This document shows, in pieces, positions 1 to 64,000 of a stretch of DNA of 64,000 nucleotides; the stretch's first letter is position 1, and every line of letters starts with the position of its first letter. Made by a program: the position numbers and the translations under genes. The DNA is from Candidatus Bathyarchaeota archaeon (GTDB lineage Archaea > Thermoproteota > Bathyarchaeia > 40CM-2-53-6). The notes under the pieces are model-generated. The model did no database searches and had not been told where the DNA came from. It worked only from the letters and a program-made list of their open reading frames with translations. Location of the stretch: NCBI GenBank assembly GCA_963733055.1, contig CAVTBR010000001.1:864001-928000 (forward strand), in the 5' to 3' direction.

Positions 1-693
1 GAATGAGAATTTTACAATTTGAGGCTTCGATTTCAAGTGTAGTAAACTCTTCGAACTTAGCCTGTTCAGCGTTGTTCTCTTTGCTCGCCTTTCGCCGATT
101 GGCAGAATAGCCAATCCTGACATGATCGAAAATAGTGCGAAAATTAGGAACGTATACTCAAATGACGTTCCGAAGTCTAAATGAAGCTGGGTTCGGAAGA
201 GGTAGGGGAGTACGCTCATTGCTGAACCTAGCGTGAGTGCAATCGTCCACAACCCTTGGGACCATGCGAATGCACCCGTTCTTTTCTCACGCGGAGCTTT
301 CTCTGCCAGTAACGCTGTCCATGCCGGCGTCCATACAGCGGCGCTGAATCCTCCCGCGAGTCCCACGCCACCGATCGCGCTGGCTAACAATAATGAATTG
401 AGATCACGGGTAAACGCGAACAGAAGGTAAGCTGCCGTGGCTGAAAGGAAGCCGGCAAGAACGAATGTTTTCCTGCCATACCGGTCCGCTGCGACGGCGA
501 AAGGGATGAGTGCGATCGTGTTAGCTATGGAGGACACTGATGTTACGTAACCGATTATTTCGCCTGAGAAACCAATATTGCTGAGGTAGATTGGCAATAC
601 AACGAGCGTGAACCCGTAGGGTAAGGAATTCAACGCCATCGCGCCGAGCAGCAGGTTTGCATCTAATGCGCGGTGTGAATCTCGGTTGCTCAT
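1..693 (-). CDS. MFS transporter (5' part; runs off window start)
   Basis: Not in the ORF track; read manually from ATG at 693: MSNRDSHRALDANLLLGAMALNSLPYGFTLVVLPIYLSNIGFSGEIIGYV...AVAADRYGRKTF. Shows MFS motif A (DRYGRK) and multiple TM helices. Confidence 0.85.
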   Translation of the reverse strand, partial: MSNRDSHRALDANLLLGAMALNSLPYGFTLVVLPIYLSNIGFSGEIIGYVTSVSSIANTIALIPFAVAADRYGRKTFVLAGFLSATAAYLLFAFTRDLNSLLLASAIGGVGLAGGFSAAVWTPAWTALLAEKAPREKRTGAFAWSQGLWTIALTLGSAMSVLPYLFRTQLHLDFGTSFEYTFLIFALFSIMSGLAILPIGERRAKRTTLNRLSSKSLLHLKSKPQIVKFSF

Positions 694-861
694 GAAGACT
701 TTCGCCGTCGAGCTTTTGGCAGATGGCCGCTACAAGAGACGTGTCTAGCCTACGTTAAGCAATAGGCCAACATCACGCCACGAGTGTACGCGGTCGGAAT
801 CGTTCAATGAGCTATAGAGCTTGCGCTGAATTCAGAACCTTGAAAGAAAAAGGGGCGGGGC

Positions 862-1131
862 CTACTGACAGATCATCAAGCAGTTGCCGACTTTGTGTTC
901 TCCACGCGGAATACCGGGTGCGAAAGCTACAGGAGGTGGTGGAGGCGCGAAGGCAGCAACAGGCGGAGCGTAGGCGTAAGCCGGAGGCGGAGGAGGCATA
1001 GCATAGCTGGCATACGCTGGATAGGCCGCTGCTGGATAGGGTGCTGGAAGCGCTGGTGCTGAATAGCCTGCGTACTGGTAGGGTGGATAGGCCCCATACG
1101 GATACGAACCATAGCCACAATAGTTACACAT
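862..1131 (-). CDS. Small Pro/Tyr/Ala-rich low-complexity protein with Cys pairs at both ends
   Basis: 89 aa ORF with an AT-rich TATA-like element about 35 nt upstream and a T-rich tract (CCCCTTTTTCTTTC on - strand) just after the stop. Confidence 0.55.
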   Translation of the reverse strand: MCNYCGYGSYPYGAYPPYQYAGYSAPALPAPYPAAAYPAYASYAMPPPPPAYAYAPPVAAFAPPPPPVAFAPGIPRGEHKVGNCLMICQ

Positions 1132-1374
1132 AGTTAACCGAGAACCGAAACCGAAAACGAGGAATTAAGCGTATCAGGAAACTGACAGAGGCATGCAAAC
1201 CCACATGCCGAAGCCTCTCACACCATTCCCAGATGTTTGCTTCCAACACGACAAAAGTGAAATCCTAACGAGAAGCGCCGGCAAGGTATCGTAAGAGTTC
1301 ATAATTCTGAAACACGTTAGTGACGACAAAGATTACCTATCTCGGACGTTTCAGATTAGGAGGCGGCAGCTTGC

Positions 1375-3751
1375 ATGATAGAAGTCTCGCGTTATGAATT
1401 ATTCATCGATCTGGATTTTCAGGGACTGAAGTTCAAGGGCATGCTCCGTGCGAAGTTGAAAACGGACGTGAATGTCGTTTTCAACGCAGTTGCCCTGGAC
1501 ATAATCAGCGTTAGGTCTGATTCCAAGATCTTCCCTTTCAGCCAGAAGGAAGACGACTTAATGATTCAGACCGGGGCATTCGAAGGGGTCTTGCAAGTTG
1601 ACTACGCGGGACATATCCCACATTCGTTGGCTGGAATCTATAGCGCACCCTACGAGAAATCCCACATCGTAACGACCCATTTCGAAGCTGCCCAAGCTAG
1701 GCGCATGCTCCCGTGCGTTGACCGTCCCGACATCAAAGCTGAATTCAAACTTACGGTGAAAATAGACAAAGAACTAAACGCCATTTCAAACATGCCCATA
1801 GAATCTGAGAAACCCGATGGCGACAAGAAAATTGTGACTTTCGAGAAGACTCCACGGATGTCAACGTACCTACTCTACCTCGGCGTGGGCAAGTTCGAAT
1901 CGGAAACCACTAGGGTCGGGAATACTAGCATAATCCTTGCAACCACGCCTGGCAAGTCGAATCTGGGAGCGTTTGCGCAAGACGACGCGCGCAAATCAAT
2001 TGAATTCTTCAACACCTATTACAAGATACCCTATGCGCTTCCGAAGGTTCACCTGATCGCCGTCCCTGAATTCGCCATGGGTGCGATGGAAAACTGGGGG
2101 GCAATCACTTTTCGCGAGATCCTACTTCTATTCGACGCGAATACGAGCGCTAGAATGAAGAGGCGCTCCGCCATGGCCATCGCTCACGAATTAGCCCATC
2201 AATGGTTTGGCGACCTAGTCACCATGAAGTGGTGGGACGATATTTGGTTGAACGAAAGTTTCGCGACCTTCATGGCCTACAAGGCCCTCGACTCAGCACA
2301 TCCTGAATGGAGAATCTGGACCAATTTCTTCAACGGAGAGCCGGGGGTCGAATCACTAGCTGGAGCCATGGAACAAGATTCAACGGAAAACACTCACCCA
2401 ATTCAAGTGCAAGTAACCTCACCCGACGAGATAGAACAGATTTTCGACGCGATCAGCTACGGCAAGGGAGCTCACGTGCTCCAAATGATCGAAGCTTACG
2501 TCGGTGAACCAGCCTTTCGCGAGGGCGTGCGACGATACCTCTCAGAACACGCTTACAGCAACGCAACCGGAAATGATCTTTGGTCTTCAATTGAAGCTGT
2601 GTCCCAAAAGCCAGTTCAGAGGGTAATGTCGAGTTGGATACAGCAACCCGGATTCCCAGTAGTGACCGTTTCCAAACGTGATGGCAAACTAACCCTAAGG
2701 CAGGAAAGATTCCTGATTTCAGGAAGCCCGGATAAGGAGAGGCGCCGATGGTCGATCCCGGTAATAATCGAAGTAAACGATCAAAGAAAAAACATCCTCT
2801 TAGAAGACTCGGAATACGAGATTATAGTTGACGATTTGAAGTCACTCAGAATAAACCCCGACCGCACCGGTTTCTATGTAGTCCACTACCAAGGACTCGA
2901 TGATATCATCTGGCGGAGCAAACTATCAACTTACGATCGATGGGGACTAATGCATGACAAATTCGCGTTTCTCCTCTCTGGAAGAATCAACTTCAAAGAA
3001 TACCTAGCAACATTGAGCAAGTTCGAGAGAGAGGCCGATACTCTCTCCGGCCAGGAGTTATCGGATCAAATCACTTTGCTCTATTGGCTCATACCCTCAA
3101 AAATCTTGGACATCTCAAAGAGGATTCATCACGGCTTACTTGAAACGTTCAAGGATAGCACTGACGAGCAGAGTTCGATACTGGAAGGTACGGTGGCTAG
3201 CAGGCTTGCTGTGATTGATCCAGACTACGCGGACACATTAGGGCGCAAATTCAATGACTATGGGAAAACGCCTCCAGAGATGAGGCTAGCTGTGGCCACA
3301 GCCTACGCAAGGTCAACAAACGATATGGAAGGTCTAACTGCGCAAGTATAAGGAAAGCAGTTCGGATGAGGATCGAATCAAGTTTCTGCAGTCAATGACA
3401 ACATTCGGAAATGAGGAACTTGTTAAGCAAACATTGAACTTCGCAGTCGGTGGCCAAGTCAAAAGGCAGGACGTTATCTCGGTGGTCATCGCGGCTACAA
3501 AGAACCCTCAGGTTAGGGACATGGTGTGGGAGTGGTTGAAGTCTAACATAGGAAAGCTTCAGGAACTGTACCAAGGCACGGGGCTCCTCTCAGGCGTACT
3601 CATGTCAATCATTCCAGTCCTCTGCGTTGGCCGCGTTTCTGAAGCTGAAGACTTCTTCGCCAAGCATCCCATTACAGAAGCCGAATCCGGGATCAAAGTG
3701 GGGCTTGAGAAACTACGTGTCTATGATCGGCTTGTCAAGAGCATAGCATGA
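1375..3751 (+). pseudogene. M1 family aminopeptidase (tricorn-interacting factor F2/F3-like), split by a frameshift near 3337
   Basis: GAMENWG and HELAH...NESFA zinc motifs in 1375..3351. The C-terminal domain continues in the frame of 3395..3751. Removing one A at 3336/3337 gives the continuous ...EGLLRKYKESSSDEDRIKFLQSMTT. Confidence 0.85.
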
Positions 3752-3926
3752 GTAGTTTACTCCTGAACCATGAATGATCACAACGTATCGAACGTATCGA
3801 AACTGTAGTTAGACCGCCTCACCCCTGACGTATCAAGGGGTAAAACAACGTGTGGATCTTAGCCGATCCAACGTCTTCCAGGGCAACGTGATCATGATGA
3901 ACCTTTTAGGAATCGACTATTAGTCC

Positions 3927-4613
3927 TTGTCAGAAACGGAAGTCTTGAGCCTGAAGGTCAAAGCGATCGTAATCGATATGGACGGAACGATAACCAAATT
4001 CAACCTAGACTACATGGCCGCACGCCGCAGAGCACTCGAAGAACTTGAGAAACAAGGCTTAAGAACACCCGACATGACCGACCAGATTAACCTCTTTGTC
4101 ATCCTGAAAGAACTCAAGGACAAATGTGAACCAGAAAAGTTTTCGCAATTACGTTCAACGTTCTATGATTTTTTTGAGGAAATGGAAATCAAAGCAGCTG
4201 AAGATGTTTCCCTATTTCCGGGCGTAGAGAAAACGCTCCAAGAGCTGCATGCTAGGCACCTGAAGATTGGGCTCGTAACAAACAACAGTCGAACCGGCAC
4301 AGAACTAACTCTCAAGAGGCATCACCTTGAACCGTTTCTTGATGCCATCGTCACCAGAGACGATTGTGAAGAGATGAAGCCGGCCAGCGCCCCTATTATG
4401 AAAATCTTGGCCGAACTTGACGTTTCTGCGGAGTCAGCGATCCTGGTTGGGGACGGTGTGATGGACATCATGGCTGCGAAGGCTGCAGGCTTGATCTCAG
4501 TAGCAGTATCCACGGGGCCATTTCCGATCCAGCGAATCCTGAAAGCCGAACCTGACTACGTTCTAGGTTCAGTAAATGAGCTACCGCTACTCATCGACCT
4601 CTTGGAAAAGTAG
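3927..4613 (+). CDS. HAD-superfamily hydrolase (phosphoglycolate phosphatase-like)
   Basis: Motif I DMDGT, motif II VTNN, motif III KP and motif IV GDGVMDI. Confidence 0.9.
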   Translation: MSETEVLSLKVKAIVIDMDGTITKFNLDYMAARRRALEELEKQGLRTPDMTDQINLFVILKELKDKCEPEKFSQLRSTFYDFFEEMEIKAAEDVSLFPGVEKTLQELHARHLKIGLVTNNSRTGTELTLKRHHLEPFLDAIVTRDDCEEMKPASAPIMKILAELDVSAESAILVGDGVMDIMAAKAAGLISVAVSTGPFPIQRILKAEPDYVLGSVNELPLLIDLLEK

Positions 4614-4650
4614 GATGAGACTTGTTTGGTCAACGAACGTAGATTTGATT

Positions 4651-5214
4651 CTATGCTGATTGCTTGAGATAATGTTCTTGAACGAACGTGATTGTTTTGA
4701 GTCCGACGGTTGGGAAGAGGCAAATATTATTTGCCATCGCGGTCACGAGGCTCGGGATGCCATAAACCATGGTTCCTACGATCGGAGTGTTGTAGGCTAA
4801 CGAAACCCAAGCATTCTGCAAGAACTCGCTCAGTAACGTCAATGCTACTGCAGAAACTAGAGCGATCGCTACCGTTGGCTTTGGATAGATTCGTCTTATG
4901 ATTCCGCCGCAGATTCCTAACAAACCAATTATGGAAGCTATGTAGGGCGTCCAAGCGCCGGGTCCATACGGGCTGGCTATATCGGATATTAGAATTATCA
5001 AGAAACCGGTGATGAAGCCGGCGACGGGGCCGAAAATGAATCCGCTGGCAAAACTTAGAGTTTCACTCAAACCAATTTTCGTCACTATACCGTAAACGGT
5101 CGGGGGGGACAGCGAAGCCACATTACCCGCCATAATTCTGACTACTGCACCAATAGCGCTAAATGTAGAAACCAAAGCGATTTGTTTCGAGCTGAACCGC
5201 AGACTTTGAAGCAA
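4651..5214 (-). CDS. ECF transporter S component
   Basis: About 6 TM helices with the typical GFIFGPVAGFITG pattern. Likely TTG start at 5214 (ORF track 5274). Divergent from the cob operon. Confidence 0.75.
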   Translation of the reverse strand: MLQSLRFSSKQIALVSTFSAIGAVVRIMAGNVASLSPPTVYGIVTKIGLSETLSFASGFIFGPVAGFITGFLIILISDIASPYGPGAWTPYIASIIGLLGICGGIIRRIYPKPTVAIALVSAVALTLLSEFLQNAWVSLAYNTPIVGTMVYGIPSLVTAMANNICLFPTVGLKTITFVQEHYLKQSA

Positions 5215-5294
5215 AAATGGAGGCCTGGCTGGATAATCCAGCCATAGAGATAAAGCGCTGCCGGTGATATTCAATGCCAGATTTGACGGGTCAA

Positions 5295-5768
5295 ATGATT
5301 GGGAATCCGCCGCTGTTGCGTTATTTGGAGGAGAGGGGAGTCACCTTGAAGGACTTGGTTGAGACAGCGCTAGTAATGTTTGTTCCGCATCCTGGTGTCG
5401 AAAATAGAGAAAAAGCGATTCAGATAATCTTAGAACAATTCCGTGAGGCTCTCACAGACGTCAACGTTTCCACGTTGGTCGTGGCGTGTTATCGGGCCGA
5501 GGAAGACGCCAAAGCTGGACTGATACCGAACCTTAGTGTCGAGAGATTCATGGGCCGCCCCGGTCTCGTAACTGACGAACTTCTTGGGATGACGATTGCA
5601 AACTACATCGCAGGCGCGAAGGGCATTTTCGAATTCATTCGGTTCGACCAGAATAAGCCAGGTATCCTAGCAAAACTAGGGCCAATAACAAATGACGCTG
5701 TGGGCGGACTTATCGCAGGTTGCTCCTCGAACATGTACTCAGAAGCTACTCGGCAGAGTTCAAGATGA
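5295..5768 (+). CDS. cobZ: Archaeal alpha-ribazole-5'-phosphate phosphatase (PgpA-like CobZ)
   Basis: LEERGVTL..LV..AL.MFVPHPG, DVNV, DELLG..IA.YIAG.KG.FEF.RFDQ.KPGIL..LGP pattern; lies directly upstream of cobS. Confidence 0.85.
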   Translation: MIGNPPLLRYLEERGVTLKDLVETALVMFVPHPGVENREKAIQIILEQFREALTDVNVSTLVVACYRAEEDAKAGLIPNLSVERFMGRPGLVTDELLGMTIANYIAGAKGIFEFIRFDQNKPGILAKLGPITNDAVGGLIAGCSSNMYSEATRQSSR

Positions 5769-5775
5769 ATCCCCC

Positions 5776-6531
5776 TTGAGCATTCTGCGTGGTCTGAAGA
5801 ACTCCATCGCCTTCCTGACGATATTTCCCGTCGGAATGGACAGAGACGGCGTCACTCAGGCCGCGGCTTACATGCCACTCTTCCCACTAATCGGCGCCGT
5901 AACTGGTTTAGTGGCTGGCGCGGTCGTCTGGGTTCTCCAACTAGTCTTACCCCAACTTGTAGCCGGAACGATCGGGCTGGGAGTCCTGATTCTAGTTAAT
6001 GGTGCCCAGCATGTGGATGGTTTGCTCGATTTTGGCGACGGGATCATGTTCCACGGTTCACCGACCGGAAAATTACGTGTTATGCGCGATCCCACAACGG
6101 GAGCCGGTGGTTTCTCTTTAGGCCTAATTATTCTGGTTACGACTGTCTTTTCCATCTCAGCCTTGCCGCCACGCCTGATTGTCCCCGGCCTCATAGTGTC
6201 AGAATCTGCTGCAGCGTACTCAATGGCTCTTGAAACCGCCGTAGGTAAATCCGCGCACAAAGGTATGAACAGCATTTTCGTTGAAGCAATGCATCACAAA
6301 CGCGCTTTGCGACTGGGTCTGTCCTGTCTGATAGTTCTCGCAATTTCACTTCTGTTCCTGAGAACTGGTGGACTACCTGTTGTTATCGGCGTGATCCTTA
6401 CGACACTGGCGATGGTCATTGTGGCGAATCGCCACTTCGGCGGCTTAACGGGTGACGTGCTGGGTGCAACGAACGAGATTTCGCGGGCGGTCTCTCTCAT
6501 TCTGGTTTTGGTGTTTTTGAGTTGGGCCTGA
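5776..6531 (+). CDS. cobS: Adenosylcobinamide-GDP ribazoletransferase (cobamide synthase)
   Basis: FLTIFP, HVDGLLDFGDG, MRDPTTGAGG and GGLTGDVLGATNE motifs; polytopic membrane protein; probable TTG start at 5776. Confidence 0.93.
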   Translation: MSILRGLKNSIAFLTIFPVGMDRDGVTQAAAYMPLFPLIGAVTGLVAGAVVWVLQLVLPQLVAGTIGLGVLILVNGAQHVDGLLDFGDGIMFHGSPTGKLRVMRDPTTGAGGFSLGLIILVTTVFSISALPPRLIVPGLIVSESAAAYSMALETAVGKSAHKGMNSIFVEAMHHKRALRLGLSCLIVLAISLLFLRTGGLPVVIGVILTTLAMVIVANRHFGGLTGDVLGATNEISRAVSLILVLVFLSWA

Positions 6532-7145
6532 CCGCTCTAGTAATGGCCGGTGGTCGAGCCACTCGAATGGGAACCAAAGTAGAGAAACCGCTTCTCGAAG
6601 TTTCAGGTAAGCCGATGCTGCAAATCATAATAGAAGTGCTCAAACGGACGAAAGTAGATCGAATTGTAGTTGCCACAAGCGTCAACACCCCGTCAACAAG
6701 CGTCGAAGCCCGGCGTATGGGCGTTGAAGTTCTAGTTACGCCCGGTGATGGGTTCCACGAGGATATGCGTTTTGCCATTCGACGACTCTCTCTTGGCGTT
6801 GTTTTGGTTGTTTCCGCAGACCTACCATTCATAACCGTCGACATCGTTGAGCAAGTCGTGCAAAAGTATCGAAGTTCAGGCAAACCAGCGTTGGCGGTTA
6901 TGGCCAAACCCGAAGTGTATGAAAAGGCTGGCTTCAAACCACAATCCCTCTTCAAGGTTGATGGCCAGAACCTTGTGGCCGTTGGAATCAACATCATCGA
7001 CGGGAAATGTATCGGACAAGGAGAACTAGATCAGACGGTATTCGTAATCGATTCAGGCGATGTCGTTCTTAGCGTTAACACGTTGATGGAGCTTGATCTC
7101 GCGAGGAAGAAGATCTCCGACATGAGAGGAAGCCGTGCAGAATAA
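6522..7145 (+). CDS. cobY: Adenosylcobinamide-phosphate guanylyltransferase (MobA-like NTP transferase)
   Basis: MAGGRATRMG..EKPLL, SADLP and VGINI motifs; located in the cob cluster. Confidence 0.88.
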   Translation: MGLTALVMAGGRATRMGTKVEKPLLEVSGKPMLQIIIEVLKRTKVDRIVVATSVNTPSTSVEARRMGVEVLVTPGDGFHEDMRFAIRRLSLGVVLVVSADLPFITVDIVEQVVQKYRSSGKPALAVMAKPEVYEKAGFKPQSLFKVDGQNLVAVGINIIDGKCIGQGELDQTVFVIDSGDVVLSVNTLMELDLARKKISDMRGSRAE

Positions 7146-7154
7146 CTGACTGAT

Positions 7155-7649
7155 GTGAAATCCATGCTGATTCCTAAGAACGTACCGCGCACCTACCTGA
7201 TTGCACGCATAACAGTGTTTGCTGCACTGTCTGTTGTAGGTTCCTTTATTCAACTTCCTAGCCCAGTCTCAACCGTCGCCCTTGATTCGGCACCCGGCTT
7301 CTTCGCCGCGCTATACTTTGGTCCACTGGACGGATTTTGCGTATTTGGCTTGGGCCACTTGTCAACGGCGATTGTCCATGGTTTTCCGCTTGGATTCCTC
7401 CACTTACCAATCGCGGTGGGGCTTGCCGTTGGTGGAGCTTCAGTTGGGATAGTCAATAAGAAGTGGAGAGTTTTCCCAGCAGTTGCAACGGGCATCGCCA
7501 TCAATACGGCTTTAGTTGTATTGGCTATTCCAGTAATGGGCGTGGCTGCCACTTTGGCCTTTGCTCCGCTTCTGTTTCTCGCGGCCGTCATTAATGGAGC
7601 AGTTGGCACGTTCGCCTATCTTACGATAAGAAGAAGGCTAAAGGTGTGA
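7155..7649 (+). CDS. cblT: ECF S component, alpha-ribazole transporter CblT-like
   Basis: ALS.VGSFI.LPSPV.TVALDSAPGFFAAL...GHL.TA...GFPLG.LHL pattern; overlaps the start of the cblS-like gene. Confidence 0.72.
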   Translation: MKSMLIPKNVPRTYLIARITVFAALSVVGSFIQLPSPVSTVALDSAPGFFAALYFGPLDGFCVFGLGHLSTAIVHGFPLGFLHLPIAVGLAVGGASVGIVNKKWRVFPAVATGIAINTALVVLAIPVMGVAATLAFAPLLFLAAVINGAVGTFAYLTIRRRLKV

Positions 7650-8428
7650 CCACATCTTGGGCGGCATCGAGGTCAATCGGAACACGAAGAGATTTGCTAC
7701 TTCTGAGAGTTACCAGAGATCGTCTGCTCACCGTAAGCTGCGACGCGGCCGGAGGAATCGGCTCAAAACCTCACGATAAGGTCAGGGCTCATCCACGACT
7801 GCTAGGGAAGATGACTGCTAGAGTGGCTCTGATGGAGCTCCTTGCCGCTGGCGCTGATCCGATAGCCCTTGTTGGGACCCTATCGGTTGAGCCGAAACCA
7901 GCTGGCGACCAAGTTGTTAAGGGAATGTTAGCAGAATTACATTATGCCCGACTTGACAACATACAGATTCTAACCAGTTCCGAAAAAAATGTGAAAGTCA
8001 GTCAGACCGGCATTGGAGTAACGGCAATCGGTTTTGTCTCAGCTCCCAATCTTAGGATAGGCCGATGCAGACCCGGGGACGAGGTAGTTACAGTCGGCGA
8101 GCCCCATGTTGGACAAGAAGTTCTGCGCGGGGAAACAAATCGAAAAATCGCTGACACACTTGACATCATAAAGATCCGCGAGAAGTCATTCGTGCACGAA
8201 ATGATACCTGTAGGCTCATGCGGAATACTCAAGGAAGCCAGAACAATGGCGAGAGATTCTAAACTTTCAATTAGGCTACTGAAGTCGGAGCGAGTGAATC
8301 TTAAGAAATCCGCTGGTCCCGCCACGGTCCTAGTCTGTGCCCTTCGACGAGGAAGTTTTAGGAAAATGGAAACTCTATTGCACAAACCAACTCATTTAAT
8401 CGGGCATCTTTTCGAAAGGCAGGCTTAA
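7646..8428 (+). CDS. cblS: Alpha-ribazole kinase CblS-like (PurM/AIR synthase-related ATPase)
   Basis: CDAAGGIGSKPHDKV...ARVALMELLAAGA, SSEKN, QTGIGVT, PVGS.GI..E and KSAGPAT motifs; paired with the cblT-like gene. Confidence 0.78.
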   Translation: MTTSWAASRSIGTRRDLLLLRVTRDRLLTVSCDAAGGIGSKPHDKVRAHPRLLGKMTARVALMELLAAGADPIALVGTLSVEPKPAGDQVVKGMLAELHYARLDNIQILTSSEKNVKVSQTGIGVTAIGFVSAPNLRIGRCRPGDEVVTVGEPHVGQEVLRGETNRKIADTLDIIKIREKSFVHEMIPVGSCGILKEARTMARDSKLSIRLLKSERVNLKKSAGPATVLVCALRRGSFRKMETLLHKPTHLIGHLFERQA

Positions 8429-8472
8429 CCTACTCAAATCTGCCCAGCCTGATGTTGCATTGGAAGCGGTTC

Positions 8473-9108
8473 CTAGAGTTTAACGACGTTGAGGAGGAAG
8501 GTTGAGCCATAGTAAATTAGAACAAAACCGAAGGCGATGAGTACAAGTTTGTAGTATCGTGAACCGATCAACCCCTTTCCTCTCTTGCCCAAGTGGGCGA
8601 TTGCGGTCAGGTAAGCGTAATCCATCCAAACGTGAGCAGCGTACATGATGAGCACGCCAAGGATCGCTGCGAAAGCCAGAGCTTGAACGATAAGCACCGA
8701 TCCTATCGTGAGCCACCATAGAATGAAATAGGGGTTCAGTCCGGTCAGGGCGAGCCCGAGAATTAGTGAGCTGGCGGGAACGCTACTACTTTTGGGGACA
8801 CTTCCGAACTTAGGTTTGCTCTTAATCGTGTCATAGATCTGCAAAACCCCAAAACCAATCAACCCCAGACCGCCAACGAACCCGATGACTCCCTTTATCG
8901 CAGGTTGACTCGCGGCCGCAAGCAACCCTAAGGCAAGGGCGAGAACAAGCGGAAACTCCACTAACGTATGGCCAACGGCACATGAGAACCCAGCGCGGGC
9001 ACCTTCTTTAGACCCGTGCATCAAGAGCCCAAAAAATAGTGGTCCCGGGGCTAGCGCACCTGACGCAGTTACGAGAATCACTGTAAATACGAAACCAAAG
9101 AGATCCAT
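8473..9108 (-). CDS. LysE family translocator
   Basis: SGALAPGP N-terminal motif, GH..VE, LNPYFILWW. Confidence 0.88.
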   Translation of the reverse strand: MDLFGFVFTVILVTASGALAPGPLFFGLLMHGSKEGARAGFSCAVGHTLVEFPLVLALALGLLAAASQPAIKGVIGFVGGLGLIGFGVLQIYDTIKSKPKFGSVPKSSSVPASSLILGLALTGLNPYFILWWLTIGSVLIVQALAFAAILGVLIMYAAHVWMDYAYLTAIAHLGKRGKGLIGSRYYKLVLIAFGFVLIYYGSTFLLNVVKL

Positions 9109-9230
9109 ACGCGCAAAGCTCTGCGTTGCAGCTTAGATATCGTACCTAATTGAGATTGTTCGGTAAACCCCTTGCAAGCGAAAATGTTCACACCGGAAAT
9201 CGCAGTTCCGTGCTTTAACGTGAGAAGCGG

Positions 9231-10085
9231 TTATGCTTCTAGGATCACGCTTTTGTCGACTTTCCCAAGGGCCTTGACGATGTCACGCTTGGTAATGAGG
9301 CCGACAACTTTGGATTCCTTATCGACGACAGGTAGGCTGCTTACGCTTTTCTTGATCAGTATCTGAGCTGCTTGCGCCAGATCAGTACCCTCATGAGTCG
9401 TAATTGGGTTAGGTGTCATCAATTCCTTCGTTGTGATTATGGCAAGTTCGGCCTTGTCGTTCAAGTGCACTCTTGCGGTCTTGGAGGTTGGCATCCTTTC
9501 GCTAACTGAGAGCAAATCTGAGAGGGTTAGGATGCCAACAAGTTCTTCGTCGATCACTGGGATACACGATTGCCGGAAGATGATTCCATTCGCGACATGA
9601 ATGGCTGGGTAGCTGCTCTTGGCGAAGACAAAGTCGGTTGCCATGAAATCGCCGACCTTGAATTTGCCGGGCCATTTCTGTGAGAAATAGTGGCAAAGAT
9701 CGGTTTCGGTTATAATTCCGGATAGTGGATTATCATTCGCTACTATGGCGTAAACGAGGTCGTTCTCGTCGAACGTGCGTGCTGCAACGAGGACCGCAAC
9801 ATGCGGGCTCATCGTTGAGACTGGCGTTGATGAAGCCTCAGAGATCGTTATCTCTTCGAGATCACGAGTGGTAGTGTCGTCGAGGAGGAATCTTGCAATG
9901 TCGCGTTTCGAGACTGATCCTATGGGTCGGTTGTGTGGATCGACTATAACAAGTTGTGAGGTTCGGTTTTGAGACATGACGTCTCGTGCTTTCAGAAGCG
10001 AGTCCGATGGAGAGACGGTAATGACCCACCTGGTCATAACGTCGCTGACAGTGTCTAACCGTGACGAGCCTTGAACTTGAACCAT
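9231..10085 (-). CDS. CBS domain protein (four CBS repeats)
   Basis: Repeated GxxS/TxxD motifs (GSVSKRD, GIITETD, GILTLSD, GLITKRD). Confidence 0.88.
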   Translation of the reverse strand: MVQVQGSSRLDTVSDVMTRWVITVSPSDSLLKARDVMSQNRTSQLVIVDPHNRPIGSVSKRDIARFLLDDTTTRDLEEITISEASSTPVSTMSPHVAVLVAARTFDENDLVYAIVANDNPLSGIITETDLCHYFSQKWPGKFKVGDFMATDFVFAKSSYPAIHVANGIIFRQSCIPVIDEELVGILTLSDLLSVSERMPTSKTARVHLNDKAELAIITTKELMTPNPITTHEGTDLAQAAQILIKKSVSSLPVVDKESKVVGLITKRDIVKALGKVDKSVILEA

Positions 10086-10232
10086 CGGTAACCGGTACTC
10101 CCGACAAAATTTGCTAGTCTTTGAAGGGACGAATTTTTGATATAAGCAGAACTAACGGTTCCCATAACTGATTTGAACGCGCAGGATTCCAGCGACACCC
10201 ATGGGAGATATCGATGTCAGCTGCTTGGGTAT

Positions 10233-11378
10233 TCACATAGACTTCGATTCGATTTTCATTCGTCTATCTGCTAGATAGTCTAGGAACTCATCGCGCAGAT
10301 CCTCTTTGAACGCAAGTTCCGGTGGGACCACGCCTTTCTGGAATTCTTCTCCTGATGCTAGCATCTGTGCGGCAATTGAGCATGGGAATGCCGTGGTTCT
10401 GGCCATTGAAGTGGTTCGATGCTTGGTGTCGTAGTGGTCGATCATTTCGTATCGGCGACGTATTTTCGTCCCGCCGTTCTTTCCCGATACGTCAACCCTA
10501 AGGAGTGTGAGATCTTTCTCGTTTCCTAGCCTGAGCCTATCCGATAGTAGAGTTGAGACAAAGTTCCTAGGCGCAATGTTTTGTCCACGAAAAAGGAGGG
10601 GCTTAGTTTCGAGTAAACCGCATTCTATCAGGGTTCTGATCTGTTCGGCGTGCCCGGGCCAGCGGATCGTCTTTTCGTCCATCTCGCGAACTTTCCTCAG
10701 CGTTCGAACAAGTGTCGACAGCCCATCAGTGTAGAAGCATTCACATTTTCCTATTGGTGCACGGAAGGTAATCGTTTCAAGGCCGGACAATGCTTGTGCG
10801 TCTGTGACCTTTCCCCGCCTAATGATTCTGGCTTTGCGCAAATACTCTTCAAGCACGGCTTCAAAAGAGAATACAATTCGATAGTTCAGGGGAGGTTGGG
10901 GTTCTTCCGGGATGCCCCCAACCTTAATGTGGACTTCATCTACTCGCCGCATTCGTTCGGCCGCTGCCATGGCAAGGATATTTGTTAACCCCGGCGCCAA
11001 GCCGCAGGCTGGAATGATCGTTATTCCTTTCTTCTTCGCAGATGAATTTATGTCCCTTTGACCGAACCTCCAGCCAAAAATTAAATCAACAAAATTGACC
11101 CCTGCCTTTATCGTTGCGGAGATAGCGTACTCACTTAACCCGTGGGGTAATGCCCCTACTCCGACATCGAACTTCCGTAACAACCGAGCGCTCTCATTTT
11201 CGTTACGGACGTCGTGGACTTTCGTTGATATTTTCGCGGAATGCTCAGAACGCGCTAAGCCGCGGAGTCTCTTCTTGTCAACGTCACAAACCGTTACCAT
11301 ATCAACGCGTTTTGACGCCGCCAAATCGCGGGCTATCGCCGAACCCATCAATCCGGAGCCGAAAACGACGACCTTCAA
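10233..11378 (-). CDS. Saccharopine dehydrogenase family protein (lysine 6-dehydrogenase-like)
   Basis: Rossmann GSGLMG, CGLAPGLTNI, VGGIP..P.PPLNY, TDGL.TL, KTIRWPGH and SMARTT motifs. Confidence 0.85.
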   Translation of the reverse strand: MKVVVFGSGLMGSAIARDLAASKRVDMVTVCDVDKKRLRGLARSEHSAKISTKVHDVRNENESARLLRKFDVGVGALPHGLSEYAISATIKAGVNFVDLIFGWRFGQRDINSSAKKKGITIIPACGLAPGLTNILAMAAAERMRRVDEVHIKVGGIPEEPQPPLNYRIVFSFEAVLEEYLRKARIIRRGKVTDAQALSGLETITFRAPIGKCECFYTDGLSTLVRTLRKVREMDEKTIRWPGHAEQIRTLIECGLLETKPLLFRGQNIAPRNFVSTLLSDRLRLGNEKDLTLLRVDVSGKNGGTKIRRRYEMIDHYDTKHRTTSMARTTAFPCSIAAQMLASGEEFQKGVVPPELAFKEDLRDEFLDYLADRRMKIESKSM

Positions 11379-11431
11379 GACCTCTCACGACGCTCAAATA
11401 TGGTGGGTCTGTGAATGAGGAGCAGATCGTC

Positions 11432-11878
11432 TTACTGTGCTTCCAGTATCATTTTGATGTGTTTTGGAATGTTGGGTTCATAGGAGACTCGCAGGACCCA
11501 TCGCATAAGGTCTTTCACTGTAACGATGCCGACGATACTGTTGTTCTCAACTATTGGTAAGCGGCGAACCTTGTTCATCAACATAAGCTCGAATGCCTCT
11601 TGAACAGGCATATTCGGCGGTGCGGTGACGATTCCCTTAGTCATGACGTTCTTCACAGGCTCCTTCAGCACCTTCTCACCCTTGATGACTTGTTTTGTTA
11701 TGTCTCGTTCTGTTATGATGCCGACAGGTTTCTTTGCTTCTACCACTACGATTGATCCGATGTCGTGTTGAACCATTTCTTGCGCTGCGGAGATGACACT
11801 CCCGCTTGACTCCATGGTTCTTACCGGGCTGGTCATTACATGTCTAAGCATGTCTTCTTCCCGAAGCTGATTCGACAA
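11432..11878 (-). CDS. CBS domain protein (one CBS pair)
   Basis: IGSIVVV...PVGIITERD and VRRLPIV...VGIVTVKD. Confidence 0.9.
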   Translation of the reverse strand: MSNQLREEDMLRHVMTSPVRTMESSGSVISAAQEMVQHDIGSIVVVEAKKPVGIITERDITKQVIKGEKVLKEPVKNVMTKGIVTAPPNMPVQEAFELMLMNKVRRLPIVENNSIVGIVTVKDLMRWVLRVSYEPNIPKHIKMILEAQ

Positions 11879-11998
11879 ACTAAATCAACCATTTACAGCT
11901 CTCAGAACTTCGTTTAAAAGATCTATTATCGATTACCACGTAATTACCTGGCGGTCTTGATCTTCTCATGCTCTACAGTAAATTGGGCTTCGTTCAAA

Positions 11999-13222
11999 CT
12001 AGTAGGAACACGTTCTGAATTTCCTTGAAACAAAAGTCACTGAGCCTATCACCATGACCGCTCCGCCTGACAATATGTAAGCGAGTCGAATTCCGATGAG
12101 ATCCACAAGGGGCCCTCCAATAGCAAATGCCATCGGTGTTATTGCAAACGAAATTATTTGGTCCAAGCTCATTACGCGTCCGAGTAGCTCATTCGGGACC
12201 GTTGCCTGAAGCATATTGACATAATTCACATTATAGATCGCCAAACACAATCCGAACAGGACGACTAAGGGAAACGCTACGAAAATGCTGGTTTGCGGGC
12301 TCAGGGCGACTATAGCTGCCCCCATCAATATGCTGCTAAGGATAAGCGTCCTCCCGAGATGCTTTCTAAATTTCACCACTCCGACCAATAGTGACCCTGA
12401 TACCGTCCCGACCGTTACGGCGGCCGCTAGGATTCCGTATCCCAACAAATTTGTGGAGAGGGCGTCTTTAGCGTAGACGACAGAGAAGCCGTAGCCTATG
12501 GTGATGAAGAAATTTCCCAATAGCGAGCTGAGCAGAACAATTCTTATCACGAAATTCTTCCAAACGTAGGCGAAACCTTCCGACATATCCGCAAGTACTC
12601 CCCGGACGCCCTTTTGTTTGTCATGTTCGGATTTTGGCGTAGCAATGGTTCCCATAGCGAGAATGGAGATTGCTGAAATTAGGAATGTGAAGCTGTCCAG
12701 AGCGGCGGCACCAATTGTTGTGACGACGTATATGACGACTCCACTTATCCCCTGGCCAATTGTTCGAATCGCTTCGAATGCACCGTTCATTAGTGAATTT
12801 GCACTTGTCAATTGGTCCCTGTCGTGGAAGAGTTGTGGTGTAATTGCGCTTCTTGCTGGAAGGAAGAAGGCTGAGGCTGAGCCTGAAACGAAAACGATGA
12901 GGTATAAGGCTGTAAGTGAGAGCCCGCCGAATTGGTACAGAATGGGGATGAATAGTATGGCTATGCAGCGTATGAGATCGGAACTCATCATTATTCGTCT
13001 TCTGTTCCATCGATCTACGAGCGGTCCCCCGAGTAAGCTGAAGATGAGGTTTGGGACGACAAAAGCGAGGCTCAAGTAGGATACGGCTGTGGCGGTTCCC
13101 TTTGATGTATACACGTACCAGTAGAGCGCTACACCGAGTATAACGTCGCCGAGTAGGCTGATGATCTGTCCTACGAGGAGAGCGCTGAATTTTCGATTGC
13201 CGAGAACTACTGAGTAACCCAC
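11999..13222 (-). CDS. MFS transporter (DHA3/macrolide-efflux-like)
   Basis: About 12 TM helices; GPLVDRWNRRRIMM motif A; LQATVPNELLGRV. Confidence 0.9.
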   Translation of the reverse strand: MGYSVVLGNRKFSALLVGQIISLLGDVILGVALYWYVYTSKGTATAVSYLSLAFVVPNLIFSLLGGPLVDRWNRRRIMMSSDLIRCIAILFIPILYQFGGLSLTALYLIVFVSGSASAFFLPARSAITPQLFHDRDQLTSANSLMNGAFEAIRTIGQGISGVVIYVVTTIGAAALDSFTFLISAISILAMGTIATPKSEHDKQKGVRGVLADMSEGFAYVWKNFVIRIVLLSSLLGNFFITIGYGFSVVYAKDALSTNLLGYGILAAAVTVGTVSGSLLVGVVKFRKHLGRTLILSSILMGAAIVALSPQTSIFVAFPLVVLFGLCLAIYNVNYVNMLQATVPNELLGRVMSLDQIISFAITPMAFAIGGPLVDLIGIRLAYILSGGAVMVIGSVTFVSRKFRTCSY

Positions 13223-13401
13223 AAGCTAGGTTAAGCATTTGGAGATGTATTTAGTGGTAAGCTCTCTATCCTCGGTAGTGTCAACTCTTGCGACTGAGTT
13301 CGGAACATGGTGGTTTTAGGGTCCTGCACGTTTCTGGTTTGCAAAGCTTCTTGTACTGTGAAAGTTAGCTAGTTTTTGTCGAGGCCTACAGGTAGGGATA
13401 A

Positions 13402-14058
13402 ATGATGACCTCTCGTATGCCGTGGCGGCGCTCTAGAGAGATGAGCAAACAGCCTAAAGTCCTCGGCAAATTTGTCGAGGTCTCAAAGGATACGATGAAA
13501 CGAGGTGGCAAGCTGTTCGTCTTCTTCATGGGAGCCGAGTACTGTCCTTATTGCGCCGCTGAGCGGTGGGCCATAGTCAGGAGCCTCCAAAAATTTGGAC
13601 AATGGGACGGGCTTAAACAAACCATCAGCGCCGCAAGAGACGAGCCGTTTCTAAATCTTCCTACCTACGATTTCACGAAGGCTACTTACACAAGCCCTCA
13701 CATTGATTTTGTCGCTCGTGAGGTCAAGGACCGTGAATTCAATCCGCTGCAGAAACTCTTGAAGACCGAAGAAAAACTGCTGCGCAAGTTCAACCCGAAA
13801 AAGGAAATCCCGTTCTTACTGATTGCGGGAAGGTTCACGCAAATCGGTTCGGGTTTCACGCCTAAAATATTCATAGGCCACACGTTTCGGCAGACCGAAA
13901 CTGAACTCAAGAAGGTCGAGTCAGAGATCAGGAAGACAATTGACGACGAGGCCAATATAATATCCGCACTCCTTTGCGTTTCCGGACTACCGCCGGAACT
14001 CTGTAAGGAAGCTGGAACGGCGGAGTTGGTTGCTCAAGTGAACGCTAAACTGACCTGA
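13402..14058 (+). CDS. DUF929-like thioredoxin-fold protein
   Basis: GK..VFFMGAEYCPYCAAERW..V..L.KFG and cis-Pro IPF motifs. Confidence 0.75.
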   Translation: MMTSRMPWRRSREMSKQPKVLGKFVEVSKDTMKRGGKLFVFFMGAEYCPYCAAERWAIVRSLQKFGQWDGLKQTISAARDEPFLNLPTYDFTKATYTSPHIDFVAREVKDREFNPLQKLLKTEEKLLRKFNPKKEIPFLLIAGRFTQIGSGFTPKIFIGHTFRQTETELKKVESEIRKTIDDEANIISALLCVSGLPPELCKEAGTAELVAQVNAKLT

Positions 14059-14130
14059 GAATTCAAGTCGTCAATTAACCTCTTAAGAACCGATCTCCAA
14101 ACATCATTGTCAACAGGATAGGGAACATAA

Positions 14131-15588
14131 TTGACCGCACAAGTTCAGTCATATGATTACTTTGTTAACGGCAAATGGGCTTCCGGATCTTCAATTGAAA
14201 GGTTCGAGTTGAGGAATCCGGCGACCGACGAAGTTATCGGTCGAATTCCAAGAGCGGGTAAGGAAGATGTCAACGAGGCGGTCGAGGTCGCGCGTAAGGC
14301 TTTCGAAGGTTCGGCATGGCATGAAATGGAACAGACGAAGCGCGGCAAGATTCTCATGCAAATCGCGTCCCTGATGCGCCAAAACTTCGAAGATATAGCT
14401 AAACTTGAAACCCTCAACCAAGGCAAACCCATTCGGGAGTCGAAGGGTGATGTCGCGTGGGCTATTCGGGCATTCGAGTATTGGGGTGGGGTTGCAGACA
14501 AGATACAGGGAGAAACAATACCTGTTACTCCCAACCGGCTAACATACACCCTCAAGGAGCCACTAGGGGTAACAGCGCACATCATACCGTGGAATTATCC
14601 GCTAGCGCTCGCAATCAGAAGTTTGGCCCCCGCCTTAGCTGCGGGCAATGCGGTAGTCGCGAAACCAGCAGAACTAACACCGCTTACTCTCCTCCGGGTT
14701 GCTGAGTATGCTCAGAAATCTGGGTTGCCGGATGGGGTCATGAATGTCATCAGTGGCTCTGGGGCTGTGGCGGGACGAGCGTTAGTCTCACACTCTGACA
14801 TTGACGGCATAACATTCACGGGCTCAACTGAGACTGGACGGCAAATAATGGAAACCGCCGCGAAAAACATTACACCTGTTCTCTTAGAGTTGGGGGGAAA
14901 GAACCCCAACATCGTATTTCCTGACGCCGATTTCCAACGAGCGGTGCAAATGGCAAAGTATGCCATCTTCACGAATGCCGGGCAAATGTGCTGGGCAGGA
15001 TCCAGGCTCTTCATCCACACAGAAATATACGATAAGTTCCTGGCCGAATTGAAAAAACAGTCCGAACAGATTAAGATTGGACCCGGGCTCGATGAAAAGA
15101 CAGAGCTCGGCCCAATGGTCTCCAAAGATCAGCAGGAACGAGTAATGGCGTACATTAGGTCGGGTATCGAGGACGGCGCGCGGCTACTAACCGGCGGCCA
15201 AATTCCCGATGAAACCGCGCTTCGCAAGGGCTTCTTCTTGAAACCAACAATCTTCACCGACGTAAAGGCGACTATGAAGATTGGATGCGAGGAAATCTTT
15301 GGACCAGTTCTAACAGTATTCAAATTCTCGTCGGCTGAGGAAGTTCTCAGGATGGCGAATGAAACCCAGTTTGGGTTGTACGCGGGGGTCTGGACGAATA
15401 ATCTCAAAGTTGCAAACCAATTGGTTAGCCAACTTCAGGCGGGTGTTGTGGCCGTAAACGATTACCTAGTCGCATATCCACAGACTCCGTTCGGTGGGTA
15501 CAAGGATAGCGGGATCGGGTACGAGAGTGGTTTGCAGGCAATAAGTCACTACACGCGAATAAAGAGTGTAACAGTTAACGTATCTTGA
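14131..15588 (+). CDS. Aldehyde dehydrogenase
   Basis: PWNYP, FTGSTETG, ELGGKNP, catalytic GQMC, EEIFGPV and PFGGYKDSG. Confidence 0.96.
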   Translation: MTAQVQSYDYFVNGKWASGSSIERFELRNPATDEVIGRIPRAGKEDVNEAVEVARKAFEGSAWHEMEQTKRGKILMQIASLMRQNFEDIAKLETLNQGKPIRESKGDVAWAIRAFEYWGGVADKIQGETIPVTPNRLTYTLKEPLGVTAHIIPWNYPLALAIRSLAPALAAGNAVVAKPAELTPLTLLRVAEYAQKSGLPDGVMNVISGSGAVAGRALVSHSDIDGITFTGSTETGRQIMETAAKNITPVLLELGGKNPNIVFPDADFQRAVQMAKYAIFTNAGQMCWAGSRLFIHTEIYDKFLAELKKQSEQIKIGPGLDEKTELGPMVSKDQQERVMAYIRSGIEDGARLLTGGQIPDETALRKGFFLKPTIFTDVKATMKIGCEEIFGPVLTVFKFSSAEEVLRMANETQFGLYAGVWTNNLKVANQLVSQLQAGVVAVNDYLVAYPQTPFGGYKDSGIGYESGLQAISHYTRIKSVTVNVS

Positions 15589-15634
15589 CCGAAGTACTCT
15601 TTCTGAAGTATACGGTTAAGAACAATTGTGTCCG

Positions 15635-16843
15635 TTATGCTTCCGGGGCGGGAGCGATCTGAATCAGTTCGTTTCTACGTTGCTCTAGGAATCCATCTCG
15701 CAAGCCGCGCCTTATGTAGTATGCATTTCGTTCGCGTTTTTTCTTGTTGCACAGCTTGACCACGAACGGGAGCCCGGGCTTGGAGGTCTCTATGGGGGCA
15801 GCTTCAATTGCCCTCGACTTAACGGCGCTATCGAATAGTTTCTGTCCCAGTTCGGATCGAACGATTACAGTGGTCCATCCGTCTGGAGAACCAACGGCGC
15901 CTATGGAAATGTCGGCAAGCTCGGCGACATAGTCGATGCAGTACTTGCATGGGTGACTCATGTAAGGCTCAAGCTCTTTCGTCGCAACATCGAGCACGCA
16001 GTCGGCGCCGGCGTAGACTTTGAAGCGGTTGCGCTTAATGACAGTCCGCGTAATCTTCGTTGGGTCGATCCCATGTTTCTTCTGAATGAATTCAGTCACC
16101 AATTGGTCATGAGTGTAGACTTTGGAGCAGAATAGGCCGATTGTAAGAACAGGGCGACCGCCTCTTATCCACGACCCTCCGAATTTGACTGTGGCTTGAA
16201 GTGAAGTGTACATACGCCAAAGTCCCTGCAGCTCACAGGGAAGGGCCACTAAGCCAACCCGGCCATCCGGGTAGGAAGCTGCTGCGTCAGAAAGTACTCC
16301 GAGAACTCCACCATGAGTATACTTTGATCCAGCCGTGCGAATTACGTCAGCCGCCGTGTCCCCTAAAACGGGGACCGTCTTCAGAGTCATTCCGCTTCCG
16401 AGAACGAATACTGAATTGGATTTTGTGAAGTCTGAAGTGGCAAAACAATTGATCAACCCTATTTGGAGGGCATGCGTCATAAGCGCTATCGTGGTTCCGC
16501 CGTCTTGACCCGCATGCCATATCTCCTCTTCCAAGGCTCTTGCGGAGTAGACGTTCTTGTAAATCCCTAACGCTTCCTCCTCGGGTTTTCGAGTTCTTCC
16601 AAACAAGTAATATTCGATTTCATCTATCGGTAACTCGAGCCGGGGGCAGCTATAATAGCATACTTGGCATGCGGCGCACGGTCCCTTAATGACCGGCTCC
16701 TCATTCACGTTCACGTTTAGCACGTTAATCGGGCATGAAGCAACGCAGGCGGCGCACATCATACAGTGGTTGGCGCGAACTACCTCGTTGAATAGATGAC
16801 CCCAAATCTTGGCGCTTTTGGGAGGGGACCAACCATCCGGCAT
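15635..16843 (-). CDS. Coenzyme F420 hydrogenase/dehydrogenase beta subunit (FrhB/FpoF-like) with N-terminal ferredoxin domain
   Basis: CMMCAACVASCP and CAACQVCYYSCP clusters, QDGG, AGSKY, LPC, IGLFC, CKYC.D..AELADISIG.VGSPDGW. Confidence 0.88.
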   Translation of the reverse strand: MPDGWSPPKSAKIWGHLFNEVVRANHCMMCAACVASCPINVLNVNVNEEPVIKGPCAACQVCYYSCPRLELPIDEIEYYLFGRTRKPEEEALGIYKNVYSARALEEEIWHAGQDGGTTIALMTHALQIGLINCFATSDFTKSNSVFVLGSGMTLKTVPVLGDTAADVIRTAGSKYTHGGVLGVLSDAAASYPDGRVGLVALPCELQGLWRMYTSLQATVKFGGSWIRGGRPVLTIGLFCSKVYTHDQLVTEFIQKKHGIDPTKITRTVIKRNRFKVYAGADCVLDVATKELEPYMSHPCKYCIDYVAELADISIGAVGSPDGWTTVIVRSELGQKLFDSAVKSRAIEAAPIETSKPGLPFVVKLCNKKKRERNAYYIRRGLRDGFLEQRRNELIQIAPAPEA

Positions 16844-16928
16844 TTTCTATGCACAGCCTAACAGGTACGATCGTAGAACGAATACGATGATATTTGAACA
16901 CTCCCCTCTGCTATCGTGGCACCTCAGT

Positions 16929-17177
16929 CTATTTGCCGCGCCTTGACCAGTAATTCGATAGAAGCAAGATTGTTAGCAACGCGAGAACCATGAATCCTAA
17001 CATATAACCGGCCATGAGAAGGGCAGAAACCATTAGGAAAAGAACTACACCTAATGTCTCGCCGAAACTCATCGTAGCTAAGAAAGTAAAGATTCCAAAG
17101 AGGGATCCAGCGATTGCTGCTAAAACAAGTACAACGACTAGAAGTTGCTTCTTGAACACGATGCCGTATGCATCCAA
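16929..17177 (-). CDS. Small membrane protein
   Basis: 82 aa, mostly hydrophobic, with a basic C-terminus. Confidence 0.6.
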   Translation of the reverse strand: MDAYGIVFKKQLLVVVLVLAAIAGSLFGIFTFLATMSFGETLGVVLFLMVSALLMAGYMLGFMVLALLTILLLSNYWSRRGK

Positions 17178-17298
17178 CAGAGGTTCACCGAATCTCTTTT
17201 CTTCAGTCGGATAAGTCTATGCTGAAAAACCTCGCTTCTAGCAATCCTCAATCCGGCGAGAGAACCATGCTCACGTGGCCTCTAATGCACTATCCATG

Positions 17299-17775
17299 CT
17301 AAGCCTTTGCAATTGTTGCTGCCGTACCGCGCGCCAGTTTCTCTCCGGGGGATCCTTTCCAGCCGCGCATAGTTATCCACAGGTTGTAGACATGCAAGTA
17401 AAGGGCACATACTAAGATCAGTAGGAATCCAACATAGGCGAATTCTATGTTAGGGTTGTAAGGGATCAGACCCGAGAATATCCCGGTCATTCCAACCACT
17501 CCAACGTTCATGAACCAGAACTGTATTCTCGCAAGGCGGATGCTGTAAAGGAAAGCATGGGCGAATGATGGAACAAAGAGGTAAGAGAGGCCGAAGATCA
17601 TCATCGCAACAAAACCATAGAGCTGCATAAAGTAAAATGCCATCAGGTTGAACGGTAGCAGATGTGAAAAAACCAAGAGGAGGAGTGTTCCTCCAACGGC
17701 AAGGTACGCAAGACTCGCTTTCACATATTTCAAGCTCAACTGCATAACGACAGATGCTACGGGGCCTTGCGACAA
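17299..17775 (-). CDS. 4-TM membrane protein resembling part of heme-copper oxidase subunit I/NnrS-like proteins
   Basis: LYGFVAMMIFGLSY.FVP......LYS.RLA.IQFW..NVG pattern. Confidence 0.6.
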   Translation of the reverse strand: MSQGPVASVVMQLSLKYVKASLAYLAVGGTLLLLVFSHLLPFNLMAFYFMQLYGFVAMMIFGLSYLFVPSFAHAFLYSIRLARIQFWFMNVGVVGMTGIFSGLIPYNPNIEFAYVGFLLILVCALYLHVYNLWITMRGWKGSPGEKLARGTAATIAKA

Positions 17776-17884
17776 CTCAAATCATCTGATCGTCGAGACA
17801 GCTATCTTTCCAATAATAGTATCTCTGAAATGGGCGGGCGCGAGCCCGGTGAAATCTGCAGAACGGTGGACTCGATACTCAGTC

Positions 17885-18475
17885 CTAGGTTGATACTCCA
17901 GCGAGTTGTTTAGCTCGTTTTAGGACCGCTTCGTAGAGGATTCTGAACCTCCCGTCTGCAAGGGATCTTTCTAGGTCTTGGAAGTTTGTAAGATTGATTC
18001 CATAGACGCCTTCGTATTCGTCATTCATGAGGCCGCTGTCGATTGGATGTCGATCAAGCATTGCGTATAGTGACGCTTTGTGTAGGATAGTGACGAACAC
18101 GCTCGCTAGTGAACCGTTTTCTAGCAGGTTCTGGCGTTGGCCCAGGTATGGGCATTTCTGGAAATCCTTCGTATTACAGAATTGGTCTGTGCGACCGAAC
18201 AGTCTTGAGTAGACCTGTGCGACTGTGTTGAGAAATTGTGTCTCCGGAAAGAGGGTTTGAAGCGCGGTCTGAGTGGAGTTGTTGAAGCGTTCCTTCGTCT
18301 GTTGCAGGTTTATCTGTGCTTTTCTTGCCTCAGAAGCCCAATGATCTTTGGACCAAAGTAGGCACGACCATTCGCACTTTTGGTCAGCTTCTGAATCCAG
18401 CTGGAGTTGCTTGATGAAATCGGCGGCGTACCCCTGGGGATTAAGGGTTTCAGAATTAGTCTGCAGAGGTTTCAT
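17885..18475 (-). CDS. Hypothetical protein
   Basis: 196 aa ORF codirectional with its neighbours; no recognised family. Confidence 0.6.
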   Translation of the reverse strand: MKPLQTNSETLNPQGYAADFIKQLQLDSEADQKCEWSCLLWSKDHWASEARKAQINLQQTKERFNNSTQTALQTLFPETQFLNTVAQVYSRLFGRTDQFCNTKDFQKCPYLGQRQNLLENGSLASVFVTILHKASLYAMLDRHPIDSGLMNDEYEGVYGINLTNFQDLERSLADGRFRILYEAVLKRAKQLAGVST

Positions 18476-18541
18476 GTTAATCGAGGCATTATTTTCCGTA
18501 AGTTATGGGTTTCTTGCGGTTCTTCTATTTGATTTTCAATT

Positions 18542-19585
18542 TCAATTATGGAGTGTGCCTATGACTTCACTTAATGAATCCAGCTTGGATTCTGTGAGAA
18601 GGTGGAGGATTTGTCGGTTGATTCTTGACACTATTCCAGGGCCATGATAAACCAACGCGGTGTAAAGTTGTATGGAGGAGGCACCTGCTTCGAAGGCTTT
18701 CCAGGCGTCGAGGCCTGATGATATGCCACCGCACGCATTTATTGGGATTTTACCGTCGGTGTAGTCATAGATGTCCGCTACGATTCGGAGCGTATCGTTG
18801 AATATTGGTGGTCCGCTCAGACCTCCAGTCCCAATGCTCGCACGGGGTTCGTTGACGAGTTTGGTATTTGTTGCGGTCAAGCCAGTGACGCCTGTCTTTG
18901 CGCAAACGTCGATTAGCTTATGGACCTTCTCACGTCCCTCGTCTTCAAAGTAAGGTGGAATCTTCACCCAGATTGGTTTGTTCGACGTCCTTGTTTCGCT
19001 CATTGTTCGTAGAAGCGTGGCGAGCATGTCCGGGTCCTGGAAAACCCTTACCCCCACAGTATTGGGTGTGCTTACGTTTAACTCGATTCCGTCAGCCGAT
19101 GGTTCCATCAGGCGGTAACATTCAACGAATTCCTCTATGTTAAGCCCAGAAACACTCACGACGATGGGGTCCATATTGGACGGCCTTTGAATGATATTTG
19201 TGGCGTTCTCTCGGGCTCCTCTGTTTGGTAGTCCCATTGAGTTGACTAGTGATTGTTCCGGGTAGCGCCACATTCGAGGCTTCGGATTGCCCTCGTGCGG
19301 GTTCAATGTTACAGTGCCCAAAGTCAGATATCCAAACCCTATCCTGAAGAGTGAATTCCACATCTCGCAGTTCTTATCGAATCCTGCAGCGAGTCCAACT
19401 GGGTTTTGCAGTACAAGGTTTCCCACTTTAACGTGGAGTCTTTCATCTGTAACACGCAGTTGCCTGCTCAGCAGACGCCAGAGAGTTGTGCGCTTGAAGA
19501 ACCATTTAGCAATCTCGTGTGCAGTCTCAGGTGGCGCGAGAAACATTGCCGGGCGAACCGTAGTTTCGTAAAGGTTCGGGGTCAA
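18542..19585 (-). CDS. pyrD: Dihydroorotate dehydrogenase, class 2 (quinone)-like
   Basis: PETAH, NPVGLAAGFDKN, GNPKPR, NSMGLPN, KIPP, NT, GGLSG, GGI and QLYTALVY.GP motifs. Confidence 0.92.
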   Translation of the reverse strand: MTPNLYETTVRPAMFLAPPETAHEIAKWFFKRTTLWRLLSRQLRVTDERLHVKVGNLVLQNPVGLAAGFDKNCEMWNSLFRIGFGYLTLGTVTLNPHEGNPKPRMWRYPEQSLVNSMGLPNRGARENATNIIQRPSNMDPIVVSVSGLNIEEFVECYRLMEPSADGIELNVSTPNTVGVRVFQDPDMLATLLRTMSETRTSNKPIWVKIPPYFEDEGREKVHKLIDVCAKTGVTGLTATNTKLVNEPRASIGTGGLSGPPIFNDTLRIVADIYDYTDGKIPINACGGISSGLDAWKAFEAGASSIQLYTALVYHGPGIVSRINRQILHLLTESKLDSLSEVIGTLHN

Positions 19586-19810
19586 GCCAGATTACTCACT
19601 TACAGTTCGCGGCCGCTAACACAACGCTCGATATAACAGGTGTCAAAACCCATGGCCACTTTAAACTCGGATTCAATCGCCATTCTTGGCCTCTCGCTCG
19701 TGTTGTGTACGTCCGATAACCCACATGCGGTTTCCCTACTTCTGTTCTCATTGTTGGTAATTGTTAACTCGTCTATTATACGTCCGAGGGCATTTCTTTG
19801 CCAGGTCTCC

Positions 19811-20347
19811 ATGAAAAGTGCCGAAAGCGCGCTTCTTTCAGAGATCATGACAACTAACATCGTCACGATGGACATTACTGAACGCGTGGAAGAAGCTCTC
19901 CGGCTAATGGTCAAGTTCGATATCGGAAGCGTAGTGGTGACTGACAAACAGAGCCCCGTTGGTATAATTACTGAACGGGACGTAACCCGGGCCGCTTTGA
20001 GGGGAGATAGTTTACTTAAGTTACCTGCTCGGAGTCTCATGTCTCGGCCTCTGCAAACCGGTACTCCGGACATGGAGATATGGCGAAGCTTCGAGACAAT
20101 GTTGCGATTAGGCGTCAGGCGTCTTCCGATAATGAAAGATGGAAAGTTGGTTGGCATAGTAACTGAGAAGGATCTGACGAGGTGGGTGCTTCGAGTATTT
20201 TATGAACCGAAGCTGCCCGATGAGATTCGTACTCTCGTCAAGAACCAAAAGATCGAAGCCCTAACAGGTAGACCACGTTGTCCAAGTTGCGGCCGTTACC
20301 AAGACGAGTGTATTTGCGTGCGGACTCAGTTGGCAAGTGAAGAGTAG
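19811..20347 (+). CDS. CBS pair protein with C-terminal Cys motif (CPSC...CIC)
   Basis: PVGIITERD, VRRLP and GIVTEKD; start re-placed at ATG 19811. Confidence 0.85.
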   Translation: MKSAESALLSEIMTTNIVTMDITERVEEALRLMVKFDIGSVVVTDKQSPVGIITERDVTRAALRGDSLLKLPARSLMSRPLQTGTPDMEIWRSFETMLRLGVRRLPIMKDGKLVGIVTEKDLTRWVLRVFYEPKLPDEIRTLVKNQKIEALTGRPRCPSCGRYQDECICVRTQLASEE

Positions 20348-20360
20348 GGCATTTGCGTTT

Positions 20361-20663
20361 TCATTTGACGGCGTAAATCGAATATATTATCACGGCGAAA
20401 CCGAGAACCATCACGGTTGTTCCAGTAGCCATTGCGTTCAACAATTCTGAGCCGAGTAGCACGTAGAGTATTCCTTCAATAATAGTGCCAGCTGTTATTA
20501 GTGCAAACCCAAGCGCTACGTAAAGTAGTGGCTTGCTGGAGTTTCTCTTGTATCCTTTGTATGCTAGGTAGACGATGAATGCCCCAAGAATGAGGGCTAC
20601 GATTTTAGTAAGTGTGGTTACCCAGAAGATCTGAGAAAATTCTACCACGACCGTCCACTTCAC
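20361..20663 (-). CDS. Small 3-TM membrane protein, partner of the adjacent wHTH regulator
   Basis: LAYKGYKR..S.PLLY.ALGF pattern; abuts the upstream HTH gene. Confidence 0.75.
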   Translation of the reverse strand: MKWTVVVEFSQIFWVTTLTKIVALILGAFIVYLAYKGYKRNSSKPLLYVALGFALITAGTIIEGILYVLLGSELLNAMATGTTVMVLGFAVIIYSIYAVK

Positions 20664-21023
20664 CTAGACTGTTGGGATAGACGTCCACATTCGTGTAAAA
20701 CGGTCCGAAACATGTTCATTAACTATTATCTCGATACGAACATCGCCATTTTCGAAGCCCACATCGATCCGCCGAAGAAGGCTTCTGTATAGGTCAAACC
20801 ATTTGCCGTCCGTTGTCCTGCCTGATTTAACTGCGGCTAGCAAACCTGCTTCCACGAGCTCCTCTATGCGCCTGTAAACTGTGGTTATCGGTATCTCATA
20901 CTTCTTGCTCAATTCGAGCGCGCTAATGGGTTCTTGAATTGTAGCCGTCAATATCTTCCTGGAATACTCGTCGGCCATAGCCGCAAGGATGCGTTGCTTT
21001 GACGGATCATCACTAACTATCAA
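20664..21023 (-). CDS. ArsR-like winged-helix transcriptional regulator
   Basis: DEYSRKIL......SA.ELS....IP.TTVYRRIEEL..AGLL. Confidence 0.88.
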   Translation of the reverse strand: MIVSDDPSKQRILAAMADEYSRKILTATIQEPISALELSKKYEIPITTVYRRIEELVEAGLLAAVKSGRTTDGKWFDLYRSLLRRIDVGFENGDVRIEIIVNEHVSDRFTRMWTSIPTV

Positions 21024-21120
21024 GGGTGCCCGATTCCGAACCGTGCCTCAAGTCACGATACATAACACTTTCCTAGACCTCCTAAATAACCAAATAAATT
21101 AGCCGCTCACTTCTCCATCC

Positions 21121-22296
21121 ATGTTCGAGAATGAGGGGAGATTCTTGCGGGTGGGCATAGTAGGGATAGGGCAAACGAAGTTCGGGAAGATTCCTGACAC
21201 TTCAAGCCGAGAACTTGTCGCTGAAGCTTTCAAGGCAGCGCTATCCGATGCTGGGATGGGAATGAAGGATATTTCGACTCTAATTGTTTGTTCGGGATCT
21301 CACTATGATAAGCAGCGGTCTCCTGCGGGGATTATGGCTGAATACTTAGGGCTTAACCCAATCCCCACGTTGCACGTAGAGGCGGCCTGTGCCTCTTCAG
21401 GCGTTGGGGTTAGGGTGGGTTGGTCCATGATTCAAGCCGGGTTGCACGATGTTGTTGCGGTTGTTGGCTTTCAGAAGATGACGGAACTCGACGCTGCAGA
21501 GGTGCAGGATGTAATGAGCAGGTCGGGGGATGTGATGTGGGAGTCTCCCTTCGGTCCGACTATGCCGGCGTATTATGCGATGCATGCTCGAGCGCACATG
21601 GACCGGTATGGGACAACCGAGGAACAGCTGGCGCTCGTATCGGTTAAGAACCACATGTATGGCGCTAAGAATCCGTACGCGATGTTCCAAAAGGAAATCA
21701 CAATCGACGATGTTCTAAAATCCCGAATCGTCGCAAGTCCACTCAAACTTTATGATTGCTGCGCAAACGCAGATGGCGCCGCGTGCATAATTCTAGCGGG
21801 TGAAAAGTTGGCACGGAAGTTCACGGACAGTCCGGTTTGGTTAGCAGGCTTAGGGCTCGCATCAAGTCCCATGTCTCTTACGAGTCGCAGCGAATTCGCG
21901 AGCTTCGAATGCAGCGTTCTCGCAGCCAAACAGGCTTACAAGATGGCTAAAGTGACCGCACGACAAATGGACGTAGCAGAAGTACACGACAGCTTCACCT
22001 CTGCGGAGATAATCAACTATGAGGATCTAGGATTCTGCAAACGCGGGGGAGGCGGGAGGTTCGTTGAGGAGGGGCAATCATACATTGGTGGAAAAATGCC
22101 GGTAAACGTCGACGGAGGATTACTAGCAAAGGGGCATCCTGTAGGTGCGACGGGAGCCGCTCACATAATCTCCATTGCAAAGCAGCTCCGCAACGAATCC
22201 AACGCTAGTCAGGTACCAAACGCGAAACTTGGCCTAGCTCACAACATCGGGGGAATCGGAATGTACGCTGTTTGCACGGTCCTTCGCGCGAACTAA
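21121..22296 (+). CDS. Archaeal-type thiolase (acetyl-CoA C-acyltransferase)
   Basis: VEAACASSG, EVHDSF, GHPVGATG and HNIGG; probable TTG start at 21145 after GAGGGG. Confidence 0.93.
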   Translation: MFENEGRFLRVGIVGIGQTKFGKIPDTSSRELVAEAFKAALSDAGMGMKDISTLIVCSGSHYDKQRSPAGIMAEYLGLNPIPTLHVEAACASSGVGVRVGWSMIQAGLHDVVAVVGFQKMTELDAAEVQDVMSRSGDVMWESPFGPTMPAYYAMHARAHMDRYGTTEEQLALVSVKNHMYGAKNPYAMFQKEITIDDVLKSRIVASPLKLYDCCANADGAACIILAGEKLARKFTDSPVWLAGLGLASSPMSLTSRSEFASFECSVLAAKQAYKMAKVTARQMDVAEVHDSFTSAEIINYEDLGFCKRGGGGRFVEEGQSYIGGKMPVNVDGGLLAKGHPVGATGAAHIISIAKQLRNESNASQVPNAKLGLAHNIGGIGMYAVCTVLRAN

Positions 22297-22306
22297 CCTT
22301 AACGGC

Positions 22307-22732
22307 ATGATGGTGCTGAAGTTGGGTTTTGAAAAATTCGGATGGGTTTCATTTGCAAGCCAAACGAGAGTCTCAAAATTCGTTGAGTACTTGGAGGCGG
22401 GTAAAATCACTGGTACGAAATGCCTAGAATGCGGTGCCATACAATTTCCGCCTCGGGCATATTGCCGTCAATGTCTCTCGTCTAACTTCGAATGGGAGAT
22501 ATTGTCGGGAGATTGTTCATTGATAACGTTCACAAAAGTAGATGCGGCTCCATCATCTTTCAAAGAACAAGCCCCATATTTACTAGGCTTAGGTCAATTT
22601 TCCGAAGGGCCTAAGGTCTTGGCATGGATCGATCAGAGAATTCCGATGGAGAATCTAAAACCGGGCACAAAACTGAAGCTTAAGCCTTCGAAGCTAGCAA
22701 ATGGAAACATTTCCTACGTCCTCACGAGCTAG
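22307..22732 (+). CDS. DUF35 Zn-ribbon/OB-fold thiolase partner
   Basis: CLECG..QFPPRAYC..C; directly follows the thiolase. Confidence 0.9.
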   Translation: MMVLKLGFEKFGWVSFASQTRVSKFVEYLEAGKITGTKCLECGAIQFPPRAYCRQCLSSNFEWEILSGDCSLITFTKVDAAPSSFKEQAPYLLGLGQFSEGPKVLAWIDQRIPMENLKPGTKLKLKPSKLANGNISYVLTS

Positions 22733-23036
22733 GTCGATGAGAGGGATCTCCTAGACAGTCGAAACTCCACACTACTTCGACAGCGTGTACCAGAACATCT
22801 CAGCTAAACTGGATGTCGATGTTCTTTCCCGTTACGGCAACAAGCAGGTAAATATTCATCGTCAAGTTCTGCGTCGTTTGCTGCCGGTTTTTCTTCTACC
22901 ACGAAGCCCTCTCTACAGTAGCCACAAATCAGATTAAAGCATTTGGGCCTTGTCCGCAGACGACTAGTTTTGTTATTTCGAACTCGATATGAGTCGATCC
23001 TGAGTACTTACTTTTGCTGCGAATTAATTTCTCAGG

Positions 23037-23408
23037 CTAGACTTCCTGAGTCCTTATTGATGTCCTCGGAGTTTCTCTTGTCACATAAACGAGTAGCCGG
23101 CCCCTCTTGTGGCCCCAATCGGTTATCCTGTAGAGCCTGTCGTCCAACTTTGCGGTGGACATGATGCCCAAAAGCCCCTCCAGCACGTAGCTGTGATATT
23201 TGGTGCCGACTAGATACCAGTACCCAGTAATCCCTAGCAAGAGAATTCCTAGGACATTCATCTTGCCGACAAAAACCAGTTTGTCTTTGTAGCGTTTTAT
23301 GAGAAGAAATCGTCCGGTAGTGATTTTCTCATAGACTAAGACGGGCACGCGGTTGTTGAATTGAGTCAGTTGCTCAAAAGTGGGCGACTGATCTTCCTCT
23401 CTGACCAT
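23037..23408 (-). CDS. Hypothetical membrane protein
   Basis: 123 aa with one central hydrophobic segment. Confidence 0.5.
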   Translation of the reverse strand: MVREEDQSPTFEQLTQFNNRVPVLVYEKITTGRFLLIKRYKDKLVFVGKMNVLGILLLGITGYWYLVGTKYHSYVLEGLLGIMSTAKLDDRLYRITDWGHKRGRLLVYVTRETPRTSIRTQEV

Positions 23409-23549
23409 TATTCACGTTTAGAGCGAAATAAAGCCTACTCCACCTGGAGCCCATGGGTCGCGGCATATGGTTTTGGGAAACCTCGCATCGGACGTGGTTG
23501 CTTGTAACATATAGCTCTGTAAACCCCAGATGGATGGTGGTCTACCTAT

Positions 23550-24320
23550 ATGGCGAAGATATCAGGTAAAGTTGCGATAATTACGGGAGCAAGCGGCGGC
23601 ATTGGGCGCGCCACCGCCTTGGAGTTCGCGAGAGAGGGTGCAGACCTAGTCCTTCAGTACAACTCCAATCGGACTGCGGCGGAGAAGGTTGCACGTGAAA
23701 TAAACTCCCTCGGTCGCGAGGCACTGCTTTCTCAAGTCAACTTCGCAGAAATTAAGGGGTCTCCCCACCAGGTCAGGGAGATGGCTGAGGTTGCGGTTGG
23801 CAAGTATGGGAAAGTGGATTTTCTAGTAAACCTAGCGGGCTACCCCGCAAGGGGGGAATGGAATCGACGTTTTCTAGAGCTATCACCTAACGACTTCTTC
23901 AAACCTATCAACGTGGACCTGTTCGGATCCTTTCTCTGTGCGCAGGCCCTTGCGCCGCAATTTCAGAAACAAAAGAAGGGAGTAATCGTGAACGTTAGCT
24001 CAACACCTGCTTTGGGCGGACACGATAAGGGGTTTGCATTCACGGTAGCTAAGGCGGGCATTATTGGGTTGACGAAAGCGCTTGCCGTTGAGCTTGCACC
24101 ATACGTTCGAGTAAACACAGTAGCGCTCGGAAACGTTGAAACAGAATGGGTAACAGAACTGACGGCGGAAGAGTTGGAAAGGGAGAAACGTGAGAATCTC
24201 ATCAACCGATTCGGGAAACCTGAAGAGATTGCTAAGATTCTTACGTTCCTTTGTTCAGACGATTCGACATTCATAAACGGGCAAACGGTCGTGTTGGACG
24301 GCGGAAGTATACTTCACTAG
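23550..24320 (+). CDS. Short-chain dehydrogenase/reductase (FabG-like), with FxxxK instead of YxxxK
   Basis: TGASGGIG, VNLAG, NVSS and FINGQTVVLDGG. Confidence 0.9.
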   Translation: MAKISGKVAIITGASGGIGRATALEFAREGADLVLQYNSNRTAAEKVAREINSLGREALLSQVNFAEIKGSPHQVREMAEVAVGKYGKVDFLVNLAGYPARGEWNRRFLELSPNDFFKPINVDLFGSFLCAQALAPQFQKQKKGVIVNVSSTPALGGHDKGFAFTVAKAGIIGLTKALAVELAPYVRVNTVALGNVETEWVTELTAEELEREKRENLINRFGKPEEIAKILTFLCSDDSTFINGQTVVLDGGSILH

Positions 24321-24423
24321 TTTCCATAGGGTGGTTCACAAAACATTGGACTATACATCACAGTGGTGAGCTGGACTAACTTGAGTTCGGAATCCTTAAA
24401 GGAGCATTTCCTTTCCACCTAGA

Positions 24424-25419
24424 ATGGGATCCATGTCAAAGACAAATGCGGAACCGAACATTTTTCCGGGCAACTGGACTGTTAAGACGCAACAGTTGCT
24501 TCGCACGTACGAACAGTCTTTTGTTCAAGACTGGAACCCCGTCACATTGTCCTGGGACACACTAGATCCCACAGGCTTAGACACAAAGGAACGCGTTGCG
24601 CAAGCGTATTGGATGGCGAAGCTTGCGCTATTCGAGAAATCAGGAATCGCAGCGTTCGGAACGGCGATGTTGAAGGCGGCTATGTATGATATGGAAGATC
24701 CAACCAAGAAGTTTCTCGCCGCGGTAACATTCGATGAATGCAGACACGACGAAGTTTGCAGGCGCGCTTGCAACAAGCTCTGCCCGAACTTCCCATACAA
24801 GTACAACGCAACGACTGACTTCGAAAAGATGGCGTTGAAGAACATCACTGCTCTTTACGACAACGGAAGGAGGTACTGGGACGGGTTCATGAAAGCTTGG
24901 GACAAATATCCATTGGAGCTGATATTCTCAAGCTTCTTCTTCGCGGAGATAGGAGCTCAACTTATCTTCAATACAGTGAGTGAACTTTCAAAAATCAAAC
25001 TCTACAAAGAAGCGTTTCAAAACGTGACGGTGGACGAATCACGACACCTAGCCGGAACATTATCCCTCCTTGACAACCTCGCCAAAGACTTCAAGTCCGA
25101 TCAGAAATTGATGATAACACGACAGATGAAACACGGCTTCATCTTCCTCTCTCCCCTACTCTACCACCCGTTGCCCATATTCTGGCATTTGCCAAAAGAC
25201 TTCGATAAGATCGACACGGAAATGGAGGAAGTTGCAAGAGACTCAGGTCTAGGAGTGCCTTCCATCGACGAAAAAACGAACGGCTGGCGTAAGGCAATTC
25301 AGAGGCGTAGAGAACAGATCGAGAAACTGGGCATTCCTGTTCCTGCCATCCCTGAAATTGGCTTGGAAGGCGCAGAAGTTGACGTACGAGCTGACGAACC
25401 CGTGGCCACCCCATTCTAG
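24424..25419 (+). CDS. Ferritin-like diiron-carboxylate protein of unknown function
   Basis: E...DECRH...E...DESRH ligand set (LFEKSG, DECRHDE, FAEIGA, DESRH). Confidence 0.8.
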   Translation: MGSMSKTNAEPNIFPGNWTVKTQQLLRTYEQSFVQDWNPVTLSWDTLDPTGLDTKERVAQAYWMAKLALFEKSGIAAFGTAMLKAAMYDMEDPTKKFLAAVTFDECRHDEVCRRACNKLCPNFPYKYNATTDFEKMALKNITALYDNGRRYWDGFMKAWDKYPLELIFSSFFFAEIGAQLIFNTVSELSKIKLYKEAFQNVTVDESRHLAGTLSLLDNLAKDFKSDQKLMITRQMKHGFIFLSPLLYHPLPIFWHLPKDFDKIDTEMEEVARDSGLGVPSIDEKTNGWRKAIQRRREQIEKLGIPVPAIPEIGLEGAEVDVRADEPVATPF

Positions 25420-25425
25420 GAGTAA

Positions 25426-26292
25426 CTACTTTCCTCTAAAAACCGGCCTTCTTTTTTCGAAGAAAGCGCGGACAGCTTCAAGATGATCGGATGTTGCGCC
25501 CGCGATCTCTTGCAAATAACTCTCATACTCCAGAACCGTTTCCAAGTCGGTAGAGATTGATTTGTTCAACGCTCGCTTGGTAAGGGCGATCGCTCTCGTA
25601 GGGCCTTGAGATAATTTAGCGGCGAGTTCCCTCGAAACTATCATCACCTGGTCTGTTGGAACAACTTTTGAGACCAATCCTAGGCGTTCCGCGTCTTTGG
25701 CCGTGAGCTCGTCTCCCGTCAAAGACAGCTCTAGCGCCTTCGCAAAGCCCACCAGTCTAGGAAGGAAGAAGCTAGTGCCGGAGTCCGGTGCAAGGCCAAC
25801 GCGAATGAATGCTTGAATGAACTTTGCGTTTTCTGCAGCTATCCGAAAGTCGCATGAGTATGCGATTCCTGCTCCGGCACCCGCAGCCACACCATTCACC
25901 GCTGCGATGACTGGCTTGGGCATTTGGCGGATGCGCCGAATGATCGGGTTGTATTTGTAATGAAGCCTCTCACCAAGTCTAGGATTCTCGCCCCTCTCAT
26001 ACTGCCCACGCAGGTCTTGAATGTCCTCTCCGGCGGAGAAGGCTCTGCCTTTGCCCGTTATGATAACTGAACGCACTTCCTCGTCTTTGGAGGTGACTTT
26101 CAGGGCGTCCAAGAATTCCTGTCCCATTCTTTCGTTTACAGCGTTGAGCACTTCTGGCCTGTTGAGTGTTATTGTACTGATGTTCTCGGATTTTTCATAA
26201 AGGATTGCCTGATAAGGTTGGCTCGTTTGCGATCCCTCATCGTCAAGTAGGGTTCTGTTGTTTGTTGACACGCGGTTGAATGAGTGTGGCAA
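25426..26292 (-). CDS. Enoyl-CoA hydratase/isomerase, PaaG-like
   Basis: TLNRPEVLNA, AFSAGED, AVNGVAAGAG and QAFIRVGLAPDSG (Asp-type site); true start probably near 26226. Confidence 0.88.
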   Translation of the reverse strand: MPHSFNRVSTNNRTLLDDEGSQTSQPYQAILYEKSENISTITLNRPEVLNAVNERMGQEFLDALKVTSKDEEVRSVIITGKGRAFSAGEDIQDLRGQYERGENPRLGERLHYKYNPIIRRIRQMPKPVIAAVNGVAAGAGAGIAYSCDFRIAAENAKFIQAFIRVGLAPDSGTSFFLPRLVGFAKALELSLTGDELTAKDAERLGLVSKVVPTDQVMIVSRELAAKLSQGPTRAIALTKRALNKSISTDLETVLEYESYLQEIAGATSDHLEAVRAFFEKRRPVFRGK

Positions 26293-26533
26293 GTACTGGG
26301 CCGAGCAGCAACGCGAGGAAGAGCAGAAAAACGGCGGTAGCGCCCACTTTTATCACAACATCACTCGACGTGAGTGTGTAGTTACATTTCAAGCCTCCTA
26401 GAAATGGAGTACCCTGAAGACAATTCAGCAGACCAACCAGTCCAACCAAGGCAATCGCTGAGCCAATAAAGGTGATTTCAAAAATCCGGCGGTTCAATCT
26501 ATTTCCCTTTGAAGGTTGGTTTTCGCTTCTCAA
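26243..26533 (-). CDS. Small 2-TM protein
   Basis: Two hydrophobic helices with a Cys pair in the loop; lies between the two crotonase genes. Confidence 0.55.
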   Translation of the reverse strand: MRSENQPSKGNRLNRRIFEITFIGSAIALVGLVGLLNCLQGTPFLGGLKCNYTLTSSDVVIKVGATAVFLLFLALLLGPVLATLIQPRVNKQQNPT

Positions 26534-27272
26534 GGAAAGCCTTCATGCCCTCCTTTCCATCCTCGGTTGCGAACAGCATGTAGAACGCCTTTCGTTCAAA
26601 TTCCAATCCAACTTCAAGGGTCGTGTCCTGTGCCCTCAAGATCGCTTCTTTGGCGGATCGGATTGAGATTGGAGGTTTTGACGCTATGTCGGTGGCCAGC
26701 TTCTTAGCTTCCTCCATCAAGCTTTCCGGGGGAACTACATGATTGACCAAACCAATCCTGTACGCTTCGTCCGCCGAGATAGACTTGCCCGTCAGAATCA
26801 TTTCCATCGCCTTGTATTTTCCAACAACGCGCGGTAAGCGTTGCGTCCCACCTGCACCCGGAATAATCCCAACGTTTACTTCTGGTTGACCGAACGTTGC
26901 AGTTTCAGAGGCGACAACAAGGTCACAATTCATAGCTAGCTCATTTCCGCCTCCTAGGCAGTAACCGTTCACAGCCGCTATGATGGGCTTCGAGACTTTC
27001 CTGATCCGATCCCACAACTCAAACCTTCGACCAAGCACTAGGTCAACAGGTGTAGCGAGCGACATTTCCGCCAAGTCCGCTCCGGCCGCGAAGGCCCTTT
27101 CGCCGCCCGTCAGAATAATCACTTTGATGGTTGCCTCTCTATCCAATTCCTCAAGCGCGTTTACCAGTTCCGTCATGAGCTCGAAATTAAGGGCGTTCAT
27201 AACCTTCGGGCGATTCAATTGAATTATTCCAATAGCGCCCTCTTTCGTGACCAATATGCTCTGGTAACTCAA
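26499..27272 (-). CDS. Enoyl-CoA hydratase, PaaF/crotonase-like
   Basis: AFAAGAD, GGGNELAM and GQPEVNVGIIPGAGGTQRL (both catalytic Glu). Confidence 0.93.
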   Translation of the reverse strand: MSYQSILVTKEGAIGIIQLNRPKVMNALNFELMTELVNALEELDREATIKVIILTGGERAFAAGADLAEMSLATPVDLVLGRRFELWDRIRKVSKPIIAAVNGYCLGGGNELAMNCDLVVASETATFGQPEVNVGIIPGAGGTQRLPRVVGKYKAMEMILTGKSISADEAYRIGLVNHVVPPESLMEEAKKLATDIASKPPISIRSAKEAILRAQDTTLEVGLEFERKAFYMLFATEDGKEGMKAFLEKRKPTFKGK

Positions 27273-27476
27273 AACGCGTCTCCGACCATGACGTATTACG
27301 TCTGAACTTAAGCTTCACGAATGCCCGCGAATATCGATTCGCAATTCGCGCCTAATTGATCTTGGAACCAAGAGTCCATTTCCAAATAATCTATAGCTGG
27401 TATATAACGAACGTTAAATAGAGCCCAAAACAAGCAGGAAAAGTTCTCCACTTGAACGCGAGTGTGATTACAGAAT

Positions 27477-28640
27477 TTGAGTTCCACACGACCCCCTTGG
27501 ACGATGAGAGCCGATCTCTCCGAAGCGCCTGTCTTCGTTTGCTGGGAAACAACCAAGGCATGCCTCCTCTCGTGCAGGCATTGTAGAGCGAAAGCGATCA
27601 GAAGTCGGATGCCAGGTGAACTAGATTATCAACAGGGGTTGAAACTCATCGACCAGCTTGTGGATTTTGGCGAACCTTACCCTGCCCTTCTACTTACGGG
27701 GGGCGACCCACTTATGCGGGACGACATCTTCGACTTAATCGATTACGCGAAGAGCAAATCCATCTACGTCGCTCTGGCGGCTAGCGTGACGCCGAAACTA
27801 AACGAGACTACAATTTCTAGAATGAAGAAGATGGGTGTTGATATCATATCGGTCAGCCTCGACGGTGCCTCGCCCGAAACTCACGATAGGCTACGTGGAA
27901 TCAGGGGTACATGGCAAAAGACGATTCAAGCGATGCAATCTGCGAAGGACGCAGGGTTGAGGGCACAAATCAATACAACAGTAATGAGGAGTAACATCAA
28001 CGAGTTGCCGGAAATCTTTCACATTGTTAGGCAGAGTGGAGCGGTCGCCTGGGAAGTATTTTTCCTAATTCGAACAGGCCGCGGAGCATCGCTTGAAAGT
28101 CTTGAGGCAACGGAATGTGAAGAAGTTATGCACTTTCTTTTCGACGCGGCACATTATGGGGTGCCTGTACAAACCGCGGAAGGGCCCAACTTCAGAAGAA
28201 TACGTGCCGAACGAGGAAACGGGCGCGCTCCTCCGAGCGGCAACCTCTATCGAAATCTCACTGTTAGATTGCGAACACTTGAAGGACAACCCACGAGTTC
28301 GCCTTCCCTGAAGTCTACTCCTACAAGGGATGGAAGGGGAATTCTCTTTGTAACCTACGACGGAGAGGTTTATCCAAGTGGTTTTCTACCCATAAGCACA
28401 GGCAGAGTCCCAGAGGAAAAGCTCACCGCAATCTACCGGTCGAATTCAATATTCACCGCGTTAAGGGATTCTTCGAAGTTGAAAGGACGCTGTGGCGCTT
28501 GCGAATACAAGGAGATTTGTGGCGGCTCACGGTCTAGGGCATTCGCCGAATTTGGCGATCCGCTTGAAGAAGATCCCGCTTGCCCCTACACTCCACACTC
28601 AGAACAATTTACACCAATGCAAACGACTGTTTTGAGTTGA
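27477..28640 (+). CDS. Radical SAM/SPASM protein (TIGR04053-like; NirJ/AhbC/AhbD group)
   Basis: WETTKACLLSCRHCRA, TGGDPLMR, VSLDG and a SPASM tail CGACEY..ICGGSR..A...DP.C; first gene of the heme operon. Confidence 0.85.
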   Translation: MSSTRPPWTMRADLSEAPVFVCWETTKACLLSCRHCRAKAIRSRMPGELDYQQGLKLIDQLVDFGEPYPALLLTGGDPLMRDDIFDLIDYAKSKSIYVALAASVTPKLNETTISRMKKMGVDIISVSLDGASPETHDRLRGIRGTWQKTIQAMQSAKDAGLRAQINTTVMRSNINELPEIFHIVRQSGAVAWEVFFLIRTGRGASLESLEATECEEVMHFLFDAAHYGVPVQTAEGPNFRRIRAERGNGRAPPSGNLYRNLTVRLRTLEGQPTSSPSLKSTPTRDGRGILFVTYDGEVYPSGFLPISTGRVPEEKLTAIYRSNSIFTALRDSSKLKGRCGACEYKEICGGSRSRAFAEFGDPLEEDPACPYTPHSEQFTPMQTTVLS

Positions 28641-28645
28641 CCCAA

Positions 28646-29233
28646 ATGTCCACGGTTACTCAAGAGCAACACATACTCGAGGTGGCGAAAGAACTATTCA
28701 CTCAACGTGGGTTCTCAAATGTTGCAATGCGTGCCATATGTAGAGCCGCTGACGTCACTCCCCCTACAGTCTACTATTATTTCAAGAACAAAGAAGCCCT
28801 GTTTGATGCGGTTGTACGCGAAAGCGTAAGCATGACAGGCTTCATCACCAAGTTAAACGGAGAATGCGAAAAAGCCGAAGGGCCGAGTGCACAGATACAC
28901 GCCTTCGCAAGCAACTACCTAGCCCACTTTCCTAAAGATCACTTGAACGTTGGTCTATACGTTAGGCATTCGACGGAGGAACTTGATTCAGTTGGACGAA
29001 AAACCTTGACTGCCGACCTAGCCAGAATACAATCCGTGCTCAACACTATTGTTGAGAAAGGAATCGAGTCAGGCGAGTTTCGTAAAACTGATCCTAGAAT
29101 GGCCGCTGAATGCCTTCTAGGTATGATGAATCGTTTCGTTTTTCAACAGATACATTTCAGACGCAACTACAAACCGACAGAAGCCGCAGCGTACCTATCC
29201 GAATTCTTCCTCCTCGCAATGAAACCGACATAA
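28646..29233 (+). CDS. TetR/AcrR family regulator
   Basis: ILEVAKELF...GF.....AI.....V...TVYYYFKNKEAL; start re-placed at ATG 28646. Confidence 0.92.
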   Translation: MSTVTQEQHILEVAKELFTQRGFSNVAMRAICRAADVTPPTVYYYFKNKEALFDAVVRESVSMTGFITKLNGECEKAEGPSAQIHAFASNYLAHFPKDHLNVGLYVRHSTEELDSVGRKTLTADLARIQSVLNTIVEKGIESGEFRKTDPRMAAECLLGMMNRFVFQQIHFRRNYKPTEAAAYLSEFFLLAMKPT

Positions 29234-29246
29234 CGGTTCAATACAG

Positions 29247-30551
29247 GTGAGCACACTGTCGAACGCTTCGAATCGAAGACTTACATTGGTAGGCACCAAC
29301 CACAAACACACGCCCATAGGCGTGCGAGAACGCCTCTGGTGTCCTCCAGGGAAGCTGCCCGACCGTCTCAGGTCAACCATTAATCAAGCGGGTATCGGGG
29401 AGGTCGTGATATTGTCAACCTGCAATAGAACAGAAATCTACGCCGTATCTTCCTCAGACCGTGATGCCTCGAAGGACATTAAGAAAACAATGAGTGAGTG
29501 GAGCGGTATTCAACCCTCAGATATCGAACAGTACACATATGCTGTAACTGACGGGAACGCCGTAGAGCATTTGATCTCTGTAGCCTCGGGCCTCGACTCT
29601 TTGGCTGTAGGAGAGCAACAGATCCAAGAGCAAGTAAAGAAAGCCTTCAGAATCGCGAACCAGACACAAACCATCGGACCTTTTCTGTCAGAACTCTTCC
29701 GCCACGCTTACAGAGCCGCAAACAGCATTAGAAACCTGAGCGGCCTAGATTCAGAGCGAGTTTCAGTAAGCTCCGCCGTTACCCTGATGTTGAAGCAGTT
29801 ATCACGAAAGCAACCCATTCAAACCATCCTACTAGTCGGTGCAGGTAAGATGATCTCTCTCGCAGCCGAAGACTTATCCGCGTTTCCAGGAGTCGAGGTG
29901 TGGGTTGCGAACAGGACCGTGGAACGCGCGCAAGATCTTGCATCGCAGATTTCAGGCAAAGCCATAGGACTAGAACACATTCCGAAGATGCTTCAGAAAG
30001 CGGATGTTGTTCTCACCTGCATATCCTCCGCAGATTACATAATAAGCGCCGATACTCTTCGGGAAGCTATATCCAAACGCAACGGCAAGGAACTCACCGT
30101 TATCGATGTCGGTGTGCCGCGCAACGTAAACCCAGACTCGGCCCTTATTCCTGGGCTGCAGCTGTACAATATCGATGACCTAGCACCCTTCATAGAAAAT
30201 CAGAAGAAAGCATACCAAGCGAAGATTACGGAGGCTGAGGAGCTCGCACGCAAACAAGTAGAAAGTTTCGACACTCATATGCGAGCCTACGAAGCCAATG
30301 ATACCCTAAGGGATCTAAGGAGAGTCGCCGAGGATATCCGTGAAGAGGAGCTGTCGAGAGCGCTAAGAAAACTTGGCGATATACCAAGTCGCGAAAAAAC
30401 CATAGTTGAACTGTTGACACGTCGAATAGTAAACAAGCTACTGTACGAGCCAACCGTTCGGTTAAGGGAACATGCATCAAACGGCGATGGCGAAACCTTC
30501 CAAGCCATGATCCGAGAACTCTTCGGTATAGGACGGCAAAGCGAAGAGTGA
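29247..30551 (+). CDS. hemA: Glutamyl-tRNA reductase
   Basis: STCNRTEIY, SGLDS..VGE.QI, GAGKM and DVGVPRNV. Confidence 0.96.
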   Translation: MSTLSNASNRRLTLVGTNHKHTPIGVRERLWCPPGKLPDRLRSTINQAGIGEVVILSTCNRTEIYAVSSSDRDASKDIKKTMSEWSGIQPSDIEQYTYAVTDGNAVEHLISVASGLDSLAVGEQQIQEQVKKAFRIANQTQTIGPFLSELFRHAYRAANSIRNLSGLDSERVSVSSAVTLMLKQLSRKQPIQTILLVGAGKMISLAAEDLSAFPGVEVWVANRTVERAQDLASQISGKAIGLEHIPKMLQKADVVLTCISSADYIISADTLREAISKRNGKELTVIDVGVPRNVNPDSALIPGLQLYNIDDLAPFIENQKKAYQAKITEAEELARKQVESFDTHMRAYEANDTLRDLRRVAEDIREEELSRALRKLGDIPSREKTIVELLTRRIVNKLLYEPTVRLREHASNGDGETFQAMIRELFGIGRQSEE

Positions 30552-31465
30552 GAAACTCCATCATTGTGGGCACTAGGGGAAGTGCCCTTGCTCTTGCTCA
30601 GACGCAGCAAATAGTTCAGGCGCTGAAGGAACTGGAATCCAGTCTCAGCTTCGAAATAGCCGAAATCAAGACGAAGGGCGATAGCATACGGGATTCTGGA
30701 GAGAGCATTGTCGACAGTAAGCGATTATTCACAAAAGAAATCGAGGAATCTCTAATCCATAAGGAAATTCGCATCGCGGTCCACAGTATGAAGGACCTAA
30801 CAACCGACCTACCTACAGGCTTGAAGATAGCGGCCGTCCCACAACGCTCAGACCATAGAGACGCGTTGATTTCGCGCGATAAACGAAAATTTGAGCAGCT
30901 TCCCGGTGGAGCCCGGGTTGGAACGAGTAGTCCTCGTCGGAAAACGCAATTGTTAGCTGCACGTGGCGATTTGCGCATTCTGGCCATGCACGGAAACGTC
31001 GACACGCGTCTACGTAAACTTGATTCAGGAGAATATGAGGCAATAGTCGTCGCGGCAGCAGGTCTCGCGAGGCTTGGTATGGAAAAGCGTGCTACTGAAC
31101 TACTGTCAACCCGGATCATGCTTCCTGCAATCGGTCAAGGCGCGCTTGCGGTTGAGACCAGAGAGGACGATGAAGAAATGGTGGAATTGCTTTCCAGAAT
31201 AAACCATGAACCAACTTACAGAGCCGTTGAGGCCGAGAGAGCATTCGCGAGAAAACTTGGAGCCAACTGTCAAACGCCAATCGCAGCGTTCGCTACCGTA
31301 CACGAGACAAAATTGAGAATAGACGGCATGGTCGCTTCGTCGGACGGAAGAATGCTTTTGCGCACCCAACTCACTTCAGATAAATCAGATCCAAGAAAGG
31401 TTGGGGAAGAATTAGCGGAGTCCCTCATCAACAAGGGCGCACAGCTACTCTTGGGGGCAACCTAA
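30548..31465 (+). CDS. hemC: Hydroxymethylbilane synthase
   Basis: GTRGSALALAQ, FTKEIE, VHSMKD, GTSSPRR, GNVDTRL and GANCQTP. Confidence 0.96.
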   Translation: MRNSIIVGTRGSALALAQTQQIVQALKELESSLSFEIAEIKTKGDSIRDSGESIVDSKRLFTKEIEESLIHKEIRIAVHSMKDLTTDLPTGLKIAAVPQRSDHRDALISRDKRKFEQLPGGARVGTSSPRRKTQLLAARGDLRILAMHGNVDTRLRKLDSGEYEAIVVAAAGLARLGMEKRATELLSTRIMLPAIGQGALAVETREDDEEMVELLSRINHEPTYRAVEAERAFARKLGANCQTPIAAFATVHETKLRIDGMVASSDGRMLLRTQLTSDKSDPRKVGEELAESLINKGAQLLLGAT

Positions 31466-32250
31466 TGCAAACTTCCATGAAAGTCCTAGAAGGCGTAAAG
31501 ATTCTCATTACGCGCCCTGAAAAGCAGAGTTTCCATCTTTCGGCGAAACTCCGGAATCTAGGAGCCACAACCATTGAGCTCCCGACAATCAGCATTCTTC
31601 CTCCCAACGACACAAACCGTTTGGATGAGTCGATTTTGAGGATTTTGCAATATGATTGGATTATATTCACGAGCGTTCACGGGGTGCGATTCTTCAGTCA
31701 ACGTCTGAAAACACTCGGAGAGCCCCACGATAAACTGAAACAGGTTAAGGTTGCCGCGATAGGGCCCTCTACGGCTGCAGCCTTGGAAAGTATTGGTAAG
31801 GAGGCTGATTATGTGCCAACGCAATACCTGTCAGAGAAAATAGCCGTTGGTCTAGGCGACGTGGATGGAAAACGAATCCTTTTGCCTCGAGCCGACATTG
31901 CTTCGAAGAAGCTTCCTGAACTTTTGAGGCAGCGTGGAGCCCGAGTGGAAGAGGTGGTAGCGTATAGAACGATTATCCCGGAAGGCTTGTCAGCCGACCG
32001 GTTGAAATCAGTCTTGAATCAGGGTATCGGTGTGGTGACCTTCACGAGCCCGTCGACTGTGCGAAATCTCGCTCAAATTGTGGACGCAAATGAGTTGGTC
32101 ATTTTGCTGAAGGGAGTTAAGGTCGCATGCATCGGCCCGGTCACGGCTGAAGCGACTAAGGAATTAGGGATTCATGTCGATATTGTGGCGAGGACACACA
32201 CAATTGATAATCTCGTAGAGGCGATAAAGAATGACATCAGAACTGTATGA
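31465..32250 (+). CDS. hemD: Uroporphyrinogen-III synthase
   Basis: ILITRP, FTSVHGV, IGPST, FTSPSTV and IGPVT. Confidence 0.93.
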   Translation: MQTSMKVLEGVKILITRPEKQSFHLSAKLRNLGATTIELPTISILPPNDTNRLDESILRILQYDWIIFTSVHGVRFFSQRLKTLGEPHDKLKQVKVAAIGPSTAAALESIGKEADYVPTQYLSEKIAVGLGDVDGKRILLPRADIASKKLPELLRQRGARVEEVVAYRTIIPEGLSADRLKSVLNQGIGVVTFTSPSTVRNLAQIVDANELVILLKGVKVACIGPVTAEATKELGIHVDIVARTHTIDNLVEAIKNDIRTV

Positions 32251-33244
32251 AATTTCAGAGAAAAGACGGCTTACTAATCGGCTCCGGAGACTAAGGAAAC
32301 AGGATTCTCTGCGGACCCTTATGAGGGAAACTCGGCTCTCAAGTTCCGATTTCATGTATCCTATCTTTGTCGATCAACGCCTCTCAGTCCGCGAAGAGAT
32401 ACCATCAATGCCAGGTATCTACCGCTTTTCAATGTCTGAACTGACTAAGGAAATTGCCGACGTCATAAGTTTGAAAATACCTGCCGTGTTGCTGTTCGGC
32501 CTTCCTAATCACAAAGACAGCTCTGGAAGCGCAGCCTACGCAACCGATGGCATAGTCCAACAAGCCGTACGGGCCATCAGGAAGTCGGCCCCACAGCTTG
32601 TCATTGCCACAGATGTTTGCCTGTGTCAGTATACTGATCATGGGCACTGTGGCGTAATTCGCGATGGCAGAGTAGAGAACGATGACACGCTGGAATTGTT
32701 GTCGCGAATCGCAGTTTCACATGCCGAAGCTGGTGCGGACATTGTCGGACCAAGTGCCATGATGGACGGCCAAGTTCAATCTATCCGGCTTGCCCTAGAC
32801 AGTCGAGGCTTCCAGGAAACCGCAATCATGGCATATTCAGCTAAGTTTGCATCCGCCTTCTACGGTCCCTTCCGTGAGGCGGTCGAATCATCCCCGTTAT
32901 GGGGAGATCGGCGCAGCTACCAAATGGATCCACCGAACCGCAGGGAGGCGCTTCGGGAGATAGAAATGGACATCAGAGAAGGGGCGGACATCGTGATGGT
33001 CAAACCTGCACTCAGCTACCTAGACGTAATTAGAGACGCAAGAAATCAATTCCGTCACCCGCTAGCAGCTTACAATGTGAGCGGAGAGTATGCGATGATT
33101 AAAGCAGCCGGACAGAAAGGGTGGCTCGACGACAAACGGGTGGCACTGGAAACATTGACAGCAATAAAAAGAGCTGGGGCAAACATCATAATCACATACT
33201 TTGCGAAGGACGCGGCCAAATGGTTACGGGAGGCTAACCAGTGA
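32231..33244 (+). CDS. hemB: Porphobilinogen synthase
   Basis: DVCLCQYTDHGHCG, YSAKFASAFYGPFR, MVKPA and AYNVSGEY. Confidence 0.97.
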   Translation: MTSELYEISEKRRLTNRLRRLRKQDSLRTLMRETRLSSSDFMYPIFVDQRLSVREEIPSMPGIYRFSMSELTKEIADVISLKIPAVLLFGLPNHKDSSGSAAYATDGIVQQAVRAIRKSAPQLVIATDVCLCQYTDHGHCGVIRDGRVENDDTLELLSRIAVSHAEAGADIVGPSAMMDGQVQSIRLALDSRGFQETAIMAYSAKFASAFYGPFREAVESSPLWGDRRSYQMDPPNRREALREIEMDIREGADIVMVKPALSYLDVIRDARNQFRHPLAAYNVSGEYAMIKAAGQKGWLDDKRVALETLTAIKRAGANIIITYFAKDAAKWLREANQ

Positions 33245-33966
33245 AGACGCAGACCTCTACAGATGTTGAACCAGTTCAAGTCACAGAACGGCAATTCCTC
33301 AAGTATACATTCTTCAGAGTCGACTCGCAATGGAGACGGCTCAGCACCGAGGAAAAATCGTCCGCGAGACGGGAGTTCGCGTCAATAGTAGCAGGCTTTG
33401 CGAAAAATAACCTTCTCAGCAGTTATTCTCTTGTGGGCATCCGTGGCGACACCGACTTCATGCTATGGACCATTGCCGGGCAGCTTGAACAATTCCAGGA
33501 CTTCACCTCAGATTTACTATCGTCTAATCTTGGAAAGTATCTCAAGATACCCTACTCCTATCTAGCCATGACCAAGAAATCCGAATACCTAGGTGGCCAC
33601 CATCATGAAGGACAGGAGGGTGCCTCTCCTACCAGCTCAACGAGCAATTCGAAGTACATGTTCGTTTACCCTTTCATCAAGAAACGTGAATGGTACTTCC
33701 TTCCACACGAGGAGAGAACCAAGATGATGGCGCAACACTTCAAGATCGGGCACAAGTATCCTTCAGTCCAAATTCACACCGGGTATTCCTTCGGCCTGGA
33801 CGATCAAGAATTTGTTCTCGCCTTTGAAACAGATCAACCAGCCGACTTCTCAGACTTAGTTATGGAGTTGAGGAGCAGCGAAGCGAGTCGCTACACAGAG
33901 CTAGAAACCCCCATCTTCACGTGCATAGCTGCGCCCATAGATGAGATTCTTACTCTACTAGGATAA
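33241..33966 (+). CDS. chdC: Coproheme decarboxylase (chlorite dismutase family, HemQ/ChdC)
   Basis: YPFIKKREWY (catalytic Tyr/Lys/Trp), proximal His in MMAQH, SFGLDDQEF; lies within the heme operon. Confidence 0.85.
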   Translation: MKTQTSTDVEPVQVTERQFLKYTFFRVDSQWRRLSTEEKSSARREFASIVAGFAKNNLLSSYSLVGIRGDTDFMLWTIAGQLEQFQDFTSDLLSSNLGKYLKIPYSYLAMTKKSEYLGGHHHEGQEGASPTSSTSNSKYMFVYPFIKKREWYFLPHEERTKMMAQHFKIGHKYPSVQIHTGYSFGLDDQEFVLAFETDQPADFSDLVMELRSSEASRYTELETPIFTCIAAPIDEILTLLG

Positions 33967-33992
33967 GCCAGCTCCATCTCTTGTGAACTCCG

Positions 33993-35318
33993 TTGAAGGT
34001 TGACGCATCTAAAGCCCTTTACGAGCAAGCCAGTCTGGTTCTCGTTGGTGGCGTGAACAGTCCAGTTCGAGCCTTCACCGCCGTGGGCGGCACACCGCGC
34101 TTCATTAAGAGGGCGCGAGGTTCAAAGATACAAGACGAAGACGGCAACAGTTACATCGACTATGTTTGTTCTTGGGGAGCGCTAATCTTAGGATCCGCGA
34201 ACCCAAGGGTCGTAAGGACCCTGCGTGCTGCGTTACCTCGAGGAACCAGCTATGGGGCTCCGACCCGACTTGAGACTGAGCTTGCCGACTTAGTTATGAG
34301 TTCCTTTCCTTCGATTGAAAAGTTGCGTTTTGTGAATTCCGGAACCGAAGCCGTGATGTCGGCACTTAGGGTTGCGCGAGCATACACGAAGCGCAACAGG
34401 ATCTTGAAGTTCGAAGGTTGCTACCACGGTCATTCCGATGCAATGCTTGTGAAGGGAGGTTCAGGCATGGCAACGTTCGGTACCCCAGACTCAGCAGGTG
34501 TTACCGCTGGGGCAACAGCAGATACGCTCGTTGCGCCTTACAATAACCCAGACTCTGTCAAAACAATCTTCGAAGAGCATGGTAACGATATCGCTGCCGT
34601 GATTGTTGAGCCAATTGCCGCAAATATGGGGCTGGTTCCCCCAAAATCAGACTACCTCCGTGACCTCAGAGAAATCACCGGGAAATATGGAACCCTGCTC
34701 ATCTTTGATGAGGTAGTTACGGGATTCCGAGCTTCTCTAGGCGGAGCTCAGAAGCTCTACCGCGTCCAACCGGATCTTACATGCCTAGGGAAGATCATCG
34801 GCGGGGGTCTGCCCGTCGGAGCATACGGCGGCTCTCGAAAGATTATGGACCTTGTAGCACCGACCGGTCCTGTCTACCAAGCGGGAACTCTTTCTGGGAA
34901 TCCGTTAGCGATGACCGCGGGAATTGTTACCTTGAAAGAGATCAATAAGCGAGGCTTCTATGAGAAACTGGAAAGGGCGTCAGCTCGGTTGGAACGGGGG
35001 CTACTGGAAGCCGCGAAAGAAGCCGACCGCGATGTATGGTTGAATAGGGTTGGGTCGATGCTGGGATTGTTCTTCACGGACAGCGAGGTCAAGGATTTCA
35101 GTTCCGCGAAGTCCAGTGATACGTCTGCCTACAAGGTATTTTTCAATACTATGCTGGAACAGGGAGTCTACCTCCCTCCCTCTCCCTTTGAGACAATCTT
35201 TGTTTCAGCAGCACATTCCCAGCGAGATGTGACGAAAACGTTTGATGCTGCTAAGCGAGCACTTCAACGGTTGAAATCGAGGAGTGTTGTTTCGAGAGAT
35301 GGAACACCGATTCATTAG
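33993..35318 (+). CDS. hemL: Glutamate-1-semialdehyde 2,1-aminomutase
   Basis: GGVNSPVRAF, NSGTEA, GCYHGH, DEVVTGFR, GKIIGGG and YQAGTLSGNP. Confidence 0.97.
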   Translation: MKVDASKALYEQASLVLVGGVNSPVRAFTAVGGTPRFIKRARGSKIQDEDGNSYIDYVCSWGALILGSANPRVVRTLRAALPRGTSYGAPTRLETELADLVMSSFPSIEKLRFVNSGTEAVMSALRVARAYTKRNRILKFEGCYHGHSDAMLVKGGSGMATFGTPDSAGVTAGATADTLVAPYNNPDSVKTIFEEHGNDIAAVIVEPIAANMGLVPPKSDYLRDLREITGKYGTLLIFDEVVTGFRASLGGAQKLYRVQPDLTCLGKIIGGGLPVGAYGGSRKIMDLVAPTGPVYQAGTLSGNPLAMTAGIVTLKEINKRGFYEKLERASARLERGLLEAAKEADRDVWLNRVGSMLGLFFTDSEVKDFSSAKSSDTSAYKVFFNTMLEQGVYLPPSPFETIFVSAAHSQRDVTKTFDAAKRALQRLKSRSVVSRDGTPIH

Positions 35319-36345
35319 GGCTTGCAAGCGTCAATCAGTGGATGTGACGCCTGTCTGGTTCATGCGCCAAGCAGGCCGTTTTCTACCCGAATACAGGAAG
35401 ATCAGAGAGAAACACGACATAATTTCAATCTGCAAGAACCCCGAGCTGTGCGCTAAGGTTACAACGATGCCCGTCGATATCTTGGGCGTCGACGCCGCAA
35501 TTATGTTCGCCGACATCATGCTTCCTCTAGAAGGGATGGGAGTGGCGTTCAAGATTGAGGAAGGTGTTGGCCCGATCATCAAACAACCAATCTCTGACGC
35601 CCATTCCGTCGCGTCCTTGCACAAACTTGACCCGGTAAACGACGTGCCCTTTGTACTCGAAGCTATAGGAGTAACAAGAAAGATGTTGGATGGAAAGGTG
35701 CCGTTGATCGGATTCTGCGGGGCACCCTTCACGATTGCAAGTTATCTAATAGAGGGACGGCCGACGAGGGAGTTCATCAAGGTGAAGACTCTCATGTATC
35801 GCGAGCCAAAGACTTGGCACGCCCTTATGGAGAAACTTTCAGAGTCGATGACCAACTATCTCCTAGCACAAGTACGAGCTGGTGTTGATGTGGTTCAGAT
35901 TTTCGACAGCTGGGTTGGATGCCTCAGCCCCCACGATTATCACAACTACGTGCTCCCATACTCACAGCATATTTTCCAGGAGCTCGTTGGGACAAAGGTG
36001 CCAAGAATCCACTTCGGAACTGGCACTTCGACACTTCTTGAAGAAATGAGGATGGCCGGTGGTGATGTCTTCGGAGTCGACTGGAGAGTCCCAATTGATG
36101 TTGCGTGGGAAAGGTTGGGTTACGATGTTGGCATTCAAGGAAACCTTGACCCCGCAGCCTTGCTAGGAGACATGGAATTGGTCAAATCATTGTCGACCGA
36201 AATTCTCAAGAAAGTACAGGGCAGGAGCGGACACATATTCAATCTTGGACATGGCATGCTACCTGAAGCCTCAGTGCAGAAAGTTATCGACCTAGTAAAA
36301 TTCGTTCACGATTCAACCCAACAATCGGCAATTGACGCTATGTAG
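35299..36345 (+). CDS. hemE: Uroporphyrinogen decarboxylase
   Basis: PVWFMRQAGRFLPEY, FADIM, GFCGAPFT.ASY, QIFDSW, QGNLDP and FNLGHG. Confidence 0.96.
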   Translation: MEHRFIRACKRQSVDVTPVWFMRQAGRFLPEYRKIREKHDIISICKNPELCAKVTTMPVDILGVDAAIMFADIMLPLEGMGVAFKIEEGVGPIIKQPISDAHSVASLHKLDPVNDVPFVLEAIGVTRKMLDGKVPLIGFCGAPFTIASYLIEGRPTREFIKVKTLMYREPKTWHALMEKLSESMTNYLLAQVRAGVDVVQIFDSWVGCLSPHDYHNYVLPYSQHIFQELVGTKVPRIHFGTGTSTLLEEMRMAGGDVFGVDWRVPIDVAWERLGYDVGIQGNLDPAALLGDMELVKSLSTEILKKVQGRSGHIFNLGHGMLPEASVQKVIDLVKFVHDSTQQSAIDAM

Positions 36346-37266
36346 GTGGGCATTACGAGCGATTTAGCGGTTCTTCTGATGGCATACGGGACACCGAGTT
36401 CAATGGAAGATATCGAGGCCTATCTCACCGACATTAGGAGAGGCCACAAGCCTGCACCTGAGGCCGTTGAGGATTTGAAGAGCCGATACCTAACGATAGG
36501 GGGACGATCGCCGTTATTCGAGATAACTAAGACTCAGGCGTCGTCCCTCAAACAGAAGTTGAGTTCGGAGGGTTTGGGGACTGAGGTTTACATTGGGATG
36601 AAGCATTGGCATCCCTATATTCGGGAAGTCATCCCTCAAATTATTGACAATGGTTTCGAGAGAATAATCGCACTCGTACTCGCTCCTCATTACTCACAAG
36701 TGAGCATCGGGGGATACAAACAGGCGTTAGAAGAGGCAGTCCCTAGCTCAAGCCATTTGGATGTGGATTTTATTGAGAGTTGGCACGATCACCCTCTATT
36801 CCACAAGGCAGTCCAAGAAAAAATTCAGGCTGCCCTCAGTCAGTTTTCAAAGCCTTCAAAAGTCGAATTGCTCTTCACTGCTCATAGCTTACCCGAACGG
36901 ATCCTTCAAACGAAAGATCCGTATCCAACACAACTTCTAAGCTCCTGCAAATCAGTAGCAAACCTTCTAGGGCGTGAACAATGGTCGTTCGCATACCAGA
37001 GCGCAGGTCAGACCAAAGAAAAATGGCTAGGTCCAGACCTCATAGACTTCTTACGTGAGTTCCAAGGTCGAAGAAGTCTTACCGACGTTCTTGTGGTGCC
37101 CATAGGCTTCGTAGCCGACCATCTTGAGATACTCTACGATATTGATGTGGAAGCCCAGGATTTCGCCCGAAACAACGGCCTTAACCTCAAGCGAACCGAT
37201 TCACTAAACTCAAGTCCCGCCTTCATCTCCACCCTGGCGGATCTCGTCCAGAAGCGAACAACTTGA
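36346..37266 (+). CDS. hemH: Ferrochelatase, coproporphyrin type (CpfC/HemH)
   Basis: LMAYGTP, GMKHWHP, LAPHYS, FTAHSLP, YQSAG.T...WLGP and GFVADHLEILYDID. The MAYGTP/APHYS signatures are Firmicute/actinobacterial CpfC-like. Confidence 0.93.
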   Translation: MGITSDLAVLLMAYGTPSSMEDIEAYLTDIRRGHKPAPEAVEDLKSRYLTIGGRSPLFEITKTQASSLKQKLSSEGLGTEVYIGMKHWHPYIREVIPQIIDNGFERIIALVLAPHYSQVSIGGYKQALEEAVPSSSHLDVDFIESWHDHPLFHKAVQEKIQAALSQFSKPSKVELLFTAHSLPERILQTKDPYPTQLLSSCKSVANLLGREQWSFAYQSAGQTKEKWLGPDLIDFLREFQGRRSLTDVLVVPIGFVADHLEILYDIDVEAQDFARNNGLNLKRTDSLNSSPAFISTLADLVQKRTT

Positions 37267-37270
37267 AGTA

Positions 37271-37669
37271 TCAAGTGGTCAACTGGTTCATTCTGACAGT
37301 GACCCAATAATCTCCGGTGGATCCTAAGCTTAGGGTGCTAGTTCCGCTCACCTGCCAACTGTAGTAAGCGCCCCAGGTTGCTTGACCGTAGGCAGATGCT
37401 GTGAGTGTGGAAACGGGTGTGGGCGTTCTAAAGGAAATTGCGACTTCTCCACCATACGGACTCGTCGCAACGCCAAGCAGGTTACCTGATGAGTCGTAAA
37501 GTGAAACTTTCGTTATGTCTAGGCTGCAGGAGTATGCAAAGAAGTCAACATGAATCGTGTACTCAATCGTTACACTTTGAGCAATAACTGTTGATATCAG
37601 AGTAGAGTTCACGAGAATTACTAACGCGACAGCGATGAACCTTACATTCATCTTCGACACCAACGACAA
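37271..37669 (-). CDS. Small secreted beta-rich protein
   Basis: Signal peptide ending VIA-QS; Ser/Thr/Tyr-rich. Confidence 0.65.
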   Translation of the reverse strand: MSLVSKMNVRFIAVALVILVNSTLISTVIAQSVTIEYTIHVDFFAYSCSLDITKVSLYDSSGNLLGVATSPYGGEVAISFRTPTPVSTLTASAYGQATWGAYYSWQVSGTSTLSLGSTGDYWVTVRMNQLTT

Positions 37670-37699
37670 AAGTGTATTGTGAACGGAGAGGGAATTGTG

Positions 37700-38044
37700 T
37701 TAGCTCGAGGGTTGAAGGGAAACGACGCCTCCGGCGTCGTACCATTGAACGTTCATGTTGATCTGGAAGGTTTGGGTCACATACCCAGGAGCTGAAAATG
37801 TGATTGTGCCAAGAACTCCATATGGGTAAGACAGCTCCCAAGCTCCATCGGATCCCGTCAAAGCGGTTTGTGTGTTAAAGCATCGGCTTAAGGTGACAGT
37901 CGCTGCGATTGGTTTGCCGGTGCTCGCGCTGTATACCGTTCCGTAGAGGATCCTGGATTGAGCGTTCGCGAGGGGGACTGCTTGTGACGAGACAAGCACG
38001 GCAAGGACCCCCAAGGTGAATAGTAGCCCGCTAATTCTCCGCAT
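37700..38044 (-). CDS. Secreted carboxypeptidase-regulatory-like (prealbumin-fold) domain protein
   Basis: Signal peptide ending ANA-QS; GTVY..STGKPI.ATV.L...T..DG.W...SAPGY pattern. Confidence 0.75.
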   Translation of the reverse strand: MRRISGLLFTLGVLAVLVSSQAVPLANAQSRILYGTVYSASTGKPIAATVTLSRCFNTQTALTGSDGAWELSYPYGVLGTITFSAPGYVTQTFQINMNVQWYDAGGVVSLQPSS

Positions 38045-38077
38045 GCTGTCTTCCCGAGTCTAATTATGAATCTTGGG

Positions 38078-38692
38078 CTATAAAGGTGGCCGGGGAATTA
38101 GTGCTCGACGTTTCTTCAGCATCACGTAGGAAACTCCACCTATACCGATCAACGCTACGACTCCCACGGCTGCGAGCCAAATCGAAATGTTTTGTTGCTG
38201 TACGGATGCACCTGGGACGCTTAGTAGGAAATCGTTCTGTTCCACTTGTTGTAGGCCGGTTGCAGTCAGATAGCTTATTTTGATTAGGAGGGAAACCTGC
38301 GGCGTGCCGCTTGTCGCGTTTGCGGCTTGAATCCTCGCCGGCATGGCTAGATTGAATGTCCAGATTGCTGATTGCAGGTAACCGAGGTGGAAATTACCCA
38401 AACTCTCAGAATGGATCAGTTCCCATGTGTTGTTCAGTCCCGGGTCTATGTAGGCGTTCCCTTCCGATAGGTAAACATCAGATGGTGCGACATTAAGAAT
38501 TTCCATCTTCAGCTCTGTCGTCTGTCCCGCGGGGACAACGTAATGTCCAGCATCTTGTCCGATCAATGTTAGCGATAGTTGGGGAGTTGTTTGTGCAAAG
38601 ACGGGTGAGAGGACTGCGATGAGTAGTATGATGGGTATCAGAATTACTCGAAACGAGACCGGCATCGTGTTTCTACAGAGTGCCTCAGCCAT
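38078..38692 (-). CDS. Secreted, C-terminally anchored protein
   Basis: Signal peptide (VFA-QT), beta-rich core, and a C-terminal TM followed by KKRR. Confidence 0.7.
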   Translation of the reverse strand: MAEALCRNTMPVSFRVILIPIILLIAVLSPVFAQTTPQLSLTLIGQDAGHYVVPAGQTTELKMEILNVAPSDVYLSEGNAYIDPGLNNTWELIHSESLGNFHLGYLQSAIWTFNLAMPARIQAANATSGTPQVSLLIKISYLTATGLQQVEQNDFLLSVPGASVQQQNISIWLAAVGVVALIGIGGVSYVMLKKRRALIPRPPL

Positions 38693-38947
38693 TGTACAGT
38701 CTATTTACGTTTTCAACTTCGTTTTCGTCAATTTTGAGAGCGCCTTGATTCACGGCCACATGGTATTGGTGATTGGCGCTGCTTTCGTTCGGAAAGTGGA
38801 ACCATACAGAGATCAAAATCCAGTTTAGGCCGCATGAGTCAAAAGCCTCGTAATTCATGGACTTATCTCATGTCGATCCATCGATTTCTTGTCACCAGCG
38901 TCACCAATCTTTTAATTTCACTTCACGAAATTAACTTGAGGATTAAC

Positions 38948-39448
38948 ATGTTGCGTCGCGGTTTCGGAATAGCATTGGCCGCTACCCTTCTTGCCATGAC
39001 TTTGACTTTAGTGGTTAGTGGCGTATTCGTCAACGCAACACAATCGCCACCATATCCGTTCCCTCCGACTTTCCCCGTGAACAATTTCGATTTCACGATC
39101 ACGACGAGCACGACACTCGTGAAGATTCAGCAGGGTCAAACCGGTGGGGTAGTTGTGTGGCTGAACCTTTACTGTCCCAACTCCTCGGCAACTATCAGAT
39201 GTGACTCAACCGTCCTTCAAACCGTAACCTTGTACATTTCAGGCTGCCCCGCGGGCGCTTTCTGCTCACTTGATCGGCAACAAGTTCTACTGCCCCCGCT
39301 TTATCAAGGCGCAAGCAATCTCATCGTTTACACATTCTCAACAGTCCCAGTCGGCAATAATCAAGTTGCACAAATCACCGTAACCGGCGTCGACCAGTTT
39401 GGACAGACTCATTCAACATCTTTCGGCGTAATAGTCTGCTACTGTTAA
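38948..39448 (+). CDS. Secreted Cys-containing Ig-like protein
   Basis: MLRRGFGIALAA signal peptide (start re-placed at 38948); DFTIT....V.I.QGQTG Ig-like pattern; six Cys. Confidence 0.65.
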   Translation: MLRRGFGIALAATLLAMTLTLVVSGVFVNATQSPPYPFPPTFPVNNFDFTITTSTTLVKIQQGQTGGVVVWLNLYCPNSSATIRCDSTVLQTVTLYISGCPAGAFCSLDRQQVLLPPLYQGASNLIVYTFSTVPVGNNQVAQITVTGVDQFGQTHSTSFGVIVCYC

Positions 39449-39561
39449 ACGCTATCCGACCACCACACCGAATTTGTCCGAACGTTCGGTCATTGCCAAG
39501 CATTGCACGTCATCGATCTAATCATCGAACAATGTGCTTCGTCAAGAATTGTGAATCTCCT

Positions 39562-40194
39562 TTAGGATTGCTGGCTGAGCTCATAATCCTGTGGGCTAGT
39601 CACCGTGTTCATGTACACTAACGTCGTAGGTGAGGTTGGCTGAACAGTTGCAAAACCTGAAGTGACTAACGATCCGAAACCGGAGAAGTCGAGTACTCTG
39701 GAAACGCTTACACGAATTGTGAAGGATGGGACCTGAGCAGGTAACGTGAGATAGAATGTTACGAGCTGATATCCGCTCGAAACCGGCAAGTGAATTTGGA
39801 CATTGGCCGTGTCAGTGTAGGGCCCGTAATAATTGCCCGGAGCCGGAGCGACGACGGCGTTCATCGCGTGTAGAGAGACGATCACGGTGATGTCCGTGTT
39901 GCCTGAATTCCTTACCAGTACATGGGTGATATCGATCGTTGACAGTTGGTACGAAGACATCGCAGTGAGCTGATAAGACCGACGAACATCGTTTGTTCCA
40001 CCGAAGGTGAAGTCAATTACAGCCGCGTGAGACCAGCCATACCAAGCGACAACTACAGGAGCTGTAACTGCAACAACTAAGAGGACAATAACCCAAAGGC
40101 TGTGATTGCCCAGGTGCCCTCTCCTACGTGTCGTCTTAGGTCGTGCCTGTACCTGACTATTTTTCTTCTCACGTTTGGTTCCGGGCAGCGGCAC
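39562..40194 (-). CDS. Membrane-anchored beta-rich protein
   Basis: Basic N-terminus, one TM helix and a VRNSGNTD CARDB-like motif. Confidence 0.65.
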   Translation of the reverse strand: MPLPGTKREKKNSQVQARPKTTRRRGHLGNHSLWVIVLLVVAVTAPVVVAWYGWSHAAVIDFTFGGTNDVRRSYQLTAMSSYQLSTIDITHVLVRNSGNTDITVIVSLHAMNAVVAPAPGNYYGPYTDTANVQIHLPVSSGYQLVTFYLTLPAQVPSFTIRVSVSRVLDFSGFGSLVTSGFATVQPTSPTTLVYMNTVTSPQDYELSQQS

Positions 40195-40396
40195 TCACTC
40201 CTTAAGCATTTTCCAATGTATCCGTGTATTTGCGGGTGAAGATTCAAATAGTTTCCCGATGCCGACTCCCACGCGACATGGCACTGCTATCAACAACCGG
40301 TTCGCCGGTAATCGCTTGATTGTGACAGGCATTGAGGCATTTGTTAGACGAGGGTCGGAGAAAGGCTTAACAAAACAAGCTCCCCTGCCATAGGAT

Positions 40397-41767
40397 ATGG
40401 TTAGTCAATCTGCGTTAGACAGTGTTCTGAAGAGAGTTAAAGAAGAGAAAATTAATCTGATTAAATTCCAGTGGCTCGGGAACGATCTGATTCCGCGCGC
40501 AATGGTTTCACATGCGGATTTCTTAGCCGAGCAAATGAGGGATGGGATCGGTATTCCCATGGCGCTCCAATGCTTCAATGTTCTCGACAAGGTAGCTTAT
40601 GAAGGGTCTTGGGGTTCCGAAGCCCCAGAACTCAAGATCATGCCCGACCCAACTACCTTCTCACCCCTACCCTACGCCCCGGGAAGTGCACGAATGATGG
40701 GCGAGCTTTGGGATCTAGACTTGCAGCCGCATATCACTGATGCGAGGTATTTCCTCCGCAGGATGATTGGGAAAGCTCATGAGATGGGGTACTCTCCGAT
40801 GGTCTCGTGCGAGACTGAGTTTTATGTCTTGCACGCGGATGGGGAAAACATAACACCTTTCGTAAACACGAAGTTCGCTACTAGTTATGGTTACGACCTT
40901 TACAACGACTATATTCAGGAAGTCGTGTCAAACCTTTCGACGATGGGAGTTCATCTTGAGCGATTGAAGAAAGAGTACGGGCACGCACAAATAGAGCCCA
41001 GCTTCAGGTACACTGATGCGTTGGCGGCTGCTGATAGTTTCGTCGCTGTGAAGGACGTTACTAAGGCCATTGCCGCAAAGCGTGGATTGTTCGCGTCTTT
41101 CATGCCGAAGCCTTTCGTTGGTCTTCCAGGAAGCGGTTGCCATATACACTTGAGCCTGTTCGACTTGAAAACGAAACGCAACGTCTTCTATGATTCAAAT
41201 GACAAAAGAGGGTGCAAGATGAGCCAGCTAGGATACGGGTTCATCGGGGGAGCATTGAAGCATATGAACGGAATAAGCATCTTCGGAGCGCCATTATCTA
41301 ATTCCTACAAACGCCTGCTGCCCGGAAGTTGGGCACCCGCCCACGTCTGTTACGGTTACGATCATAGAGGAGTTGCCATCAGAATCCCGTCAACCTCTCC
41401 TCACGCCGACGGTTCAGGCCAAAGAGTAGAATACCGTGTGCCTGATCCCTCCTGCAACCCTTACCTGGCCGTGGGAACCCTACTCGCCGCAGGTCTCGAA
41501 GGCATCAAGAACCAAATTGATCCAGGCGAACCACTGAAGGAAGACCCAGCACGTCTTAGCGATCAAGAACTCGAGCGAAGAGGAATTCTATGGCTACCGA
41601 GGACGGTAGGTGAGGCCATAGCCGAAGCCAAGAAAGACCCGTTCATAAAGGAAACCCTTGGCGAGGTAGCGTTCCGAGAACACATTAAGGTAAGAGAATC
41701 GGAATGGCGCGACTACCGCGAACAGGTCACACCATGGGAAGTCCAGAACTATCTAACTTCAATCTAA
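40397..41767 (+). CDS. Glutamine synthetase family protein (possibly a gamma-glutamyl-amine ligase)
   Basis: ETEFY, E.G..Q.E, FMPKPF....GSGCHIHLSL, NSYKRL, RIP and EYRVPDPSCNPY. Confidence 0.9.
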   Translation: MVSQSALDSVLKRVKEEKINLIKFQWLGNDLIPRAMVSHADFLAEQMRDGIGIPMALQCFNVLDKVAYEGSWGSEAPELKIMPDPTTFSPLPYAPGSARMMGELWDLDLQPHITDARYFLRRMIGKAHEMGYSPMVSCETEFYVLHADGENITPFVNTKFATSYGYDLYNDYIQEVVSNLSTMGVHLERLKKEYGHAQIEPSFRYTDALAAADSFVAVKDVTKAIAAKRGLFASFMPKPFVGLPGSGCHIHLSLFDLKTKRNVFYDSNDKRGCKMSQLGYGFIGGALKHMNGISIFGAPLSNSYKRLLPGSWAPAHVCYGYDHRGVAIRIPSTSPHADGSGQRVEYRVPDPSCNPYLAVGTLLAAGLEGIKNQIDPGEPLKEDPARLSDQELERRGILWLPRTVGEAIAEAKKDPFIKETLGEVAFREHIKVRESEWRDYREQVTPWEVQNYLTSI

Positions 41768-41817
41768 CCAACGCGTAACCCCTGCCGATAGTACTAACGC
41801 TTGAAACGACTGGCAAA

Positions 41818-42930
41818 CTAACTCTTTAGGCGCGACACAAATTTTCCGAATCTCTCCAGCCCCGCCATCAAATCTTCCTCCTTAACAGCGAAAGAAATCC
41901 GCACAAAATCTTTCCCACGCTCACCAAACAAGTTTCCGGGCAGCACTCCAACTCGTTCGCGTTGAAGTAGTTGATAAGCAAATTCCTCACCGGTCATGCC
42001 TGTCTCGGCAACATTAACCCACGTGTAGAATGTTCCTTGTGGCGGAAGCGCCCCAATCAGGGGAATCTCAGAGAGGCTCTCCAAGACTAATTTTCGCCGA
42101 GCCGCGAATTGACCGACCATTCGGTTGATCGTGAGGGTCATTCTCGGATCCGTTAGAGCGCTAAATGCAGCCTTTTGCGAGATCGTACTTGCGCAAACCA
42201 AGACATATCCATTCAGAGCAACGATTTTCTCGACAATCTCCGGAGGTCCGGCTAGATATCCAACTCGCCAACCAGTCATCGCGTAAGCTTTGGAGAACCC
42301 GTTACTCGTGATAACACGTCCCTTGAAATCAGACAACGATGCGGGGCTTACATGCTCATAACCCGAGTAGAGTATTTTTTCATAAACCTCATCGGAAATG
42401 ACCGTCAGATCATATTTCTCCGCGAGTTCTCCAAGCGCCCGAATGTTCTCGTTAGAGAGGATGATTCCCGTAGGGTTACTTGGACTGTTTAAAATCAGAA
42501 CCTTAGTCTTTTCAGTGATTCGTCTCTCAGCCTCATCAACATCCAGCGACACGTTATTCGTCAGATTCAGGGGAACAGGGATTGGTTTTGCTCCACAGAG
42601 GCCGACGAGCGTCGTGTAGTGGAACCATGAGGGGTCTGGGACGAGGACTTCATCCCCTGGATCAACCAAGGCTAGCAACGCTGAGAAAATCCCTGAAGAT
42701 GAACCTGGAGTGATTAGAATGTCACTCTCATAGTCGCATTGGATTCCATTGTCGCGTCGGAGTTTTTCCGCGACAGCTCTTCTAAGCTCATCAAGGCCCG
42801 TGGCCGGGCTGTAGTGCGTCCATCCCTCGTCGATAGCTCTCTTCCCTGCTTCCCTCACGAAATCTGGTGTTTCGAAATCCGGTTCGCCTACGCTAAGGCG
42901 AATCACATCCCGGGGAAGTTTGAGTGCCAA
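41818..42930 (-). CDS. PLP-dependent class I/II aminotransferase (AspC-like); N-terminus probably extends to about 42987
   Basis: GEPDF, NSPSNPTG, DEVYE and GFSKAYAMTGWRVG. Confidence 0.93.
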   Translation of the reverse strand: MALKLPRDVIRLSVGEPDFETPDFVREAGKRAIDEGWTHYSPATGLDELRRAVAEKLRRDNGIQCDYESDILITPGSSSGIFSALLALVDPGDEVLVPDPSWFHYTTLVGLCGAKPIPVPLNLTNNVSLDVDEAERRITEKTKVLILNSPSNPTGIILSNENIRALGELAEKYDLTVISDEVYEKILYSGYEHVSPASLSDFKGRVITSNGFSKAYAMTGWRVGYLAGPPEIVEKIVALNGYVLVCASTISQKAAFSALTDPRMTLTINRMVGQFAARRKLVLESLSEIPLIGALPPQGTFYTWVNVAETGMTGEEFAYQLLQRERVGVLPGNLFGERGKDFVRISFAVKEEDLMAGLERFGKFVSRLKS

Positions 42931-43079
42931 CTTGAATGGTTCGGGAGAAATCTGGCTTACACGTTGCGCGATTTTTCTTCCCGCTAAGACGATCGCCTCC
43001 GGAGTCGGCTTCGTAGCCCTCTATTAGTGGCCTATAGGTTCTTCGTGGTATGAGAGTTCGTCGGAGGTTCCAGACAACT

Positions 43080-44081
43080 TTGTCAAGAACCAAATTATCA
43101 AGCGTCAGGGTGACTGTGCCCGCCTCCACCGCAAACCTCGGGGCAGGCTTTGATGTGCTTTCGATTGCTTTAGAGTCGCCACGACTTGAACTAGAATTTC
43201 AGGCGGCCGATTCTGGGATAAGGACGATACGGGTTGATGGCGCTTACGCTGATGCGGTTAGTACAGATCCCAACCTGAATGCGGCAGGTAAAGCGCTCTC
43301 GGCTGTCTTTGAGAGGTTTGGGAAACCAGAAGGATACACTCTGCGAATGAGGGTCAACATACCGCCAAAGAAAGGATTAGGATTGTCAGGGGCCGAAGCT
43401 GTTGGAGCGGTTTTCTGTGCCGACCGAGTCTTCAAACTGGGACTAGAGGGACAATCTCTAGTTCAGCTCGCCGGAGAAGCGGAACCATCACATCATATGG
43501 ATAATGCCTCTGCGTCAGCACTCGGCGGATTTAATATCGTTTCCACAAACCCGCTAGACGCAGGACACGAGATCACAACAATCCGACCGCCGACCGACCT
43601 GGGAGTAGCACTTTTGATACCGAACGTTGAGAAGAGTTCGACAGAGGCGACACGCCAACTTCTACCTTCCACGATCCCCACTCCAGACCACATTCAGTCG
43701 ATGGGTTATGTGGCGAAGATCGCATCCGCGTTCGCCATGCGTGACGTGAAAACTATCATCGAAACCCTGCCATGGGACGAGATCATTGAACCATTACGGG
43801 CGGATGACGGTGTTTACGGGAAGGGAATAGATTCATCGTTCTTGCGAAACGAAAAGAAAATGCTACTTAAGCGATTCCATGTTGCAGAAACCATCAGCGG
43901 GGCGGGTCCATCCCGCGCGCTATGGTACAGTATCTCCGACGATCTTAGGCGGCGGAAGAATAAGACCGGTCTCATTCAACCAGCTATCGCGCTAGTGTCG
44001 GACAGGTTAGAGTCTCTTGGGTACGAAGTCATGGAAGTATTTCTCACCAAACCCTCTGCAAAGGGGGTCATAATTATCTAG
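43080..44081 (+). CDS. thrB: Homoserine kinase (GHMP family)
   Basis: VPASTANLGAGFD, IPPKKGLG, HMDN and ISGAGPS; adjacent to thrC; TTG at 43080 follows GGAGG. Confidence 0.88.
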   Translation: MSRTKLSSVRVTVPASTANLGAGFDVLSIALESPRLELEFQAADSGIRTIRVDGAYADAVSTDPNLNAAGKALSAVFERFGKPEGYTLRMRVNIPPKKGLGLSGAEAVGAVFCADRVFKLGLEGQSLVQLAGEAEPSHHMDNASASALGGFNIVSTNPLDAGHEITTIRPPTDLGVALLIPNVEKSSTEATRQLLPSTIPTPDHIQSMGYVAKIASAFAMRDVKTIIETLPWDEIIEPLRADDGVYGKGIDSSFLRNEKKMLLKRFHVAETISGAGPSRALWYSISDDLRRRKNKTGLIQPAIALVSDRLESLGYEVMEVFLTKPSAKGVIII

Positions 44082-44098
44082 AACTTGTTCCCGAGTCG

Positions 44099-45277
44099 AT
44101 GCTCACAATGAAACGAAGTCCATACCATTACCTCGAATGCATCGAGTGTTCAGCGAGATTCAAACCGACTCAAATCTACACCTGCCCAAAATGTGGCAAC
44201 TTACTTCAGATCGGTTACAAATATCAATCATTAAGGCGCAGATTCATTGCCTCAATCCGAAAATCTGACCCGATTTCGGTTTGGCGGTACAAGAATCTTC
44301 TTCCTTCATCAAGACGTAGTGCCGTGAGCCTCGGGGAGGGCGGAACACCGCTATCTCCCTCGGTTCGGCTCAAAGATCAATGGGGACTTTATGATGTCTA
44401 CTTCAAGAACGAAGGACAAAACCCAACGGGGTCGTTCAAAGATAGGGGTATGACTGTAGCAATTACAAGAGCTGTCGAGCTAGGCGCGAGAACCGTGATA
44501 TGTGCCTCGACTGGGAACACTTCAGCGTCGATGGCGGCCTACGCCGTGCGAGCGGGCATGCGGGCCGTGGTGCTTATTCCAGCGGGGAAGGTCGCCAAGG
44601 GGAAACTTCTTCAAGCCGTAGTTCACGGAGCGAGAATCCAGCAGGTGAGCGGAAACTTTGATGCTGCTCTCGAAAAAGCCAGAAAGGTGGCTCAAAACAG
44701 GAAACTCTACCTCGTCAATTCTTTAAATCCCTACCGAATAGAGGGCCAGAAGACCCTAGCACTCGAAATCTGGGAACAGCTTCACCACACGGTTCCGAAC
44801 GCAATCATCGTCCCGGTAGGAAACGCGGGCAACATTAGCGCCATCTGGAAAGGATTCTGGGAACTACGGAAGCTCAGGCTCACAAACCGCACGCCAAGAA
44901 TGATCGGCATCCAGGCCTCAGGCGCAGCACCCATAGCGGCTGCATACGCTAAGCGACAGAGCCGAGTAATCCCATGGAAACACCCTCAGACTTCAGCAAG
45001 TGCGATTCGAATCGGTGCCCCCGCGAGTTGGAAGAAGGCGCTGAGAGCTGTGAAGGATTCAGGAGGAACGATGCTAACCGTTTCAGATAACGAAATATCT
45101 CGAGCTCAACGCCTGCTTGCAAATCAGGAAGGGATATTCGCGGAACCAGCTAGCTCGGCATCGGTTGCCGGGCTAGCAAAAGCGGCAAAGTTAGGTTTAG
45201 TTAAACCTCGAGACCGCGTAGTCTGCATCATAACCGGCCACGGACTCAAAGACCAACAAGCAGTCGGCATTAGCTGA
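44099..45277 (+). CDS. thrC: Threonine synthase
   Basis: N-terminal Zn ribbon, LGEGGTP, NPTGSFKDRG, ASTGNTSAS, PVGNAGN and TGHGLKD. Confidence 0.95.
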   Translation: MLTMKRSPYHYLECIECSARFKPTQIYTCPKCGNLLQIGYKYQSLRRRFIASIRKSDPISVWRYKNLLPSSRRSAVSLGEGGTPLSPSVRLKDQWGLYDVYFKNEGQNPTGSFKDRGMTVAITRAVELGARTVICASTGNTSASMAAYAVRAGMRAVVLIPAGKVAKGKLLQAVVHGARIQQVSGNFDAALEKARKVAQNRKLYLVNSLNPYRIEGQKTLALEIWEQLHHTVPNAIIVPVGNAGNISAIWKGFWELRKLRLTNRTPRMIGIQASGAAPIAAAYAKRQSRVIPWKHPQTSASAIRIGAPASWKKALRAVKDSGGTMLTVSDNEISRAQRLLANQEGIFAEPASSASVAGLAKAAKLGLVKPRDRVVCIITGHGLKDQQAVGIS

Positions 45278-45352
45278 AGAACATACTTCATCGCTGTTGA
45301 AGGTTACGCTCCGAGCTTCTGTGCTTGTTTTGCTCGTTTCCAGGTCCGTTTG

Positions 45353-45679
45353 CTAAAGAATTGAGTGTTCATCAATGTACAATGAAGTTAGGCTTCCGGC
45401 AAAGTTCTCCGTGTCCTTCTGTGTTGCCTTGCCTTCGGGTGAGTTGAACGCTTGTTTCATGCTGTCTGTATCATTGAACCATAGTTCCACGAGGCCATTG
45501 TAATCGGGCTCCCGGTTAGGAGGTCTCTTTACCACGTTCACAACGTACTTTCTGAGACCAGGCATTTTCTGGGCTAACGGCGCGTGAATCTCTAACCAGT
45601 ACTTTGCGAAATCATCATCGGTCAACCCCGCTCGCTTCTTTAGCAATATGATCATCTTGAACAAGGAAGTCCCACTCAC
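45353..45679 (-). CDS. EthD family (Dabb) protein
   Basis: F..YW...HAPLA.KMPGL..Y...ELWF pattern. Confidence 0.85.
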   Translation of the reverse strand: MSGTSLFKMIILLKKRAGLTDDDFAKYWLEIHAPLAQKMPGLRKYVVNVVKRPPNREPDYNGLVELWFNDTDSMKQAFNSPEGKATQKDTENFAGSLTSLYIDEHSIL

Positions 45680-45854
45680 TTTTCTATGCTCGACACAACC
45701 GTTCGAACTGCCAAATTAACCGTTTTGATGCAGCTCAAGACGATCACCTACCCATCCCCCGATCGGTCTTAATCCAAATAAGGTACTCATCCAACTTCAG
45801 TAATCCTGTTACACCACAACTGGCTAGTTAGTAAGAAGAAGAAACAAGTCTCGG

Positions 45855-47156
45855 GTGAAAAAGATGCTTGACATGAGATTCGTTCGTGAAAATGTTGATC
45901 TGGTCAAAGAGAACCTCACACGTCGGGGCGAATTAGACAAGCTTCCTTGGGTGGATCAACTAATCGACGACGACAAGAAATGGCGGAGTGTTCAGAGCGA
46001 AGCGAATAATCTTCGGGCCAAGAGAAATAAGCTCACGGAAGAAATCGCGCAGTTACGAAGAAAGGGTGAAGACACTTCAAGTCTGGTCAAGCAAGCTGAA
46101 CAAATCCCCGACCAAATCAAGCATCTTGAGCAAGAAACGGCTGACCTTGAAAAGAAGGTAACTAGCATACTCACGAATTTGCCAAATATCATGCATGAAA
46201 GCGTGCCTTACGGTAAAGATGAGAACGACAATCTTGAAGTGAGAAAGTGGGGAATTTCTTCGGGGTTCGACTTTCAACCGAAAGACCACATCGACCTCGC
46301 CACAGGTTTGGGGCTTATCGACATGGAGCGAGCTGCGAAGGTTGCGGGCAGTAGATTCTACTACCTCAGGGGCGACTTGGTAAAGCTAAACCACGCGTTA
46401 ATCATGTTCGCCTTAGATTTCATTGAGAAGAAAGGATACAAGCTGACGCTTCCTCCGTACCTTCTACGAAGAGAAGCAGTCGGTGGTGCTGTAGCCCTCT
46501 CAGATTTCGAGGACGTGATATACAAAATCGAGGGCGAGGATCTTTACTTGCTAGCCACGTCCGAGCATGCTTTGCTTGCTCAGCATATGGATGAGATACT
46601 GGATGGCAAGTGTCTTCCTTTGAGGTACGCTGGTGTAAGTCCTAACTTCAGAAAAGAGGCTGGTGCACATGGCCGGGATACGAAGGGTATCTTCCGGACA
46701 CACCAGTTCGAGAAGGTTGAACAATTCATATTTTGCAAACCCGACCAATCATGGGTGGAACATGAGAAACTAATCGCTAACGCCGAAGAGTTCGTTCAAT
46801 TGCTAAAGCTACCCTATCGAATCGTCAACGTTTGTACTGGTGACCTAGGAACTGTTGCAGCAAAAAAGTATGATTTGGAAGCTTGGCTGCCGGGTCAGGG
46901 GAAATACCGAGAGATCGTATCATGCAGTAACTGCACAGCCTACCAAGCCGTGCGATCCAAAGTCAGGTTTAGAGTTAAGCCCGGCGAGCCAACCCAGTGG
47001 GTTCACACGCTTAACAGCACTCTAGTGGCGACTGAAAGAACACTAGTCGCCATCATGGAGAATTATCAAACGAAAGACGGGTCGATCGCTCTCCCCGATT
47101 CACTGCAAGCGTACATGGGGAATGCCACAAAGATCAAGCCTTTCACTTCGCAGTAA
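45855..47156 (+). CDS. serS: Seryl-tRNA synthetase
   Basis: MLD N-terminus, coiled-coil arm, ATSE, FRKEAG, HQFEKVE, EIVSCSNC and HTLNST. Confidence 0.97.
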   Translation: MKKMLDMRFVRENVDLVKENLTRRGELDKLPWVDQLIDDDKKWRSVQSEANNLRAKRNKLTEEIAQLRRKGEDTSSLVKQAEQIPDQIKHLEQETADLEKKVTSILTNLPNIMHESVPYGKDENDNLEVRKWGISSGFDFQPKDHIDLATGLGLIDMERAAKVAGSRFYYLRGDLVKLNHALIMFALDFIEKKGYKLTLPPYLLRREAVGGAVALSDFEDVIYKIEGEDLYLLATSEHALLAQHMDEILDGKCLPLRYAGVSPNFRKEAGAHGRDTKGIFRTHQFEKVEQFIFCKPDQSWVEHEKLIANAEEFVQLLKLPYRIVNVCTGDLGTVAAKKYDLEAWLPGQGKYREIVSCSNCTAYQAVRSKVRFRVKPGEPTQWVHTLNSTLVATERTLVAIMENYQTKDGSIALPDSLQAYMGNATKIKPFTSQ

Positions 47157-47194
47157 ACGGTATAAGCGGTTAAACTGTACGACGAAACGACTCA

Positions 47195-48397
47195 TTGATG
47201 GCCAAGTTATCCTCTCGAATCGACAGGATTCACACTTCTCCCATTCGCAGAGTTGCCGGTCTCCTAGACGAGGCGCGCGAACGCAGCGACATTATCTCAT
47301 TCGGAGGAGGCGCGCCCAGCCTTCCACCACCCAAGAAATTTCTCGACGAATTCAGTCGGCTATTGAAGGAAAATCCCTTGAGAAGCTGCGGATACACTGG
47401 AACAAAGGGTATTCCGCAACTTCGAGAAGCCGTGGCACAAGACGTGAAGAAGTACGGCCGCGTTAACTTCGACCCTCACTCCGAAATAATCGTAACGACC
47501 GGCGCAACAGAATCCATCTACACCACACTCATGTCCATCGTCGACCCAGGCGACGAAGTGATCATCACGGATCCGACTTATCTTGGATACGGGGAGACGA
47601 TTGAGCTTGCACAAGGACGGCCTAGGTGGATCCCAGTCCATGTCGTCAATGGGTATCAACCGGATGACGAGCAACTCAAGGAGGCGGTCTCACAGAAAAC
47701 TAAAGCAATGATCGTGCTTTCCCCAGACAACCCCACTGGTAGAATTATCAATGAATCTTTTGTCAAAACCCTCATAGATTTGGCGGTGGATCACGACTTC
47801 TGGATAATCAGCGATGACATCTACAAACACATTATCTACGAGGGAGAACACCAATGGATCAGTCGCTTTCCCGAAGCCAAGGAACGCACGATTACGGTCT
47901 GCAGTTTCTCGAAGGAAGCTGGTATACCAGGCTTAAGGCTCGGGTATACCCTGGCTTCGAAGCAAGTAATTGATTCGATCGAGAAACTCCAACAGTACTG
48001 CACTTTGGCCCCTGAAAGCATCGCGCAATTCGCGCTCGTGAAATTCCTTAACGAAGACATGAAAGCACACTACATCAAAGAATCATTGACTAATTACCTC
48101 AGCAAACGGGACCTGATGGATAGCGCGATACAACAGTATCTGCCATTGGCCAAAACCGTAAAGCCGGCAGGCGCCTTCTACTACTTCGTCGATGTGCGCA
48201 ATTATCTCACGAAAGCTAGCCAAACCGAAGAGGAATTTGCAGAACAACTGCTTAGAACCGAAAACGTTGCAGTGATTCCAGGCCGATTCTTCGGGGATAA
48301 CGGAATCGGACACGTCAGGATGACTTTTGTAACCGAACCAGAAGAACGAATCAAACTCGGCATGGAGAAGATCCATCAATTTTGCGAGGCATTGTAG
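47195..48397 (+). CDS. PLP-dependent class I/II aminotransferase
   Basis: SPDNPTG, DDIY and SFSKEAGIPGLRLG. Confidence 0.92.
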   Translation: MMAKLSSRIDRIHTSPIRRVAGLLDEARERSDIISFGGGAPSLPPPKKFLDEFSRLLKENPLRSCGYTGTKGIPQLREAVAQDVKKYGRVNFDPHSEIIVTTGATESIYTTLMSIVDPGDEVIITDPTYLGYGETIELAQGRPRWIPVHVVNGYQPDDEQLKEAVSQKTKAMIVLSPDNPTGRIINESFVKTLIDLAVDHDFWIISDDIYKHIIYEGEHQWISRFPEAKERTITVCSFSKEAGIPGLRLGYTLASKQVIDSIEKLQQYCTLAPESIAQFALVKFLNEDMKAHYIKESLTNYLSKRDLMDSAIQQYLPLAKTVKPAGAFYYFVDVRNYLTKASQTEEEFAEQLLRTENVAVIPGRFFGDNGIGHVRMTFVTEPEERIKLGMEKIHQFCEAL

Positions 48398-48446
48398 TTC
48401 GGCTAGATTTTGGCCTGTACTTGTTTTGCTAGCGTATCTATTGCAT

Positions 48447-49136
48447 CTAAGATATTTTTGTCTTCGAGAGATAATCTTTGAGGCCGTTCCAGCCCTTGTC
48501 TGTTTTGATCCTCACAGTTGCGAAAGCTTGCTTTCCCGTCAAGGTTCGAGGTTCTTCCCCTGTTATTTCACGAATCATGAATCGAGCTGCACTCAGCACC
48601 TCGCCGTTAAGTTCCGCTTCCGCATGATCGCCTAGGTGGCAAATGAGGGCTTCAATTGTCATCGGTCCCATGGGTCCGAACTGCCTGCCGTGACTTGCAG
48701 CTACGACATGTACCGCATCTAAGGGGAAGTCTCTTCGGACTAACTCCGCAGTGGCGAGTGTTAGGTGATCAAGCCTCTCGGCTAAATCCGAACGACGATA
48801 TCTTCCGTCCCCTCGCTCAATATAGGTAGCGGGTTTGAAGATGTCATGCAAGAGGACGCCACAGATTACAAGGTCCTTGTTCACTCGGCAATTGTAGAGG
48901 TCTTCAACGATTTTTGATAAGGCCATGCAAAGTTGGTAGAGAGCCAGTGTGTGTTCCACGAATCCGCCTGGGTAGTTGTGATGGTGCCATACGCTAGCAG
49001 GGGATTTCTCGGTCGGTATTCCGGAGTAGGTTTTGCCCCCGATCTTGATTGATGGGTTCTGAAGTAACCCGTGAACTTTCTGTCGGAGTTTTCTATCTTG
49101 GATTCGGTTGACGACTGTAAGGAGATTCTTGTCCAA
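48447..49136 (-). CDS. mptB: HD-domain phosphodiesterase, MptB (MJ0837)-like dihydroneopterin 2',3'-cyclic phosphate phosphodiesterase
   Basis: SPAS..HH.YPGG.VEHT, LLHDIFKP, LDHLTLATAELVRRDFP, SHG and P.TIEA..H..D match my recollection of the MJ0837 family. Confidence 0.78.
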   Translation of the reverse strand: MDKNLLTVVNRIQDRKLRQKVHGLLQNPSIKIGGKTYSGIPTEKSPASVWHHHNYPGGFVEHTLALYQLCMALSKIVEDLYNCRVNKDLVICGVLLHDIFKPATYIERGDGRYRRSDLAERLDHLTLATAELVRRDFPLDAVHVVAASHGRQFGPMGPMTIEALICHLGDHAEAELNGEVLSAARFMIREITGEEPRTLTGKQAFATVRIKTDKGWNGLKDYLSKTKIS

Positions 49137-49268
49137 TGAAACCTTCGCTATAGTTCGCCTTTGTGCAATTAAATGTGGGCTATGCGGAATTTTGGTTTCA
49201 GTGGGACATCGTGCAGGTTTGAGCTTAGATCGGCGGATTTCGGTCGGGGCGTATTCAGGGACTGGTAG

Positions 49269-51854
49269 TTAGGAGCATGCGCCCCAACCGCATTCAGGGC
49301 AGATATAGCAACCTTCCTGGTATACGACTTGGCTCGTGCATTGGGGGCAAATCTTGAGTTGCTCCCCTAAGCCTTGGGCGCCGCCTACTAGAGGGACCGC
49401 GAGAAGTTTTGGCGTGTTGTGTACCTGTTCCTCTTCAGGTTTTTCTTGGCTTTGGGAAGATTCATGTTTCTTGCGCGATGCTACGAGAACCTGGCCTTTG
49501 ATTGATGTATCTCGGAACACGGTCACATCTTTGCAACCTAGCCTGTAGGCTAACAAATACGACTCACGCATGTCTTCGACCGTTGCGTTTGCGGGGAAGT
49601 TGTTTGTTTTGGATATTGATGAGTCAGTCCATCTTTGAAAGGATGCTAAAGCCCGTATGTGGTCTTCGGGGCGAATGTCCATCGCAGTGATGTATACGCG
49701 TTTCAGATCTTCGGGTATGTAGGTGATCCTTTGGATAGAGCCGCCGTGGTCTGTAACGTCCATGAGCAAATCTTCTCCGAATAATCCTTCTTCTGTCATA
49801 ACCCGTTCGAAGACCGGATCTATGTAGTAGAAACTTCCAACCTTGACGTGCTTCTCAAAGACTAGGGAGTAGATGGGTTCAATTCCACTACTGCAACCCG
49901 CGATCATTGAGATGCTTCCCGTCGGTGCAATAACGGTCGTGTATCCGTTCCGGACACCATGCCGCTTAATCATATCCGCGACCTTGTCCCATTCGAAGTG
50001 CCATGCTTTTCTATCCTTGAATGCGGAGAAGGGAAGCTTTCCTTCAGGGTAGAAGCTCTTGTTGTAGTACGGCAGAGATCCGCGTTCTTTTGCGAGTTCG
50101 ATTGACGCAATCTTGGAGTGGTAGTTGATGAATTCCATGAGTTCTTCCATGATCTTCCTACCTTGCTCGCTACTGTATGTAGCGCGCAGTTCAAAGAGCA
50201 TGTCAGCGAGACCCATTACCCCCAAACCGATCTTTCTTGTTGCCAACGTCATTTCTTCGATGGCTTTTAGCGGGAAGTTGTTCACGTCAATGACGTTGTC
50301 GAGAAATCGAGACCCGGCGTACACTGCCTCTCGTAGTCCATCCCAGTCGTATGTTGTTTTGCCATTCGCATCATGCTTGATGAATGCCCAGACATTGATG
50401 CTGCCAAGGTTGCATGATTCGTTAGGGTAGAGTAGGACTTCGCCACATGGGTTCGTAGTAACTATCGGCCCTAGGTGCTGCAGGAACGGGTTGTGCTCGT
50501 TCACGTGATCGAAGAAAATTACTCCTGGTTCAGCGCTTTCCCAAGCCTGGTACACGATCATGTCGAACAGTAATCGTGCGTTTATGTCACGCACAACCTG
50601 TCCCGTTCTGGGGTTGACGAGAGGGTAGGGTTTGTTGGTTTTGTAGCTTTCCCAGAACTCTGGCATTATTAGAACGGATATGTTGAAGTTTCTGAGAGCC
50701 TTGTTTCCTTTCTTTGCAGTGATGAATTTCTCGACGTCCGGGTGATTACTGTCGAGGATGCCCATGTTAGCTCCTCGTCGGATCCCGCCCTGTTTGATAA
50801 CGTCGGTCATAGTGTCGAATAACATCATGAAGCTGATTGGGCCAGAAGCTACACCTGAGGTCGAGCTTACATAATCTCCTTCCGGCCTTAGTTTCGAGAA
50901 ATTGTATCCCATCCCGCCCCCAGCCTTGAATACTACGGCGGTCTGTTTCAGTGTCTCCATGATACTCTCAATAGAATCATCTACTCCAAGAACGAAGCAG
51001 GCGGAGCCCATGCCGAGGACGTTTCCGAAATTGGCAATCGCCGGGGTGTTGGGCATGAACTTTCGAGTGACCATTAGTTCGTAAAACGAGTTAATTGACT
51101 TCTCAAATTTGTTAAAGCGTCCGTTCTTGAGCATGTCGAAGAACGTAGGCCATGAAACCTTTGCTTCTCCTCCGAGATCGAATCTGTCGTACATTCTCTT
51201 CAGTGCTTCGAGGTGATAGCGGTTAAGTGAATATTTCCCGATGGAGATCTTCTCATGGAACTGTTCAGGGTCGAAAATTTCCCGCGGGTGTGGACGCTGT
51301 TTCTTGGTGATGTCGAAAACCTCGACGTCGTATAGCAGATCCGGTAAAGCTGCGTGAACGGCTATTCTTGTAAAAAGTTGTTTCGGCGTTTCTACGAGTT
51401 TACCGGTCTCATCCTTCTTCAGATATCGGGCTTTGAGGACACGTAGGGCGTTCAGGTCGAATACTTTGTCAACCTCGTCGATGACTTCTTTCTCGAGGAT
51501 TCTCTGTTTTTCGCGTCGAATCTCGGCGCACTTTTGCCTGTAGATAATGTATGCTTTAGCTACCTTGGCCTGTCCGTTTTCAACTAGCGCCCGTTCGACT
51601 ACGTCCTGGACATCTTCGACCGCAGGGATCGTTCCTGTTCCGTATTTTTCGTCGAGAATTTCGATCACTCGCGCAGAGAGCGACTCTGCGAGAGTTCGGT
51701 CTTCTCTTCCGCCTGTGGCGATGACGGCCTTGTAGACTGCGCTAGTGATCTTTTCTTTGTCGAATGCGACGATGCGTCCGTCACGTTTTCTAATCTGACT
51801 GATCTTCAAGCTAGATGGGACCTTTCTCTTCGATGACTGAACGTGGGCTACCAA
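49269..51854 (-). CDS. nrdJ: Adenosylcobalamin-dependent (class II) ribonucleotide reductase with ATP cone
   Basis: KRDGR ATP cone, SACF, RRGANM, TNPCGE, CNLGS, IAPTGSIS, SISKT.N and C-terminal CPQC/CPEC. Confidence 0.95.
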   Translation of the reverse strand: MVAHVQSSKRKVPSSLKISQIRKRDGRIVAFDKEKITSAVYKAVIATGGREDRTLAESLSARVIEILDEKYGTGTIPAVEDVQDVVERALVENGQAKVAKAYIIYRQKCAEIRREKQRILEKEVIDEVDKVFDLNALRVLKARYLKKDETGKLVETPKQLFTRIAVHAALPDLLYDVEVFDITKKQRPHPREIFDPEQFHEKISIGKYSLNRYHLEALKRMYDRFDLGGEAKVSWPTFFDMLKNGRFNKFEKSINSFYELMVTRKFMPNTPAIANFGNVLGMGSACFVLGVDDSIESIMETLKQTAVVFKAGGGMGYNFSKLRPEGDYVSSTSGVASGPISFMMLFDTMTDVIKQGGIRRGANMGILDSNHPDVEKFITAKKGNKALRNFNISVLIMPEFWESYKTNKPYPLVNPRTGQVVRDINARLLFDMIVYQAWESAEPGVIFFDHVNEHNPFLQHLGPIVTTNPCGEVLLYPNESCNLGSINVWAFIKHDANGKTTYDWDGLREAVYAGSRFLDNVIDVNNFPLKAIEEMTLATRKIGLGVMGLADMLFELRATYSSEQGRKIMEELMEFINYHSKIASIELAKERGSLPYYNKSFYPEGKLPFSAFKDRKAWHFEWDKVADMIKRHGVRNGYTTVIAPTGSISMIAGCSSGIEPIYSLVFEKHVKVGSFYYIDPVFERVMTEEGLFGEDLLMDVTDHGGSIQRITYIPEDLKRVYITAMDIRPEDHIRALASFQRWTDSSISKTNNFPANATVEDMRESYLLAYRLGCKDVTVFRDTSIKGQVLVASRKKHESSQSQEKPEEEQVHNTPKLLAVPLVGGAQGLGEQLKICPQCTSQVVYQEGCYICPECGWGACS

Positions 51855-52091
51855 TTTGATTTTTGCCTCTCAAAAGGTAAGGACTCGTGTAAGCCCCCTT
51901 TCGCACTTTAATAGTTTTCGACAGAATTGTATAAAATATTGTACCATTCCGCAGAGGAAATGCATCGTCGCATTCAACAACCTTTGGGGAGTTTCGACTG
52001 GAAGGGTTGACTTGTCAATTCTCGGCCCATGGATCCGAGTGGAAAAGGCTTTTATTATTTGGAACTGGGCCTACGAAAAATTGTATCCGAG

Positions 52092-52766
52092 CTACCGCCT
52101 TCGTATTCTTCCTAAAAGCAATGGATCTGGGATGTCTAGGGTCTTGAACGCTGACTGGCGGTTGTTGCAGCCGCGGCATTTTCCGCATGGTGTCTTGGAG
52201 TTTTGGTAGCAGCTCCAGGTTAATTGAAGTGGGACCTTCAATTCTAACGCGAGTTTGAGCACTTCCTTCTTGTTGAGGTTGATTAAGGGGTTGACCGTTT
52301 GGATCACGAGACCTTCATTTCCCGCTCGTGTCCCAATGTTTATCAACTCATTCATGCGTTGAATGAACGTCGGCCGAGCGTCAGGAAGCTCCTTCGCATC
52401 ATCAGCATTTGAACCAAAAACTATCTTGCTCGCCTTGAGCGTTTCCGCGTAGGCAGCTGCGATGCCGTAGAAGATTATGTTTCGTGCTGGAACATAGGCA
52501 GAAGATATTTTCAAGGACGGGTCTGGCTTATACCGCTTTTCGATGTCCTTGAAGAATGGAAGGAGTATGCTGAAATGTTCTCTTACGTGTGCTGCCCGGG
52601 CGAGCTTTCTTGACGCTTCGGCTTCGCTGTCGTATGACCGAGCATAGATCATGTTCATGGTGTAGATATCATCAGTCTGCTCTTTCGTCAAGTAGAGTGC
52701 GGTCGCAGAGTCGATTCCACCCGATAAGAGCACAAGCGCCCGAACCACACACAACCACCCCAACAA
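52092..52766 (-). CDS. queC: 7-cyano-7-deazaguanine synthase
   Basis: LLSGGIDSAT, YVPARN, PD.RP.F and TWSCY....PCGKCRGC. Confidence 0.92.
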   Translation of the reverse strand: MLGWLCVVRALVLLSGGIDSATALYLTKEQTDDIYTMNMIYARSYDSEAEASRKLARAAHVREHFSILLPFFKDIEKRYKPDPSLKISSAYVPARNIIFYGIAAAYAETLKASKIVFGSNADDAKELPDARPTFIQRMNELINIGTRAGNEGLVIQTVNPLINLNKKEVLKLALELKVPLQLTWSCYQNSKTPCGKCRGCNNRQSAFKTLDIPDPLLLGRIRRR

Positions 52767-52888
52767 GAGCCTGGGGACTCGTAGATTTCTCGGTTTTGTA
52801 TCTTCTCACTCATTCTTCCATCTAGGGCTTCATCGGTGTCGTCGTCGAAATGGTCGAGGCGTATTCTAGTTGGTTGTTATGGTTACAA

Positions 52889-52933
52889 TTTCTACCTGTG
52901 GCCCCTGGGGGGGCATAGTTTTCTATGGCGCGT
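52889..52933. repeat. Structured dispersed repeat, copy 1
   Basis: GGGGCATAGTTTTCTATGGCGCGT (52910-52933) is identical to 58916-58939; imperfect similarity extends about 20 nt leftward. Confidence 0.9.
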
Positions 52934-53105
52934 GGGTCAGCTGCCCTGGGTGGGGGGCTTCGCGTGTCGGAGTTGGTTGGAGGGGGGGTTTTGGTTTGGG
53001 TGGGTTGTTCTGGGCGGATTTCGGTGAGTGGAGTGAGTGGATTTTCGATAGGGTAGGGTAGAGTAGAGTGGAGTTTGGGTGTCTTTCTGCTGGTGGCTTG
53101 CTAGG

Positions 53106-53231
53106 TCAGGTTCCCCAGCAAAGGCCAAGATGGCAATCCGCGTGTTTTCCTTTCAAACATTCGTCGCACGAGCACTCGCAGTCGGTTTCATATTCCGACC
53201 CGACACCGTACTCCAACTCGACTTCGCTCAC
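53106..53231 (-). CDS. Putative 41-aa Cys/His-rich metal-binding microprotein
   Basis: Manual read from GTG: MSEVELEYGVGSEYETDCECSCDECLKGKHADCHLGLCWGT*; below the ORF-track cutoff. Confidence 0.5.
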   Translation of the reverse strand: MSEVELEYGVGSEYETDCECSCDECLKGKHADCHLGLCWGT

Positions 53232-53688
53232 GACCCCGAACCCCAAGCCGTTTCATGCAACCAGACTAAAGCCCACTTTGTTACCACGAACCCCGAGGGT
53301 GAGTGACACGATGCAACCTAGGAAGATGGGGGCTTAGGGAACGAATTGGGGTGAAGGCTTAGGGATACGTCAACTGAAGTGTTTCGTTGAATTTTCTACG
53401 TATGCCACCCATGAGATTAAGGCGTCCCATGACCCCGTAGCTTCCTTTCGAACTGAACCTGTGAGGGTTGCCTAATCAGAAAGTTGGCGTTTCCAGGTAC
53501 ATTGAGGATGTGGATGATTTGGGACGTCGTTGCCTCTTCTGGAGGAGCGTGTAAGAACGTGCAATCGATGCTGGCAGTAACCGAAGACGTGGAAAAGGCT
53601 ATTGAACCCGAACGAAAGAAACGTGTGTTGGGTTCAATCCCCGAAACCGCCAGGGTCATTCTGGGTGAATACCTAGCCCGTTCAGAAA

Positions 53689-54195
53689 ATGAGCACAAAA
53701 CACGAACTAAGGCGAAGACAAGAAGACGGCTGGATACTGGATGGGGACCAGCGGGTCATATCGTTCAGAATCAAAACTTTCCAAGCAATGCTTGACCACC
53801 TTCGCTCTATAGCGGGGCCAAAGGTAGCGAATACAGTTCTTAATCAAATTGGAGAAGAGATAGGACGCGCAACATTCGAATACTCAAAGAATGATATAAA
53901 ATCAGAAAATCACTGGAAGATTTTGGATGAGGTTCTCAGCGTGGGCGGTTGGGGCAGGTGTATTAGCGTCAACAGAATCAATCACGAGCCCTACGTCACC
54001 TATGCTTACACTATAAGAGACTGCCCAGTATGCTACGGCCAGAAAGCCGCGGAACCGATGTGTGACATTGTTCGCGGGATCGTCACAGGTTGGCAAGAAT
54101 CCATCGTAGGGAGGAAGGCTGAATCAGCTGACGAAACGCGTTGTACCGCTACCGGAGCAGCGTTCTGCATTTTCCATATATCATTCAAGAATTGA
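53689..54195 (+). CDS. V4R domain protein
   Basis: GWG, CPVC, PMC...RG...G, ETRC.ATG...C.F. Confidence 0.88.
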   Translation: MSTKHELRRRQEDGWILDGDQRVISFRIKTFQAMLDHLRSIAGPKVANTVLNQIGEEIGRATFEYSKNDIKSENHWKILDEVLSVGGWGRCISVNRINHEPYVTYAYTIRDCPVCYGQKAAEPMCDIVRGIVTGWQESIVGRKAESADETRCTATGAAFCIFHISFKN

Positions 54196-54399
54196 AAATG
54201 AACCAGTCAGTTAACAGCCCAAAAGAACCCCGGTTTTTCGCGCGTGAGCTGTCATCTTGACAGAACCCACGTCCAAATGACCTGAAGACGCTGTTTCTTT
54301 GGACATTTTCATTGCCTCCTCGACCGTAGCGCCAATATATCCGGACAGAAGGTCAGCCGTCCGCTTCGCGGTCATCTAACCTGCTTGGATTGATTTGCC

Positions 54400-55191
54400 A
54401 TGGGAGCTGAAGAAAGTGATATCACCGCTCTCCGCAGGCTAGGTTTGACCGAATACGAGTCGCGACTCTACCTAGCCCTTCTGAAGATGGGCCCAATCAA
54501 AGCTAGCCAACTCAGTTTTTTCGGGCAGGTTCCACGAACAAAGACTTACCATTCGATAAAGGAACTTGAGCGTAAGGGATTAGTCAGCATCTCCCCTGGA
54601 AAACCAGAGATCTATTCCCCACGCTCCCCCATGGAAGTCCTAATGCCCATTGTTACGAGGCTGGACCACGACGTTAAGGATTCTGAGCAGGTCGTGCAGT
54701 CACTTGCGATGACTTATGAATCTAGCAAGTATGTGAAGCGCGATACTCCTAAGCAGTCGGATCAGTTTTGGCAGTTGGATGGCAGACAGAGCATATACAA
54801 TAAACTGAACCAACTCATGAACGACGCCTCACACTCCATCAACTACTCAACAACCTCAGCCGGCCTAATTCGAGCATACAGAGTCCACGCTAACGCACTT
54901 GAACACGCGGCCAAAAAAGGAGCAACAGTGAAGCTACTCGCCCCAGTCACAACAGAGAACTCTGCGCTGGTGAATGAGTTCTCTGAAATCGTCAAATTCA
55001 AAGCTACCCAAGAACCGCTCGCAAGCTTCGTCTGCGTAGACTCTAAGGAATTGGTTGTTCTCGAAAGTAGGCCGGATGACGTCAGAACCGATCAAGGGTC
55101 CGATTTTGCAGTGTGGACCACGAACAGGCTCCTCGTGGAGCTCTTCGAGAAGCTCTTCGAAGAGGTCTGGCGGAATAAACCCGAGAAGTAG
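54400..55191 (+). CDS. TrmB family transcriptional regulator
   Basis: LGLTEYESRLYLALL...VPRTKTY..IK.LERKGLV, plus an effector-binding C-terminal domain. Confidence 0.9.
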   Translation: MGAEESDITALRRLGLTEYESRLYLALLKMGPIKASQLSFFGQVPRTKTYHSIKELERKGLVSISPGKPEIYSPRSPMEVLMPIVTRLDHDVKDSEQVVQSLAMTYESSKYVKRDTPKQSDQFWQLDGRQSIYNKLNQLMNDASHSINYSTTSAGLIRAYRVHANALEHAAKKGATVKLLAPVTTENSALVNEFSEIVKFKATQEPLASFVCVDSKELVVLESRPDDVRTDQGSDFAVWTTNRLLVELFEKLFEEVWRNKPEK

Positions 55192-55593
55192 ACTAAACGG
55201 TCCGCCTGATTGTTGATCGACAACCAAACCGATCCCGCTCAAATATCTCCTGAGCTTAGCCGCCCATGACGTGAATCTTCTTAATCGTAGCGAATGCTCT
55301 CATTCTGCACGCGCGAGCGAGTTCATCATTCTAAAGCTCGGTGCCCATGAATTGGTGGAGTTCACGGATTAAGGACAGCCCCTTTCTCTTGCCATCCTCA
55401 GCGTTGACCGGTCGCCTCAGAATGGCTTCCACTCCTTTCGATTGTTTCTCGCTCAAATTATGCAGCCCGTAATCCGGATTAACCCGACGCAGTCGACCCT
55501 CTGATCCTGCCTCGTTACTACACTTTTACCTTTCCGTAGGTTCCCGTGCGTCATACTTTTCTAAGGGGAGACTGAGACCTTCGCGCGAAGCCT

Positions 55594-56067
55594 TTGGACT
55601 CCTTCATCCAGATCGACGAGAAGGAATGGAAAGCGTTTCTTGAGCAACTCTCTCAATTCGAGAAGAAGTATGGATCTCTGCTCAATATGCTGGACATGGA
55701 TGAGAGCAGGCTTCAGGCATTAGCTACACCCGAACAGAGAAAGGTGGAAAGTGTAGAAGCCTCGAGGCAGGAATCTGTGAAGAATCCGGAGAAGCATCAA
55801 GCCGAGCAAGTTAAGATGGGCTTTGTGAGTCGATTGAAGACGAAGCTTGAACACGTCGGTAATGCTTCGACGGGGACGGGCATCCGACAAGGGATTCTCA
55901 ATAAGTCGCAAGCCTTCGCGTCCTGTAGCCGATGTGGGTTCCAGATACTGCAGCCCACCAGATTCTGCCAGCGCTGTGGCGCCGATTTCGGAAAATTGTT
56001 GTGTTCTTGTGGGCGCGAGTTAGGTGCTGGGGATAAGTTCTGCGATCGTTGCGGGCGTGCGTTATGA
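55594..56067 (+). CDS. Zinc-ribbon (DZR-like) protein
   Basis: CSRCG...FCQRCG...CSCG...FCDRCG at the C-terminus. Confidence 0.8.
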   Translation: MDSFIQIDEKEWKAFLEQLSQFEKKYGSLLNMLDMDESRLQALATPEQRKVESVEASRQESVKNPEKHQAEQVKMGFVSRLKTKLEHVGNASTGTGIRQGILNKSQAFASCSRCGFQILQPTRFCQRCGADFGKLLCSCGRELGAGDKFCDRCGRAL

Positions 56068-56104
56068 AGTTGGAGGAGTCGAGCGGTTTGTGAGGGCCGA
56101 TCTG

Positions 56105-56383
56105 TTACTTTGAGATTCGCTTGTCTGCCTCTTTTGCCAGCCGAGACATAATTTCCCGAGCCTTTCTCAGGGAATCATCAGCCTGACGAGTATTATTGGC
56201 CATGTTTGATTCTATGGAGCCAAGCCTCGCCTTTGTAGCCTGAAGTTCATCCCGTAACTGTTTGTTCTCGTTTTCAAGCTGGTCGATCTTGTTCATGAGT
56301 GCTTGGGAGCGGTCGAGCAGTTTCTGGTTTTCTGCGAGGAAGCCCTCGAATTCCTTTCGCTCAACCGTAACTCGATCTGACAT
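56105..56383 (-). CDS. Small coiled-coil protein
   Basis: Heptad pattern over most of its 92 aa. Confidence 0.65.
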   Translation of the reverse strand: MSDRVTVERKEFEGFLAENQKLLDRSQALMNKIDQLENENKQLRDELQATKARLGSIESNMANNTRQADDSLRKAREIMSRLAKEADKRISK

Positions 56384-56508
56384 AAGCGATCAAGCAGTCA
56401 GCTCATTTGCTGGGATATGAGCCATACGGTCTGCTTACTTCTTGCATGACAAAAACAAAGTCAAAAACCGATTGACCGAACAGCTTCCTTGCTTGTTCGT
56501 GTCCTAGG

Positions 56509-57219
56509 TTAGGTGGAGGAGGATGATTGGAGGAAGACGGTGACGGGTGTGAATTGGTCTTGGACGCCATCTGGCAACGTTACGAAGGCTGGAGCGCTTC
56601 CTTGGGCTAGGACATGTAGAGCGTAGAGGTCGAGGGTTGAGAGGTTCGGTACCTGCGCAATCCTTTCTGGGGTGTACCTTGGCTCCATGATGTCTTTGCC
56701 GTCGAGGATGCTGCCCAACCCCAGAATCCTGCCCAGCTCATGTAACGCGAGCCAAAACGCATACCGCCTCGCAGTCGCGTTACTGCCTTGCGCGTCATTG
56801 AAGACTGTTGGCGTCAGGTAGGTTTGGGTTGAGGTTACCGAAGTTCGCGAACCGGCCGCATACTTGTAGGTCGTCCAGCCAACCGCGATTGAAGCGACCG
56901 CGGCGGGCATCGAGAAACTTACGGTCGAGGTTGCGGTTCCGTCGTCTGTCTCAACGAAATTGTACAGTGTCGCGGTTGGGTTGTTCTGTAGGTTCCAGAG
57001 CTGCGCTTTGTTCCAGGCGATCATTGCGTTCAGAACGACGTCATGCGCCCATTTTGGCGTCGTGGGGATGTAGATTTTGATCGTCAGAACGGAGTAACGT
57101 CCGTTGATGGGGATGGAGGGTTGAGCGGCATGGACCGGGGTCAGAGCTGCGAGTGTGATTAGGAGTAGCGGGATGCTGTAGCTGGCAGCCTTAGTTAACC
57201 CCATCTTTCTTCTAGACAA
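56509..57219 (-). CDS. Secreted matrixin/metzincin-like protein with degenerate Zn site
   Basis: Signal peptide (VHA-AQ), AM.AWN, HELGRILGLGS and the DIMEP Met-turn. Confidence 0.75.
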   Translation of the reverse strand: MSRRKMGLTKAASYSIPLLLITLAALTPVHAAQPSIPINGRYSVLTIKIYIPTTPKWAHDVVLNAMIAWNKAQLWNLQNNPTATLYNFVETDDGTATSTVSFSMPAAVASIAVGWTTYKYAAGSRTSVTSTQTYLTPTVFNDAQGSNATARRYAFWLALHELGRILGLGSILDGKDIMEPRYTPERIAQVPNLSTLDLYALHVLAQGSAPAFVTLPDGVQDQFTPVTVFLQSSSST

Positions 57220-57761
57220 TTTTATGAAGTCGTCTAGAATGGGTCAGTGTGACGGTTCTATGGACGAGAGCAGTAACATTTCTGTGGCATACAGCGTTAC
57301 TAGCAAAACCTCTACTCATGAATCAATCAGGTAACGCATCCGTGATTGTCACTAGCCCCTCCGAGAGTTGAGTGACACAAAGACGAGGTTCACAGAACGC
57401 CAGCATGGCTCAAGAACCGCATGCGTAACCTACGAAAAGCTGTTCAGTAGTTCGCGCGGGCGTCGGACGCGTTCCGGCGCTTCAGGCGCGATTGAACGCC
57501 AGCGTTCGACTAATTCACCGTTGTCACCGCTCTGTGCCCCACCCTGTTGATCCTGATTGCGCGCAAAGCCCGAAAGGTCTCCTTCGTCGGTTCGTCAATG
57601 AGCAGATCGGCACGGACTTAGTGTTGGACGAATACATCGAGATTGGTCGCGCTAGCGGATGACCTAGAAGATTACTCGCATATCTTCTGTCACGGATAAT
57701 TCCGGCTGGAAGTCACACGAAGCTTACCCCATTCTCCCATAGTACAAGCGACCGATCGGAC

Positions 57762-58004
57762 ATGCAAGCATCCTGGACCGACGCCCTTTGGGCGACAATG
57801 TCGCACGGCAAATACTACACTATGAACGACCTAGCAAATATTACCGAACAACCCCGAAGCAGTGTAGCTGAAGTGCTGAAGTTCCTAACGAAATACGGTT
57901 TCGTTCGCCGCATTGGCGTGAACGAGCCGGTCTTCACGAAATCTTCGGCCAAGTTCTCCCCAACAGAATCAATCAACCTACTCAAGTGCATCGCAAAGCC
58001 ATAA
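57762..58004 (+). CDS. Small winged-helix protein
   Basis: TMNDLA.IT.QPRSSVAEVLKFLTKYGFV. Confidence 0.7.
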   Translation: MQASWTDALWATMSHGKYYTMNDLANITEQPRSSVAEVLKFLTKYGFVRRIGVNEPVFTKSSAKFSPTESINLLKCIAKP

Positions 58005-58130
58005 CCTTCCGCAACATCAGCCTCTTCATTCCGATAACCAATACGTCCGGTTTTGTCTGTTCCGGGCTTGTCTTCGACGGTGGCTCTGTCTTAATCGGTA
58101 ATCATAAAAGCGAAAGCTTCACTGTTTTTC

Positions 58131-58874
58131 ATGGTTATCATGGTTCGCATCAAGTATCTCATCACTGCGCTCATCTTGTTAGTTCCTCTCCTTTCAGCCG
58201 CTCAGATCGTGCAGAGCCAACAGTACTCAACAACAACCGTCACGACGCTGTTAACGGGTAGCCAAGCGAGCACTGTAACACTTGGAACCCAGACGTTGAC
58301 GACGTTTCAGGGAGGGTCGACCCCGGTCTTTGCTGGTGCCGTTACGATACCTCCCACGCATGGAGTGTGTGGTATCTACTTTGTCCAAGCTTTCAACGGC
58401 ACCTCGAATCAGGTTCTCACTGGATCCGTTACTGCTAACAGTAACGTTGATGTTTACCTCATGACTGCGCCGGCGTTTCAGGCTTGGAGTCATCAGGTTG
58501 TAGCTGGGGGGACGTGCACTCCCGCGAGCTTGGTCGCGAGTCAGAAGGCGACGATGTCTTACAATTTCACGGTTACGATTCCTTCAGTTGGTGTCTATGA
58601 TTTGGTTGTGAACAACCTGTCGCACTCGACCGTTGTTGCGCAAGTGAACGCCAACCTCTCCACGTCCGCACCCACACTGGTCACAGTAGTCGCCTACTCC
58701 ACCATGAGTCAGCAGATGGTTCAAACGGTGATGCAGACTTCTACTGCGACCATGCAGCCGACGAGTGGCGGGCCGGACCCCACAACCCTAGCAGCCCTAG
58801 GGCTAGTAATCGTAATCATCGCGGCCGTAGCATATTTTGCGATGAAGAGACGAGGCAAGACGGGGAAGAAGTGA
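58131..58874 (+). CDS. Secreted Thr-rich, C-terminally anchored surface protein (GOLD/jelly-roll-like domain)
   Basis: Signal peptide, Thr-rich linkers, VDVYLM....F..W...YDLVVNN core, then TM + KRRGK. Confidence 0.75.
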   Translation: MVIMVRIKYLITALILLVPLLSAAQIVQSQQYSTTTVTTLLTGSQASTVTLGTQTLTTFQGGSTPVFAGAVTIPPTHGVCGIYFVQAFNGTSNQVLTGSVTANSNVDVYLMTAPAFQAWSHQVVAGGTCTPASLVASQKATMSYNFTVTIPSVGVYDLVVNNLSHSTVVAQVNANLSTSAPTLVTVVAYSTMSQQMVQTVMQTSTATMQPTSGGPDPTTLAALGLVIVIIAAVAYFAMKRRGKTGKK

Positions 58875-58893
58875 CTCTAGGTAAGAGTGACCT

Positions 58894-58953
58894 TTTCCAC
58901 CAGCGACCCCTTGGAGGGGCATAGTTTTCTATGGCGCGTTGCTGGCGGTGGGT
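58894..58953. repeat. Structured dispersed repeat, copy 2
   Basis: 24-bp core at 58916-58939 identical to copy 1; CCAGCGA/TTGCTGG outer stem encloses two hairpins. Confidence 0.9.
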
Positions 58954-59056
58954 TCTTCGAGCTCTGTTCGTTTTGCTTCCGTGATGTTCCCGCCCCAGAC
59001 CTTAGAAAGAGGAAAATGATCTCGCAATGACATGCCTCATATCGAGCAAAAGTTAT

Positions 59057-59073
59057 GTATTGCAATGTAATAC
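59057..59073 (+). promoter_or_regulatory. Probable TA autorepression operator
   Basis: GTATTGCA-A-TGTAATAC near-palindrome just upstream of the antitoxin ATG. Confidence 0.5.
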
Positions 59074-59082
59074 GTCGTATGC

Positions 59083-59385
59083 ATGGCCCAGAAAACGGCA
59101 ATAGTCACACTGCGCCTCTCACCCCGTGAAGCAAGACGAGTAAGCGCGGTTCAAGCGTTGACGCACCTGGATAAGGCAACACTCCTGAGGGATTTCATCG
59201 AGGACGGGTTGAGGAGGAGAGTCCTAGAATCCTACAGGGAAGGCCACATCACGTCCCAGAGGGCGGCCGATGTACTTGACATTCCCCTACGAGAATTCCT
59301 CAGCCTGCTGGAGAAGAATGGAATAGTTGTCAACTGGGACAGCGACCCAATCCGCGACTACATGACTAAACGCTACGGCGAATAA
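59083..59385 (+). CDS. Antitoxin, RHH plus UPF0175 family
   Basis: VTLRL...DKATLLR.FI..GL followed by YREGHIT..RAA.VL.IPL.EF..LL. Confidence 0.85.
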   Translation: MAQKTAIVTLRLSPREARRVSAVQALTHLDKATLLRDFIEDGLRRRVLESYREGHITSQRAADVLDIPLREFLSLLEKNGIVVNWDSDPIRDYMTKRYGE

Positions 59386-59388
59386 CCC

Positions 59389-59928
59389 GTGCCCGCCGTC
59401 GCCGACTCGGGCCCACTAATCCACCTAGCCCAGACAAATCAAATCCACCTGCTCAAACGCATCTTCGGAACAATAATCATCGTCCCCGTCGTTAAGCATG
59501 AAGCGGTGGACCAAGGAGGATTGTACCCTGACGCCAAACTTGTGGCAGACGGATTACAAGAGGGCTACATCACCGTCCGCAGACCCAATAGACAAATTTC
59601 AAACCGAGCCTCAAGACTCGCAAGGCAAGAGAAGATTTCCGAGGCCGACGCACAAACACTCCTCCTAGCCAAAGCCCTGAGAAAACCACTGCTAACAGAC
59701 GAGAAGATTCTTTCGACGCTGGCAAAGATGTACGGCCTTGAAGCCTGGAACACCTGGACGATCCTCTTGGAAGCCTTAAGAACGAAGAATATTGAGAAAC
59801 ACGAAATCCACCAAGCCATTAGCGAACTCGGAGACAGAAGACACAAACTCTCCCCCACCTACACGAAGCAGATCCTTGATGCCGCGGACCGAATCACCGC
59901 ATCGAAGACCAACAACCAAAGCAACTAG
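59389..59928 (+). CDS. PIN-domain toxin (DUF3368-like VapC)
   Basis: AVADSGPLIHLA, V..E, AD and LLTDE; coupled to the UPF0175 antitoxin. Confidence 0.87.
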   Translation: MPAVADSGPLIHLAQTNQIHLLKRIFGTIIIVPVVKHEAVDQGGLYPDAKLVADGLQEGYITVRRPNRQISNRASRLARQEKISEADAQTLLLAKALRKPLLTDEKILSTLAKMYGLEAWNTWTILLEALRTKNIEKHEIHQAISELGDRRHKLSPTYTKQILDAADRITASKTNNQSN

Positions 59929-60113
59929 CCAACGAAACTTAACCCCGAACAAAACCCACAGCTGAAACGCTAGGGTTTTGAAAATCAAAACGGTTGAGTC
60001 TCTCACTCTCTCTATGCCACCCAAACCTAACCACCCCTTATCCCACCCCTGAACACGGATCAGCCATATTCTGAATCTGTAAACCCCGTAGAGTTGGGAG
60101 TGAACGATAGGAA

Positions 60114-60467
60114 ATGGGACGTGGGAAGTGTAGGAGTTTGCTCCTCCTTACCCAAGAAGAGGCACACCGCCTAACCGACGCCCTAACCCCCTACCACATA
60201 TCAAAAAGCTTCATCATCCAAGAAGCCATCCAGCTCGGATTACAAACCCTAGACCACACAAACATTCCCGGGCCAAGAAGCAGAATACTCCAATTTCGTC
60301 TCCCCGCCAAACTCCACAAGAGGGTAAGAGAACTGGCTCAGGAACGGCACATTAGCCAACAAAGCCTCATCCGATATTTCCTCTTCACATACCTCTCCCA
60401 GTTGGAAAGAAAGAGCACCCCCCTAACAAAAGCCCGAAGCCACAACAGGAGAGGCGGTAGCTGTTGA
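60114..60467 (+). CDS. Tandem ribbon-helix-helix DNA-binding protein
   Basis: Two RHH repeats (LLLTQEEAHRL...ISKSFIIQEAI; QFRLPAKLHKRV...ISQQSLIRYFL); overlaps the next gene by 4 nt. Confidence 0.72.
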   Translation: MGRGKCRSLLLLTQEEAHRLTDALTPYHISKSFIIQEAIQLGLQTLDHTNIPGPRSRILQFRLPAKLHKRVRELAQERHISQQSLIRYFLFTYLSQLERKSTPLTKARSHNRRGGSC

Positions 60468-60877
60468 AGTTCAGGCATAAATCAAAATGGCAAGAGGCTG
60501 GCCCGATTAGAATCGCAACCTCCGACGAAGACAAACCCGAACACGAGCGGTTGAAGAAGGGAATCATCAAACTCCTCAACAAGTTCGGAGGATACGAACC
60601 CGACCTCGACGATATCTTCGTCGAAGAGATCGCCTCCTCCACCATATACTACAAGAAAATTGAACAATTCCTAGATACCGCCTCCGCAACCGAATACACC
60701 TACGCCAGCATCGCCGACTCTAAACTGAAATGGCAAAAAACCATCCAAACCGCCATGCGCGAACTCGCATTAACTCGCCGCGACCGCCTCGACCAAAAAG
60801 ACCAAACCAACTTCACCCGACAACTTCAGGAAGCCATAGACAAAGCGAAAAAGGCAAAGAAACATTGGGCGATCTAG
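60464..60877 (+). CDS. Putative terminase small subunit
   Basis: Helical 137-aa protein overlapping the terL start; ELALTRRDR resembles the ELGLTPxxR motif of P27-type TerS. Confidence 0.6.
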   Translation: MKFRHKSKWQEAGPIRIATSDEDKPEHERLKKGIIKLLNKFGGYEPDLDDIFVEEIASSTIYYKKIEQFLDTASATEYTYASIADSKLKWQKTIQTAMRELALTRRDRLDQKDQTNFTRQLQEAIDKAKKAKKHWAI

Positions 60878-62202
60878 AGAAAGCCATCCGTGAACTCACC
60901 GAAATCTACCTCCAAGCCCTCACCGACGAAGTTGAGTTCGCTAGGAAGATCCTAGACTTCAACCCCTTCCCCTACCAAGAAGAATTCCTACGCGACCGAT
61001 CCCCGTTGATTGTAGCGTGTTGCGGCAGGCAGGTTGGAAAAACCACCCTAACCGCCATCAAAGCCCTCCACTACGCCCTATCCCAAGACACCACCCGAGT
61101 GCTGATCGTAAGTGCCGGACTAAGACAATCCAAGATATTATTCAACAAAATCCTAGGATACATCGACACCTCCCTACCCCCCAAAGTGTTGACCACCAAG
61201 AAAACCAGCACCCAGGTCAGGTTCGCGAACGGCTCCGAAATAGTAGCCCTACCCTGCGGCCATGATGGGGTAAGCCTCCGCGGCTACACGAGCGACCTCG
61301 CCATAGTCGACGAAGCCAACTTCATGCCCCCCATCGTCATAGACTCCGTCATCAGACCAACAACAATAACCCGACCAGACGCCCGAATCATTATGGTCTC
61401 AACCCCCTGGACCAGAAACCACCCATTCTACGACGCCCTAACCAAACCCGACCAAGGCTTCAAAGCCTACACCTGGCCAAGTTCAATGAACCCGCTAACC
61501 ACAAAGGAGAAACTTGAAGTTGAAAGGAAGACGATTGGAGAGTATGATTTCAACCGCGAATACAACGCCAACTTCCTCGACGACCAATTCAGCTACTTCC
61601 CAAGCAAACTCATCCTAACCTGCACCGACGACTACACCCTCACCGATCAATCCCAAATCAAGTATACACCCAAAGGCAAATACTATGTTGGCATAGATTT
61701 CGGCAAACACGTCGACCACACAGCCATCGCCATAGTAGAAGAACAGAACGACCACTCCCTCCGACTAGTTTACCTCCAAGAACTCCCACTGGAAACCCCC
61801 TACACCACCGCAATAGAAACCATCCACACATTACAAGCCGCCTACCAATTCAGAGGCGGACGCCTCGACCAAACTGGAGTCGGGGAGGCGCCCTTTGAAG
61901 AAATAAGAAAATTCGCCCCAACCATCCAAGGCATCAAATTCACCGCCCCCATCAAAGAAAACATCCTCAGCAAACTACTACTCAAAATGGAACACCACGA
62001 AATCACAATACCCAGAGAACCACAACGCCTCCTCACACAACTAACCCAACAACGCTGCGAACCAACCCAGAGCGGGAACCTGAAGTTCTCGCACCCGGAG
62101 GGAACCCACGACGACCTCGCCTGGGCATTCGCCCTAGCCGTATACGCATACCCAGGAAACCTAGACTGGATGGGCACAGTAATCGGCGTACCCCATTCCT
62201 AG
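60865..62202 (+). CDS. Terminase large subunit (ATPase + RNase H-like nuclease)
   Basis: PYQ adenine motif, Walker A GRQVGKT, Walker B IVDEA, STP coupling motif, nuclease GIDFG, DQTGVG and HDD; probable TTG start at 60865. Confidence 0.93.
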   Translation: MGDLEKAIRELTEIYLQALTDEVEFARKILDFNPFPYQEEFLRDRSPLIVACCGRQVGKTTLTAIKALHYALSQDTTRVLIVSAGLRQSKILFNKILGYIDTSLPPKVLTTKKTSTQVRFANGSEIVALPCGHDGVSLRGYTSDLAIVDEANFMPPIVIDSVIRPTTITRPDARIIMVSTPWTRNHPFYDALTKPDQGFKAYTWPSSMNPLTTKEKLEVERKTIGEYDFNREYNANFLDDQFSYFPSKLILTCTDDYTLTDQSQIKYTPKGKYYVGIDFGKHVDHTAIAIVEEQNDHSLRLVYLQELPLETPYTTAIETIHTLQAAYQFRGGRLDQTGVGEAPFEEIRKFAPTIQGIKFTAPIKENILSKLLLKMEHHEITIPREPQRLLTQLTQQRCEPTQSGNLKFSHPEGTHDDLAWAFALAVYAYPGNLDWMGTVIGVPHS

Positions 62203-62278
62203 ACTGAAGACAGAGGAGCATTGGCAAGCAGCGGCGTAAGCGAGAAGCCCCCGGCCCCTTGGCGTAAGAGGAGGCCAC

Positions 62279-62324
62279 GTAAGGAATCCTTACTTACTAG
62301 AACATTACTAGAAGCCTTACTAGA
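62279..62324 (+). promoter_or_regulatory. Probable AbrB-antitoxin operator array
   Basis: GTAAGG-AAT-CCTTAC palindrome (62279-62293) plus TTACTAGA at 62294, 62305 and 62317, just upstream of the GTG start. Confidence 0.6.
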
Positions 62325-62335
62325 GGCATATTTCG

Positions 62336-62632
62336 GTGGCGGCAAGCCAAGTCGTGAAAATAACTTCAAAGGGACAGTTTACGCTTCCAGTTGAAATACG
62401 GAGAGAACTGTCACTGGGCAAAGACAGCCACGTCTATGTTACGAAACTGGGGCGACTCATTGTAATCAAGAAGGTTGAGGAATTGTCCTTGGATGACATC
62501 TCAGCCATCCTCGAACCCCTTGCGAAAAGAAACGGCCTCACGCGCAGGATACTCATGGAAGATATTGAGAAGGCAAGGGAGAAAATGCTTGGAGAGAAAC
62601 AAGGCAAAGCCCACCCCCACCGTTCTCATTGA
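62336..62632 (+). CDS. AbrB/MazE/SpoVT family antitoxin
   Basis: VKITSKGQFTLPVEIRRELSL. Confidence 0.9.
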   Translation: MAASQVVKITSKGQFTLPVEIRRELSLGKDSHVYVTKLGRLIVIKKVEELSLDDISAILEPLAKRNGLTRRILMEDIEKAREKMLGEKQGKAHPHRSH

Positions 62633-63044
62633 CACAAACATCCTCGTTTCCGGCCTAGTATTCCTTGACGGTAATGAGCATCGAATACTCAAACTTGCAG
62701 AAGACAAAGCCATAACCCTCGTCCTACCTGACTTCGTACTGAAAGAAGCGAGGGCCGTCCTAAGCCGCCGCTTCCCAGGCCATGAAATATTCCAAGATGC
62801 GTTTCTTCTGCGAGTGAAGCACACCATAGTTCCTTGGAACCGAATCGAACAAGACATCCCCATCCACCGGAGCGAGGTCAGAGACGCAAAGGACGTAGCA
62901 GTGCTGACCTCGATAATTCTAGCCAAACCCGATTTCGCAATAACAGGAGACAAGACTCTAAGAGAGGACATAAAGCACTGCCACGACGCTCAGACCACAA
63001 CTCTTTGCTCTTCAAATGAACTCCTAAAGAAAATCGCGAAATGA
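62589..63044 (+). CDS. PIN-domain toxin (VapC-like)
   Basis: VLIDTNILVSG, E, RD.KD and ITGD; probable TTG start at 62589. Confidence 0.88.
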   Translation: MERNKAKPTPTVLIDTNILVSGLVFLDGNEHRILKLAEDKAITLVLPDFVLKEARAVLSRRFPGHEIFQDAFLLRVKHTIVPWNRIEQDIPIHRSEVRDAKDVAVLTSIILAKPDFAITGDKTLREDIKHCHDAQTTTLCSSNELLKKIAK

Positions 63045-63299
63045 GCTTAGCATACACGGACACCCTTCCCTGGAACTCTTCATGAGCACCCCTATGGACG
63101 GCTACTACATCGACCTCGGTTCCGCAAGATTCTTCGCGGCGCCGTGGCGATTTCGCGAGAGGATGGCGCCTAGGATTTTCGATACGAAACTTAGTCTGGT
63201 GCAGAAAGCATCTTTAGTTCCAGCGTGAAACTTGAAGAGGAAGGCGCGATCCTCAAGAAGTTCAATCCCTTAAATACATGTCATACATGTTATACGTAC

Positions 63300-63509
63300 A
63301 TGACAGAAGCTGTGTCCGTTAGACTTCCAGAGGATACGGCCAGACGACTAGAAGAACTGGCCCAAGTACTTGAACGTCCGAAGACCTACATTGTCACGAA
63401 GGCTCTGCAGGAATATCTGGAAGAGTACGAGGATTACCTGATTGCAATGCACAGGTTAAACAACAAAGCCGATAAAGTGATCTCAGAGAAAGAACTGGTC
63501 AAGAGTTGA
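63300..63509 (+). CDS. RHH antitoxin (RelB/CopG-like)
   Basis: MTEAVSVRLPE....RLEELA...ERPKTYIV..AL.EYLEEYEDY; TACATGT repeats upstream. Confidence 0.88.
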   Translation: MTEAVSVRLPEDTARRLEELAQVLERPKTYIVTKALQEYLEEYEDYLIAMHRLNNKADKVISEKELVKS

Positions 63510-63760
63510 CCAGTAACATTTTCTACAAATCTTCCGTCCGCCACGACCTCAAGAAGATTGACCCGAAGAACCTGACGAGAATACTTCGTGAGATAAGAGA
63601 GGTATTGGGAAATAACCCTCATGCAGGCGAAGCATTACGTGGAGAGTTCAAGGGACTATACAAGCTACGCGTCGGTGACTACCGGGTTATCTATGCTCTC
63701 ATAAGTCAAGGGGTGCTTGTGCTGAGAATTAGGTACAGAAGTAAGGCCTACGACTCCTGA
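63506..63760 (+). CDS. relE: RelE/ParE family toxin
   Basis: L.G...GLYKLRVGDYRVIY...IRYR..AY; 4-nt overlap with the antitoxin. Confidence 0.9.
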   Translation: MTSNIFYKSSVRHDLKKIDPKNLTRILREIREVLGNNPHAGEALRGEFKGLYKLRVGDYRVIYALISQGVLVLRIRYRSKAYDS

Positions 63761-63786
63761 GGACGATAGGTACGGTGATTGGTAGC

Positions 63787-64000
63787 TTAGACGGTGACGG
63801 TAATTAGTTCCAACTTGTCCGGTTTCTGTGCCTCGGCACGCGTGTTAAGTTCTTCAAGCACTAACTCGATCGCTTCCCTGATGTTCGAAAGCGCGTGCTC
63901 AGTTTCCCCCTGGCTTATGGCCGCAGGTAACTCAACACACCTAACCGAGTACGCTCCCGTATCCTCCTTCTTGAGGGCAACAGTAAACGTGAGACTCTTC
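63787..64000 (-). CDS. hicB: HicB family antitoxin (5' end beyond window)
   Basis: Manual read: KSLTFTVALKKEDTGAYSVRCVELPAAISQGETEHALSNIREAIELVLEE...TV*. Confidence 0.82.
   Translation of the reverse strand, partial: KSLTFTVALKKEDTGAYSVRCVELPAAISQGETEHALSNIREAIELVLEELNTRAEAQKPDKLELITVTV

Follow-up and report, generated by a model that had tools for sequence, protein, structure and literature searches.

Terminase genes count as hallmarks by which a provirus is recognised. The closest described systems to the locus reported here are the terminases of archaeal Caudoviricetes, including those of Bathyarchaeia, which are abundant archaea of sediment and peat. Our locus shares with these viruses the family of the large terminase subunit (TerL), its motifs and the gene order, in which a small DNA-binding subunit sits directly 5' of TerL. 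Viral relatives carry either an RHH-TerS fusion (cluster c25) or a TerS homologous to ours (cluster c97). Unlike in the archaeal Caudoviricetes, the terminase genes described here are not followed by portal, scaffold or capsid genes, and none were found genome-wide. They also differ from their viral relatives in that the RHH domain is duplicated and usually encoded by a separate gene, and in that TerL lies on a long separate branch.

A second point of comparison is offered by phage satellites. PICIs and SaPIs (with their own TerS), PICMIs and cf-PICIs carry packaging-specificity genes, obtain capsids from another virus and harbor defence or toxin-antitoxin (TA) cargo. The present cassette likewise carries packaging-specificity genes on the chromosome in association with TA genes, and would rely on another virus for capsids. 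In contrast to PICI/SaPI satellites, it encodes a full TerL besides TerS and resides in an archaeal host, and no integrase within 500 kb or recognisable excision gene in the flanks accompanies it. According to a 2025 preprint (10.1101/2025.02.15.638363), pSSVi and pSSVx, both satellites of spindle-shaped viruses, were the only ones described in Archaea. In lateral transduction (PMC12829572), packaging starts in situ at a pac site of the chromosome and mobilises adjacent defence islands in bacteria, and the behaviour proposed here for the cassette is similar. There, however, the terminase derives from a complete prophage or PICI, whereas the cassette is a resident terminase alone, the packaging activity of which is predicted.

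The locus was found in a window of 64,000 nucleotides from a Candidatus Bathyarchaeota archaeon. Three overlapping genes on the forward strand encode, in order, a tandem RHH protein (ORF1), a TerS-like protein (ORF2) and TerL (Table 1), with overlaps of 4 nt between the first two genes and 13 nt between the last two. A preliminary description had read this triad as a double-RHH protein, a TerS-like protein and a TerL with intact ATPase and nuclease motifs, flanked by TA pairs on both sides; open reading frames, profiles and motif columns bear out the former, and Pfam the latter, with the upstream PIN-like protein scoring below cut-off.

Table 1. Features of the terminase cassette and its flanks (positions within the 64,000-nucleotide window).
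Feature	Position	Strand	Length	Evidence
Tandem (double) RHH DNA-binding protein	60114..60467	+	117 aa	Weak Pfam/PHROG matches, AF2, Foldseek, PDB profiles
TerS-like all-helical protein, small-terminase core	60464..60877	+	137 aa	phrog_361, hhalign to c97
TerL, N-terminal ATPase and C-terminal RNase H-like nuclease	60865..62202	+	445 aa	PF03237, phrog_2, motif columns
Upstream flank, outside the cassette: UPF0175 antitoxin-like (59083-59385), PIN-like (59389-59928)	59083..59928	+		Pfam
Downstream flank, context: MazE/AbrB-type and PIN (62336-63044), RHH and ParE (63225-63760)	62336..63760	+		Pfam

The open frame of TerL spans 60730-62202 and could encode 490 aa. Since the called protein and its database homologues begin at residue 46, the shorter form listed in Table 1, which uses a TTG start, is the most likely one. 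PF03237 matches TerL above the curated cut-off (E 6e-14), the nuclease domain PF17289 matches below its cut-off (E 0.0015), and the PHROGs family phrog_2, annotated as terminase large subunit, covers residues 36-474 (E 1.4e-45). In the TerL alignment, the columns of Walker A, Walker B, the S-T-P motif and the acidic and H-D-D nuclease residues are invariant or nearly so; more specifically, D278, D284, H415, D416 and D417 are invariant. By sequence, TerL is thus a large terminase subunit of the Terminase_6N/6C type that combines a packaging ATPase domain with an RNase H-like nuclease domain.

The TerS signal of ORF2 is weak when the protein is considered individually (phrog_361, E 1e-3), and 5 of the 17 members of its family match this TerS family, with one further member matching phrog_83. 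The profile of the whole family aligns with viral cluster c97, the gene that sits immediately 5' of TerL and portal in viruses (hhalign 95.4%, E 1.6e-8). By sequence and position, ORF2 is a TerS-like protein and the putative core of the small terminase subunit, with its gene directly 5' of TerL and a viral TerS as homologue. The AlphaFold2 (AF2) model consists of four helices (pLDDT 79.8) and is only moderately similar to HK97 TerS (8pop), with a TM-score of approximately 0.5; VIA ranks this match 22nd with a Z of 6.9, amid unrelated helical proteins. A Foldseek search of the model against PDB and BFVD returned no match at E <= 0.001, and searching PDB profiles with the family of ORF2 gave nothing meaningful.

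RHH matches of ORF1 are also weak in both Pfam and PHROGs (RHH_1 at 18.4 bits, below cut-off). The AF2 model (pLDDT 77.5) shows the strand-helix-helix unit twice, and each half of the protein matches RHH chains in the PDB profile search. As modeled, ORF1 is a tandem RHH protein in which the beta-alpha-alpha unit is duplicated within a single chain. Its best Foldseek matches are F-plasmid relaxosome chains of 104-120 residues (TM 0.63-0.70, E 2e-3), which we take to be TraY although this name does not appear in the entry titles; other top matches include single-chain Arc, DndE and AvtR. TraY-type accessory proteins likewise carry two RHH repeats per chain, but their partner enzyme is a relaxase rather than a terminase, and their kinship with ORF1 is limited to the fold. 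At one related locus (L024), the RHH protein and the TerS-like part are fused. Within what would be a small terminase split over two genes, site recognition probably falls to the RHH protein.

Searches of the 2.88-Mb genome with Pfam models and with profiles of Bathyarchaeial viruses recovered neither portal nor capsid nor scaffold genes; the genome is 96% complete, so this absence is not absolute. PF04860, PF05065, PF05133 and PF25209 had no match, and neither did the portal protein or the major capsid protein of a provirus from the same genus. PF06074 (Mu portal) also had no match in the genome, but its control likewise matched nowhere, which makes this result uninformative. Ten viral-locus-cluster profiles, including portal (68 sequences) and scaffold (67) among others, yielded nothing below E 0.0078. 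The possibility raised earlier of a provirus continuing past position 64000 found no support, as the next 8 kb hold no portal and instead contain further TA pairs, a glycosyltransferase and a flippase-like gene. No replication or excision genes are recognisable in the flanks. PF00589 identified six integrases in the genome, the nearest on the same contig at a distance of about 500 kb from the triad, with no tyrosine integrase any closer. Spacer-like matches to the triad elsewhere in the genome were confined to conserved TerL motifs in a paralogue.

These results bear on one reading in which the locus would do the packaging for a dispersed gene-transfer agent (GTA) that keeps its head and tail genes at other sites of the genome. 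GTAs can have multi-locus genomes and the terminase is intact, but neither portal, capsid and scaffold genes nor any other head-cluster homologue were found in the 96%-complete genome with Pfam or lineage-specific profiles. This option, proposed in the preliminary description, is disfavoured because capsid genes were not found, and we regard it as highly improbable.

Cluster c12 was considered as a second portal type and rejected, since Pfam identifies it as an ABC-ATPase/GNAT fusion. In several IMG/VR contigs, a portal-less TerL adjoins such an ABC-ATPase/GNAT gene, and these contigs may be false provirus calls.

To place the locus among its relatives, TerL phylogenies were calculated ('quick' trees, LG+G4, with SH-aLRT as the only support measure). 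Window-type TerLs make up 31 of the 85 rows and fall on a single branch (SH-aLRT 100) with a long stem of 0.98; an earlier tree of 130 rows agrees. The nearest outgroups (L049, L052, L045, L047, L107) are portal-linked, and window-clade TerLs share only 35-43% identity with the TerLs of viral contexts. None of the 31 members has the adjoining virion morphogenesis module (portal/capsid) of a Terminase_6N/6C system, or any structural gene, within 8-10 kb. Structural-profile matches were similarly absent from all 45 metagenome loci of the clade. The lineage has its origin in the terminases of tailed viruses of Bathyarchaeia and now stands apart from portal and capsid genes. The own genome contains three TerL paralogues, exactly those recovered by the lineage TerL profile, and the other two terminase pairs nest within viral clades.

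The triad itself is widely retained. Window-type copies occur in about 10 of the 23 genomes of the genus and are missing from about half. Wherever upstream sequence is present, RHH and TerS-like genes lie 5' of TerL, with the exception of one divergent subclade that lacks an RHH match. Among the 45 metagenome loci, 39 carry the TerS-like gene and 32 the RHH gene, the misses lying mostly at contig ends. The TerL frames of these loci are full in 28, cut at contig ends in 12 and broken in 5, so that 28 of the 33 assessable copies are full length and about 15% are broken; broken clade members include L023 and L044. TerL evolves under purifying selection, with dN/dS values of 0.11-0.19 spanning protein identities of 44-88%. 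Compared with the closest relative (L036), an 88% identical orthologue, dN/dS is 0.166, and the two TerL domains are similarly constrained (0.170 and 0.157). Unsaturated pairs give 0.20-0.42 for the TerS-like protein and 0.21-0.47 for the RHH protein. The central proposal of the preliminary description, a stand-alone terminase module, is supported by the absence of head genes and by three of its expectations that held up here: further RHH-TerS-TerL copies across the genus, a monophyletic portal-less clade, and purifying selection on TerL.

The same data weigh on the idea that the locus is an inert leftover from a decayed provirus, still awaiting deletion. Its viral descent, the two other terminase pairs within viral clades and the presence of some broken members would be in line with such a remnant. 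However, all 31 clade members lack structural genes and yet the three genes are kept intact; TerL remains constrained over the entire range of identities; and most assessable copies are full length in a unit that recurs in unrelated contexts. The remnant reading is already strained, and we consider it very unlikely.

The unit itself can be delimited by comparison between loci. Homology at the DNA level extends no more than about 20 bp (2-18 bp) past the stop codon of TerL and reaches 60-230 bp ahead of the RHH gene, with flanks that differ between loci, and these borders define a cassette of 2.2 kb. It was found in at least six different contexts, most of which are rich in TA genes. The cassette moves as a 2.2-kb unit among the TA islands of one Bathyarchaeia genus. 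At the window locus, the upstream flank contains UPF0175 (E 1.8e-7) and a PIN-like protein (E 5.7e-4, below cut-off), and the downstream flank contains MazE (E 5e-6) with PIN_3 (2e-10), followed by RHH_1 (3.7e-7) with ParE (5e-11). In L036, the UPF0175/PIN pair is located 3' of TerL, not 5'. Pfam confirmed the TA identity of 5 of 10 sampled neighbours at other cassette loci.

This neighbourhood raises the question of whether the cassette acts without any capsid, as a defence or addiction module. In such a module, the RHH protein would repress or sense, and TerL would serve as an ATP-driven nuclease effector that cuts viral or cellular DNA, or as a dominant-negative poison of virus packaging, with persistence resembling that of TA systems. 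The embedding of the triad among TA pairs, the small size and tight borders of the cassette, its patchy distribution with occasional decay, and the position of an RHH regulator first in the operon, as in many TA operons, are all consistent with this, as is the long stem branch that follows the departure from the viral context. On the other hand, no family in PADLOC-DB 2.0 matches any of the three triad proteins (E <= 0.01), and we found no published precedent. Furthermore, the equal constraint on both TerL domains and the conservation of the cognate TerS are more readily reconciled with a functional packaging enzyme than with a nuclease alone. A capsid-independent defence or addiction role appears to us rather unlikely.

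Several related loci bear traces of recombination. Here, TA cassettes lie 3' of TerL, and each is terminated by a displaced TerL 3' end. Of the ~19 loci that have 2 kb or more of sequence beyond TerL, 5 independent ones carry downstream TA cassettes bounded by such displaced ends, and no comparable TerL 3' repeat was seen in 70 viral-context loci. In addition, the TerL gene is mosaic in related loci, with a breakpoint that coincides with the fragment edge. Together, the displaced ends and the mosaic genes indicate that adjacent DNA has been exchanged between cassette-bearing loci. The displaced fragment is absent from the window locus, and no integrase was seen on reading the ORFs of L177 and L195.

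Such scars could point to a recombination platform or self-mobilising element, in which a nuclease guided by RHH/TerS would break DNA near its own TerL 3' end, free of any capsid, and the break would move the cassette or capture neighbouring cassettes. Besides the displaced ends, their restriction to non-viral contexts and the mosaic breakpoint, the lack of a nearby integrase in the own genome, the variety of cassette contexts and the resemblance of the RHH fold to a relaxosome accessory protein speak for this model. Nevertheless, the borders of four locus pairs show neither terminal inverted or direct repeats nor target duplications, and the ends of the window cassette, which is itself scar-free, have no flanking repeats beyond short chance-level matches. 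Ordinary homology-anchored recombination on the shared TerL can explain the scars, and we know of no terminase nuclease that joins DNA, which also counts against such a platform. Overall, we judge it improbable. The same holds for a more specific version, in our view a doubtful one, in which TerL breaks at its own 3' end would capture TA/defence cassettes in the manner of an integrase-free integron and thereby shuffle archaeal TA islands. Every capture would replace the TerL 3' end and displace the old end downstream, possibly coupled to packaging into borrowed capsids. Integron-like platforms have a dedicated site-specific recombinase by the array; no integrase was seen in L177 or L195 or near the window, although repeats bounding cassettes do exist.

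Our best guess for the function is that the cassette serves packaging or transduction with the aid of a helper virus, and interferes with that virus as well. The RHH protein would keep the cassette silent, or auto-repressed, until a related tailed virus infects the cell and supplies procapsids. RHH/TerS would then bind a site within or beside the cassette, and TerL would cut in cis at the bound site and pump adjacent chromosomal DNA, comprising the cassette and neighbouring TA/defence cassettes, into the viral capsids. As a result, the island would spread in the manner of lateral transduction or of a minimal satellite, while capsids are diverted from the virus. Portal-bearing related viruses, such as L034 and L028, occur in the same genus, and potential helpers thus exist. 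Due to the low identity between this TerL and its viral-context counterparts, docking on a helper portal is uncertain. A pac-like site was likewise not recognised. Copies broken in about 15% of cases and missing from about half of the genus would fit any dispensable element.

Two further points weigh against the packaging account. The long stem could reflect a functional shift to something other than packaging. The cassettes involved in the scars measure 1-2 kb, but a headful mechanism would mobilise tens of kb. The account as a whole, that of a capsid-less, virus-derived terminase cassette that is mobile in TA islands and acts in packaging or transduction with a helper as well as in virus interference, is accordingly put forward tentatively, with a likelihood somewhat short of even.

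In our literature searches, we found no published description of an orphan or stand-alone terminase module or of an archaeal cassette of this kind; supplements of papers on Bathyarchaeia MAGs or viruses could mention such genes. What distinguishes the present case is a whole TerL lineage under selection that is devoid of virion genes, resides in TA islands and is accompanied by the exchange of adjacent DNA between loci. This suggests that a viral packaging motor has been put to new use by cells or their islands. For these genomes, it also means that provirus calling based on TerL will produce false positives. If the cassette does borrow capsids, archaeal tailed viruses would have their first satellite-like element, and archaeal defence islands a route by which to move. 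If it works capsid-free, a viral DNA motor and nuclease would have been exapted in a new way.

The triad consists of three open reading frames that overlap one another on the plus strand, and their family matches bear out the arrangement of RHH, TerS-like and TerL genes read by the preliminary description. ORF3 is the large terminase. It matches PF03237 (E 6e-14) and, over nearly its full length, phrog_2 (E 1.4e-45), and the match of its nuclease domain to PF17289 (E 0.0015) lies below that family's cut-off. Since the database version (P0001) comprises 445 aa, TerL most likely starts at a TTG at 60865, from where it overlaps ORF2 by 13 nt. When ORF3 is aligned with nine relatives, little or no variation is seen in the Walker A lysine-threonine, Walker B D-E, S-T-P, or the acidic and H-D-D residues of the nuclease, in line with the earlier reading of intact ATPase and nuclease motifs.

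ORF1 is a tandem RHH protein. Its RHH matches in Pfam and PHROG are weak; the AlphaFold model, with 24 relatives as input, shows strand-helix-helix twice (pLDDT 77.5), and both halves match RHH proteins in a profile search of PDB sequences. The top Foldseek matches of the model include F-plasmid relaxosome chains (104-120 residues, TM 0.63-0.70), single-chain Arc, DndE and AvtR. ORF2 has a predicted structure of four helices (pLDDT 79.8), for which fold searches returned no clear TerS fold match. Its TerS signal is weak (phrog_361, E 1e-3), and among its relatives 5/17 match phrog_361 and 1/17 phrog_83. The best support for TerS identity comes from alignment of the ORF2 family with family c97 (hhalign probability 95.4%, E 1.6e-8), whose genes lie immediately 5' of TerL and portal in viral contigs. 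At the TerL locus L024, a single 227-aa protein combines two RHH repeats with the TerS-like part, which suggests that ORF1 and ORF2 together make up a split small terminase.

Positions of terminase genes and associated features (window positions for the triad, locus positions for L-numbers; G000 is the window's own genome)
Feature	Position	Strand	Remark
ORF1, tandem RHH protein, 117 aa	60114-60467	+	ORF listing
ORF2, TerS-like protein, 137 aa	60464-60877	+	ORF listing
ORF3, TerL	open frame 60730-62202	+	ORF listing
L006 pair, RHH/TerS-like + TerL	G000:C1:294676-296600 (L006 9674-11597)	-	outside window
L005 pair, RHH/TerS-like + TerL	G000:C1:1492674-1494700 (L005 9675-11704)	-	outside window
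Downstream TA cassettes with displaced TerL 3' ends	L177 9172-13380; L195 9188-11665; L191 1174-4698; L186 1317-4889; L188 4882-6958; L218 5188-6123		
Conserved ~190-bp upstream region	L020 8215-8402; L021 8301-8487; L022 8407-8579; L023 6137-6325		oriented loci
Loci with ABC-ATPase/GNAT gene (c12)	L055, L058-L061, L064-L066, L070, L072, L076, L078, L089, L092, L094, L134, L151, L152, L155, L222, L223		

Pfam confirmed that toxin-antitoxin (TA) pairs flank the triad on both sides, as first described. In the 8 kb past the window end no portal gene follows; the genes there are further TA pairs, a glycosyltransferase and a flippase-like gene. A provirus continuing beyond 64000, the case the preliminary description had set against a stand-alone module, was thus not seen there. 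The search for portal and capsid genes that it proposed likewise found none in the genome, a Bathyarchaeia assembly of 2.88 Mb in three contigs that is 96% complete. PF04860, PF05133, PF05065 and PF25209 (portal, capsid) gave no match there, with positive controls detected. Nor did the portal and capsid proteins of L034, a provirus from the same genus with RHH-TerS, split TerL, portal, scaffold/protease and major capsid protein. Ten profiles built from gene clusters of Bathyarchaeial viral loci, among them portal (68 sequences), scaffold (67) and three capsid-like clusters, had no match in the genome better than E 0.0078. The closest tyrosine integrase on the window's contig lies about 500 kb away.

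A TerL profile found exactly three genes in this genome. The two additional TerLs are 38-39% identical to that of the window, and both have an RHH-bearing TerS-like gene ahead of them; further copies, for which the preliminary description had proposed a search, do exist. Both pairs are portal-less and flanked by ordinary cellular or housekeeping genes, and in the trees their TerLs nest within clades of portal-linked viral TerLs. The L006 pair is syntenic with L026 of a second species (dN/dS 0.23). Their TerS-like genes share a mere 25% identity, as if the gene had been swapped. About 330 bp 3' of the L005 TerL, on the same strand, a 47-nt (17-aa) piece resembles window-type TerL (G000:C1:1492301-1492347; 85% nt, E 0.02, a weak signal) and could be left over from an earlier cassette.

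TerL relatives were gathered with 8-10 kb flanks from relatives' genomes, one genome per GTDB species (60 loci), IMG/VR (80 loci) and JGI metagenomes (45 loci), and the ORFs of the loci were clustered. Among 130 non-redundant TerLs, 70 stand alongside a portal or at least two structural clusters, 19 alongside an ABC-ATPase/GNAT gene without portal, and 20 are orphans whose visible flanks reach at least 5 kb downstream and at least 3 kb upstream; 21 lie on contigs too short for a context call. In an 85-row tree, a branch (SH-aLRT 100) with a stem of 0.98 substitutions per site separates the 31 window-type sequences from all others, and the nearest rows outside are portal-linked TerLs. A 130-row tree agrees, both being quick LG+G4 trees. 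The window type is therefore a lineage rather than an accident. Structural profiles matched 0/45 metagenome loci. The TerS-like gene is present at 39 of these loci and the RHH gene at 32; the missing genes are accounted for by contig starts, two 5'-truncated remnants and one divergent subclade (L210-L212), in which the RHH profile had no match.

The window type (copies of at least 44% identity) is present in ~10/23 genomes of the genus, one of which has two. Among 251 genomes sampled from the class, five matches at 42-45% identity belong to genomes outside the genus; they place outside the window-type clade and in three cases adjoin an ABC-ATPase/GNAT gene. The TerL frame is full length at 28 of the 45 metagenome loci, cut by contig ends at 12 and broken at 5. 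Within the genus, one copy carries a TGA, another is an inverted partial duplicate, and the L018 frame is open but lacks a canonical start codon for 82 codons. At L044 (1154-2632, G004:C48), the TerL 3' half is present as two partial copies that abut in inverted orientation (90% over ~1.2 kb), with ParE-like genes on either side; this is a rearranged, dead cassette copy.

Selection was assessed by Nei-Gojobori dN/dS on unsaturated pairs. TerL, for which the preliminary description had proposed this estimate along with the tree and the survey of neighbourhoods, gave 0.11-0.19, the TerS-like gene 0.20-0.42 and the RHH gene 0.21-0.47. Between the window TerL and its 88%-identical orthologue (L036) the value is 0.166, with 0.170 for the ATPase half and 0.157 for the nuclease half; flanking host genes of the same two species show 0.08-0.17. 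Conservation of the three genes and both TerL activities, retention of the cognate DNA-binding small subunit and the absence of virion genes from the genome argue against inert decay of a remnant and against the packaging unit of a gene transfer agent.

Synonymous divergence is lower in terminase genes (dS 0.34-0.40) than in flanking host genes (0.59-0.67) for window TerL/L036 and L006/L026, which may point to transfer later than the species split or to constraints on composition. The coding strand of 60114-62202 is extremely A- and C-rich (GC skew -0.30, AT skew +0.32; the 0.17th and 99.7th percentiles among 1182 long genome ORFs), and 59389-63044 shows the same bias more weakly. Mean GC/AT skews are -0.13/+0.22 for the window-type clade versus +0.06/+0.07 for viral TerLs.

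DNA homology among clade loci starts 60-230 bp 5' of the RHH gene and stops 2-18 bp past the TerL stop; beyond these limits the loci differ, three syntenic groups excepted. No terminal repeats were found at the boundaries of the window cassette and compared loci. The TA pairs around the cassette are shuffled in the window compared with its closest relative. By reading, many clade loci are flanked by TA-type genes; of ten neighbours sampled, Pfam bore out five (AbiEii, two ParE, HicA and a MazE-like protein). Some ~190 bp 5' of the RHH gene are 74-85% conserved between sub-lineages whose RHH proteins share just 34-36%, and may serve as a site of regulation or recognition, or encode a small RNA; the window showed no recognisable counterpart. 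There, the 185 bp that separate the RHH gene from the PIN-like gene upstream contain a 7-bp inverted repeat with a 3-nt spacer (59975-59991, read by eye), which could be a terminator hairpin or operator.

At five independent metagenome loci (~19 have at least 2 kb downstream), an intact TerL has one to three cassettes behind it, and every cassette terminates in a directly repeated TerL 3' end (110-600 bp, 73-94% identical, ending within ~40 bp of the stop codon). The cargo between repeats comprises ParE with antitoxin, AbiEii, AbrB-type proteins and other TA-like genes. The resident TerL of these loci is mosaic. More specifically, the L191 and L187 TerLs are 91-99% identical in the first 700 nt and 62-79% past nt 750, and the L191 breakpoint coincides exactly with the start of its 595-bp displaced fragment, which retains the affinity of the TerL 5' part (86% to L186, versus 75% for the resident 3' part). 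Incoming DNA has thus repeatedly supplanted the TerL 3' end and shifted the former end downstream, with the gene left whole. This could come about by homology-anchored insertion in which TerL is the shared sequence, by one-ended repair where TerL had been broken, or by site-specific capture. A recombination or mobility role of the TerL nuclease itself we consider unlikely. Such repeats were found at 0/70 viral-context loci and not at the window's own locus; one ABC-ATPase/GNAT-type locus (L078) has two.

Just past the window end, two copies of a 90-120-bp element (L004 12865-12956 and 13758-13876; G000:C1:928864-929875) bracket a 227-aa glycosyltransferase gene. The element and the adjacent flippase-like gene overlap at that gene's 3' end, a recurrence at another gene of the pattern of displaced ends seen at TerL, and further copies of the element occur at L036 and L044.

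Two other portal-less contexts were observed. In three species (L030, L031 and L033; G015, G013 and G004), TerL is split into two ORFs (~315 + 199 aa) behind an RHH-TerS fusion, with dN/dS 0.10-0.17 for both pieces; its sister lineage is the split TerL of the true provirus L034. In the second, TerL adjoins a ~490-540-aa ABC-type ATPase-GNAT acetyltransferase fusion (c12), which is not a portal; two small conserved ORFs (c19, c17) often accompany them. IMG/VR catalogues some of these contigs as viral, and the TerLs of this context include near relatives of the window clade.

In the literature searched, supplements aside, no description of stand-alone terminase cassettes was found. The sections considered of Bathyarchaeia virus and MAG papers mention terminases solely within viruses or a provirus, and a 2025 preprint (10.1101/2025.02.15.638363) gives pSSVi and pSSVx as the sole archaeal satellites described before it. 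The conserved genes, the retained small subunit and the lack of virion genes fit an enzyme that still recognises, cuts and translocates DNA. A capsid-independent role in defence or addiction we consider rather unlikely; the triad proteins have no match among PADLOC families. The simplest use of such an enzyme, which we put forward tentatively, would be packaging into the capsids of a related virus during infection; the same genus harbours portal-bearing viruses with TerLs of this family. With capsids supplied by the related virus, packaging would mobilise the cassette and its TA neighbours, like the lateral transduction that mobilises bacterial defence islands (PMC12829572), and would also compete with the virus.
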